Origin: Mizuhopecten yessoensis
Taxonomy: Eukaryota
Reading direction: 5' to 3'
Assembly (NCBI RefSeq): GCF_002113885.1
Contig: NW_018403450.1
Span: 471,471-535,470 of the forward strand
DNA: 64,000 bases
Below the pieces are notes generated by a model. It searched no databases. It was given only the letters and a program-made list of their open reading frames with translations, and was not told the origin of the DNA. The position numbers and the translations under genes were made by a program. Every line of letters starts with the position of its first letter. Position 1 is the stretch's first letter. Shown one piece after another: positions 1 through 64,000 of the stretch.

Positions 1-316
1 GTAAAACAATCAAAAAGTCTAATGTAAACATTGCTGTTGCTAAACCATAACTGTAAAGCACAATTACACTATAAAGAATGTAACTTATGACTGTTTTAAC
101 AAATTATGTTATGGTCCTATTGCTATTGCTGACAACCAACTTTAAACCATCCAGGGTTTTATTAAGTTTGTCAACAGCAACGCGTGTCACATGATCACAA
201 CACCTTTTGCCAAAACGCACCACTTGAAGCTATGCTTAACTTGCGGTTTTCTGCATCGTTGTTTCCACCTAAAGGGACAACCGGTCCGAAAATCAGAAGT
301 ATTAGTAGTCTAGGAC

Positions 317-422
317 GTCTCTATAGACCACTTTTTTCTCTCTTTATCTATGTAAGTCGCCATCTTGGATTGAGGAGGGATTTTTTCGGAGGGCTTAGAT
401 TAATGGATGCATAATAACAATT
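317..422 (+). repeat. 106-bp direct repeat, copy 1 (copy 2 at 1705-1810)
   Basis: gtctctatagaccac...gccatcttggattgaggagggattttttcggagggc...aataacaatt occurs twice with about 3 mismatches. Confidence 0.9.
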
Positions 423-1083
423 TTATATTACATGTAGGTTGGTCTGTTTTTCAGATAGTTAACGACACATCCATGTGTAATACCGGTTATATCTGGTGGT
501 TCACAGTGTCAGATATTGAGATACCCAATTAAGTACGGTACAATTTGCATCATATAAAAAATGTATAAAATTCCGCACTGAGCATAGCCAATCTGCTTAC
601 GGTAAATCTTTACATCCCTTTGAAGTATCTAATTTTGCTATCATAGACATCGTTTTTGTAGCTAATTAGCTTATATCCCAATGACTGGATGTGGTGCAGT
701 TTTGGATTTTGGAAACTTTAGCGTTTGATCCAAAAATGAAACAGTATAACTGTACTGTCGTTCACATGTTCAGGTCATCGTCTGCAGATTTTTTTCTTCA
801 CCATAGCTCTGAACAGTCTTCACAACCACATAACTAGCAATGTCGTTATAAATCAGATTCCTTTTCTGTTTCACAGATTTTCCATAGCCGTAATACAAAA
901 TATGCGATAATATCAACTTTGTTGGTTCGTTTACAGCTTATCGTGCTGCAAAATAAGCTCCTTATCGTGATATGTTCGCTACCAATCCACTGAATCCTGT
1001 AAGACTCTTGGTTAAATCATACATTGGTAAGCTTATCAGGACAGGTACGATGACCGTACAGAATCCCTCTGTTTCAATTTCAG
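422..1083 (+). repeat. Long inverted repeat, left arm
   Basis: Reverse complement of 3146-3839 apart from a few substitutions and indels. Confidence 0.95.
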
Positions 1084-1704
1084 ATACGTCGTCGATGTGC
1101 TGTCAATAATGATAAATGTATCAAATACTGATTACGTCAATCGTATGTTCCCTCCTTATAACTTGGAACCAAGGGCAGACTACTCAGTCGCTTAACTGCA
1201 TCTTAACTTAGAACATGACTAACAGGTTCAAACAATGAAATATATGGCATGAATAATACAAATCACATATGCACATGATGAGGATCCTCCCCATCTCTCT
1301 AACAAACTAGTGGCCTTATAGATTACCAATATTTAATAATACTACGATCGCGAGTACATGTAAACTAATGAAGAAAAAGAAATGTGGTACGGGACATGTT
1401 ATGAAAGATAAATTGATATTCCGTGAAATGCTAAGTAGCTATATCCTTATGACAGCATTTGTGAGGTTTTCAAAATTGCATTTCATCAACATGTCAATAC
1501 TTGTATTGCTTAACCAAAACGTTTATACTGGATACTGCAGTTTTGAACTCTCTCGAATGTTTCTATAGTTTGAGCTGTTGGGAGGTTAGAGTCTCCATAT
1601 AGCAATACATAAGTAGTATACTTCTCAGCTGTACGATAAGCGTGACGATTTCGATTTTCCTACACTGAACTTTCCCTTTCTTGTTAATAACATCTCTGTT
1701 CTCA

Positions 1705-1810
1705 GTCTCTATAGACCACTTTTTTCTCTCTTTATCTTTGTAAGCCGCCATCTTGGATTGAGGAGGGATTTTTTCGGAGGGCTTAGATTAATGTATGCAT
1801 AATAACAATT
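1705..1810 (+). repeat. 106-bp direct repeat, copy 2
   Basis: Matches 317-422 and contains a YY1-type GCCGCCATCTTG motif. Confidence 0.9.
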
Positions 1811-2383
1811 GATTATGGGTCAATTGTAATTCTGTGTGATTGTTTGAAATTTAAAGGGCCGTATAAAGAAACACCTGTTCCAGGTAATTGATATCATAGC
1901 TATTGAAAAGAATTCATTATGGTGACGTTGTATGTGATCGACTTTTTAAACATTTTTATTTACACGCTCGGTGTGCTATTGTGATATTGTCCATCATAAT
2001 TATTTAGGGACAATGTCACCATGTAGTCAATGTAAGATATAATAATCATGTCATTACACGTATCATATCCCCCAAGTCTCAGACTATAGATGTTGGTAAT
2101 CTACTTCAATAACAATAATTTTCATAAAAAAATAACAACAATGACTGACAACATGCTGGTTAATTACTACTTTAATTTATAAGTAATATATCAATGAGTT
2201 AAAAGAATTATATGTTCACGAAAAGAAAGGAAAAAGAAAAAAAAGAACATAAAAAATGTTATGACAATATTGATTATGGGGCAATTGTAATGCTGTGTGA
2301 TTGTAAGTTTAGTGGACCTATATAAAAGTGTTGTTATGACAATGGATTATGGGTTAATTATATTGTTGGGTGATTGTAATTTA

Positions 2384-2506
2384 ATCGGGCGGTGGGGTCA
2401 GTTTAATGAAGTTGTCTTGCAATACTTTTGTCACGAAATGCGTCTTGCTACAAGAGGTCGGTCCCGACACAATCATCGTAAATGAATGTTTAAAACAGAA
2501 CTCTTC
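2384..2506 (-). pseudogene. N-terminal fragment of a Polinton/Maverick-type (A32/FtsK-like) packaging ATPase
   Basis: FKHSFTMIVSGPTSCSKTHFVTKVLQDNFIKLTPPPD resembles the HPFTxxVxGPTxxGKT...PPP start of Polinton ATPases. Walker A is mutated (GKT to SKT) and a stop follows PPPD. Confidence 0.65.
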
Positions 2507-2925
2507 AGAATGTTCAGAGCCTTCACCTTTACAGTCCGTCGCTGTCTGATCTCCCGGCATTTCATGCGCTCCTCCCGGTGCTCCATGCTTTCCATGCGTT
2601 CTTTCTGGTGCGCATTGCGCTCCATGCGCTCTTTCAGGCGCGCATTGCACTCCATGTGATATATGAATAAATAGATCAAGACGATATCAATGCAAGTGTA
2701 TTTAAGTGTCTCTGTCAATAGAAGTGACCCATCCCACGTCCATCCGTACAACATCAAGACTAACATGGACAATGTTTACATTACCGAGAGTCAAGAGAGT
2801 GAAGACCCCGTTTTGTGGAAAAGGGCGTACAACCCAAACAAATCGTCCCGATACCATCCCACGGGTGGTAGATGACTCTCGATAATGTAAATATTGTCTA
2901 TGTTTGGCCTTATGTTACATGTTAC

Positions 2926-3147
2926 ATTATACCTCCTCTAAAAGACCCTATTACTAATTGTACTGCAGTAGATGATGAACGGAAAGCTAATATTTTAAAT
3001 GACTATTTTGTGTCTATCTCTACTATAGACGACTCAGGTGTACCTTTACCACAAGTTGATATGAGAACCCAAAGTCGTATAGATAATATATTTTTTACAC
3101 AAGCTGATATTGTTGACATCCTTAAGTCTCTAAAATTAGGTAAAGCT
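2926..3147 (+). mobile_element. Non-LTR retrotransposon (CR1/L2-group LINE) ORF2 fragment, linker just upstream of the RT domain
   Basis: IPPLKD...KANILNDYFVSIST...LP...DIVDILKSLKLGKA is the typical pre-RT segment. It is cut just before the expected xGPD by the inverted-repeat arm. Confidence 0.8.
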
Positions 3148-3839
3148 GAAATTGAAACAGAGGGATTCTGTACGGTCATCGTACCTGTCCTGATAAGCTT
3201 ACCAATGTATGATTTAACCAAGAGTCTTACAGGATTCAGTGGATTGGTAGCGAACATATCACGATAAGGAGCTTATTTTGCAGCACGATAAGCTGTAAAC
3301 GAACCAACAAAGTTGATATTATCGCATATTTTGTATTACGGCTATGGAAAATCTGTGAAACAGAAAAGGAATCTGATTTATAACGACATTGCTAGTTATG
3401 TGGTTGTGAAGACTGTTCAGAGCTATGGTGAAGAAAAAAATCTGCAGACAATATAGATGACCTTCAACATGTGCACGACAGTACAGTTATACTGTTTCAT
3501 TTTTGGATCAAACGCTTAAGTTTCCAAAATCCAAAACTGCACCACATCCAGTCTTTGGGATATAAGCTAATTAGCTACAAAAACGATGTCTATGATGGCA
3601 AAATTAGATACTTCAAAGGGATGTAAAGATTTACCGTAAGCAGATTGGCTATGCTCAGTGCGGAATCCCTGTATTTGAACAGATGTACATTTTAATACAT
3701 TTGTTATATGATGCAAATTGTACCGTACTTAATTGGGTATCTCAATATCTGACACTGTGAACCACCAGATATTACCGGTATTACACATGGATGTGTCGTT
3801 AACCAACTGAAAAACAGACCAACCTACATGTAATATAAA
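3146..3839 (-). repeat. Long inverted repeat, right arm
   Basis: Reverse complement of 422-1083, with short insertions near 3450 and 3667-3692. Confidence 0.95.
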
Positions 3840-5464
3840 GAGATCACTGTGTGTAATACGGAATATCGTATCAGGTATTGTCTCGAAATACTTAGCATTT
3901 AAAACACATAGCATCCATTTGACACATTTTTCTAATCTTAAAGCAAAACTTTCTGAATTATTTCTGAATCTAAAATTCTTCAATTAGTTTATAATTTGCG
4001 AGTATTTTAATTTATTGTTTAAGATTTTTTTTATTTATTATCAAGATATAAAACTAGACCTAGTTTAGAGTTATGACAGTTATGATTTATAAAACATATA
4101 TATATTCATTCTTTGAGATATTTAATTGAATATTTGTATGCCTTTATAAAAGATAAATTGATTTTTGAATTATTAAAGTGTTATTTATTACCCCGTTGAT
4201 GGTTTGCTATATATCAGAGACATATACAATGTATGTCTCTGCATAAACTTACAAAAGCCCGTGTGTCCAGCCCCCGTAGCTAGTTAGGCTGTCATTGATC
4301 TGTTTGAATACGTGAGGCTTAGTTTAAACAAGTTTACCGTGAACATGAATTGGCTTCTTTAATAACGTGATTCTTTTTACACTTGTCAATCTCATTGCTG
4401 TTTTTCTATTACATGTACTGATAGAATATTGACCCGTGTGCCATAGTAACATCGAGGACGCATATCTTGTTTTCTTTTCCCATATGTAAAGATCTAAAAA
4501 TAAGATATACATGTACTAAGACCTATTTTCGAATTCGATTCTCTGTTTTTAAGTAAGTGCAGTTGTAATCATCGGAAAATACGAAGGGATTGTGTAATTT
4601 AGGAAAATTTGGCCCTCACGCAGATATAAAACGTGCACAATTATATTTCTAGTGGATAAGTTATGGACCGCATTGTAACTGTGGAGTGATCGTGAAAATA
4701 AGCTAGTATTAATTTTAGATTGATGTACACATCGTATCTATGAACCGTAATAGTTAGAGACCAGTAAAGAATTACGAATCATCTTTTCTTGGCGAAATTC
4801 AATCCAGTACATTCATTTTCTAGAATAATTATCATTCATGGCGCAGCAGGTGCGTGACAATAAAATGTTTTTGCATGTATGCACAAATTATATTACATGC
4901 CTAAAACTGAACTTTGTAAAAATAACTGGGGTATATAATAATCATAATGTATGTATGAATATATAGTTTCAGGTAAGTTATTGGCATGCGGACCAGCCTC
5001 ACCCCGCTACTGTTAACCTCAACTTTGAACATACGGATGCATGAACAATAAATGCAGATGATCAAAAGAAAAACAAACAGACATAAAAAGATAACTTTGC
5101 AATAATATGCAATTTTTTATCATATGAGTGAAAAGCTAGCTTATAGCAAATTTCAAAGTGCATCAATATCATTATTATAATGTACTGTATAGTTCAAAGG
5201 CTCACAACATGTATACATATGTATATTGGTGTAGTTGTTTTATATTCAATTCAATTCAATAATTTATTGCTCATTTATAGTGGTTAAAGTGCATTACACA
5301 TATTGTATAGTTATTTCATGGCTTCAACATAAAAGGCCTAGGCTTAATAAACATATCAGTTTCAAAGCCGTTTGCTAAACGACATTGTAAAGTTTGGGTT
5401 GCCAGAGCTTAACTTATTATCACGGCCCTTTGTTGACATTTTCACTCCGATAGCCCAGTCACAT

Positions 5465-5520
5465 GGCTTTGTTTACGTTGCTGTGAATATCACGTGACTT
5501 GTACGTCACCTCATTTCCGC
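5465..5520 (+). promoter_or_regulatory. Candidate YPEL proximal promoter (FOX site, E-box and CRE-like cluster)
   Basis: TGTTTAC 5470-5476, TCACGTGAC 5490-5498 and TACGTCA 5502-5508 lie in a locally CpG-richer stretch, just ahead of a strong splice donor. Confidence 0.5.
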
Positions 5521-5668
5521 ATAGACCGAAGACATAAACACTGGCGACCTCGCAGTCTGGAGAACGATCCTTGAGGAAGTCATAGCGATAGTTAGTCCAT
5601 GTAACAGCGAATATTTCATGTGAAATCCTAAAGATTAATATCCAGTGAATTCTTCTGGCCATCTTAAG
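5520..5668 (+). other. Candidate non-coding first exon of YPEL (start approximate); putative intron 1 is 5669-34522
   Basis: Near-consensus donor AAG|GTAAGA at 5668/5669 downstream of the motif cluster. The link to YPEL is inferred. Confidence 0.45.
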
Positions 5669-7256
5669 GTAAGAACAGATGTATGTATGCTACACGAACT
5701 GCGGAAATTCGCTGCCAACTGCTTTCATTTTTCCAAGGAGGCCATTATTTTTTTTGTATTGCCAATGAAAGGCGCCTAAATGATAATGACAGTTTATCTG
5801 TTACTTCTGAATTATCTCAGTAAAAGATATTAAGAAATATTGTGTTATTCATTAAGATTGTGCTGCGTTATAATAAACATTTGCAGTCGTGTTCGCCTGT
5901 CACCAGGTCAGGGAATACACACTGATGTACGCAGACGGTAACGGGACAAAGCCAGTGCTTCTTTGTTTTGGTCGTAACATGTGGTTGGGGAACAAAGAAT
6001 GTCATTGAGTTCACTTTACCAAGACTGACCTGTGGCACACAAAGGATTATCACGTGCTTTTCGTACCCTAGAGTCCCTATAAGCACCTTCTGTCTGACAC
6101 ATTTACAGAAATTGGTCAATGTTACTGAGGTTAACCTAGCTAGAAACAGCTAGGATGCAGATGAAAGTATGAAATTATTGATTTTCTTTACACATTTGGA
6201 ATGTCTTTGTCAATGCTTGTTTCCACATGAGACTGTCACATGCTAGAGGTATGAGTTGCCTAGGATATGTAATCTGCAGTTCATTAACACAATTATATTT
6301 GACTGTTTGTATTTATATTAGATCCTTGTTAATGCCAATTTTGTCACAATTCATCCAACTTCTGTATCACTGAATTTTGTATATTATCCTCCTAACAGAT
6401 TCTTGTTACCAACATGCAAAGTTGTGACATACAGTGTTGCATTTATTAATTTCTGGGTTGTTTTACAGTGTGTATTTTATCAAATTTGTTCATTTGCACA
6501 TTATAAGTAAACATCATGACATTGAAATGTGAAAAGGCACCTGCTAATTACCAAGTTTGATACTAAATGGAACTGTACTAGTTATGACATTGTGTTGTAC
6601 ATTATTTAGTACATGCACAGTAGTTATTAAAGACTATACGTTCCAGCAGCATTGAATATCACATTGGGTTTGCAGTAAGTGTACATGTACACTTATATAT
6701 TTATTATACTTGATCAATGTAAAACAGAACCCTGATTAATAAGCATTGGTGTGCAGAAACTCCGACATTTTTGCTGAGATACATTGATACAGTACTTGTA
6801 ACTTTTGCACTTGGACTCTTTCACACTAAATATATTTATGCCGAAAATGCATTACATAAAACTTGGATTTAAAACGATGATGATTTTCCGCTTCATCGTT
6901 TTTGTTTATATGTAGCTCTGCTATAAGTATATTCAGCAAACAAAACCAATATATTCTAGTGACATTTGTAGATTATTGTGGGTAAAGAGAGTGTAAGGAG
7001 TTTAATCAACAAATTTGTAGGGTATATTTTGAGGTAAGGAGTATTTGTCGGACATAGAAGTAATTAGACTTGGACCATGCACATATGGACAATGGATCTG
7101 TGAACAATAGTTGAGAACCACGCCTATCTGTCCCCCAGGGAGATTTCTGGCCTTTGGACATACATGTTGGCAGGACCAGAACATGCTGACAGGACCAGAA
7201 CTTCTGACTCACCAAGAGGGCGAATAAAGGTCTCTTTACCCCTTTGCCTCATCCTA

Positions 7257-7478
7257 AGGGGGCCGCAGTGGTCAAGTGGTTATGACGTCTGACATTCTGC
7301 TACCACTACCCCTCCACCACTGGGCCACGGATTCAAGACCTACATGGGGCAGTCGCCAGGTACTGTCCATCGGTCGGTGGTTTTTCTCCGGGAACTCCAT
7401 TTTTCATCCACCATCAAAACCTGGCATGTCCTTAAATGACCATAGCTGTTAATAGGACTAAAACACAAACAAACCAAA
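7257..7478 (+). mobile_element. Full-length tRNA-derived SINE with a V-domain-like core and a 10-bp TSD
   Basis: A-box-like TGGTCAAGTGG, B-box-like GGATTCAAGAC, core GGTTTTTCTCCGGGAACTCC and an (AAAC)n tail. TSD CCTCATCCTA at 7247-7256 and 7479-7488. Confidence 0.88.
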
Positions 7479-9021
7479 CCTCATCCTAGCACAGACATAT
7501 CTGTGAAGATGAAATCTATATGGTGGAATCAATGGCAAATAAAGAAAACCAGTAAATCATCATATTACATTGATAAGGAGTTGGATGTGTACAGTTCAGT
7601 GACAGATCAGTAGGTATAAAAGAGGTTTAGTGAGAAATAGGTGGGGTATGTACACTACAGGAAGTTGATGAAGGAAGTGGGGGTAGGGGAAAGGGGTTTC
7701 AGAAACAAAGAAGGGGAGGGGTTTATAGAAATGTGTTTAGGAAGAAGTTCAATTGACAAATTATAGTCCAAGATGACAAAATTTACTTATCAGATCATGG
7801 GAAAAATCTTCTTTGGAAATTGAAAGAGGATGAATAAGCTCAAAATCGGAATATCTGTATTAAATATTCTACTTTCTAAACATGAAATATATATATATAT
7901 GTCTCTTTTGTGGTCTGAACCTGGCTGCAAATGCAAAATAATATTATATGGGTGGTCTTGACAATCTGTGGCATGCTTCCAATGTTATGGCAGTGTTATA
8001 GTTACTTGTCAATGATAATTAGAGACTGTGAGGGTGATATTTTCAATTTGTTGTACATATACCTTGTTCAGATTGCATTGTAAACTAGACCTGCAAATCT
8101 GATCGATGTTGAACTTTTTCAGTACCTAGTATGTTGAACAAAAATATTCAACCAGAGAGTTCCAAGTTAAAATGAGCACGTAAATCTGGTACAACGTGTT
8201 GTAACAACATTATACATGTACTGGTCTCCATAGTATTGGAAAACGTCCAGATTCAGGCTCTCTAACTTAATTGATCCTTGCCTTATATAGACACATCCTA
8301 TATTTACTCCGTGGCCTTTGAGGATGATGGATAAGGTGTGTGTACATGTCATGATGTCTGTCAATTAGGCCACGGGGCTTCCCCTTCACGATGTAAGGGC
8401 AATGTGTGTCTCTGATATATGTATATATTTAGAGAGTTGATGTATTATCCAGGTTTATCAGATTTGTCTTCTCATATAGGCAATATTGATGCAATGTCTT
8501 TTTTTAAACCTTTTATATTAAATTTGATGATAAACCAGTGTATAACATATGGTAATTAAACAATAAAATTTGTGATTGCCCTGTACATGCCCTGTACATG
8601 TGATAATGGAGTTCCTATTGTATGCAATATTCAAATGACAGGGGTAGAGAATAAACAGTGGGTGTATTGTTTATATATAGGACTGTGTTCGGCTGTTGGT
8701 AGTCTAAATATGGTTATAACTGACCTTTAAGTTTCAATCATGTTGTGCAGGCACTGCTAGAATTTATAATATGAAGTATATCTTCAGCATACCATGCTTA
8801 GTCATTAACAGTCTTCACTCTTGATAAATTTTCTGTGTTAACAATTAAAACATCGTGGTCAAGTTGTTCAAGTCCTTGTTAGCTTAATAATACCTTTACA
8901 TGAATTTTTCATCTAAAAAAATCAAAAATTGTTTTCAAAAACCCTTTTAGGAAATAAAAATTACCATCCAAAGACAAAAATGATAAAAAAGAACATTTGT
9001 AAATTTTTAGATTATGTATGT

Positions 9022-9466
9022 CAGGTCCAGTACACTCTGCCGATTGATCTATATATATAGCTGTAAAGACCTATAATAGCTCTATTGACCTATCTGAAAT
9101 AGGTCTTTTGAGCTATTTTCAAGTGATTTTCTTTTTTAAGGAAAACGGAACAAAGTCGCATGTAAAAGAAGATTGTATCATTATATTGATAACAAAAGAC
9201 ATTAAATATAAGTATTCTTTTTAAAAAATAATAATGTAAAGAAATCGGAAATTTTACATTTATGAAAAATGAAAATAAACATCTAAATGCATGCTTTTTG
9301 TAGTCAACATTACCATTAACCTTATTGTTTTATGCGACTTTGCTTTAATTTAATGAAATTTGAAATCTGAGAAAATATAGCTCAATACAGCTATAATTTA
9401 TAGGTGTATATAGCTATATAGGTCTTTATAGCTATATAGCTCAATCGGCAGAGTGTACTGGACCTG
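9022..9466. mobile_element. 445-bp non-autonomous DNA transposon (MITE)
   Basis: Perfect 26-bp TIR CAGGTCCAGTACACTCTGCCGATTGA, extending imperfectly to about 55 bp. A 5-bp TSD TATGT lies at 9017-9021 and 9467-9471. Confidence 0.9.
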
Positions 9467-12400
9467 TATGTGTTTATCAAAAATTGCATTTCAAAATCTG
9501 ATGTAATACGGCCTGTTAAGCTAATCAGACACTCCATGGGCAGTGGGGCTTTGCTGTTATTTATTGTTAAGTGTTTATACATGAATTAATGCACTCTATA
9601 AAGATACTTGTAGTAAGGGCTTATGGACAATTATGTCAAAATCAATAAATAATACACTGATTATCACACTTTTTTTGTAACTTCAATCGGAAACCGCCAG
9701 TTCTTTTTAAAACTTTTGCATGGAAGCACTGATAAGTGGCAATTGCCTTGACTCCGAAGAATTTCGAAGTTTTCATCAGAGGGAGCACCTGTGGTTGAAT
9801 ATGTCGGTTCTAGTAATATTGGTATCAAGTTAAATGTATTTGAAATCAGCAGTGGAACTGTTACAAGTTGGCACTGGTACAGTGGTATAATTACGTGTAC
9901 ATTGGTCTGAGATAAGATGTGACTGAACGTGTTTTACTGGTCAGACCTCCTGTCTACATAGACATTGCTATTTAACTGATTGGTCTTGATTTTCAATTAC
10001 ATGTACCTAGGCAAGTTGTTAAAAAAAAAATTAAAATCCTGATTATCTGATTGAGGAACTAATAGAATAAATTTGCTTAATGTTTTTTTAAAAAGAATAA
10101 AAATAAAAATTTGTATGATGATCGAGTGCTGATGAAATTAGTTTTTAAGGTTCGAAAATCGAAGTCTTTTTTAAAAATTGTTATATAAATAAAAATATTC
10201 AAAAATTGTATACAAGTTGTAATATTTATATCATATTCTTACAAGTATGTGTGATACACTTTCTATTTTATCGAGCATCCATCATCTGTAGGAATACTTT
10301 TAGTGGGTTTTGGATGTTGGAAAGCAATATCAACCTAAGTAATATAAGGAGAATCCTAGTGGTAAGTTTGCTGATTTTCATTTCAAAATATTTTATTAAA
10401 TCAAATGATTAATTATTAATGGGAATTAGGCAACAGGCTATGCTATGGGAAGTTTGCTGATGACTGTCTGGGGCTGACAATGGTTTAAGAAGGCTGGTTC
10501 AGGTGTTATGTATCCAAAAAGAAATTGGTATGGACTTTTAATCCTCTTTCATGACTCGCCAGGATGACAATAAGAATTGAAGAATTGAATTATTACACGA
10601 AACTATTGTGCACAAGTATTTTTTACAGAGAAAATATAAGTGATATGACTAGAGCTGACACATGCTTGCACAGTGTGTCTTAGGAGTAAACTGTACGTAA
10701 GAGATCAGAAGGCTCAGTTTGTGTCATGTTATCATAACGTTGGAAGCAAACTCTGTGAAGAGCTGTACAGGCCCAGTATAATTTTTGTGAGAAGGGAGTT
10801 TCTGTAGAAGATAAATACAGGCCCAATATGCCCTTTGTCGGAAGGAAACTGCCTATAGAAAAGCTTTGCAGGCCCAATAAACCTTTTGTTGGAAGAAAGT
10901 TGTCTCTTAAAGGTCTACATGAAGGGTGTTTCTCTTGTTAGAGGATGAGTGTATTCAGATGACAGATACAGGATGGTTGTGCCTGTTCAGTATAAGAATG
11001 AGTTTTGGTTTGTTACAGACCTGACTTGGGTGCTCTATAGTATAGGTGGGAGTTGGTATGGTGGAGGGCTCATGTACATACATATACTGATATATCTGTG
11101 ATTGATTTTCAGGCTACATAATTAGCTACAGCAGAACATGAGATAAACCCAGGTACCTGTCGGAGGTCGTTTAGGGATAATTACAGGCTAGCAATGGAAG
11201 TGTACCTCTGATGAATGTGGTGGAAGAAAGACGGGGCTGTATTTGGGTTTCCATTGATACTGGGTCAGACCTATATTCAATCACAAGCCTGGTTTGTTAT
11301 TCTAGTATCCTTATATCAACCAATAAGGTACCAATATGCAGTCAAAACATACATGTAGATAGTATGCATTTATCAAAACTAGTGATCATTCATGGTACAC
11401 TAACCTGAATCCTTTTCTTAAGTACATGTAGGTACGCTGGCTATTCACTTTTGTTTCATTCATTGTATCAAAATTCATATGAAAAGTCATTGTTTCTTTC
11501 ATAGTTGTGTGTAAGTTAATCTCCCTGGAGATTGTCTATATTGAGGCAGGCTGTTATGAGTCTATATTAAGGCAGGTTGTTTAAGCACAAGATCAGATAT
11601 CTAGATCTGCCTCTATACATATCTAAATAATCCAGGAAATATCGATAATGTTGGTTTCTTGTTACATGGTAAATAAGGAAATATATCAAAAATGATTATA
11701 CAGGGTCATTGTTGGATATTTTATGAACTTAAAAAGAAAAAAATGACGTCTCTCCGCCCACGTAATCTTGGTCAGCTGGCTGGAGCTAACTCCTTACAAA
11801 AAACTATCAATAAGGTATTGATCAATCGGAGCAGGTGCTATATATAGCTTCAGAGTACTGCTTCTGGTGTAAAAAAGGAATAAAGTATACAGCAAAGCTC
11901 ATGTAATCACGTCACCATCTGTCATTGGTAGAGTAGTGGAGGGCCTTTGACACAGAGGTCAGTAGCTCAGTCTGTAGAACATCCATCATACCCAAGTATT
12001 ATTGATCAGGCCTGTCGGTGGGGCCTCACAAAATTGGTAACCTTTGATACAGAAATCAAAATAATAATTTTGTTTCTCATGAAAGAATTTTAACAGAAAA
12101 TCTACAACAATATGCAAATTGTGCTTGATGGCAATAAAGATATGAATGACTTCATGTTTTCATTGTTTGTACATGTACATCACTAGACAATAATATTAGT
12201 TTCTAGTCAAGATAATATTTTAGGTTTAAATTTAATCTTTATTTTTGAAACAGTTGATTTCAAAAGAAACAAAAAAAATAACTTCTTGTTAAGTGATAAT
12301 ATATGACTTCTATCAGATGGATTTAAGGGGTCTTTAAGGGGTCTATAAAGTATGACAATATAGGATATAAATCTATTCTACAGATTTGGAACAGACATCT

Positions 12401-14634
12401 GGCCTATATGTAGGTGTAATAGGTGATCTATACAAAGCCTACTCTGAATTGGACCACCAGCCTTAGGAGTTAATGACACAAAGGAGTAGAAATAGAGGAT
12501 TTTGACCCATAATGATTTATGTGTGGTCACTCTCGGCTGGCCATAGAACATTGACCTTTAAGAGAATCAGGGCTAACTAGAGCTTGTAGCAGTTAGCAGA
12601 CATCTAGGTAGAGATATATAGTACAATACCATCTCCCAGCAGGGCCTGTACTGTGAGTTTAGGACTACTTGTATCTGACTGTATGGACAAGATTATGCCT
12701 TTGGGATTGGGGGTTGATGGGAGGGGGAGGGGGGGGGGGGNTAGATGTATATGTACAGTACTTCAGTACCACCTCTAGAAAAACATCTATGTACTGTGAG
12801 ATTGCATCCAACTCGATGAGAGGTTTTGAGAAAGGGCTGTTGGGCATCTGTCTGTAGATGTACAGTACCTCTAGAAAAACAAATCATCTATGTACTGTGA
12901 TATTAGGTTCAGCGTATACGTATTACATGCATAACAAGATGAGAAGTTTCGAGAAAGAAGAAAGAAAGGGGAAGGGGGCAGTGTTTCTTCATTTTTTCTT
13001 AAAATATTATCGAGAATGATAAAAATGAACTAAATTAATTTAACTGAACTTTTTTCTAGGAAAATTTATCACCTTTTTCAATAGAATTATTGCACACACC
13101 GATCTCGTCCAGAATTTGGTTTATAACAATTACATGAAGTGAAGGTGGAATTTATACTTTGTGAACCCAAACTAGGTCACTGTAACCTATAATTGCTTGA
13201 ATCAATTTCATTATAAGAAAAGGTGATTTCCATAGCATTTTGATGGTAATATTTCAAGAAGGATCTTGAGAGGATTGTTTACAAATATGGGTTACCGTGA
13301 TCTGTATTTTGACTTATCTGACTTAGGAAAAAAAACCATATCGTTTCTGGAGCATGTTTCTCCAATGTTTTTCATGTAGAATCATCACTCACCCTGAAAA
13401 CTACTTTTCCATGAAGTGACCCAGGTTATTAAAGTATGTGCCAGGTATTTTGTTATGCTATGTAGGGATATTGCTCTCAGAGTATTCTTTTTTGCATAAT
13501 GTAAACCAGAGATTGAAATGTAGGTCACAGTGACCTAATTACCTATAACTATGCCACACTCCTCCAAAATGGTTGACTTGGGTGTAGGGTTCCTGTTTGA
13601 GAGGTCAGTTGATATTTTCAGCTGCAGCCTACTTGGTAGCAGAGTGAGAGAGTCAACAAAGCCATTACTCTGTGTCCTATCTAGTTTAGTACAAAATAAA
13701 AAACAACACCTGAGACAAATCCCGAGAGCCTCACAAACTAGTGTAGAAATATAAAACAGTTGTACATGCATTAGTGATGTCGAGATCCAGAACTAAGGTG
13801 ATAAAACTCGTCAACTTTACAACACACTAGTGAGACATTTTGATCGGCAGCATTTGAAAGACTTGTATCAAAATTTCCATTAAAAAATGAACGCGTGTTA
13901 ATTGGTATGAAAGCAATCTTAATAACTGTATATGTTTAGTTTGTTCATTCAAAGTCTTGTAAACTTAAAGACTGCCAAGTCTTTTAGTTTAAGTGATTGT
14001 TCACTGTAAATTTTTAAAGAAGTCTTGAAATTTATCAGTGTTTTTTGTATTTCTTTTCCTCACATTGAATATCTATTTTGAAAACTCAGTACATTGTTTA
14101 TGTGATCAATATCATGCTACTTGATGTGTATTTACAATCCTCTAACCACTCTGCGTAGGAGTATTTTGTTCGGTATCAACAAACTGAGTCTGCTGTAGCT
14201 AGGCCCACAATGTTGTGTACACACAGTTTGTAGGTGACCTGCTAAAGAAGGGGTCAGAGGTCACGTCACTGTACATGTTTTGCTATACATAGAACAGCTG
14301 ATCTGGTGGTGTACTCAAGTCTAAGGTGCTATTGATCTGGGTGAGACTTTGCTACCTGAACATAACACTGAAGAAGTAGGTGGATAAGGAAACAGGCATT
14401 ACTGAGCATTATTGGTACATGTTTAAATTTGAACTTGATTTGTTTTCTTTTTAATGTTATTGAAAACCCTATATGTTTTTCTTGAGTTAACCATTAAATG
14501 AGTTATTCTTAGAAGTAGATCATCATTCTATGGGGATAGAGGATGAATGTCTGTAACTGCAGGCCGACTTTCTGTTCTGGTTATTGAGGATGTATACATA
14601 TAATACCTTCAATTATACTGATAGTTTACCAACA

Positions 14635-14846
14635 TTTGTCTGTTCAGTTAGGTTTTATGTCCTATTAACGGCTATGGTCATTAAAGGAAGTGCCATGTTT
14701 TGGTGGTGGAGAAAAGCCAGAGTACATAGAGAAAAAACAGTGACCTGTGGACAATGCCTAGCTACTGCCCTATGCTATACAGGCCTCGAACTCGTGACCT
14801 ATTGGTAGAGGGCCAGAGACCACAGACGGTCATAAAGCAACCACTT
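14635..14846 (-). mobile_element. Diverged copy of the 7257-7478 SINE family
   Basis: cctattaacggctatggtcattaaaggaagtgccatgttttggtggtggag...gagaaaaa aligns to the reverse complement of the 7.3-kb SINE. Confidence 0.75.
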
Positions 14847-17800
14847 GTCTTTCTGATCATAGACGGTCATAAAGTAGCTGCCAATATGATCTCCCATAGT
14901 TTGGTTTTAGTCCATCTTTGTAAGTGTTTACATGATTGCAGTGATGATAACAAGTTTGAAGATTGACAGAATCTGGGATTCAATAAGGTAACAGGTACTT
15001 CAAATTTGATTGGTTGATGTTTTCTGGACGTAGTTAAATGTTAAATCATTATGCACACATCGCATGCAGTTTATTGTGGACTTTATGCTTTTTCATTGGA
15101 GGTTAGATTCTGAAGTTCAGTGAATGAAGAGATAAATGGTCTGGTTCTTGAAGAGATATGTCAGATGACACTTACTTTTAGGAGTCGCCTACATTGTACA
15201 GTACATGGTATCGTGTCAGAAATAATGGATTGTCTGTTCCTCAGTTATTGGGAAAATCACAGGGGTCACACAATCTCGCTAATGCATGGCCCAAAAAAAG
15301 TGAATCAAGAATCGCTAATATTGGGTTCTTAACAAAAAATGTTGTCTGGTCTTTTTGTGTAAAATGCTAAGGGGTTAAAAATAAAAGGTGAAATGTAGTA
15401 AATCTAGGGACTTTGGAATTACTCCTAACTTAAGATACTTATTATACAGATACTTAGGTTTACACCTTTGACAAGATGCAATCGGGTAGATACTGAAAAA
15501 TGGCATGATAGATCATCTGTGACCTATGACCTGTGAAAAAGATAAAGGATGTTTATGTGCGAGTGTTTGTTGATAGTCTCTGGATTACATGTTCTGTAAC
15601 GTTGGTCTGAAAACAGGTCACTGAGTGATCTCATATAAGTCTGGATTATAGCAGGGTGACAGGTGTATGAAACTTCTCAAGAGATTTAAAATGTCTTTGT
15701 TTGGGAAAGAGCTTAATAGTTATAAGTAGACTATCATATAGAAAGATTGTTATAACTTAACAGTATTGATCTTGTTATGCAATGTAGGAAGGGATCAAAC
15801 AGTTAAAGGTCAGCCTGGACAGACAAAGAGTAAACATTGATTGTCAGCTTCTTATCGGGAACATTATCCTTGTGTTTATATCGGTTTGACCTCTGACCTT
15901 GACAGCTTTCAAACAATACACCAATGTACATGTATAATTATCTACACAACATATACACACTTGTAATGTGTATTATTTATGTGTATACAATGGTGTTGCT
16001 GGTAATATACTGTATGTTCTCAGACCTTCGGCTCTGCTCAGCTCCATTGTAACACACATGTTGTAGCATTGTAAATACATTATTCTCTTCAAATGAAAGA
16101 CAACCCAAAAGTTATTTATGGGAATTTCATTGCTTTCCTGTAGATGAAATTATTAACAAAAAAACAAATCAAGATCTTTTTCTTGTTTAAAAGTTTAAGA
16201 TATTCTTGGGTCAGATATTTTTTGCCTATTGTAAGACAACAGAACATGGATTTCAGGGGCATATCATTTACAGTCATAATACATATTTAATTTAAAACAA
16301 AAAAAAAGTGAAGCTTAAAAATAGAGGTCATAAAATGCTTTCAAACTAGTCTTTCATCAATATATTTAGCTATCAAGAAATGAAAGGGATGACTGGTTTG
16401 TACTGAAATTCTAGAATATTATTATTTTATTTGCTGTACACAGATAATAGTTGTGAGTGGATTTATCTTTCGTCAAGTTATCAAAGTCAAACCCTTTGGG
16501 AAGGGAGGCAACCAACATGTCATGTTATAACAAAAAACTAAATATAGATATCAAGTTATATTGAGTTTAATACATGCTGAAATGAATGTCAGAAGAAACT
16601 TTTACAGAGTCTAACATAATTCCTTCTATCTTTGTCAGTGAACGACAAATTTGTCAACATATACAACAATGCCACGATCGGCAGGTTTAATGAGGGGGAA
16701 GGGTCCTTTAATTGTTTCAGCAGGTGCCTGTATAAGTCAAATATGGTAGGCCTAACATTTGTTTGATCCAGGAAATGAGTAAGAAACAGGTCTTAAGAAA
16801 ATTCATTCAAATTGAAAAGGTTGGTTTGGAAACAAAGTTTGTTATTAGGACGTATTATTTCAGAGAAACAATTTAGCTTTGTTGGAGTTCTCTGTCTGAC
16901 TTAATTAGTGAAAAGTCTCAACCCATGGAATTCTTTCGTAATTAAAAAAAGAAAGTGTGAGTTATATCTTACGCTGTTGTTGCATCATTTTAGAAAAGGT
17001 TTAAAGTTGTTGGTGATGTTCACTGATGATCAATACTGGTGTGGCCAGCTACGTCGATCATCACCATCATGTCTACCACCAGAAACAAACCGTATCTTTT
17101 ATATATATATATATGATCAGCTTGTATTGCCCTACATATCTGCCTCGAAAACATCATCGATTATTTTGACAATTTTCAGGAGAATTTAAAAACAATTTTC
17201 TTCAAAGTTAACAGATTCAATCTGTAGTTGAAATGGAATTCATTATTTACTCTCCAAAAATAGTATAATGTATGTGGCATCATGGTTACTGAAGTATTCT
17301 GAGCAGTTAAAATATGTATCTGAAAATTGATCTATGAAAGAACTATTAAAAACAAGCCATATTTACATGTTACCTAAATGTGCTAGGAAACCTGCATCAC
17401 TGCAACAATTCTGTGCTATTTTGTGATTACCCAAAAAAGCTTTATCATTATTTTGCTGTTGATGATGAGGACATGGACTAAAAGCAGTATCAGAATGTGT
17501 TGTCAACCATGCTTCAACAGCAGATGGCTACACCTGACCAAATGAATGCCTGCAGTAGCCCCACCCCCCAACCACACACACACCTTTTTAATTTCCAATA
17601 CTGTATGATATAAATTCATGAGTTGTTATGGAACACAAATTAAAAGGAAAAGCTTTAAAATTTGTTCATGGTCCACATGGTTATGGGGTCAAGTTATTAT
17701 TTATATTTTAAAACGTGTCCACGTGATACTAGTGTGTGATGACATTTGATCATCATGTAATATGATTGAACACTCCACTGTTGTACCGTAGAGTTAAGGT

Positions 17801-17985
17801 ATAACCTTGAGACCTGTATACATGTATCACTGTAGACAAACAAATCTGTTGTACTGAAGGAGTTCAAGGATACACAGATTTATGGAGTATCTAAACAATA
17901 TGTCACGCGGTTTTAATCCTGAAGTTATGAAAGGTTTTAAATATGTATAGTATGGCCATATCTGTTACATAGCGATACGCTCACC

Positions 17986-18120
17986 TGTCAGGTAAATTAT
18001 AGACATGTAGGTTTAAGTGACTTAAGTATTTGTCAGGGAAATTATAGGCTAGTAGGTTTAAGTGACTTAAGTATTTGTCAGGGAAAATATAGACATGTAG
18101 GTTTAAGTAACTTTAGTATT
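17986..18120 (+). repeat. 45-bp tandem repeat, 3 copies
   Basis: Units of tgtcagggaaattatagacatgtaggtttaagtgacttaagtatt. Confidence 0.85.
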
Positions 18121-19215
18121 AAGATATAGATATTTAACATTTAGTTAAAGTCAGAGGTTGGTTGATGTTAGGAGGTTGACCTATTTGATACCTATATTTA
18201 AATTGATACTTAGCAGTATCTACAGTTACTAGCTCTGTTAATGTACTCCAATCATTGGTAATGATCCAGAATACAGCATATTTACAAGATTCAAGTAGAG
18301 TTTGAGGATATGTATTTCGCTTAATTTAGAATGAATGTTTCAGATGAGGACATTGACCAATTTGATACCTGTATTTACAATCCATGGACTCAGCGTTACT
18401 CGTGTTCAAACTATTGATAATGATTCAGGATCTAGTTATATTGAGTGATAGGTGGTAATGAACTGATGATGATAGTTTGGTGAATATCAATTGTTGTTAT
18501 TACATAATGTAGTTGTGCCGAGGAAATGAACCCTGGTGTGACCTCACTGATTTATATGACTGACAGGTCTTTAAGTTGCATCTGTGACCTGTTCTGCTGG
18601 TCAGATTTTATACAGCTTCTGGTACATCCTGGAAGGATTTCAAAACAGTCCGGCAGACTGTCACAGCCTGGAATTAAAGACCACATAGGATCAACAACCA
18701 TTATATTTAACTTCCTTACCCATTCCCCCTTACACAAGGTGTAAGTTTAAATCTGGAATGAGATAATCTACCTGTCAGTCTTAAGATACAGTATTGTCCA
18801 CATGCAGTGGCCGCTTTGACCAATTTCAAATGAAACATTGTAATCATCTTACTCTTCATATACTGTTGAGTATACTGGTACCACAAGTCTATACTATTTT
18901 GAATTACATGTACCTGGTATTAAAAAAATGACTAACTATTTTGATCACTTGGCCGTCTGATTCTAGATTATAAAGTTTCAAACTAGGGGAAAATAAAAGC
19001 TAGTAGAAAAATGCCAGCCTAACAGTTGAGTGAGTGGTGGCCAGTGGAAACTATAGGGAGTTGTCATATCAAATATAATCATAAAACATCTTACTTCAGC
19101 TTTATGATCATATGAGAGAAATCAGAGGAATACTAAGCTCAGCATTTATTGTGTCCTTATTGCATCACTTTACTTATGACTTCCAAATCATTGAACTGTA
19201 CTATTAAAGCCTTAA

Positions 19216-19298
19216 CTCATTCACCCCTGAAATTTCATAATGAACTACTCCAACCTTTGAATTGGAAGAGTTAAAATGTGTCTTTAGGGGTGCATGAG
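19216..19298. mobile_element. 83-bp TTAA-flanked micro-MITE (piggyBac-like)
   Basis: TTAA|CTCATTCACCCCT...AGGGGTGCATGAG|TTAA. Confidence 0.75.
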
Positions 19299-21265
19299 TT
19301 AACCTAGACGTCCTACCTGTCTCTTTATTGAGCAGGCTCCATATCCTGTTCATGTACAGTTGCTTCGTAGCCTTTCCCAATGATTGCTGCCTACACAGAC
19401 CTGTCAGAATTACTAATATCCTCTGTTTCAAATAGGGACATATCTGATACAAGTGCAGAAAGGTATTGTGGTAAGATATACATGCACATCCTACAATTGT
19501 ATGGATCACACGAGCACAGAGATATTACAATATTACAGACCTCATGGCTTATACACAACACTTTACTGTGTCAAGTGAGTACCATAGACAAACAATGCCA
19601 ATTTTATTCCCAGTTTATTCTCGATTGTAAAAAATAATTATCATCAGACTTTTAGAAGATGTATATAGGTCTGTTTCATTGTAATATACAACTAAGGGGT
19701 ACTTTAATTGAGAATTTCCAGTTAAGGCTTTATGCCCCATATTTATTCTATACCTCACTATTACTTGAATCTCCTTTCTAAAAGATTTCAAACTTAGGAA
19801 ACGTATGAAATATATATAAGTAATAAAAGTAATTTGAATTCAGTGGTTAATTAATTGTATTAATGACAAATAGTTGCATTTCCTTATTCCAGTAATGTTA
19901 TTAGGGGAGATAATCCATATCACAAAAATTACAGCTTTGGTGTGTAAAAAGGACCTTAGGTAGTTATTGTATAATTATGATGTTTTGTCATGCTTATTAG
20001 ATGTTTTTGGGTGTGCTGTCATGGCTACATAATTGACTATAAACAGTTGTGTTGCCATGTTTTATAAATGTGTATAGGTGTGTTGTCATGGTTATAAAGT
20101 TGCATACAGACTTGTTGCCATGGTGACAGTCACATGTATACAGGTGTGATGTCGTGGCTTACAAATGCATACAGGTGTGACACTGTCTATTGTTGTGTTA
20201 TTCAGTAAAAGCCTCTCCATAGGTGTCGGTGTAGGTATGAAGTCATCTGTATATTATCACACGCAGGTCATTATACTCAATGTGTATATACTTCTGATAG
20301 TGAATAATTTACGCACTGTTGTATTAAAACTACAATATTGAGTGCCATTATACCGTTGGCTTTGAAAATCTCACAAAATATTTATATTGCCAGGTAAAAT
20401 GGTCGCACATTTACTTTGCACCTGGTAAACTTTGATGTACAGGAAATAGGGTTAGGTTGTACGTGTATGCTGTATGACAATTAAAAACGCTCTAAAAAAT
20501 GTGGGTCAATGCAGCCATATGATATAAAGAAGTTGGCACAGTGCAGGTATTGTCATTGATCTTGTGTTCTAGTGGAACACTTTACACCATTTTACATAAT
20601 TTTCTTCTGTAATTTGTGTCAAAATCATTCAAATTTATTCTCAATTCGATATCTCATGAATTATTTCATCCTTGTGCATATAGCTTCTCTAATTTTTTGT
20701 CGTGTGAATTGGTGTTAAATTCTCTCGAATTGCTTCCCCACTATCTTCATGTCATAGATCTGAGTATCAACCTTATGAGGATGGCTTCTGCAAATTGTCA
20801 ATACTTTAGATCTGTTGTCAACCTTGTACAGATTGCTTCTCTAAATCATTTTCATGTGAGTTGGTGTCAAAGTCTTTTAGAATGAATGCTTTTCTGAATC
20901 TGCCATGTTTGAAATTGGTAACAATCCTGGGTGGGTAATGCTTCTCTACGTTGTTTCTCTTACAAAGTTGTGTTAAAGTCATGTAGATTCTTTCTCTTTA
21001 TCTTCGTCTTATTTGTGAATTGGTGTCTTTTTCTCTTGGATTCCTTCTCTAAAATGTTGTCATGTAATTTGGTGTTTACATCTTCCTTATGTGTTTCTAA
21101 ATTCTCATCTATTGCAATTTGCTTTACTTAATTGATATTGGTGATTAATTGTAGTTATTGAAAGTCCTAGTTTGTCTTGTGAGCTAGTCTGAATTTCTCT
21201 CAAAATCCTCAAATTGTTGTCTGTCTTACTTGAACAATATGTGCATGTCTTTTATTTTCCTTTAG

Positions 21266-21300
21266 CCCTTTCACCACTGTAGACCATAATGGAGTCACAT
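21266..21300. mobile_element. Truncated copy of the TTAA micro-MITE
   Basis: ccctttcaccactgtagaccataatggagtca is the reverse complement of the right end of the 44379-44461 copy. Confidence 0.7.
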
Positions 21301-21311
21301 CCACATATCAC

Positions 21312-21695
21312 ATGATATCTTCAACATAAACAAGCCAAGTACAGTGATTTGATTTTGTTACTTGTCTAAAACCATTTTATTCACTCTGGGAAGTATAATA
21401 TCTTAGGCATAAACAATCTAAAAGTACAGTTGATTTTGTTACTTGTCTAAAACCATTTTATTCACTCTGGGAATTATAATATCTTAGGCATAAACAAGCT
21501 AAAAGTAAAGTTGATTTTGTTACTTGTCTAAAACCATTTTATTAACTCTGGGAAGTATAATATCTTAGGCATGAACAAGCTAAAAGTACAGTTGATTTTG
21601 TTACTTGTCTAAAACTATTTTATTAGCTGTGGGAGATATGATTTGCTGCGCCACTGAACAAGCTGAGTACAGTGAGTTGTGTGTCTAAAACCAAA
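21312..21695 (+). repeat. 81-bp tandem repeat, about 4.5 copies
   Basis: gattttgttacttgtctaaaac recurs at 21351, 21432, 21513 and 21594. Confidence 0.9.
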
Positions 21696-24600
21696 CAAGA
21701 ATGTGTGCTTAAGAAACGCTTCACTTACTCGGAAATATATTACGAGATGATGGTAATTATCTTTTTATGGAAGATTAAAATCCACCCTAATCTAGGTATA
21801 ATGTTTCAGGCAGATTTAAACATGAATTGCCCTATGGAAATGTAATTGGCAGCTTTAAATGCATCTAATTTATGAGGAAAATAAACATTAATTTCCATCA
21901 AATCTACATTATTAAATGAATTAGATGTATTAAAATATCATTGCATTTAAATGTCATGCAGCCTTGCAACACTCAAGGTAACTTTATGTCACACAAACAA
22001 GCGTCAACGTTAAAGACGAGGGATTCCATGGACACCAACCTTAAAGAATTAAATGCATTTGCTGCGAGTATTTATCCTGCAATATGCCCAGGGGGCACAC
22101 ACAATCAATTTCAACTCAGTGTAAGGGGGTGGGCTTATTGCAGGACAATGAAATAACACTTTTTAGAATTTCTGCTGAACTATTTTTGACATGTGTGAGT
22201 TATCATCCAGGAACATGGGACTGCATTGCGGGATAGATACAGTGTAGTTAAGGTAGATTTTAATCATAATTATAATCACTAGACAGATACACCAGATCAC
22301 TGACCTTGACAAGGCTCAGCCTACAGATTACTGACCTTGACAAGGCTCAGCCTACGGTTTGTCACAACAAAATTGTCAACGGAGCAGAAATAATGGGGAA
22401 TCTGGCCTGAAGACAAGCTGCATGCTGGCTTTACACCTTTCCATCACATGGGCACACAATGAACTAGAGGGATATCAATTGTCTTGATTTGTCTGATATT
22501 CAGGGAATGAAATGCGTGATATTAATATCATATTGACTGGAATATCACCATGCATTGTGATTCTGTTCTAGAGGTGCTGTACACTTGAGCTCTCCCAGCT
22601 GATAATTGCTCTGACGCAGTTTACAGTACTATTGACAATCCCAAGGATGATGTAGTGAGGAATTCCTGGTATAAGTTGTGGCCAGCATATCATTGGTAAT
22701 CACACCAACAGCAGTGTTTTAGACTACTCACAATGCAGGACATGGAAATTTCAACCTATATTGGATAAATGGTGTGGTAGAAATTGAGTGAACGTGTTGG
22801 CGCGGCTGGAACACCAGGTAGACTTGTTAACGTAGATTGATTACATGTAATAGGTAGACATTGATTTTATAATACACTAGGACAACCGTGTGGAGGTAGC
22901 ATACATTTTGTACATGACATTTTGTTATAGTCTGTCATGAAACACAATCGGCCTGGACAGGGTTTGATTTACAAAATCACCTATGATGTATGGAAAGTGA
23001 CACATCTGAATTTTGATTGATAATAAGATTGAATGTATCTCCTTCAAAATTTTAACATATATGGTGACATTCCTTTTCATTTAGTTAAGTTTTGATTTAT
23101 CTTTTTTCTAAGATTGGGTCTACTTGACATTTACAGTTCCAGCATGGAATGTCCAATTAGTGTAAGGTGACAGCATAGGTTGTCAATGTTTAAGTATAGA
23201 TATTGAAAATTTTAAAGAATAACACATTTTATGTGTTTTCTCAGTGCTATTGGACAGGGCTGATCTCTCTCCATAGGCTGCTATAAAGATGTTAAATCCT
23301 CTATCTAGTGATAAGATGGCAAGGAGCCCGTATTAAGGAAACCGTTCTCTTGTTCAAACTCAGATGCTGTGCTGATAAGCACAATTTCTTGTTGCAGTGA
23401 TAAAGTGAAAGAACTTCACATTTTGTCAATGATTTTAAAGAATTTTGGGGAGACTTGAAGCCGAAATTGGTTTCAGTATTTAATCTTGACTTTTTCCGTG
23501 TTAGATAATTGAAGAGAGTAACAAGAAAGAAGGTTTGAGTGCAAAATCAATGCTTGAGCATGAGAACAGTTTCATAAATATGCTGGCCCAGGTTTGACCC
23601 CTATTGCCTTTAAGGTGATCGGGATCCTGTCCTGGTACAAACTGTAGTGGTTGCTGACCTTATAAGTACAGCAGTGTGCACTAATTGGTAAGGGGATACC
23701 CAATTAAGGGCTTTAGATTGCATGTAGCTTATGGATCAAATATTTAGAAAATAACAGTAAAAGAGGGTGGTTTAACTGAACTTTCATTTATTGTCCCCTA
23801 ATACTGTATACAAGGAAACGTAGGTCACCCTTTCTGATAAAATCCATGTTTTCCCAGTGTTAATTTCGCCCGTCACTTTTAATTACTATATATTTCATGT
23901 TGTGTACTTTAATTTTGGCAAAAAATTTGCCAGTATACAGAATACTATTGGAGGGATCGACTGTAGGTTTGGATTGCCATCAGTCCTTTTATTGCGTAAT
24001 TGTGATTTTTCCATGCTTCCCTTTGTCTATGGCATAATCGCACTTACTATGTCGCCCACAATTGTCAAATTGACTGAAAAGATATATATATATTTTAGGA
24101 TGAGGGAAATTGGGTCCTGCCCCATTAAAAGCAGAGTTATTGCCCTTTGTTCATTTTGAAAACGAAAGCTTGTCCAAAGGTAGGAGACAGATTTGTTAAA
24201 GATACTCTGCCTTGTTTATTTTATTCACAATATGTGGTGATAAGGTATATGTAGCTTGATTAGTGAAAAACACCCACTAACTGAGTTTGAAGGAACATGG
24301 ACGAATCTGGCAGAACTCATCCAGAGTTTGGGGATACATATGTACAAGCACAGATCCCAGCCTGGCCGTTACCTTTTTACTGTCTAGTTAACTTAAACAG
24401 GCTCCATTTCTATCCAATATCTAATCTACAGGCTTGTGACCAGTGTGTAAGTTAAAAGACTCCGTGTTTACTAGAAAGTGGTGAGGAGATATGCAGCTCT
24501 TAAACCAATAGATAGCTAGCCAGACTGGCAATGTAAAATGTATACACATGTATACCTATTAGAAAACAGCAGATCTGGACTAACAACAAGACATTTATAG

Positions 24601-25915
24601 GAGCTGGACTATAGGGTGCAGAAAATACATGTTTAAGCTGTGGATTATAGATCTGTGTGGTCTACAATATCTATAGAGAATACGAGGCAAGCATATTAAT
24701 GTGTGATACACAGAGGTCTCTGTTAAAATGAGTCAGGATTGGTAAGCACAAAACTGGTCAGTAGGCATCTTATTGAATCTAGTTCTAATGATGAGGTATC
24801 AGATATCATTGGTTTTGTATTCTTTAAGATCTAATGGACAGTCAATATACCAGCACTTAATTCTAAAAGAGAATTAAAAAAAAAAAGGTTAATATCATTG
24901 GGGAATTCTGTTCTAACACTAAGTTTTAAATGTTACTTCAGGTACCCTTGCAAGTGTAATTTGCGAGTTTTTTCAAAAGCTGAAGGACAGATACATGCAT
25001 GCATGCTTTATTTCACAATGATAAGCTATTACATGAGGTGTTGATCAGTGTAAAATAACTTGATAGAATATGGCTGCAACAGTTGTTTGTGAAAAGCAGT
25101 CAAAAAACTATTGCTTTTTAATACTGGACCATATATGTATATGTGTTTGCCTTTCACTGCAAACTTATAATTTAAGTATTCAACTGTATTCTGTTCTTTA
25201 ATGCATTATTGGATTGATCACAATCCTGTTTAGAGTTTATAGAACTTTAACTCGGGCCAGTTTATAGAACTTTAACTCGGGCCAGAATGAAGTTCAGTAT
25301 TTGCTTGTATACTTTTCATTAATTTTCACAATAAAATGATATTTGAATTTCAAATTTCATTTGTAAAGTTTAAGGTTTATTTTCAATAAATGGAACAGCC
25401 TCAGTATAAGCCAGCTATCTCCGTCATGATTACAATGTCACAGTTGTGTCACGATCACCACTACAAAGTGAATTTACGGCCTCGTAAATCACAAGTGACT
25501 TTGGTAGGTTTATACAAGAGCTATATCAAATGCAGAGCATAGATATGTTAATGTAGTTTCATCAGAACACCCAACTAAATAAAAATGTTGTAGTCTAGCA
25601 AAAGATTTAAGCAAACCCTCCTTATGCGTACTTCTTCACTAAAAGGTTGAACATAATTAGGCATGCACTTATTGTTTTGCCTTATTTTACAGCTGTTTAC
25701 ACTATACAAGCTGATTTCCTAGCAAAAAGACATCCGATTTCCCCAACATAAAGAAAATAAGAATATCCTGTCAATTTCAATAGAAATATTTCTATATTTT
25801 GCCAATTCATGTAGGGATGAAGACGGATGAAAAATTTAGGGAGATAAAAACAGTGAAAGTGTAGCACTGAGTGTTTGTCACTGATGGCAGTGGACAACTC
25901 AGTAGTAAAGATTAA

Positions 25916-26262
25916 TAGAATCTTACATGGGTCTGTTCCGTGGACAGGGATATCTCAACCCGAGTGATAGAGTTTGGCTGGTCAGCAAGAGGCTTGATTA
26001 TTTTTATCACATACTTACAAATAAACAAATTCCAGTCGGAATAAACATTGATTTAACTCTTCCACCCAAATCCCAAACCCCAATGATTCCCCATTCACAA
26101 CAATTGTATGACATCACAGAAACAATACAATGACGTCACGTTAACAATTCATTATCATGACGTCATAGTGTGTGTCAGCTGTCTTTTCCTACCCCGTGTG
26201 AGATAGAGTTATCTCTTCCCTTGCAACAATGGGATCATACTGTGAAGTATGTGAGATAATCT
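25916..26262. mobile_element. Unclassified interspersed DNA repeat; related fragments at about 33690-33830 and 35940-36030
   Basis: The three places share a motif of the form GAATCTT-CATG...AGGGA(T/A)AT-TCA-CCGAG...GAGGCTT. This copy has an internal inverted pair ttatcacatactt / aagtatgtgagataa. Confidence 0.45.
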
Positions 26263-27540
26263 AGTTATTTGTGACAGTTCATCCACATAGCTAGGCTGCT
26301 AGCACTGCCTTAATTTATGTTTATACGTGTTCATTGGGGGCCAAATTAAAGCAGTGCTTCATATTCTACATGCCTCCCATGTGCGATGGTACTAGGAGAT
26401 TTGTAAGTGGAAGACCTCGTGATAAATCTAATGAATGGTAAAGGACATGGTTAGCATGTCTCCCCTTGCTCCACTTGATCTCAGGAGTGTCTGGTACCAG
26501 TGTCACAAATATACGGTAAACATTTCTACAGACAATTGTCTTCCTGGAAAGGCACCTTCAAAAGTTCACATGTTTGGTGTACTGCTGGTAATTCAAATTT
26601 CAAGTGGTTTCACTTTCTGACATTGCATGTAGAACAAGGACACAAAGAACGTAGATTCCTCCCCTGCGAAATGATTATGAATAATTCATGAAACTTCATG
26701 AACAGTTCATGAAATATTCATGAATAATATTCATGAATGTTCTTGATTTGTTCATGAATATTTTCATGAAATTCATGAACTTAAAACTTCATGAATAATC
26801 TTGAGCAAAATATTTCATGAAAATTCATGAATATAAATTCATGAATATTCATGAATATTCATGAATGTAAAATCATGAACTTTCATGAATATAAAATCAT
26901 GAATATTCATGAATATATGAATTCATGAACATTCATGAAAAATGGCAACAATTCATGAATGTTCATGAATGTTCATGAAGAAAACGTCCCATTTTAAGTT
27001 CATGAATTGAAAATGCTTGAAATATTCATGAACATTCATGAACATGTACAAATTACCACATTTCATGAACTTTCATGAAAGTTCATGAAAGTCTAATACC
27101 ATATGAAAATAAACAATGGAATTCCACTTGGATACCAGAGGAAATACCACTGGATTCCACCAGCAATTTGACCTGGAATTTGTGGCCAAATTGCCCAGTG
27201 GATTCCAGTGGTATTTCCACTGAAATACCTAGCCAGTGGTCACTGAAATTCAAATTGGAATCACTTATATGAAGATAACAATAATAATGGACATTCAATA
27301 GATTCTGAATTTACAGTTATGACGGTATATATAATCATTCATGCTGTGTTTAAAGTTAGAAATAATGCAAGTAACGTCACAAATATCTTTTAAACATGAA
27401 AAAATGACAGTTGAATAACATATATATTTGCAAAAGTTTTTACTGCTACATATTTAGCATTGTTAAATATGAAATATGGATGCATGGTTCACATATGGTC
27501 TGTGTGGTTTCAAGAATATGATACAGCTGACATTATTAGG

Positions 27541-29052
27541 TTAGAGTTGTAGAATACAGGTTTCCCAAAACTCTTGAAATTTATCTGTATTGTATATGCA
27601 AATACATGCTGGTTTCCTCGTTGTAGAACTTGCACACTTTTTACCCGGTCTACTTATTGCGAGTCTATCCATTCTCCATGTAACAATTGATGGTGTTTGA
27701 AGTTCGAAATGTTCGTCTTCTATTTCGTCTAAATCACTGAGTTTGTTCAAAGCTTTTTAAACAAATTTGGAATTAGGATCGGAAATAATAATTCCTTCAC
27801 CATTAAGTTTTTGTTTTGTCAGTAACAAACACTTTATTTCCAATTGCAAGCTCCACACTGTACGTTCCAATTATTACTGTTGTCATTTTTCTTGGTAGAA
27901 CTTCTTTTGCCTAAACTTTTATCTAAAAGATATTCTCTTTTGTTTTGCAAAATTATTCCTAGTATTTGCCATACCTCTTTGTATGTCTGCTTAATTGAGG
28001 TGTCACTGATAATACATTTTTAAAAAACCGTTGTTATTTTCCAAGAATATTTGGTGCAAGGGGAGATCTTTTTTTTAAATATTGCCAGTACGTGTCTGCC
28101 GCATCTTGCATGAGATTGCTGAAAAACTGTTGTGGTGCTTTAGGTATTCCTCTTTTATCCTTTTTCAATAGCAAATCTTTCGCTGTATATCTTGGGACAT
28201 TTTACACATCACTGTCATCCTGCAGGCTGGTGTTATCTTCTGAGCTTGTACACATATGCTTTAATTATCATTTGAAGATCTTGCACTAAAGCTTACATCT
28301 TCAGGTTCTGGCTGCTAATAATACTGCCTGTTTGTGTCGATGTCAGCAAAGCATGACGACTCTGTATCTGGCACACTTCAAAACGATCCATCAAGCAATC
28401 GAATGCATCTCTGATGTCCGCGTCAGTAAATTTTAGGAGTAATCCCATTTTCTGAATAAGAAAAAAGTTAATAATTTTTCATTTATCTTATAAAATACTG
28501 TAGAAATTAGTATATAGGCCTACCTGTATTTTCAAAGCCCCTGTACATCAACCTTATTTTTTGGGGGGGGGGGGGGCTTTGATATCACACAAGTGGGACA
28601 GTAATTTTTATTGAAATTATATATTATCTATCTGCAAATTTCATACAAGTTAAGAACTATCTCAAGAGGTGCATTCATACTGTAAACTTCAAATTCGGCA
28701 GGGTGGGATTGGGTGCACACGCACACACGTTTGGTAATTTGGACGCAGTAACCATTAGCACTCAGTAATATATTCAATTCTGTTTTCTAACGTATAATTT
28801 TCAGTATCGATATCATTGCTAAACCCGCACGGTAAATATGACCACGGAATTAGATTAGATTATATAAGTCCGTAATATGACGAATCAGATGAGTTGTTGC
28901 CAATGTAAACCGTTGTAACATCATGATCACAGACTGGTTTCACATAATTACACATAGTTTTAACATTTCATACAAGTATTTCATAAAATCCCAATCAGAT
29001 TCTTACCTTCGGCTTCGATAACCTTCCTGCCGTCTTTCGAAAATTTCTCCAT
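27541..29052 (-). pseudogene. Second, divergently oriented spliced pseudogene of the element, with a SAM-like N-terminus
   Basis: Exon 29052-29007 (MEKFSKDGRKVIEAE, donor gtaaga) and acceptor ttcttattcag at 28452. Then ENGIT / LLKFTDADIRDAF..LMDRFEV across a frameshift, followed by broken purine-rich frames down to about 27541. Confidence 0.5.
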
Positions 29053-29154
29053 CTCCACTTTCTTCTGAAGCGTATTTGGCGCGGGATTAATTTCGTCCAA
29101 TCAGAATAATTCCTCTATTCGCTCCGATCCTACCGGAAGTCAATTTATAAAAAT
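29053..29154. promoter_or_regulatory. Compact bidirectional promoter of the transposon
   Basis: The 102 bp between the divergent ATGs contain E2F-like TTTGGCGCGGGA (29075), CCAATCAG (29097) and ETS-type ACCGGAAGT (29132). Confidence 0.55.
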
Positions 29155-31078
29155 ATGGCATGGAATGACTTCGGTGCGAAAAAAGACCATGTAACTTTGT
29201 CTGTCGATAAACAGGCACACCAATCGATGAAAGGAAGATTAAAACACATATAAAAAGATACGGGCTTCATCTCAATGACGGCGATGCAAACAATGGATAG
29301 GAATTGGAGTTTGAACATTCGCCCGACAGCATGTCAACAACTCCAGTTTCCCCTGGATTTTCGCACACTAGGTAAGACTAAGGCCATCATACGTTGATTA
29401 AATTAACTTAAGGAGCAATGCCATGTTGTTTCCGTAGTTATTTCAATTAAAAGTTTTTGTAAAAAGTCCAGAGGTGTAGGCGTGTCGCTGTTTTGTGCCA
29501 CTAAGTCACCGAATATTTCACAGGCGTTCGAAATTCTGACAGTAAATTGACAGACCTAACGTTAAATCTTATAAAGGAATATGGACGATTAAGTCAATTA
29601 CTATCGATAGTAATACTGTTATCTTGAAATGATAAATATCTCAATTTACTGTCAGAATTTTAAATGCTTGTGATTATTTTCACCGCATGGCGACGGTAAA
29701 ATCCTGGGTATAATCGAAGTCAAGTATCTCTTCGTTTTTGAGGATTATGTTGTATAATATTGTACCAATTGTGAACTAATACTTGTACTTTACATAACGA
29801 AAAAATAAAAAAAAAATCCTGTTCATGATCTATGATCTAAATAAAATGTTTAGATTATTATTTTTACTGCAACTGGCAGTTGGAATTATTCTGAGCAATG
29901 TTGACTGAAAATGTTTATGTCCAATGTTAATTACCAGTAAATATACTGTCAACTTACCAGCCATGCCAGTATTTACTGGTAAACATTGGACAACAATTTC
30001 TTTAGTAAATATTAATTGCGGCCCTGAGATAATTAGCTATCTTGTCAATTACCTCATATAGAACTCCCTGATCTCAAAGATCTCATCTCGCTTTCAGTTT
30101 ATAAAAGTGTGAAGGTTCATGATCTTTCCTGTTCAGGTGTCCCGCTTTGTCGGTGACTAACTGATGTCATTAAACAAACTTCAAAATACACTAGTCTCAA
30201 ATTTAGAAATGGCTTGACATCCTTGAACTACCCGACTATTTACTAAGGATGTTAAACATTGTAAACCAAGCTGGAAACAATTCTGAATTTGGTCTTCAAT
30301 AAACAATAGTTCCATCCGCAATAAGCCCATGCCTGCAGGTAATAACACCCTCCCCCCAATATCATTATGAATTTCATTATTTTTTAATTCATTTCCCTAT
30401 ATATACATGTAGCGTGTAATATATATATGTCTGCAATTAGACCACCCAATATTTTACACTTGCTCCCTGGGCTTATTGAAGGATAAATATGGTAGATGAT
30501 AATTAATTGGTAATTGGCGTGTTCAGTATATCATACAAATTATATATTTCAGATCAGATTCAGAGACAAGCTCTGATGATAAATTAAACCAAGATCTAGA
30601 GGATATGGCCAATTGGCATGAAGACCAGGGTTCAATATACTCAGAATCTGATCAGGAGATGACAGATCCTGAACAGGATGATTCAGAGGCCAACAGTGAT
30701 TCCGAAGATGAGAACCAAAAGGAAATGAATTGTGACTGGTGTAGTTCTTATGACTTCACTGTATTCAACTCAGAATTAGCAGTCAACAAAATTCCTAATT
30801 CTGATACTATGACTAAACTTGAATGGCTGTGCTATCAGTTTCATAGGTTTGTGTCCCATCCATCAATGAGCAAAGCAGCGTTTACACAAAATCTTCAGGT
30901 GCAGAAAATAATACACAATGACAAAGACAATATACAAAACAATAATGAAAATAATGAACTGCCAGGATGACTTTTTACCAGCTGTGCCAATATCTCTGAA
31001 TGTCCTTGCAAGTCTGGGACATATTGAGTCAGAATTTGAAAAATGCCATTACCATGCCCGTGTTAAAGGAGCATGCTG
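29155..31078 (+). pseudogene. Truncated, spliced transposase N-terminus of the CACTA-type element (exon 29155-29371, exon from 30553)
   Basis: With a frameshift, exon 1 gives RPCNFVC...KIKTHIKRYG (similar to the transposase-associated Cys/His motif). Donor ag|gtaaga joins in phase to acceptor tttcag|30553. An acidic tract follows, then NELP...LASLGHIESEFEKCHYHARVKGAC. There are stops and frameshifts, and no DDE core was seen. Confidence 0.6.
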
Positions 31079-31629
31079 AAAAATCACTCTGCATTCATGT
31101 TTTTGAACTAGTTGACTGGAGACACTGTATTAGTTCATTGCAGTAGACTAGGAAAGAAGTTCATCTTAGTCCAAATAACACCAAATCTCACATTCATAAG
31201 TGTTAAACACTTGAACATAACTGACTTAACATAGTCATATTTTGTATAAACTCATGTACGTTAATAGCTAGCCTACAATTGTCTTTGTAAAGGGTAATAT
31301 ATCTATTAAAAAATTGTTAAACTGATGTATTGTTCCATTTTTTCTAGTTAATACCACTTCATGCAAAATGTATTTCAGATCTCATCACCTCTGCATGGAT
31401 TGTCAGAGGAGTTATAGTTCCATTGGAATTAATATTCCAGTAGAAATATAATTCCAGTGATTTTTTTCCAGTGGAATTCTACTTGTATTTTTTTGCTTCA
31501 CTGGAATTCCACAGGATTTTTGTTTTCTTCTCTGGAATTCCAGTGGTATTCCACTGAAATATTTCATTCCAGTGGAATCTCACTGAAATTCCAGTGTTAT
31601 TTTCAATGTGTATATATATATATATATAC

Positions 31630-31700
31630 ATAAGGAGGTGAGAAGCATGTGATTTGTAGTCTGTGACCTTAACAACTGACTGAGCCACCGCTGCTCCCAG
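31630..31700 (-). mobile_element. 5' head fragment of a tRNA-derived SINE nested in the CACTA-type element
   Basis: The minus strand reads GGGAGCAGCGGTGGCTCAGTCAGTTGTTAAGG (A-box-like), next to a (TA)n run. Confidence 0.5.
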
Positions 31701-34522
31701 TAATTACAGTGCTTCCCAAAGTCAATAAAATCAATACAGAGCGAACTCCATAATATAATTTATGTATACTTCCTGCAAAATTGGCAATTATATTTATATA
31801 TTATATATATTTACATTATTATATACATTCATGCAAAATGGACATGGAGTTGAAATAACCACATGAAAAAAAAAGGTTTCTGAGGATACTGAGTTTTCTC
31901 ATCATTCATAATTTCATGAATAATAGTGAATTTTGTGTATTTGAAATATTCATCAAAGTTCATGATTTCTGCTCGGTCAATCTTTAAGAAATTTTGATGA
32001 ATTTTAATGAATTTGCATTATTCATTTAAATTCATCAAAGTTCATGATTTCTCAAGGATATGCCTTTCATGAATTCTGATGAATTTTAATGAATTTTTGC
32101 TGTGCATTAAAGTCCATGAATAATTCATAATCACAAACTTCATGCAGATTCATGCATTTTAATGAATTTATTAATTATTCATAAAAGTTCATGAAGAATG
32201 CATGAAAGCCGGTTGATGAATATTCATGAATAAGTATTCATGAATTTCAAACTGTCTGTATTCATGAATGTTCATGAATTGTTCATGACCATTCATGATT
32301 TCATGAATACCCTCTCGCAGGGGCTTTTTCAAAGTCTGATTTACATTATTCACACGAAAGACATTTAACTTTGAACAAAAAGTTCAATGCTTTAACATTT
32401 CTTGGAGAAAAAGTAGTTTGAACAGATTTGCCCTTTAGCGATTTTTTCAACTGTTATGTTAATTGGATCTGGTCATGTTTTATGCCCTCGTTGACAACAA
32501 ATGTTGTTCTTAATTGTCGCAGGAATTTTTACAAGTTTTAAATTAAATTCATAAAATTACAGATATATTTGTAAATGAAACAATAAAACATCTGATAGGA
32601 CAAAAAACTCTACCCATAGTTTTGACCTTGCCAATACCTGTTTGACCTTGGGAATATCCGCTGGCACATGACCCATTGTCTAGCCATCTCTGATTGATCT
32701 TGGAATACGACTGGTAATAGTGATGAAGGGGACTTTGTTCGGTCAGTGACTTACAACAGATCTAAAGCAGAAAAATGTCATATTGTGGTCTTAACAGCTC
32801 ACCGTACATTGGTGTGTAAGTTTATTTAGCTTTCCACCAGCAAGTACGATAAATGACACTGATGTGATCTAATGCTTTGTTTCAGTAAATATAGGGAATT
32901 TGTATGTAGCTAAAACCATTAAAAAGGCTAGCTATGATGATGGACATATGTGCTGTGAGTGTCAATAAACCATTATTAGACAAAGCTATTAACCTCAGTG
33001 CTGGCAGACAGTAATTATTATGAGTCATTCTAAAAGGGCAAAGGTTCCTACTGGCTGTTAAATGAGCGGAGAATTGCTTCAGTAGAAGATTATACATATT
33101 TTAATTTTTGCAAAAGGTGTTTTTTTATGGAAAAGTTATATGATCATAGTTTTATCTAAAGTCATTTTGATTTGTGATGTAAAAGACATTTAACATATTA
33201 GTTGTCTTTTTATAGAGTATTGTTATCACCCTTACAAAAGTAGAAAACAACAGGAAGACATATATGTCACATAAAATGTGATTAAGGAAATGATAATATA
33301 CCTGTTCCTGAGGAAACTGATTAAGGAGATGTAGCATCAGCATCACTGACCTACTGGCAGTTTGTTGTATAGATCAAAATCTTTGTTGTTGTCACCATGG
33401 AGATACATTTCCTGTATTACAACTATTGTATATTTATTAGAGGTTCCACATTAATATATGTCACATTCTGTCAAACATCGTTCTTACCAGCATGGTCTAA
33501 TTATAACGTAGTCAAGTGATAATAAGCATTATTACAAAGGAAACGTCTGGCTGCTGAGGAATGACTGAGGGGATATTTATGTCCCTGGAGTTCTTAGATC
33601 ATAGAAGCCAGGTGCTTTTGGGGACACCTAAGAAAAGAAAGAGAGTTACTGTCTGAAGTGAAAAGAAAAGACAGAGATCCATGTTGCCATGGGGTCATCA
33701 TGGATGTAGGAAAGGGAAATTCCTACCAAGGGATTTTGGTAAAACTGAGGCTTGCAGAGAGATGTGTAAACATATGAAAACCCTGAGGGTAGAATATCTC
33801 CAATCTGTATCCCCTGGGCATGAATGTTTTTTTCTATCTCATTCCTGTCACCAGAATTAGCAAAGAAACCAAAAGAAGGCATCACAATTTTCGCATCGCT
33901 GCATCAAAATGTTTCCGATTTCATGCCATCACATCATTGTTGTCCCATTGTTATGTCACACACGTGTAATAGGGTGTAAGAAAGAAATTGTTTACACTCA
34001 ATTATATTTTCCACTAAACAATCAACATAGTGACATTGTAAGCCTGTATGTCATTTATTGAGTATTCTTCATTTTGTTGTGCACTGAAGCTGTTCCCGTG
34101 TAATCAGTGTTTCAGTGGCTGCCACATCATATTTTGAAATTTCAAAACAGTTGAAGATGATTTTTAAAATTCAAATAATGCCAAAGAGAATTGAGTTGTA
34201 ATTAGTCCCAATAGTACCATTTGCAATCTCTATGAAAATGAAATTGAACGTTTTGCCATATCAGAAAGAGCTAATGAGAAATTAGAAAATCTAAAATGTA
34301 GGTTTTGAATGTCAAATTGTGGTAATCAGATGACTCAGTTAGTCTGTCGATGAATCATCGTATGATGTTTTCTTATTAGGTCATCCCTTATTTGTATTCT
34401 AAATGTTGAGCAGTTTGAACCACACATGGACTACACTCGCTGGATATGGTTCAACACTGGAGAACGTGACATGAGGCATGCTACAAGAACATATAGTCAA
34501 ATTGATTTTCTTTCCATTACAG

Positions 34523-34793
34523 AAAAGGGTTGGCGGTGAGCTTGAGTATAACCTTGCGTTTGGGAAGGTAGACGTCCAGTTACCCAGCCTGAGGAGGGAT
34601 ACACGCCCAGAGCCACCTGATCGTCACAGTGGCTGGAGAGTAGACATTGTACTTATAGACGCTGTGGTGGTATAGCTGCCATATGACAGCAAATCTGACA
34701 TTGGTCATTAAGAAGAGGTTGAGAAGAATTGAAAGGTGATAAAAGAAAAAAACACAACTTTGACAAAAGTTTTCATGTATTTCATCACGCAAA
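34523..34793 (+). other. 5' UTR part of the first coding exon of YPEL
   Basis: Polypyrimidine acceptor ttttctttccattacag ends at 34522, 271 nt upstream of the ATG. The segment carries two upstream ATGs. Confidence 0.7.
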
Positions 34794-34898
34794 ATGGTGA
34801 AAACATTTCAAGCTTACCTGCCGAACAAATGCCACCGTACCTATAGCTGTGTGCACTGTCGAGCGCATCTGGCCAACCACGACGAGCTGATCTCAAAG
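34794..34898 (+). CDS. YPEL1/2: Yippee-like protein (YPEL1-4 group), coding exon 1: [35 protein letters not shown]
   Basis: ATG in strong context (gcaaaATGG). The 35 codons are nearly identical to the YPEL1/2 N-terminus, including the first CxxC. The exon ends in phase 0 at AAG|gtactt. Confidence 0.97.
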
Positions 34899-36176
34899 GT
34901 ACTTATTGTGCTTGTTAATCATGTATACATATGTAGTCAAATCTAGCAATATTGAAGTTGATAGGACAATTTACAAACTTAAGAAAAAACGGGTTATTTT
35001 ATGAAAAAAATAACTTTCTGTCGACAAATTTACTTCAAGAACAGTGAGTATTAAGCTATCCAAGTCTGTAAGAATTACATTCGACTTGGAAGTGTTGCAG
35101 TGATTCATCAATTGACAAAAAAGTTGTGATTCCCATTTCAAAATTGATTGATGTCCTGTGCTTCAGATAACAGAGTATGCCCCAAGACAATAACACATAT
35201 TTGTATTATGATGTGGGTGCTTTGGTTTTAAGCAGATGATCTTTAAGTTTTAAGTATAATGTATTTGACTTTATTTTTATTAAAATTCTTACAAATGAAG
35301 ATATATCAACTCTGTAAGGGTGAAGCAAGGTGATAATAGTCTATTATGCTTTCTTAGAGCACTTACCGGGTAGGCATTTCAAAAAAAAGAAAAAGAAAAA
35401 TTTGTTGCTGTGTTGGAGATTGTTTTATTTGTAGTGATAACAAAAAGCTTGACCTGAGAATTTATCCCCAGACAATAAGGATCTCAGAGGATTTGTTTTA
35501 CACCGATTTCCTGCTACAAAGTAATTACAAATGCTGATTCACCAGCATGCAATGACAGTGTCTACTCATCCCTTAGTTCCATTAAAGACATTTTTACTAT
35601 GAAATATTAATTAAAGCTTCATTTAGGGACAAAATGATTTAAATGATATTTCAGAAAACTCCATTAGAGATTTATGTACCCAGTTATTGCCTTGATGTGC
35701 AGTAAAGCAGTATGTCATTGTGTTTTGTGCTAGGTTAGTTACAGTTATAAGGCTCAAAGTCAATATTCATAAAAACTGTTTCAGTATAAAAAATCTATCT
35801 GGAATATTAATTGCAAAATGTTTCTGCGTTAACACTTCAGATATCTCACTTGAAGTGTCGAAGCAATTTCTAGAATTTTTCAGTTGAGATGGTTTTCTGT
35901 TTTAGGATTATTTTCTTTAATAAACCTTGCTGGAAAGAATATAAGAATCTTTCATGCTCAAGTGTGTAAGATAGGGAAATTTCACCCGAGGGGTTTTCAA
36001 ATTTGGTAAAACCCAAGGCTTTTACATAACCTTTTTTCAGATGTGTTATATAGGAATGATAGATGTGACAGAATAACAATCCATGAAGATTCGCTGCAAC
36101 ACTTGTCAATCTTAACTAATAGAAGTTATTTTTACCTTCCTACAATGTACCTGTTAGGCTAAAATGATTCATAAAT

Positions 36177-39140
36177 TTGTATTGTATCACAATCCTATCT
36201 TGTCTATTGTATCACGATACTATCTTGTGTATTGTATCACGATCCTATCTTGTATATTGTATCGCGATACTATCTTGTCTATTGTATCACGATACTATCT
36301 TGTGTATTGTATCACGATCCTATCTTGTATATTGTATCGCGATACTATCTTGTCTATTGTATCACGATACTATCTTGTGTATTGCATCACGATACTATCT
36401 TGTATATTGTATCACAATACTATCTTGTCTATTGTATCACAATACTATCTTGTGTATTGTATCAAGATACTATCTTGTATATTGTATCACGATACTCTCT
36501 TGTGTATTGTATCACGATACTCTCTTGTCTATTGTATCACGATACTTTCTTGTATATCGCGTCATGTGTATTGTATCACGATACTATCTTGTGTCTTGTA
36601 TCACGATACTATCTTGTCTATTGTATTACGATACTATCTTGTCTATTGTATCACGATACTATCTTGTGTATTGTATCACGATACTATCTTGTGTAATGCA
36701 TCACGATACAATCTTGTATATTGTATCACGATACTATCTTGTATATTGTATCGCGATACTTTCTTGTGTATTGTATCACGATACTATCTTGTATATTGCA
36801 TCACGATACTATCTTGTATATTGTATCGCAATACTTTCTTGTTTATCGTATCACAATACTTTCTTGCATATTGTATCACGATACTTTCTTGTGTATCGCA
36901 TCACGATACTTTCTTGTGTATCGCATTACAATACTTTCTTGTGTATTGCATCACGATACTTTCTTTTTTATCACAATACTTTTTGTTTATTGTATCACGA
37001 TACTTTCTTGTGTATTTTATCATGATACTTTCTTGTTTATCAGATCACAATACTTTCTTGTTTATTGTATCGCGATACTTTCTTGTGTAATGTTTCACAA
37101 TACTTTCTTGTGTATTGTATATTGCGATACTTTCTTGTATATTGTATCGCGATACTTTCTTGTATATTGCATCACCATACTTTCTTGTGTATCACATTAC
37201 AATTCTTTCTTGTATATCGCATCAGGATACTTTCTTGTGTATCACAATACTTTCTTGTGTACTGTATCATAATACTTTCTTGTGTATCGCATCACGATAC
37301 TTTCTTGTGTATCGCATCACGATACTTTCTTGTGTATTGTATCGCGATACTTTCTTGTGTATCATATTATGATACTTTCTTGTCTATTGTATCACGATAC
37401 TTTCTTGTGTATCATATCATGATACTTTCTTGTGTATTGTATCATGATACTTTCTTGTGTAATGTATCATGATACTTTCTTTTGTATTGTATCACGATTC
37501 TTTCTTGTGTATCGCATCACGATACTTTTTTGTGTATCGTATCATGATACTTTGTTGTGTATTGTATCACGATATTTTCTTGTGTATTGCATCATGATAC
37601 TTTCTTGTGTATCATATCATGATACTTTCTTGTCTATTGTATCATGATACTTTCTTTTGTATTGTATCACGATTCTTTCTTGTGTATCGCATCACGATAC
37701 TTTTTTGTGTATCGTATCATGATACTTTGTTGTGTATTGTATCACGATATTTTCTTGTGTATTGCATCATGATACTTTCTTGTGTATCATATCATGATAC
37801 TTTCTTGTCTATTGTATCATGATACTTTCTTTTGTATTGTATCACGATTCTTTCTTGTGTATCGCATCACGATACTTTTTTGTGTATCGTATCATGATAC
37901 TTTGTTGTGTATTGTATCACGATATTTTCTTGTGTATTGTATCATGATACTTTCTTGTGTATTGTATCACGATACTTTCTTGTGTATTGTATCATGATAC
38001 TTTCTTGTGTATTGTATCAGGATACTTTCTTGTGTTTCACATCATAGTACTTTGTTGTGTATTGTATCATGATACTTTCTTGTGTATCATGATACTTTCT
38101 TTTGTATCGCATCACGATACTTTCTTGTGTATCACGTTTCTTTCTTGTGTATCCGACACGATTCTATCTTGTGTATCGCATCACAATACTTTCTTGTGTA
38201 TTGTATCGCGATACTTTCTTGTGTATTGCATCACAATACTTTCTTGTGTATCGCATCACGATACTTTCTTGTGTTTCGCATCATGATACTTTCTTGTGTA
38301 TCGCATCACAATACTTTCTTTTGTATCGCATCACAATACTTTCTTGTGTATCCAATCACGATACTTTCTTGTGCATCACGATACTTTCTTGTGTATCACG
38401 ATTCCTTCTTGTGTATCGCATCATGATTCTTTCTTGTGTATCGCATCACGAAACTTTCTTGTGTATCGCATCATGATACTTTCTTGTGTATTGTATCACG
38501 ATACTTTCTTGTATATCGCGTCACGATACTTTCTTGTGTTTCGCATCACAATACTTTCTTGTGTATCATGATACTTTCTTTTGTATCGCATCACGATACT
38601 TTCTTGTGTATCACGATTCTTTCTTGTGTATCCGACACGATTCTTTCTTGTGTATCGCATCACGATACTTTCTTGTGTAACGCATCACGATACTTTCTTG
38701 TGTATTGTATCGCGATACTTTCTTGTGTATCGCATCACGATACTTTCTTGTGTATCGCATCACGATACTTTCTTGTGTTTCGCATCATGATACTTTCTTG
38801 TGTATCGCATCACAATACTTTCTTTTGTATCGCATCGCAATACTTTCTTGTGTATCCAATCACGATACTTTCTTGTGTATCACGATTCCTTCTTGTGTAT
38901 CGCATCATGATTCTTTCTTGTGTATCGCATCATGATACTTTCTTGTGTATCGCATCATGATACTTTCTTGTGTATCGCATCGCAATTCTTTCTTGTGTAT
39001 CGTATCATGATACTTTGTTGTGTATTGTATCACGATACTTTCTTGTGTATTGTATCATGATACTTTATTGTGTATCGCATCACGATACTTTCTTGTGTAT
39101 CAAATCATGATACTTTCTGTGTATTGTATCAGGATACTTT
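36177..39140 (+). repeat. 25-bp minisatellite, about 3 kb and roughly 120 units, with higher-order blocks
   Basis: Unit TGTATTGTATCACGATACT(A/T)TCTTG. A 175-bp period is visible at 37432/37607/37782. Confidence 0.97.
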
Positions 39141-39930
39141 TTTGTGTAGATATATTTGGCTTTGTATTTTTTACTCCATTCCTCTAAACCTGAGTCATTT
39201 TATAATTATAACAAATATGTTCAACTTTAAAAATCATAAAAAATTTACACCAAATTGCATAGTTTTAAATTTCAAATTTATTCAAGAATCAATAGCATAA
39301 CAGGTTCCATTATATATATCAGCAGCTTCAGTATCTGATCTCTGGCAAGATATCAAAATAATTTCGAAAATAATTTGTTGTTACATAACTACTATCGAAT
39401 CAAATCTATTTTATAAAGTGTGCCTGTTTCCTATTTCCAATGATTAAATGAAATAATGTTGTTGGGTTGTCAAATTTTAAGACGTAATGTGATTGTTACC
39501 TTGAGTACAGCTCAAATTTCAATTTCTTCCTGAACCTTTTACGGTAAACTGTAGTAGACGTAGAAATGTTCGTATAATCATGTTATTTCTTGACCGTGTT
39601 TAATAAACAACACTATATGAAGTCAATTGAAGTGCAGGACAATAATGTGAAGAAACATCAGAATTACAAAATTATATTTAAAAGGAAATGTTCACGAATC
39701 AGTTACGCTTCATGTGAAAGGCCCTGAAGGACCCAGCTGTACCAATACTGAAAGTTGGAACTATGCATTGAAATCCATTTTGCCGGCATGGCTATAACTT
39801 AGATAAATCATTTCTGGAAAGAAATCCCAGCGGGACTTTTATGGAAAATAATGAAGATGAAAAAAACAACAAAATGTTAACTCAGCCAAGATAGAAATTT
39901 GCAGTGCAGATTGTTATACTATCTCTTTAA

Positions 39931-40013
39931 CTGATTTACCCCTGAAGACATATTTGAACTCTTCCAATTCAAATGTTGGAATAGTTTATTATGAAATTCC
40001 AGGGGTGACTGAG
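39931..40013. mobile_element. 83-bp TTAA-flanked micro-MITE
   Basis: TTAA|CTGATTTACCCCT...AGGGGTGACTGAG|TTAA. The interior is an inverted homolog of the 19216 copy. Confidence 0.75.
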
Positions 40014-40944
40014 TTAATTGGTTGAGCTGCCTCATCAACGGAAGTGTCCTGCTCCAACAGTCCATAACTATTATATACAAACTGAAGTTAAGGGTAGTTT
40101 ACTGTATAAAGGAAAATCCACATGGATCCATTTAAACTCAAACTGAATCCACATGCTATTCTTTCTTTACCTTCCTTTTGAACATTGGAAATGTTTTGTA
40201 AACAACTAACAGGTTTGGTGCAAAGTAACATGTGCTGCTTGCAAGTATAAATATTTTTTGGCCCCTTCAAATCCTTTAATTGCCATCATTTTGTAAATAC
40301 ATGTGTAGGTCTGTTATCAGGAAAAGAGGTATGGCGTTTAGCATAGCTTATTAATGCAAATGTGCTGTATATGTATTTTACTTGCCAGAAAGCAAACGGA
40401 AAACATCTCTCTTACACTGGGCCTGTTGGTACAAAATGGTGTTCTGATAAATCTACTTTATAGACTCTTAGTCTAATAGGCCAATAAACTGATTAGTTGA
40501 CCGCAGATCTAGATCTCATGATCGATTATAGACGTTATACAATTGTGTATAGATAATATTGAGTGTTACGTAGAGGGATTCAAGGATTTCAAGCCTATCC
40601 CCTTGGTAGATACTTAAACAAGATTAAAGAAACAGAATTATCCTGCGATATTGGCATCCTCACCGACTTACCTTTCCTTTCAAGCCTACTTAGGACTATA
40701 AATAACAGATTTATTGATTGAAGGAACGTATTTCTTACATTGTATTAATTTTATTTGCAAACCACTTGCAACAACAGCATGGACGGCTTCAAAAAATATT
40801 TAAAAAAAATAATTATTAACAGATCATTCATTATCTAATGGTAACCAATGATTAATAAAAAAAAATCACTCAAATCCTGACCCAATATGGGCCCTTCTTA
40901 ACATTGTACGTACCTGTCACAAAACAAACTAAAACCAAAACCCT

Positions 40945-41135
40945 TGATATATATATATACATATATATACATATGGGTCAAAGAAGTAATATAGACGGTA
41001 AAAATCTCATATATATATTCATAAATATATATATATATATATACATATATATACATATGGGTCAAAGAAGTAATATAGACGGTAAAAATCCCATATATAT
41101 ACATTAATATACATATATATACATATATATACATC
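40945..41135 (+). repeat. (AT)n-rich local duplication
   Basis: catatgggtcaaagaagtaatatagacggtaaaaatc occurs twice, embedded in an AT microsatellite. Confidence 0.8.
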
Positions 41136-41697
41136 AATCCTTCCACGAAAACTAAATAGTGAATTGTCTACCTCTTTTCGACAAAGGGGCTTTTCTACCA
41201 ACAAAAAGCATGACTTACGTAAAATAATGTGATTTTTTAATTGATTTTTGGGAAAATATAGCAGGAATTATCCAAAGGAAGGGGGACTTATATCATAGCC
41301 AAATTAATTTTTAATCACTGAACCCAACAGAACACCAAGGCCCTTCTGTTTTAGGTATTGATTTGTCTGTGGCCTGAATTTCTAACAAGATTTTGTTTAT
41401 TCTGTTTTATATATAGTAAGGCTATTTTTCACACCCAACCTTACAATTAACAATTTAAAGATTTACGTGAAATCTGCTGTCTGGCAGCAGAAGTAGGCCA
41501 ATAGAATTAGATATCTCAATCTAATGCACAGGGAAAACATCTTATACAATGGAGAGTAATGAATTGGTTGAAAAGGTGGTTTCAGTAAAGTATAAGAAAT
41601 ATTGCATTTGCATGTCAGAAATGATAGGGTGTTACAATAATAATATGTCAGATTATGCAAGATTCACTAAAAGTCACATTATTTTGTAAAGTAACAT

Positions 41698-43223
41698 TCA
41701 CATCATTAGGGGATCGTCTTATGTGATGGGTCACACCATTAGGGGATGGTCTGAATTAACAGGTCACACCTTTAGGGGGTAGTCTTATGTGATGGGTCAC
41801 ACCATTAGGGGATGGTCTGAATTAACAGGTCACACCTTTAGGGGGTAGTCTTATGTGATGGGTCACACCATTAGGGGATGGTCTGAATTAACAGGTTACA
41901 CCATTAGGGGGTAGTCTTATGTAAAGGGTCACACCATTAGGGGATGGTCTGAATTAACAGGTTACACCATTAGGGGGTAGTCTTATGTAAAGGGTCACAC
42001 CATTAGGGGATGGTCTGAATTAACAGGTTACACCATTAGGGGGTAGTCTTATGTAAAGGGTCACACCATTAGGGGATGGTCTGAATTAACAGGTTACACC
42101 ATTAGGGGGTAGTCTTATGTAAAGGGTCACACCATTAGGGGATGGTCTGAATTAACAGGTTACACCATTAGGGGGTAGTCTTATGTAAAGGGTCACACCA
42201 TTAGGGGATGGTCTGAATTAACAGGTTACACCATTAGGGGGTAGTCTTATGTAAAGGGTCACACCATTAGGGGATGGTCTGAATTAACAGGTTACACCAT
42301 TAGGGGGTAGTCTTATGTAAAGGGTCACACCATTAGGGGATGGTCTGAATTAACAGGTTACACCATTAGGGGGTAGTCTTATGTAAAGGGTCACACCATT
42401 AGGGGATGGTCTGAATTAACAGGTTACACCATTAGGGGGTAGTCTTATGTAAAGGGTCACACCATTAGGGGATGGTCTGAATTAACAGGTTACACCATTA
42501 GGGGGTAGTCTTATGTAAAGGGTCACACCATTAGGGGATGGTCTGAATTAACAGGTTACACCATTAGGGGGTAGTCTTATGTAAAGGGTCACACCATTAG
42601 GGGATGGTCTGAATTAACAGGTTACACCATTAGGGGGTAGTCTTATGTAAAGGGTCACACCATTAGGGGATGGTCTGAATTAACAGGTTACACCATTAGG
42701 GGGTAGTCTTATGTAAAGGGTCACACCATTAGGGGATGGTCTGAATTAACAGGTTACACCATTAGGGGGTAGTCTTATGTAAAGGGTCACACCATTAGGG
42801 GATGGTCTGAATTAACAGGTTACACCATTAGGGGGTAGTCTTATGTAAAGGGTCACACCATTAGGGGATGGTCTGAATTAACAGGTTACACCATTAGGGG
42901 GTAGTCTTATGTAAAGGGTCACACCATTAGGGGATGGTCTGAATTAACAGGTTACACCATTAGGGGGTAGTCTTATGTAAAGGGTCACACCATTAGGGGA
43001 TGGTCTGAATTAACAGGTTACACCATTAGGGGGTAGTCTTATGTAAAGGGTCACACCATTAGGGGATGGTCTGAATTAACAGGTTACACCATTAGGGGGT
43101 AGTCTTATGTAAAGGGTCACACCATTAGGGGATGGTCTGAATTAACAGGTTACACCATTAGGGGGTAGTCTTATGTGATGGGTCACACCATTAGGGGATC
43201 GTCTGAATTAACAGGTCACACCA
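41698..43223 (+). repeat. 66-bp dimeric (2 x 33 bp) minisatellite, about 23 units
   Basis: GGTCACACCATTAGGGGATGGTCTGAATTAACA alternates with GGTTACACCATTAGGGGGTAGTCTTATGTAAAG. The central units appear identical. Confidence 0.97.
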
Positions 43224-44378
43224 TAAAGCAATTTCATCTACAAAACTTCAATATTGTTAAAAACAATTATTCTGTATCTGTCAATTAGACTAAGGTTTGA
43301 TGCTTTTAGCACTGATCGTTGGCATCTCTGATTCTAAAGACTGAACTCAGATTTGGTTTCACTAATCAGATCTTAACAAATCAAGAGTGTAGTTTCCTTT
43401 TCCTGCTTAACTGGTTTCGGATTGATTCATACACTTACACGTATGGAATGTAGGTCAGACGAAATGTAATGGGTTCATATATCTTCATTGCATGGAATTA
43501 CACAAAATTTAAATTAATCCCTTACTTGACTTTATATAAGAGTCTAATTTTACTGCATGGGTCAATTAACGCTGACAAAAGATGGATGTTAAAGACATCA
43601 AATCTGAGCAGAGATAAAGCTTGTTGAACTATCGCAGAAAAAACCAAAAGTACCATCATGTACACTGTGTCCTAGCTTCCAAATGATATGAATGTTTGCT
43701 CCAACCTCTATAAACTGTTCACGTCCAAGATAAAGTATATGGCATATGAGATGACTTCTTCCCTCCTCCTGGGCTAGTGTTTCTCTATTCCACACTTTCT
43801 CTGGTGCATTAAGTTATCCTTGTCTCACGGTTATTAAGGTTGAGGCATGTGGATTTCAGTAGACTTTGACTTTTTGTCAACATTGCATAATACAATGCAT
43901 GAACTCCATTCACCACAATGTAACTTATGTTAAATGATCCCCATTCCAAACACTGTGTCTGCTAAGTGCTCAATCTTGGTTTGTTAAAAGGAATGTGTGT
44001 GCATTATTATTGTGTATCTTAGCACAAATTGGCCAAACCTAGAATTCATAACCATTTTCACCTTAAGATGTTACCAGTAGTTATATAAATCTTTATATTA
44101 TTCATAACTATGGACAGGACAGGACTGACAGGGACGTACAGAAACTGAAATCAGTGCTTGTTATTTTTGTCAAGTAGGGAAACGTTCTAGTATTAAAGAA
44201 CCCACTTAAGATTGGCAGATTGACTTCACTGTTCCCCTGTTTTTGTCATGTTACATGAAGATGGAGTGTGTGTCGGAGTTTACTAGGCCAGACTGTCACA
44301 GACAAGGGTCAGGCTGTCACAGGCTTTGATCTGTATAGGGCAAAAAACATCAAGACTTGAGAAACAAAATGTTATTAA

Positions 44379-44461
44379 CCCTTTCACCCCTAGGTAACTT
44401 TAGTAGACTCTACTATGCATTGATCTGGATGACTCCATTATGGTCTACAGTGGTGAAAGGG
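44379..44461. mobile_element. 83-bp TTAA-flanked micro-MITE
   Basis: TTAA|CCCTTTCACC...GGTGAAAGGG|TTAA; perfect short TIRs with CCC/GGG ends. Confidence 0.8.
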
Positions 44462-45055
44462 TTAAGTGGAGAAACGTTTACTTGAATTGCAAATTAGTAC
44501 ATGAATACAGCTTAAATGTAATTGCATGCTGTCCTTGTCATCAGCCAGATAGAAGATTCACTCTTTTAATTGACACCTGCCATGTTTATATTTGTGTTAA
44601 TATTATAATTGATATTTTTAAGAATATAGATGCTGTAAGTTATTTATTGAATCTGCAGATTTCTTAATCACCTGTAAAAGTTTTGCAAGTAACTTAAAAG
44701 GTCAACTTTAACTCCATTTCTAAATTTTAAATTGTATATATTTATACGATTTAATTTAAAATATCAGATCTAAACCAAAAGTAACGATTGAATTAAAGAC
44801 ATTTTAAGTAATGGGAAAAACAGTTATTTTGAATCATAATATGTTCATTACTGCAAGCAGAGATATTGAATTACTACTAAGTGTTTGCATGTTTTGTAAT
44901 CGTAATTTCTAAAGAGAAGGAGTACTTGAATGATTAAAGACTTTGGTGTTGTATCATGTGTAAGTATGGTTGCCATATATATTATATTGTACATATAAAA
45001 CACCAATGTGAATCTTTCTACTTCTTTGAACGGTTTACCTAATTAATGGAGATCT

Positions 45056-45410
45056 GGAGGCGCGGTAGTCTAGTGGTCGGACGCCGGGCTCGCGACTGAA
45101 GGGTTCGAGTCACGGCACGGGACTGTGTTGTATCTTTGAGCAAGATACTTTACTCCGCTGGTTCCAGTCTACTCAGCTGTAAATGAGTACGTGGTTGGGC
45201 AGTGCTAGAATTGTTGAATGCTAGCTGTAAGCGCTGAAATGGCAGCTCCGGCTGTATGCTCCCCATGGAGTTGAGAAAGATATTGACTGGTTGCAAAGGT
45301 CCTATGACCATGGATAATAGTTTGTGAACCGCTTTGAGACGACCTACGAACTAGGTTGTTATAAAGCCGTATATATAAGAACCTCAAATTATTTCTATTA
45401 TCATCATTAT
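45056..45410 (+). mobile_element. tRNA-derived SINE with a Meta/Deu-like body and an L2-type 3' tail
   Basis: A box TAGTCTAGTGG and B box GGTTCGAGTC. Body TGTATCTTTGAGCAAGATACTTTAC...CAGCTGTAAATGAGTAC...GCTGTATGCTCCCC. Tail CGCTTTGAG...TATATAAGAAC plus an (ATT)n-like end. Confidence 0.8.
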
Positions 45411-45469
45411 AAGTTCTCGTGTATGATGTGCTATTCTGTAACTTACCTGTGCTCCTCTGTCTGTTGCAG

Positions 45470-45513
45470 TCATTCCAGGGAAGCCAGGGAAGAGCATACC
45501 TGTTCAACTCTGT
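45470..45513 (+). CDS. YPEL1/2: Yippee-like protein, coding exon 2: SFQGSQGRAYLFNS(V)
   Basis: 44-nt exon between acceptor ctctgtctgttgcag and donor gtaagt. It translates to the conserved YPEL segment SFQGSQGRAYLFNSV and its phase matches both neighbouring exons. Confidence 0.97.
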
Positions 45514-45566
45514 GTAAGTACGGCTGTTAAACACTCACATCTACTCCTCCTTGTGGACTTGGTGGA

Positions 45567-45697
45567 ATGAGGCCCAATGAAACCATTGTGTGGTGTAAAT
45601 TGTCCCCAAAACAGTTTTTCTCCTACTGTGTAATGAGGCCCAATGAAACCATTGTGTGGTGTAAATTGTCCCCAAAACATTTTTTCTCCTACTGTAC
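45567..45697 (+). repeat. About 65-bp tandem duplication just downstream of coding exon 2
   Basis: aatgaggcccaatgaaaccattgtgtggtgtaaattgtccccaaaaca...tcctactgt occurs twice. Confidence 0.9.
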
Positions 45698-48142
45698 CAC
45701 TTTCTTTAGTGAACCGGCCTTGCTTAGTTGCTAACCACGTGCACATCGTTTCACTGTGTTTTGGTATGAAATAATCTTATAGTGTCAATAAGAGGTTTCC
45801 AATAATCATATCAATCATTGTTAAAATTTGTCTGCAGTTTCTATGGAAAAATTAACTAAATGTATATAGATGCTGGTTAAAATCACCTTTTCAATCTGCT
45901 TTTGTGGTGTTAATGGTTTTAGGTTCAAACTTTTACTTGCCTGCTGAAACAAGGTGTAGTACAGTGTGACATGTCCATCCATTTGTTAAGGTAATAGGTT
46001 TGTGTCACCATTTTTCAGTAGGATTTCTTCAAATTTTGTAGTTATATTGCTTTGAAGTAAAGCAAATTTTCTGCCACAAAAAAAAATATCGGTTGTCAGA
46101 ATTTTAAGGATTTTAAATGGAAATTTATGCAAAAAGGAATGAATTTTGAAAAAAAATGAAAGACACAATTTTTTGCAAAATAATGACAATAAAAATAATA
46201 CTGCCATAGTATTGCATTAATGTATATCAATTTAATAAATACTGAAATTGTGTAAAATGAATTATTTATAAACGATTAAAAATTGACATTTTATAATAAA
46301 ACCATATACACATAGTAATTGCATGTAAGAGTTATCTTTCTTGAAAAACTTCACAGTAGTGAAATAGGTAACCAGTTTCCTGAAATACAGAAAAATGGAC
46401 ACATGTGACTCATTGATAAAAAAAACCTGAATAAATGTCTGGATTGCTTTGAAATACTTTAATATCGAGAGAACACACTGTTCTGTTAATAATAAACATA
46501 CAATATTCAACAGTTTAAGATTAAACAATGGACTCATTAGAATATGCGGAAATTGTGATACTGTCTCCCTACATTAGATTTTCAACTAGGGATGCACTTC
46601 CTATTTCCGTTTATCAATACACTCATTCGACCTTAACTTTGAATTTGGAAAACTCCTCCTCATTTTCTCTACATGTTTATTAGACATATAGCTCAAGAAC
46701 TTATGTACAGAGTTGTTGCCCTTTGTTTGCAATCATTAAATGCCAACTAGTGTCTCAGTTTCGAAAAAAAATCTTTGAAAGTTGGAAAGGTTTACCATTA
46801 ATTATTAGTTCACCTCTGTTACTACAGTTAATTATGTATTAAAGCATTTCCAACCTGTCCTAACAACAAAAGTCAATCAGCTTTCCTCTGATATCTCGGA
46901 AACTAATGGTGTAACTACAGTTATAATACCACAATCAATGAATTACTCTGTAAAATTACAAAAGCAGAACTCTTCAATTTAGTTCACACATTCCTGCTAT
47001 TTCTGTTGGCCCTAACCATTTCCACAACTCAACTTGCTTCCTGAATACAAAACAATAAAATTGTTTTGAAAACTAAACATTTTTTTAAAGAATTCACAAA
47101 TTGCAAAAAATGGATGGAGGGATAGAGAACCTCATAAAACCAATATAAACAGTGAACATTATAAAGGGAACAGGAAAATAAACCAGCTATCATTTTGTTA
47201 TACATATGAGATTGTTGTCATATTCCTGTTGTGAGTGGGACAGAATTGAACTTAAAATGTACAATGTCTTTATTTGAGTTCCATTAAGTAAATATAATTA
47301 TAGGTGTGGTTTGCATCAAAACCACAAAGTCTATACTGAGCATTAAAAAAACAAGTTATATACAAATAGTCATTGAATGATATCAGGAAACTCATCCGGC
47401 CGTGTAGACTGACTTAATGCATTGTAACCTTGTGTTTTACTGGAGACAATAAAAGTACTGACCTAGCTCATGGGAACACTATCTTGAGGAGTGTCACAGA
47501 TTATACGGATATTTCTGCTCAGTGTCTCGAAATGGGGACAGGTCAGTTTGTACAATCCTATACCAGTAAATGGATACCAGTAGGTATACCTTATGCATGA
47601 TGTAGATTATGTGCCAAAGCCATGAATTCAGGGGGTTTTAGAGGGTCATCAAGTCTGTATAAAAAAGTGGTTCAACATGCATGGTACTTGGATTAATTAA
47701 ACGTCTTGGGGCTTTGACAATTTTCTGTCAACTTAGACACCAACCTCTTTGGGTCAATTTTTTTTCCTAATTTTTCAAGTGATTAAAAAAAAATGTTTGA
47801 TCTTCATAGTTCTATCCATTAATTAAAAACATAACCTTGTATTAAACACATAGATAGAGGTTTGAATGAGTCAGATGTGCCAATAGCTTGTGGGAACATA
47901 ATACAAATGTTAACCGATTCATAAATGATCATAATGACACCTGTTACCAAAGGTTGTCAGATAGAATGAACTAATATTGGCACATAGAAATGGTCGACCA
48001 AAATATCTGAGACACCTTAATTTACTAACCTATAAGATATTCCCAGGGGCACCATCACGAATGCTCGGTAGTCCCAAAAATTATACCCAAGTCAGGAAAT
48101 AAAACACAGTAGTCTACGGTAGATTTCAGTCTGATTTCATTT

Positions 48143-50428
48143 TAATTCATTAACAGAGTTAGTCGGTACTATATAAGGTCCAGTGGTAGAATTCATTAAC
48201 AGCGTTAGTCTGTACTGTATAAGGTCCATTAGTAGAATTCATTAACAGAGAAAGTCGGTACTATATAAGGTCCATTGGTTGAATTCATTAACAGAGTTAG
48301 TCAGTACTGTATAAGGTCCATTGGTAGGATTCATTAACAGAGTTAGTCGTTACTATATAAGGTCCATTGGTAGAATTGATTAACAGAGTTAGTCGGTTCT
48401 ATATAAGGTCCATTGGTACAATTCATTAAGAGTTAGTCGGTATTATATAATAAGTTCCAGTGGTAGAGTGGGTACTATATAAGGTCCATCGGTAGAATTC
48501 ATTAACAGATTTAGTCGGTACTGTATAAGGTCCATTAGTAGAATTCATTAACAGAGTTAGTCAGTACTGTATAAGGTCCATTGGTAGAATTGATTAACAG
48601 AGTTAGTCGGTCCTGTATAAGGTCCATTGGTAGAATTCACCAACAGAGTTAGTCGGTACTGGATAAGGTCCATTGGTAGAATTGATTAACAGAGTTAGTC
48701 GGTACTGTATAAGGTCCATTAGTAGAATTCATTAACAGAGCTAGTCGGTACTATATAAGGCCCATTGGTAGAATTCATTAAGAGTTAGTCGGTATTATAT
48801 AATAAGTTCCAGTGGTAGAGTGGGTACTATATAAGGTCCATCGGTAGAATTCGTTAACAGAGTTAGTCGGTAATATTTAAGGTCCATTGGTAGAATTCGT
48901 TAACAGAGTAAGTCGGTACTGTTTAAGGTCAATTGGTAGAATTCATTAAGAGTTAGTCGGTATTATATAATAAGTTCCAGTGGTAGAGTGGGTACTATAT
49001 AAGGTCCATAGGTAGAATTCATTAACAGATTTAGTCGGTACTGTATAAGGTCCATTGGTAGGATTCATTAACAGAGTTAGTCGGTTCTATATAAGGTTCA
49101 TTGGTAGAATTCATTAACCGAGTTAGTCGGTACTCTATAAGGTCCATTGGTAGAATTGATTAACAGAGTTAGTCGGTACTGGATAAGGTCCATTGGTAGA
49201 ATTCATTAAAAGAGTTAGTCGGTACTATATAAGGACCATTTGTAGAATTCATTAACATAGTTAGTCGGTACTGTATAAGGTCCATTGGTAGGATTCATTA
49301 ACAGAGTTAGTCGTTACTCTATAAGGTCCATTGGTAGAATTGATTAACAGAGTTAGTCGGTCCTATATAAGGTCCATTGGTTGAATTCATTAACAGAGTT
49401 AGCCGGTACTATATAAGGTCCAGTGGTAGAATTCATTAACAGAGATAGTCAGTACTATATAAGGTCCATTGGTATAATTCATTAACAGAGTAAGACGGTA
49501 CTATATAAGGTCCATAGGTAGAATTCATTAACAGATTTAGTCGGTACTATATAAGGCCCATTGGTAGAATTCATTAAGAGTTAGTCGGTATTATATAATA
49601 AGTTCCAGTGGTAGAGTGGGTACTATATAAGGTCCATCGGTAGAATTCATTAACAGAGTAAGTCGGTACTGTATAAGGTCCATTAGTAGAATTCATTAAC
49701 AGAGTTAGCCGGTACTATATAAGGTCCATCGGTAGAATTCGTTAACAGAGTAAGTCGGTACTGTATAAGGTCCATTGGTAGAATTGATTAACAGAGTTAG
49801 TCGGTTCTATATAAGGTTCATTGGTAGAATTCATTAAAAGAGTTAGTCGGTACTATATAAGGACCATTTGTAGAATTCATTAACAGATTTAGTCGGTACT
49901 ATATAAGGACCATTTGTAGAATTCATTAACATAGTTAGTCGGTACTGTATAAGGTCCATTGGTAGAATTGATTAACAGAGTTAGTCGGTCCTGTATAAGG
50001 TCCATTGGTAGGATTCATTAACAGAGTTAGTCAGTACTGTATAAGGTCCATTAGTAGAATTCATTAACAGAGCTAGTCGGTACTATATAAGGTCCATAGG
50101 TAGAATTCATTAACAGATTTAGTCGGTACTATATAAGGACCATTTGTAGAATTCATTAACAGAGTAAGTCCGTACTGTATAAGGTCCATTGGTAGGATTC
50201 ATTAACAGAGTTAGTCGGTAATATTTAAGGTCCATTGGTAGAATTGATTAACAGAGTTAGTCGGTACTACATAAGGTCCATCGGTAGAATTCGTTAACAG
50301 AGAAAGTCGGTACTATATAAGGTGCATTGGTAGAATTCATTAAAAGAGTTAGTCGGTACTATATAAGGTCCATTGGTAGAATTCATTAAGAGTTAGTCGG
50401 TATTATATAATAAGTTCCAGTGGTAGAG
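48143..50428 (+). repeat. 46-bp minisatellite, about 49 units, with an EcoRI site in most units
   Basis: Unit GAATTCATTAACAGAGTTAGTCGGTACTATATAAGGTCCATTGGTA with shuffled variants. Confidence 0.97.
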
Positions 50429-52296
50429 AAGAAAACCTGACATTTATATTTTTCATTATAGTAATCTGAATTATGAAGAAGACAAAAATGATGTGAAGGA
50501 GGTTGATCTAAGACTGTGATGGTCGAGTGAAATATATAACAACAGTTTTGTATAATCACAAACACACTAACTGAACTGGTACATTGTACTGAAATGTTGA
50601 ATCCAAATTAAAAATACAATGAACAAAGGAACCAAGGAGACAATAAGAATGGCAGTATAAAACCCCAGGTAATTGTTTAAAGGTCGCATACATTTGTTGT
50701 TGCTATCAGATGCACCAGCCAAAGGTTTTACCTTCAAAACCAGGAGAAACTCTGAATGATATAATAAACAGGGTGAAATACCAGATGGAAACATTGACCT
50801 ATGGGAGATGGTTGTGTTTCAATAGAGTTACAAGCAATTCCTGCAATATAATACAACTTTCATTATTGCCACATTTAAAAACTGCTCTCTGTGACTAGTA
50901 AGCTCTTGACACACTACGTCTGTGCATGAGTTGGCAGAAATTGAAATCAAGTAGCTGGAAAGTAAAAAGGTTCATGATAACTGTTATGTCCTACTGTGTT
51001 TATGAAAACCTCTCTGTTGGGAAACCCTGACTACACCATTTATTGATCCTTTGGAAATATATAGTAAGATAAATCCAGAAAGTGAAATTTATACTATCAT
51101 GTTTATCTTGTTCTTTGTTTAAAAATAAGCTTATTAGGAGACATGTCAGACTTTTGGTTTCATAACTTCAGGAAGGGAAAAAAAACAAACTTTCAAGGGC
51201 TCCTTCTCAAAATAAGGATAAAAGTTTGAGAGCCTGGTGGTGGTATTTTTATGACACAGTATATGAGAATATCTCCGGAAAAAATCCATATAAAAAAAAA
51301 TGCTTTGTCTCAGTTTTAACTGCAGATTATTGCTATCGATAGTTTGCTGTCAATTCATGAACAGTGGTGACGATTGCTGGAGAAATCTTTGTGTGACAGA
51401 CCTAAAAGTTGGTGAAATAAAAATTGTGTCTGTTGATAGTCTACGTACAACATAGAAGTAGCAGAGATAAGAGGTTGCTTTTAAAAACCATTTACGTTTT
51501 AAAATGTTGTTGATATCTAGGTATGAACTACAAAAACATTTTTGTATCACATTAGACTCAACGAGACAGAAACATATGTTAGATACAGGTACAGTGGTGC
51601 AGGCCATCACAACGTATAAGTTTAATATTTCTGCTTGATTGCATTACCTGATAGGGGAGAGTGCCCCTGTACGTTAGCTATAGGAGGTAAAGTAGAGAGG
51701 GTTGATAGATAAGCAGTTGTATGTGGGTTAGATATTGTTTAGTCAGTATTTATGTTTGCCATCAGCTGTAGTTAATGTACACACACTGCATATCTGCATG
51801 CACAGGATCACAACACAATTTTCACTTGGTGCCTGGTTATTCTCAACTTTGATAGATGCTTCTATTTTTATACCTTGTAGCATTTTACATTTCCTCAATT
51901 GTGTAATCAAGGATGATATACAAACCCGGAATCAAACCCCTCTAAACTTACGCTTGCTCTGCCAACGACTCCAGCATCTAGCATCCACGTCTTCCTGGAC
52001 TCACCCCCACCAAAGTTTCCTAACAGTCTAGTTTTGTTTTTAAATATTCAGGGAACGGTTATGTAATAAACATATACTCACAAAACAAGCAGATATCTAT
52101 TAAAATACCTTCTAATTATTCAACAACTCCATTCACAAACAACAAGTGCTGATTTTGCCAACAAGGGAGTCATTTTCGATAATCAGCATTTATACTTAGG
52201 TACCAATTTCTTGAAACCACCCTTTTAACTCTTCAATGCCTACATTAATTAAGAAAATAACACTGTGACCATATAAAGAAAACCATTTGATTAATA

Positions 52297-52379
52297 CATA
52301 CTTCACCCCTACATATTTAAAGTGGACTTTCCCAGTCATCCATTTCGTTATATTCAATTGTGACTTTAAGGGTGATGGG
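52297..52379. mobile_element. Degenerate TTAA micro-MITE
   Basis: ttcacccct...cccagtc...tgtgactttaagggtgatggg|TTAA, similar to the 56290 copy. The left end is eroded. Confidence 0.6.
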
Positions 52380-53018
52380 TTAATTAATTGGCATAGTCCA
52401 AGTAATCTAATACTGCAGGTATAATACTGCAGGTAAGTTAAGAAATATAACTACAGAAGTGGCTAGGCAACAACCACACCCTGTCTGTGTCAGATATTTG
52501 AATGATCTTTTCCAAACTTATTTTTAAATTATACATAATATGATGAAACATTGTCTATTAGTGTACGTAACATCATTGAATACACGGTCTTTAACCATTA
52601 TCACAGTGCAAGCTAACATTGCTATGTGCAGTGAAAAGACAGAATTGTTTGTATTAAAAAACATTTATAAACGGCTTTGAGGATCTAACAGCTGGGCAAG
52701 TGAAACCACATGCTACTGTCAACGTATAAAGAATAGTTAATGAGGTATAAATAGGCCAGGTAGTGATACTGTAGATGCACTACATTGTATGTGGGTAGTG
52801 ATGCAATCTCAATCTCAGCCAGCTGGAGATTTGTCAAATCCGTCGGGAATCCTTACTTTGACAGTTAAGTCTGGGGTGTTGTGTGCTGGTAGTGTTGTGT
52901 TATATAGGTAGTTATAAAGTCAAAAGATAGCCAGATGATGTATACAATTGATACAAATGTTTATAAATGCCATGGAATTGGTGAAGATGCTGTAACAATA
53001 GGTACTTTAAAAGTGGTT

Positions 53019-53930
53019 GGAGTAAGGTGGGTGGTGCAGTGGATATCCCACTCCCCTTTCACCAATGCAAGAAGGCAAGGGTTTAATTCCGCAATCACCA
53101 ATGCAGGAAGGCAAGGGTTAATTCCGCAATCACCAATGCAAGAAGGCAAGGGGTTAATTCCGCAATCACCAATGCAAGAAGGGAAGGGTTAATTCCGCAA
53201 TCACCAATGCAAGAAGGCAACGGTTTAATTATGCAATCACCAATGCAAGAAGGCAAGGGTTTATTCCGCAATCACCAATGCAAGAAGGCAAGGTTTTAAT
53301 TCCGCAATCACCAATGCAAGAAGGCAACGGTTTAATTCGGCAATCACCAATGCAAGAAGGCAAGGGTTTAATTCCACTTTCACCAATGCAAGAAGGCAAG
53401 GGTTTAATTCCGCAATCACCAATGCAAGAAGGCAAGGGTAGTAATTCCTCAATATCCAATGCAAGAAGGCAAGGGTTTAATTCCGCAATCACCAATGCAA
53501 GAAGGCAAGGGTTTAATTCCACTTTCACCAATGCAAGAAGGCAACGGTTTAATTCCACTTTCACCAATGCAAGAAGGCAAGGGTTTAATTCCGCAATCAC
53601 CAATGCAAGAAGGCAAGGCTTTAATTCCACAATCACCAATGCAAGAAGGCAAGGGTTTAATTCCACTTTCACCAATGCAAGAAGGCAAGGGTTTAATTCT
53701 GCAATCACCAATGCAAGAAGGCATGGGTTAAATTCCGCAATCACCAATGCAAGAAGGCAAGGGTTTAATTCCACTTTCACCAATGCAAGAAGGCAACGGT
53801 TTAATTCCGCAATCACCAATGCAAGAAGGCAAGGGTTTAATTCTGCAATCACCAATGCAAGAAGGGAAGGGTTTAATTCTGCAATCAGATGCGAAAAAGC
53901 ATGGGGTCACATACCTGTTTGACTTCATGG
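53019..53930 (+). mobile_element. Truncated tRNA-derived SINE whose B-box segment is tandemly amplified
   Basis: An A-box-like TGGTGCAGTGG (53032) precedes the array, each unit has a B-box-like GGTTTAATTCC, and SINE-like body sequence resumes after the array. Confidence 0.6.
53059..53887 (+). repeat. 36-bp minisatellite, about 23 units, inside a SINE head
   Basis: Unit TCACCAATGCAAGAAGGCAAGGGTTTAATTCCGCAA. Confidence 0.97.
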
Positions 53931-56289
53931 AAAATGGTCTAGAAAAACATCAATAGGTATTATTTATACTGTAAAGGTATAGCATCATAATTGGACACAC
54001 ACTACATCTCAGAGCCAGCAATATGTTGGTTTACTGTGTAACACACATGCTGCTCTAATCCATAGGCACATTTGTTTATAAATAGAAAGTTCATGAATGT
54101 AAATGTTACATAATTCTATTATTGTTGTGGGGATATGAATAGCAGTTAACATACTCATACACAGCTATTTGTGTGTATAGTTAAGAGTTTACATGTAGAC
54201 ATGCACATTCTCACATAATGGGGATAGTTTTACCTACCGTTATATATAATGCACAATTGCCTTATTATCTACAAGTACAATGGCACTATGATGAATAGAT
54301 AGAATTATAAATCTTTCATTTCGATGGTGTGTTTCATGTGAAATTATATCATCTACACTGGTGTATAGTGACATAAATACCAATTTCTCACATTAACAAT
54401 GTAACACTAGTGTATGTTGGTTGTGTGTCTGCATTATATTAGTAATATGTGTTAAGTGAATAAGATAAGTAATAGCCAAACTATACTATATATGATAATC
54501 ATTGCCAAAATTACTATACAATATAATTTGAATTAAAATAATAAATACATTTTAAACGTTTTATAATTCCTCAAGATGTTGTCCATTATTTCATAATCAG
54601 CTGTTTATCGATGGTATTTATAACCTGATGATATTCCTCTTGTATACCCCTCCCCCACCCCCCTGATAGGTTTTCCTGATTAACCCATATTCCTGGTGAT
54701 ATATTCCTCATGCAGATAGTCTGTGCTGATCTTCATAATTGTCCCCTTGTTATTCCTTACTTTGTTCATCCATTATAAACCCTATGTTATTCCATATAAT
54801 ATTCCCACAGCGATATCATTACATATGATTTTTCCTACATTCGATCCTTTCCTTCTCCGTGGTATATTCCTGATAACATACATGCATGTCCCAAACGATT
54901 CCCCCTGTTATTTTTCTAGCTTATTCCTGACGTCATTCCTCAAATGTGGTATTTCGTTTGTCCATATTCCACAGGAAGTTCACCAGGGTATTACTTATAT
55001 GCTTCCATATTTCAGATTGAAAAGCTAGTCATTAGCAGGTGCTACCAGCTTATCACAATTAAATTGCAATGTTTCATTTATAGAAATGAAAGTTAAAAGA
55101 GAAGCACTTATGTAGGATGTGTGTTTTAAACAGTATTGATAAAATGACAATGAATTGATGAGGTGTTTTTTTTGTGCCAAAGGTGTCAATTACTATACTG
55201 CTGTTCTCACTGTTAATTAGGACGTGGGAGCGTGCTGATCGTTATCAACCTGTCCAATTATATTTAATAGACCATCAATAATCCTTTATCAAAACAATTA
55301 AAGTGATGTGACATTGAAATCCTAATAGAACAAAATAGCACTATTTATCTTTTACCTTGTCACCTAAAGCATTTCATAAATACAAACTTGTTTATTGCGT
55401 CCAGCTTTAAACGGCGAATAACTAGACTCAGTTCTGGCTTAAGCTTCTTAAAACTATTTTGTCAGGTCACCTTTTAAACTAAGAACTGTAAATTAAGGAG
55501 ATCAATTTGACTGCTGTTCTAGGGGTTTTAGAGGAGGCGGGCCTCACTGTTAGATAGTAATACTTCCTGTAGCTATTGCACAAACATTTGGAAAGGTACA
55601 ATACATCATTATTTGATGTTATAGAAATAAAACATGTTCAGAGATCATATCCAGTTAACATGTTCAGAGATCATTTCCAGTTTTACCATTCCCTTGTAAT
55701 TGAAAATATCATCATTAGTTACTTGTTTTAGCTGTAGTTTTCTGGCTTCATCTGTAGTCCAGTGACATCACAGGGAAACCATCAATAATTTTGTTAGATT
55801 CTGTGTGTGTGTTAGTTCTATCACTCACTCCTACCAGTATGCCAAGCACCGAATTGGTTGATAGCATGGCATATGCATGGTCACGTTGAAAGCCATCCCT
55901 CATTCAGAAAAATAAAAAAGAATGATTGGAATCTGCTGAATAATTTGTTCTGTAAGAGAATGAGGTAGCATGCACTTTATTACAACATGCACAAAACCCA
56001 TGCTTTGTTTCTCTGAGCAATGGAGATGGTGTTCCCAGTCCTATCCTAAATAGGTGGAATGGAAATATAGAGACTCAGTTTCAGTGATAACTTCTATTTA
56101 GCAGCCAAATCAACTTAAATCATCTCGATGGAAGTGTTAGAAACAGCGTTTATTCACGTATTATACTGGTTCTCTGTGCTGCAGAAACACTCACCTAAGT
56201 CTGTGGAGAGAGCTAATAAGCATTTCACAGTTATATAAGAAAATATTTCTTGGGGAAACAGTTCAGGATGTCTTAACAAGGACTGTTAA

Positions 56290-56371
56290 CTCATTCACCC
56301 CTAAATATTTCAACTGGGTTTGCCCAGTCTATGATTTGGTAAGATTCAAATGTGACTTTAGGATGAAAGGG
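56290..56371. mobile_element. 82-bp TTAA-flanked micro-MITE
   Basis: TTAA|CTCATTCACCCCT...GGATGAAAGGG|TTAA. Confidence 0.75.
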
Positions 56372-58439
56372 TTAACACTCACTTCTGATACCTAATCTAT
56401 CTACATGGTATGCCAATAAAGTATTTGGCAGCAAATTCGTTTCTAAATAGCTATTAAAATTATATATTTAACCAGTTTTAGGAATGATCTGCAATATTCT
56501 TTTTGGTTTAGAAAAATATAAAATTTCAGTTTAAAACCAAACAGGAAAGGGGTTCAGTAAATTCAGTAGCTGCAGAAAATGCAAAAATGCCATTTTTAGA
56601 TGTTAGTGGAGATTTATTGTAGTATCCAGAGCAAGACTGACAAGAATGCTCCTGAAACTGAACATGTTTATTGCAGAGCTATATACCAGGCTATAAATCT
56701 GATCTAGATAATCTTGTTTCAAACTCAAATTACTGTCTGTGTCAGAATCTTTTAAACTTGTCGTCCATTACTGCATTTGTGAATGAATTGTACGGGTTGG
56801 GTAGTAGAATTTACCAGACAGGATGTCTGCTTTGATGATCTAATGGCTGACATTGGTACTCTGTGGTCTTACTAGCCAGAACACAGCGACGTCATTTTAA
56901 TGGTAAACACAACTTACTACATTGAACTGGCAAGTGTTCAGGGAATTGTATGAAAATGAAATGGAGGTTTTAAAGGGAACGGCAGTCTTGCATTTGGTAT
57001 TGATCTTGGTAAAATTTTCATCATCATGCCAAATCCTTTAGCAGATCTATAACTCTTTGCTGACTCTAGGTCAATTTAAATATTCCACTTTCTCCCTTAA
57101 ATACCATACATAATCCTCCTATGTTATTGGACAGAATGCCACAGAGGCATAGCATGTCATAATGAATTTTATAATCTGGAAAATTTTCATTGTATTATCG
57201 ATTCCAAATATATTGCTTCCCAATTCACAAAATGTATTGTATCATTTGATCTTCTACCTGTCATCTTCGAAATCCAAAGGTTGCTTGTCTCTAACATGCA
57301 TTTAAAAAGTCCCGGTGTGCAGCACCTTACAAATGACACGAGTTGACTTAATAGAATCCTGTATGCCTATGACTAATGCTTTGATTGAAGATAAAAGTTA
57401 ATAGCATGTCTGCGTGTGTAACAGTGAAATACACAGACGTTGATCAAGATTTCTGAGTAGCTGTTTAATAAACTTCAAACAAACATGTATCAACTGTCTA
57501 TCAGCCCTGCAATTGGTCAGTATTTGATGTCTGGAACCTGTCAAATAGCTAACTTGGAGCCACCATTTTTTTCCTGAGAATATATTGCAATTTGAGAGTA
57601 TGAAATCCTTGGGTTTGAAAGATGTCTATCAGTGAAGTTAATACCAAATATAGGTGATAAATCGGGTTTTAATGGACTTTGTAAAAATACGGCAGTCATT
57701 TGATATATAAACAAGTGTATATAAAATGATTTAGAAAATAAAAGGTTTGTAACATAAAAGTCAAATCTTGTGTATCAAACATCATTAGAACATGTGAAAA
57801 TCATGCAGGCTGGATGGAATATTTGTTTACTTATATTTCTGATTGGACAGCCATTTATTTTGGACAGCTTTTTCCTGTTTTGCTTACCTATATGTATTCT
57901 GCGCACCCCGCACTTTGGGCATTAAATTTCTCAAAAAAATGTGCGCAAAATACACGAGTTTTTACGGTAATTCGAGGTAGAAATATGTTGAAAAATAAAG
58001 TATTGGAAAAGGATGGAGAATGTGATTTGCTAGGTCTTACTTAATGCTTTCTACCAAACTGTGTTATTGCTGCAGACTCTCTTCTCAGTTAAAAACCCCA
58101 ACAAGATCTGATTGGTTGAACAACTCCCAATCACCAAGAGAATAGATAGATTGCATAATATTGAAGCACGTCTGAGCTTCAATCTATACATAAAAGATAG
58201 GAAATGCTCATCTAATCTTCAAAGACCAACCGACTACCATTTCACTAGTGTCTTTTAGATGGAGCTTCAGAAACAGTAAGACTTTGATGTCATAATTCCT
58301 GATAAAGATCAATGACAATTTATTCTGTTTGAATGACAAGTTGTTTTTCTTTGCTTGTAATGTAGAGCTAATAAACAAGACTATGTTTTAGTAACATAAA
58401 ATTCTTGATACATATTTGCTTATTTTCTTTGTATTTACC

Positions 58440-58938
58440 TTGGCAGTGGTATCTTTTTGGGGTTTTCCATGGGCAGTGGTATCTTTTTGGGGTTTTACAG
58501 GGCAAGTGGTGTCTTTTTGGGGTTTTACAGGGCAAGTGGTGTCTTTTTATGGTTTTACAGGGCAAGTGGTGTCTTTTTAGGGTTTTACAGGGCAAGTGGT
58601 GTCTTTTTGGGGTTTTGCAGGGCAAGTGGTGTCTTTTTGGGGTTTTGCAGGGCAAGTGGTGTTTTTTTGGGGTTTTACAGGGCAAGTGGTATGTTTTTGG
58701 GGTTTTACATGGGCAGTGGTATCTTTTGGGGGTTTTACAGGGCAAGTGGTGTCTTTTTGGGGTTTTACAGGGCAAGTGGTATGTTTTAGGGGTTTTACAT
58801 GGGCAGTGGTATCTTTTTGGGGTTTTACAGGGCAAGTGGTATGTTTTTGGGGTTTTACATGGGCAGTGATGTCTTTTTGGGGTTTTACAGGGCAAGTGGT
58901 ATCTTTTTGGGGTTTTACAGGGCAAATGGTATCTTTTT
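58440..58938 (+). repeat. 29-30-bp GT-rich minisatellite, about 17 units
   Basis: Unit GGGCAAGTGGTGTCTTTTTGGGGTTTTACA. Confidence 0.96.
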
Positions 58939-59624
58939 GTAGTCAAACAAAACAATCTTTATTTTAAACTATCATAGTTTTGAACTGGTTAATTTTGGAT
59001 TTAAATCATAAATCAAAATTTCACATTCAGCTTTTTCCGTCATTTCTATATATATTCACCCAATCTATCAAATTTTTGTTATAAATTGAAAATTATGGAA
59101 TTTTTGTTTTGTCGTACATGCGCTTCAGTGCTAATTGAAGTTGATCACTTTGACTTTTAGATAGGAAGCAGTGTTGTGTTATAAATGTTTAGTGAGTCCA
59201 TCATGACTGTGTATCCATTAATATCTTTGTCATAGAAGGAGGTCCTCAAACAGTTGGCTGCTGTTCCATACTCCATGTGAGGTAAAAATAATTGAAAGTG
59301 AAGGGCAAGGTCAACGATAAACAAAGAAAAGTTGCCACCACAATTATCCTGTAACAGCTAGCATCCTTCTAGCCTGCAGATATGAAGCAGATAGTATGCT
59401 TTGTAGCTATAACAGCCAAAGTCTGTGGGCTGACCGTCTAGTAGCTGTTTTTATGTCAGTTTAACAAGGCTCTTTTAAATGTCATTTTCTTCACTATAAT
59501 TTTACCTGTGATGTGACAATGGTGCTTAATAGTCCTTGGAAAGGAGGTTATAATGTCATGGGGGTTTCAAGTAATGTCTGATTAACTCCTAAGGAAGGAG
59601 TAATAGATGTAAGGCTAATTATGG

Positions 59625-60925
59625 GCCTTAGGAAGGAGTTTGGTATAATGGAGGTAAGGTAATCAGTTATAGTAGTCCTGAGGAAGGTGGTTAGTATAAT
59701 GGAGGTTAGGTAATGAGTTATAATAGTCCTGAGAAAGGTGGTTAGTACAATGGAGGTTAGGTAATGAGTTATAGTAGTCCTGAGGAAGGTGGTGAGTATA
59801 ATGGAGGTAAGGTAATGAGTTATAATAGTCCTGAGTAAGGTGGTTAGTATAATGGAGGTAAGGTAATGAGTTATAATAGTCCTGAGAAAGGTGGTAAGTA
59901 TAATGGAGGTAAGATAATGAGTTATAATAGTCCTGAGGAAGGTGGTAAGTATAATGGAGGTTAGGTAATGAGTTATAATAGTCCTTAGGAAGGCGGTTAG
60001 TATAATGAAGGTTAGGTAATGAGTTATAATAGTCCTTAGGAAGGCGGTTAGTATAATGAAGGTTAGGTAATGAGTTATAATAGTCCTTAGGAAGGCGGTT
60101 AGTATAATGAAGGTTAGGTAATGAGTTATAATAGTCCTTAGGAAGGTGGTTAGTATAATGAAGGTTAGGTAACGAGTTATAGTAGTCCTGAGGAAGGTGG
60201 TTAGTATAACGGAGGTAAGGTAATGAGTTATAGTAGTCCTGCGGAAGGTGGTTAGTATACTTGAGGTAAGGTAATGAGTTATAGTAGTCCTGCGGAAGGT
60301 GGTTAGTATACTTGAGGTAAGGTAATGAGTTATAGTAGTCCTGCGGAAGGTGGTTAGTATACTTGAGGTAAGGCAATGAGTTATAGTAGTCCTGAGGAAG
60401 GTGGTAAGTATAATGGAGGTTATGTAATGAGTTATAGTAGTCCTGAGGAAGGTGGTAGGTATAATGGAGGTTAGGTAATGAGTTATAATAGTCCTTAGGA
60501 AGGCGGTTAGTATAATGAAGGTTAGGTAATGAGTTATAATAGTCCTTAGGAAGGCGGTTAGTATAATGAAGGTTAGGTAATGAGTTATAGTAGTCCTGAG
60601 GAAGATGGTAAGTATAATGGAGGTAAGGTAATGAGTTATAGTAGTCCTGAGGAAGATGGTTAGTATAATGGAGGTTAGGTAATGAGTTATAATAGTCCTT
60701 AGGAAGGTGGTTAGTATAATTGAGGTAAGGTAATGAGTTATAATAGTCCTGAAGAAGGTGGTTAGTATAATGAAGGTTAGGTAACGAGTTATAGTAGTCC
60801 TGAGGAAGGTGGTTAGTATAATGGAGGTAAGATAATGAGTTATAATAGTCCTGAGGAAGGTGGTTAGTATACTTGAGGTAAGGTAATGAGTTATAGTAGT
60901 CCTGAGGAAGGTGGTTTGTATAATG
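59625..60925 (+). repeat. 51-bp minisatellite, about 25 units
   Basis: Unit TAATGAGTTATAGTAGTCCTGAGGAAGGTGGTTAGTATAATGGAGGTTAGG. Confidence 0.97.
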
Positions 60926-61275
60926 GCTGATTCTAGTCCTCAGGAAGAAAGTTATCTTGTAGTTCTCTTCAGAAAGGGTATAGTCAAGGCTAATTCCAGT
61001 CCTGGAGTGGGAGGTTAACGTAATGACTGATTCTTAGTAATCCCTGGAGGGAGGTTATTGTAACATCTGATTCTAGTCCTTAGGAGGGAGGTTAATGTAA
61101 TGACTGATTCTAGCCCTTAGGAGGGAGGTTATTGTAACGACTGATTCTAGTCCTCAGGAGGGAGGTTAATGTAACGACTGACTCTAGTCCTCAGAAGGGA
61201 GGTTAATGTAATGACTAATTCTAGTTCTCAGGAGGGAGGTTAATGTAATGACTGACTCTAGTCCTCAGGAGGGAA
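60925..61275 (+). repeat. About 37-bp minisatellite related to the 51-bp array
   Basis: Unit GTAATGACTGATTCTAGTCCTCAGGAGGGAGGTTAAT shares the core TAGTCCTnAGGA(A/G)GG with the 51-mer. Confidence 0.9.
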
Positions 61276-61284
61276 GTAAATAGA

Positions 61285-61580
61285 AAGACTACCTGGACGA
61301 CGATAGACCCACTCAAGTTCCGCTACATTTCTCCTTCCTTTTTGTAAGTCTTAAAGCCACAAGCCCCACCAGACACACTATTTACAACCCAGGTTCAGGT
61401 GTCCCCTTGCCAAGCATTCACCTAGTACTAGAGACAAGGGTTGGTCACGGCACCAAATGTAGTAGGAGCCGAAAAGAAATGCACAGCCAGACCGGGGTTT
61501 GATCCCAGGACCATCTTAATTCTAGATGGACGCTGTACCAATTGAGCTTCTGACAATCAACCTAGTCCAGTTCTGGCACA
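61285..61580 (-). mobile_element. TRIM-like miniature LTR element: 123-bp LTR with an internal tRNA-like sequence, tRNA-His-type PBS, PPT and a truncated second LTR
   Basis: Minus strand order: TGT...ACA LTR (61580-61458), TT, TGGTGCCGTGAC (61455-61444), about 100 bp internal, AAAAAGGAAGGAGAAA (61343-61328), then TGTAGCGGAACT... (from 61327) similar to the LTR start. Confidence 0.7.
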
Positions 61581-62869
61581 ATAGTCCTAAGGAAGGAGAT
61601 GAACCTCTTTTTGTAGGTTATTGTAATGGAAAATATTGAATTCAAAACAGAACTTGTATGACCTCCAGATCAGTGCAAAGTTAACTATCAATTTTTATGT
61701 ATCGTAGCTTTGGAGTCCTGATGAGTCCGTATTCATGAAACCATTCTCAAACTCAAAATCAGTGTGCTCATGAAGCAAATTATTTTGTTCTTGGGAATGA
61801 ATAAAATGTACATCTTGATAATGTTTGGGGGGACCATGGAGACCCTTGAAGCCAAATATCATTTTCAACATTTACTCTGCAAGTTCTGACTATATGTCAC
61901 ATGATTTAAATGAGTTAAAAGAAAGTTGGTTTGGCCAGAGAATCCAATCTTGATCATAAAAATGGTTTCACATGAACATATGTGTCCATCTGGTGACAGC
62001 AACTGTTGTGATAATCAGGAATTGTGTGTCTATGTCTGTACAACCATATACAAAGTGGTATAGGTCATTGTCTTTTGTATTTTTTTTTGCATAAAATTAA
62101 TTAATGAAAAAGTTTAGAATTTTCTTAAGTAAATACAATGATATATATACATTAATTGCCGATTTCTGCTGTTAACTTCGAGGACGATTTTACACATACT
62201 CATTAACTCCTGATTAGCTGGCCCATCTTAAGCTGTAGTCGGTGTACCTTTATAAACCCGTACATACTGCTATTCAAGTAAGGTTATACATATAGGTGGT
62301 TTCTGATGAGATCTCGCTGGTATTGATCCAGCCCAACATTACAGGTTTAGGTTAGTCAGCGTTGATTGGTGACTGTAAGGGCAGGTCCTGTGATGTCTTG
62401 TAGTGCAGATTTATCAAGCAAAACGCTTGACTAAATTAAAAAAGCCATGAATCATACATGTGAAAATCAGGTAGACGTCCCAGTGACATTGTATATATAT
62501 CTGTTGTTTCTCGGTGGAGATGGGTGGGGGGGTAGTGTTCAAGTGTCCGTAGTCACCCTGTGACACGTTATTCTTTCATTATGCCACCCCCTGATTCTAA
62601 ACCTATTCTATTGTCAACTTGTCACATACCACATGACACCAATACATTAACATTGAACTATTAATATAAGTGGTTTACCAAATTGAGAAAAATAACCATG
62701 TCCTTGAACTTGATATTTCATACTGAGAACCCTTACTGTTCCCCACTCTTTCCAATACCCTCTACAGGCATTATCTCATGGCAAGATAAGGAAGGGGATG
62801 GATGTTCCAACATGTTTTTTTGGTCTGGTAAGTTTTGGCCTGCCTGACCTCTGTTTGCATTTGTTTCAG

Positions 62870-62978
62870 GGTAAATGTGGGATGTGGGCCAGCGGAGGAG
62901 AGAGTGCTACTCACCGGCCTTCATGCTGTCGCCGACATATTTTGCGAATGCTGCAAAACCACCTTAGGGTGGAAATAT
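62870..62978 (+). CDS. YPEL1/2: Yippee-like protein, coding exon 3: (V)[36 protein letters not shown]; final exon outside the window
   Basis: 109-nt exon with branch-like cctgac, acceptor ttgtttcag and donor gtaagt. It contains the second CxxC and GWKY. The expected EHAFESSQKYKEGK-like exon was not seen in 62979-64000. Confidence 0.97.
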
Positions 62979-64000
62979 GTAAGTTGTGTTACTTCATAAA
63001 AAGTTCAAACCAGTTCACAAAAGCTACCAATGAAGTTACATCACAGTCCCTGGTTGATTAGAGTTTATTAAAACTTCCAAGGCATCGTTTAAATCTTTAT
63101 CATTTCATTGTACTGAAGTTTTAGCAGAATCCTTCATAAGTATGTAATTCTTCAAACAGTACAATAGATGAGATTTGGTCTGACTCAAGTATACTTCTTC
63201 AGGCTTTATACTAAGTTAATAGGATAAGAACAACTTTTATAGAAAACTTTGATGGTAAGTCAATTACTTCAAAAAGAATGATTAAAATTGAGTATGGTTA
63301 TAAGGGGGGGAGAGTGATGTACTGCTAGTACTTGACCTGACTTAGTTTCATGCTCACAGTGTTTGTAAACAACACAATCAGCTGATCCTGGGAGTGTATA
63401 TATATGTGGGTTACTAGGTCATTTATTATAGCTAGCAGCTGTGCTATATTTATATGTGACAGCAACGTGGTAATAAGTCATGGTAATAAATCGGTATAAA
63501 CAACTTCAATTCTGGCTCTGAGGGTTTAATCAGTCCAGCCAACAAAGTTTTACAAAAAAATAAATTGGGAAACTCAATTTATAAAATTATTTGTCAATCA
63601 GATTTTTATTTCTGAACATTTTTGAGTGAGACCTAATATCTTTAAAACAAATGTTTCTTATTGGTAAGTAACCTTTACATTAGAATTTTAATTTCCTATA
63701 TATTTTTATTCTAATTTCTTATATATTTTTACATTATCATGTGAACGATATCCTGTAATAGAACAAAATAATGTTGGGATATCTTACTTCTGAATTCCCC
63801 CCTGATCTTGGCCTAGCCAATGCCATCGGATTTATTTGTCATTTAATTTGTTGAAATTGAATTTTAAATCCTCAGGATGATTGAGTCAGAATATAAGTAA
63901 GGATTAGGAGTTCTCAATTATTCTTTTTCTTGTATCCTCAATCAAGAACTTATTATGAAGTAAATATATGATTAATATAAGTTATTTTTTTAACTTTGCA

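What the first reader, a model, noticed from the sequence alone, without database searches (positions are those of the whole stretch)
61285..61580. Miniature LTR retroelement whose LTR contains a tRNA-like Pol III unit (candidate tRNA analogue of Cassandra TRIMs)
Seen: on the minus strand, a 123-bp TG...CA LTR contains AGCTCAATTGGTACAGC (A box/D-arm-like) and GGGATCAAACCCCGG (B box/T-arm-like). Two nt after it comes TGGTGCCGTGAC, then about 100 nt of non-coding sequence, a 16-nt polypurine tract and a diverged second LTR start that breaks off at the A box. Known: TGGTGCCGTGAC is complementary to the 3' end of eukaryotic tRNA-His (GTCACGGCACCA), and plant Cassandra TRIMs carry 5S rRNA Pol III promoters in their LTRs. 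Inference: a ~370-bp non-autonomous element that is primed by one tRNA and may be transcribed from a captured tRNA promoter. I cannot tell whether this family has already been described.
Basis: partly seen in the sequence, partly recalled or inferred. Interest (0 to 1): 0.8.

Follow-up and report, generated by a model that had tools for sequence, protein, structure and literature searches.

The report
Decayed Helenus-type miniature LTR retroelement

Summary
On the minus strand there is a 123-bp TG..CA LTR with a tRNA-like core, then TT and a primer-binding site. About 115 nt of further non-coding sequence follows, then a 16-nt polypurine tract and a 41-nt stump of a second LTR.

The genome holds thousands of copies (about 3000 LTR and 1500 internal candidate places). 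Typical copies are LTR (~128 bp), internal part (~122 bp), LTR, with 4-bp target-site duplications and some tandem arrays. 22 LTRs in 20 loci pass Rfam's tRNA threshold. The window's primer site matches 14 nt of this genome's own tRNA-His 3' end.

It is not a new kind. Kojima 2024 (PMC10886601) named TRIMs with tRNA-derived LTRs "Helenus" and reported them in bivalves, including Mizuhopecten yessoensis, which this genome appears to be. The closest published relatives are oyster Helenus-2C_CGi and scallop Helenus-2_PeMa and Helenus-1_ArIr. This LTR/internal combination is not among the four families listed for M. yessoensis.

The window copy is dead: 75-80% identical to other copies, both Pol III boxes mutated, 3' LTR truncated next to a local minisatellite. 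Pol III transcription remains unproven.

The parts
61458..61580 (-). 5' LTR, 123 bp, TGT...ACA. It has an ~8-bp deletion before the A box and small indels near the end relative to typical copies.
   Evidence: 75% identity to the LTR of natural copy L008. Aligned with 21 other copies.
61484..61555 (-). tRNA-like core of the LTR (decayed)
   Evidence: Rfam RF00005 at 20.9 bits, below the gathering score of 29. The same region in other copies reaches up to 50.8 bits.
61532..61548 (-). A-box / D-arm-like AGCTCAATTGGTACAGC. The first T of the TRGCY motif is mutated to A.
   Evidence: motif test false for the window LTR.
61492..61506 (-). B-box / T-arm-like GGGATCAAACCCCGG. The GGTTC motif is mutated to GGATC.
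61472..61475 (-). TTTT run after the tRNA-like part. Most copies have T5, a terminator-like signal for Pol III.
   Evidence: A T run of 4 or more follows the B box in 59 of 70 LTRs.
61442..61455 (-). Primer-binding site TGGTGCCGTGACCA, complementary to the last 11 nt of this genome's tRNA-His gene plus CCA
61328..61457 (-). Non-coding internal part, 130 nt: TT spacer, PBS, hairpin region, then PPT
   Evidence: 79% identity to the internal part of L008. Alignment of 47 internal parts.
61328..61343 (-). Polypurine tract AAAAAGGAAGGAGAAA, 16 nt
   Evidence: In 17 of 47 copies the purine run is 18 nt, the commonest length.
61287..61327 (-). Stump of the 3' LTR, about 41 nt, ending just before the tRNA-like part
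   Evidence: Close to the typical LTR start TGTAGCGGAACTGGACTGGG...
61009..61284 (.). 37-bp-unit minisatellite abutting the truncated 3' LTR. A degenerate unit fragment lies on the other side at 61582-61603.
   Evidence: The repeat occurs nowhere else in the genome.

Best explanation
The stretch is one ancient, inactivated copy of a non-autonomous LTR retrotransposon. It is a TRIM of the Helenus / 'TRIMp3' kind, in a genome that is most likely the scallop Mizuhopecten yessoensis.

A typical family member has three parts. The LTR is ~128 bp, starts TGTAGCGG, ends CCTGTTACA, and carries a tRNA-like unit followed by a T5 run. The internal part is ~122 bp and non-coding. It holds a tRNA-His-type PBS one or two bases after the LTR, a long hairpin, a short CTTCG-GGGG-CGAAG hairpin, and an ~18-nt polypurine tract. 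A second LTR follows.

Shown here:
- The LTR-internal-LTR layout.
- 4-bp target-site duplications.
- Thousands of copies.
- Tandem LTR-I-LTR-I-LTR arrays.
- The tRNA likeness of the LTR.
- The PBS match to the host tRNA-His.

Inferred:
- The element's RNA is reverse-transcribed and integrated in trans by the proteins of an autonomous Gypsy-type element. First-strand synthesis is primed by tRNA-His and second-strand synthesis by the PPT.
- The RNA of master copies may be made by RNA polymerase III from the A and B boxes of the LTR, with the T run as terminator. In that case R would be roughly the tRNA-like segment.

The window copy inserted into a locus-specific 37-bp minisatellite. It later lost the distal ~85 bp of its 3' LTR together with the junction, and it has mutated at the key positions of both boxes. 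It is therefore a fossil with no expected activity.
For: Structure and abundance:
- Searches give 1756, 3076 and 1506 candidate places for the whole stretch, the LTR and the internal part.
- Searches show LTR-internal-LTR in more than 20 loci, and tandem arrays in L005, L008 and L015.
- One search gives TSD4 exact in 7 and 3/4 in 5 of 15 scored copies, against 0 exact in a shifted control.

tRNA-like LTR:
- One search has 22 LTRs at or above the Rfam tRNA gathering score, best 50.8 bits.
- One search has ARAGORN calling 75-nt 'tRNA-Ser(aga)' in 10 of its 12 calls in these LTRs.
- One search finds 23 of 69 LTRs still carrying TRGCY..YGG, then GGTTC, then T4 in order.

Primer site:
- One search shows the genome's tRNA-His gene ending ...AATCCTGGTCACGGCA.
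- Searches count the PBS forms at 143 and 5 exact matches, with 0 in controls.

Identity of the genome and of the kind:
- One search finds a 28-mer of the published Helenus-4_MiYe internal part 283 times (up to 2 mismatches).
- Searches give the published definition and sequences of Helenus. These include Helenus-2C_CGi, whose first 20 internal bases equal window 61457..61438.

Window copy:
- Searches show its minisatellite context.
Against: - No transcript, Pol III occupancy or small-RNA data could be consulted, so promoter use is untested.
- A T5 run lies inside the 5' LTR, about 85 nt after the presumed start. It would have to be read through for Pol III to make a full-length template.
- No autonomous partner was identified.
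- The main family PBS has a one-base bulge relative to tRNA-His.
- For the window copy itself no TSD can be shown, and its tRNA score is below threshold.
Confidence: 0.92

Rival explanations
1. An ordinary tRNA-derived SINE (SINE2), mobilised by a LINE, that happens to lie next to an LTR-like or tandemly repeated sequence.
For: The LTR core is tRNA-like with A and B boxes. Kojima proposes that Helenus arose by a SINE2 inserting into the LTR of an ancestral TRIM, so this may be true of the remote origin.
Against: - The tRNA-like part is present at the same position in both terminal repeats of each copy.
- The ends are TG..CA.
- A PBS and a PPT flank the internal part.
- TSDs are a fixed 4 bp.
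- No LINE-like or A-rich tail is present.
Confidence: 0.03
2. A tandem repeat or satellite built from a ~250-bp unit (LTR plus internal part), spread by unequal crossing-over and not by retrotransposition.
For: Arrays LTR-I-LTR-I-LTR exist (L005, L008, L015). The Lys-type sister family forms a 5-LTR array (L070). The window copy lies beside minisatellites.
Against: Most copies are single LTR-I-LTR units dispersed on different contigs with their own 4-bp TSDs. Tandem arrays are a known by-product in TRIMs such as Cassandra, biv-TRIM and LTR-11_DR.
Confidence: 0.03
3. A TRIM as above, but the tRNA-like segment is not a promoter. The template RNA would be made by Pol II or by read-through from host genes, and the tRNA-like part would be a passenger or would serve another role, such as RNA structure or packaging.
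For: The T5 terminator-like run inside the 5' LTR would stop Pol III after about 85 nt. Even the defining paper states that Pol III use is unvalidated for Helenus.
Against: The box A/B motifs and the T run are kept across scallop and oyster families that are otherwise diverged. 39 of 47 internal parts lack any T4 run. Cassandra, the 5S analogue, is reported to be transcribed from its Pol III promoter.
Confidence: 0.35

Closest known systems
Helenus-2C_CGi (Crassostrea gigas; Kojima 2024, Data S1)
   Same: - LTR of 128 bp with the tRNA-like unit in the same place.
- AGA in the anticodon-loop position.
- A T-rich stretch after the tRNA-like unit and a ...GTTACA end.
- The first 20 bases of the internal part (TTTGGTGCCGTGACCAACCC) are identical to window 61457..61438.
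- A CTTCGGGG.CGAAG hairpin directly before a GGAGG-type PPT.
- 4-bp TSD.
   Different: - Different host order (oyster against scallop).
- Internal part of 101 nt against ~122-130 nt, with a different middle section.
- The upstream third of the LTR is only ~68% alike by my hand alignment.
- No computed alignment was made, because the published consensus was not typed into a tool.
Helenus-2_PeMa (Pecten maximus) and Helenus-1_ArIr (Argopecten irradians)
   Same: The LTR is clearly the same lineage, 129-130 bp. A natural copy in this genome (L070) is ~90% identical to Helenus-2_PeMa-LTR by hand alignment. The pre-PPT hairpin and the PPT are shared.
   Different: Their internal part is 90-93 nt with a tRNA-Lys PBS (TGGCGCCCAAC). 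The window's family has a tRNA-His-type PBS and a ~122-nt internal part. This genome holds both versions on LTRs 88% identical.
Helenus-1 to -4_MiYe (the four families listed for Mizuhopecten yessoensis)
   Same: Same genome and same kind of element. Helenus-4_MiYe and Helenus-2_MiYe copies were found here. Helenus-4_MiYe also has a bulged tRNA-His PBS.
   Different: Their LTRs are 151-159 bp and only 55-63% alignable to this family's LTR. The internal parts are 59-63% alike. This family is therefore not one of the four listed.
Cassandra (plant TRIM with 5S rRNA in the LTR)
   Same: A miniature LTR element with a small-RNA gene-derived Pol III promoter and terminator in each LTR. It also forms tandem arrays.
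   Different: It carries 5S rRNA and not tRNA, lives in plants, is 565-860 bp long, and has experimental evidence of Pol III transcripts. None of this is shown here.
biv-TRIM (Satovic et al. 2019, PMC6934838)
   Same: A bivalve TRIM with solo repeats and tandem forms.
   Different: Terminal repeats of 202-218 bp, internal part of 77-80 bp, 7-bp PPT GGGGAGA, no canonical PBS, and no tRNA-like part reported.

Membership tests
Helenus (TRIM with tRNA-derived sequence in the LTRs; Kojima 2024) | Two direct terminal repeats (LTRs) around a short non-coding internal part, whole element a few hundred bp | tested here: met
   The family layout is ~128 + ~122 + ~128 bp in more than 20 loci. The window copy has a full 5' LTR but only a 41-nt stump of the 3' LTR.
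Helenus (TRIM with tRNA-derived sequence in the LTRs; Kojima 2024) | tRNA-derived sequence with box A (TRGCY..YGG) and box B (GGTTC) inside the LTR | tested here: met
   22 LTRs reach the Rfam tRNA gathering score or better. The motifs are present in 47 and 38 of 69 LTRs. The window copy alone is sub-threshold at 20.9 bits, with both motifs mutated.
Helenus (TRIM with tRNA-derived sequence in the LTRs; Kojima 2024) | PBS complementary to a tRNA just downstream of the 5' LTR | tested here: met
   14 nt are complementary to this genome's tRNA-His 3' end plus CCA. The main family form has one extra T. No tRNA fitting the bulged form was found.
Helenus (TRIM with tRNA-derived sequence in the LTRs; Kojima 2024) | Polypurine tract directly upstream of the 3' LTR | tested here: met
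   16 nt in the window. Most copies have 10-19 nt, with 18 nt the commonest length.
Helenus (TRIM with tRNA-derived sequence in the LTRs; Kojima 2024) | 4-bp target-site duplication (animal Helenus) | tested here: met
   7 exact and 5 three-of-four among 15 scored copies, against 0 exact in the shifted control. Not verifiable for the window copy because the 3' junction is deleted.
Helenus (TRIM with tRNA-derived sequence in the LTRs; Kojima 2024) | Transcription from the LTR's Pol III promoter (the 'TRIMp3' idea) | not testable with these tools
   No expression or ChIP data were available. The defining paper also leaves this unvalidated.
Cassandra | 5S rRNA-derived sequence in the LTR | tested here: not met
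   The Rfam scan of the region and of 20 loci gives tRNA only and no 5S.
tRNA-derived SINE (SINE2) | Single tRNA-related head, body and LINE-type or A-rich tail, with no terminal direct repeats, PBS or PPT | tested here: not met
   Terminal repeats, TG..CA ends, a PBS, a PPT and a fixed 4-bp TSD are all present.
biv-TRIM | Terminal repeats of 202-218 bp, internal part of 77-80 bp with conserved TGATCCCAAAGGAC, PPT GGGGAGA | tested here: not met
   The lengths and PPT differ. The conserved motif is absent from the window's internal part as read.

The most novel reading that the evidence does not exclude
Within one genome the same LTR lineage (88% identical), together with the same pre-PPT hairpin and PPT, is joined to two unrelated PBS-proximal modules. 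One module is primed by tRNA-His (~122-nt internal part) and the other by tRNA-Lys (90-nt internal part). That would be a concrete case of modular recombination, or primer and partner switching, between Pol III-type TRIM families. The small CTTCG-GGGG-CGAAG hairpin before the PPT is kept from oysters to scallops and could be the cis signal that the autonomous Gypsy partner recognises. The His-type family would then be an undescribed fifth, and the Lys-type a sixth, Helenus family of this scallop.
Probability: 0.5. Interest if true: 0.35.

Novelty: new member of a known kind. Interest (0 to 1): 0.2.

Why it matters
The finding shows that a tool-less reading of raw sequence can recover a recently described and unusual class of mobile element: LTR retroelements that seem to borrow a tRNA-type Pol III promoter.

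For annotation, thousands of such LTRs inflate tRNA gene predictions in bivalve genomes. 22 LTRs in 20 small loci already pass Rfam's tRNA threshold.

For biology, the family adds one more lineage to the Helenus catalogue of scallops. It also gives a clear example of one LTR paired with two different primer sites. It does not open a new question beyond those already posed in the 2024 paper: Pol III use, and the identity of the autonomous partner.

Tried and rejected
- ARAGORN on the window found no tRNA. The tRNA likeness of this copy alone is therefore weak.
- I looked for a tRNA whose acceptor stem would fit the bulged main-family PBS (GCCTGTG...CACAGGCA). Matches were at control level and none looked like a tRNA.
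- I looked for the autonomous partner through perfect tRNA-His PBS sites. The 7 places with ACANN plus the PBS all follow LTRs of another TRIM, Helenus-2_MiYe. Where 10 kb was read (L085-L087), no second LTR of that type lay beyond the matched site and the longest stop-free stretches were only 151-205 aa.
- The RNA fold of the internal part gave z = -0.99, which is not significant as a whole. The hairpins are described but not claimed as proven.
- biv-TRIM was considered and rejected as the family.
- The earlier scan notes near this place concern an unrelated CACTA-type element at 26661-32323 and were not used.
Comparisons with them are by eye or hand alignment, plus one 28-nt probe. The percentages given for them are therefore approximate.
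- No family consensus was built. All comparisons use natural copies.

Full report
**1. What is there**

Read on the minus strand, the stretch has these parts.
- A 123-bp LTR at 61580..61458, TGT...ACA.
- Inside it, a D-arm/A-box-like AGCTCAATTGGTACAGC (61548..61532), a T-arm/B-box-like GGGATCAAACCCCGG (61506..61492) and a TTTT run (61475..61472).
- A TT spacer, then TGGTGCCGTGACCA (61455..61442).
- About 100 nt of non-coding sequence.
- The polypurine tract AAAAAGGAAGGAGAAA (61343..61328).
- A second LTR start, TGTAGCGGAACTT..., from 61327. It stops after about 41 nt at CCAGGTAG, just where the tRNA-like part would begin.

The 14-mer PBS is expected 0.01 times per window by chance. The tRNA likeness of this copy on its own is weak: Rfam tRNA scores 20.9 bits against a gathering score of 29, and ARAGORN calls nothing.

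**2. The genome**

The window belongs to a 987.6-Mb assembly of 82,659 contigs with about 35% G+C, so it is eukaryotic. A 28-nt probe taken from the published internal part of Helenus-4_MiYe has 283 matches with at most 2 mismatches (more than 50 exact) and none in the control. An LTR matching the published Helenus-2_MiYe LTR is also present. From memory, the assembly size and contig number fit the Mizuhopecten yessoensis assembly used in that paper. I therefore take the genome to be that scallop or a very close relative.

**3. The family**

*Abundance.* The 296-bp stretch has 1756 candidate places in the genome. The scored ones are 75-80% identical to it. A well-kept natural LTR has 3076 candidate places and a natural internal part has 1506. 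The tool states that these are lower bounds.

*Layout.* In more than 20 fetched loci the order is LTR (~128 bp), internal part (~122 bp), LTR. L005, L008 and L015 show LTR-I-LTR-I-LTR arrays.

*Target-site duplications.* Fifteen full copies had TGT/ACA ends that could be placed automatically. Of these, 7 have an exact 4-bp duplication and 5 have three of four bases. A control shifted by a few bases gave 0 exact and 1 three-of-four. Three more exact cases were seen by eye (L003, L044, L060).

*Age.* The two LTRs of one element are 71-93% identical, median 79.5%. No near-identical copies appeared among the best-scored hits. The family is therefore old and probably extinct. The window copy is among the most diverged.

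**4. The tRNA-like LTR**

In 20 loci, 22 LTRs reach or exceed Rfam's tRNA gathering score, with a best of 50.8 bits. ARAGORN makes 12 calls in these LTRs, 10 of them a 75-nt 'tRNA-Ser (aga)'. The body lacks the long variable arm of a serine tRNA. AGA is the commonest triplet at the anticodon position, in 24 of the 29 LTRs where it could be read.

The related Pecten and Argopecten LTRs have AGT at that position. This fits the paper's remark that some bivalve families look like tRNA-Thr, and that isotype and anticodon often disagree.

Of 69 LTRs, 47 keep TRGCY..YGG, 38 keep GGTTC, and 23 keep both followed by a T4 run. A T run of 4 or more, mostly T5, follows the B box in 59 of 70 LTRs. The window LTR has lost the key base of each motif (AAGCT for TAGCT, GGATC for GGTTC), so this copy is not expected to bind TFIIIC.

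**5. The primer site**

The genome's tRNA-His gene is present in at least 16 identical copies and ends ...GGTTCGAATCCTGGTCACGGCA. With CCA added, its last 14 nt are exactly complementary to the window's PBS.

Most copies of the family carry TGGTGCCTGTGACC, with one extra T. The counts are 143 exact 22-mers for that form against 5 exact 21-mers for the T-less form, with 0 in both controls. In the sampled internal parts the split is 34 with the T, 5 without, and 8 mutated.

No tRNA with an acceptor stem fitting the bulged form exists in the genome. tRNA-His therefore remains the best primer.

The five T-less copies share other sub-lineage features. The oyster family Helenus-2C_CGi has exactly the T-less 20-mer TTTGGTGCCGTGACCAACCC. 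I therefore infer that the T-less form is the older state and that the window copy belongs to an old sub-lineage.

**6. The window copy's fate**

The 37-bp minisatellite at 61009-61281 occurs nowhere else in the genome. On the plus strand the array runs into the truncated 3' LTR after about 11 bases of a unit. Beyond the 5' LTR the sequence resumes at unit position 25.

The simplest reading is an insertion into one repeat unit. A later deletion of roughly 100 bp then removed the distal 3' LTR, the duplication and about 13 bases of the unit. This order of events is inferred. No target-site duplication can be shown for this copy.

**7. What is known**

Kojima (Biology 2024, 13:119; PMC10886601) defined Helenus as TRIMs with a tRNA-derived sequence in the LTRs. 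The paper proposed the class name TRIMp3 for Helenus, Ajax and Cassandra. It reported 51 Helenus families in pteriomorph bivalves, including four in M. yessoensis. It also reported 4-bp TSDs in animals, tRNA-His among the bivalve primers, and Gypsy elements as likely partners.

The four listed M. yessoensis families have LTRs of 151-159 bp. Natural copies of two of them align only 55-63% with this family's LTR. The closest published sequences are three.
- Helenus-2C_CGi of the Pacific oyster. It has a 128-bp LTR, the same first 20 internal bases, AGA in the anticodon loop, and the same hairpin plus PPT before the 3' LTR.
- Helenus-2_PeMa and Helenus-1_ArIr of other scallops. They have the same LTR lineage but a tRNA-Lys PBS.

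These comparisons are by eye or hand alignment, because I did not type the published consensus sequences into tools. biv-TRIM (PMC6934838) is a different element.

**8. A small addition**

This genome also holds the Lys-type version: the same LTR (88% identical to a His-type LTR) with a 90-nt internal part that begins TTTGGCGCCCAAC. It occurs singly (L071) and as a 5-LTR array (L070).

The two internal parts share only the last ~45 nt, namely the CTTCG-GGGG-CGAAG hairpin and the PPT. The PBS-proximal parts are unrelated. The His-type one loosely resembles that of Helenus-4_MiYe.

This looks like modular exchange between TRIM families, which the paper discusses only in general terms as a change of primer type. 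Within the His-type family, the long hairpin after the PBS shows a C-to-U change answered by G-to-A in some copies (caagCa...tGcttg against caagTa...tActtg). The fold as a whole is not significantly stable (z = -0.99).

**9. Mechanism and its limits**

Trans-mobilisation by a Gypsy-type reverse transcriptase and integrase is inferred, not shown. It rests on the TG..CA ends, the PBS, the PPT, the 4-bp TSD and the literature.

Pol III transcription is plausible. The boxes and the T run are kept across oyster and scallop families, and 39 of 47 internal parts have no T4 run. Against it, the T5 run in the 5' LTR would have to be read through, and nobody has tested Helenus experimentally. I put Pol III use by master copies at roughly even odds and activity of the window copy at close to nil.

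**10. Verdict**

The element is a degenerate member of a known kind. The family itself seems not to be among those listed for this species. Interest is low.

I built no family consensus, in view of the operators' caution about proviral stretches, and worked only with natural copies.

Noticed in passing
L070 (G000:C1665:53700-55300), L071 (G000:C2396:176300-177300): A sister family uses the same ~126-128-bp tRNA-like LTR but has a 90-nt internal part with a tRNA-Lys PBS (TTTGGCGCCCAAC). L070 is a tandem array of 5 LTRs and 4 internal parts. It looks like the counterpart of the published Helenus-2_PeMa and Helenus-1_ArIr, yet it is not in the list given for M. yessoensis.
   Followed up: partly
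L078-L084 (7 places matching ACANNTGGTGCCGTGACCAGG): In these copies an LTR of another published family (Helenus-2_MiYe) is followed by 16-19 nt exactly complementary to the tRNA-His 3' end (16 nt in L082). In L080, L081 and L084 this is fused directly to the 3' half of that family's internal part. In L078, L082 and L083 unrelated DNA follows. These may be footprints of primer-tRNA copying during plus-strand synthesis followed by aberrant joining.
   Followed up: partly
L079 (G000:C5378, around 567380): After the Helenus-2_MiYe-type LTR comes the reverse complement of a whole tRNA-like sequence. It has a Thr-like anticodon loop and a His-like 3' end including CCA. ARAGORN does not call it. It is unexplained.
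   Followed up: no
L059 (G000:C1128:271470-272695): A ~32-bp piece of the TRIM internal part (the hairpin region) is amplified into a tandem array of at least 17 units next to a 5' LTR. This is a minisatellite born from the element.
   Followed up: no
window 58445-61291: Three adjacent minisatellite arrays are present: 30-bp units at 58445-58939, 51-bp units at 59626-60926, and 37-bp units at 61009-61281. G+C skew is strong across them. The 51- and 37-bp units share a CCTGAGGA.GG.GGTTA core, and the 37-bp array is unique to this locus.
   Followed up: partly
G000, 24 places listed: The perfect 18-nt tRNA-His PBS TGGTGCCGTGACCAGGAT occurs 24 times in the genome and 0 times in the control. Seventeen of these places were not examined and could include autonomous Gypsy elements that serve as partners.
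   Followed up: no
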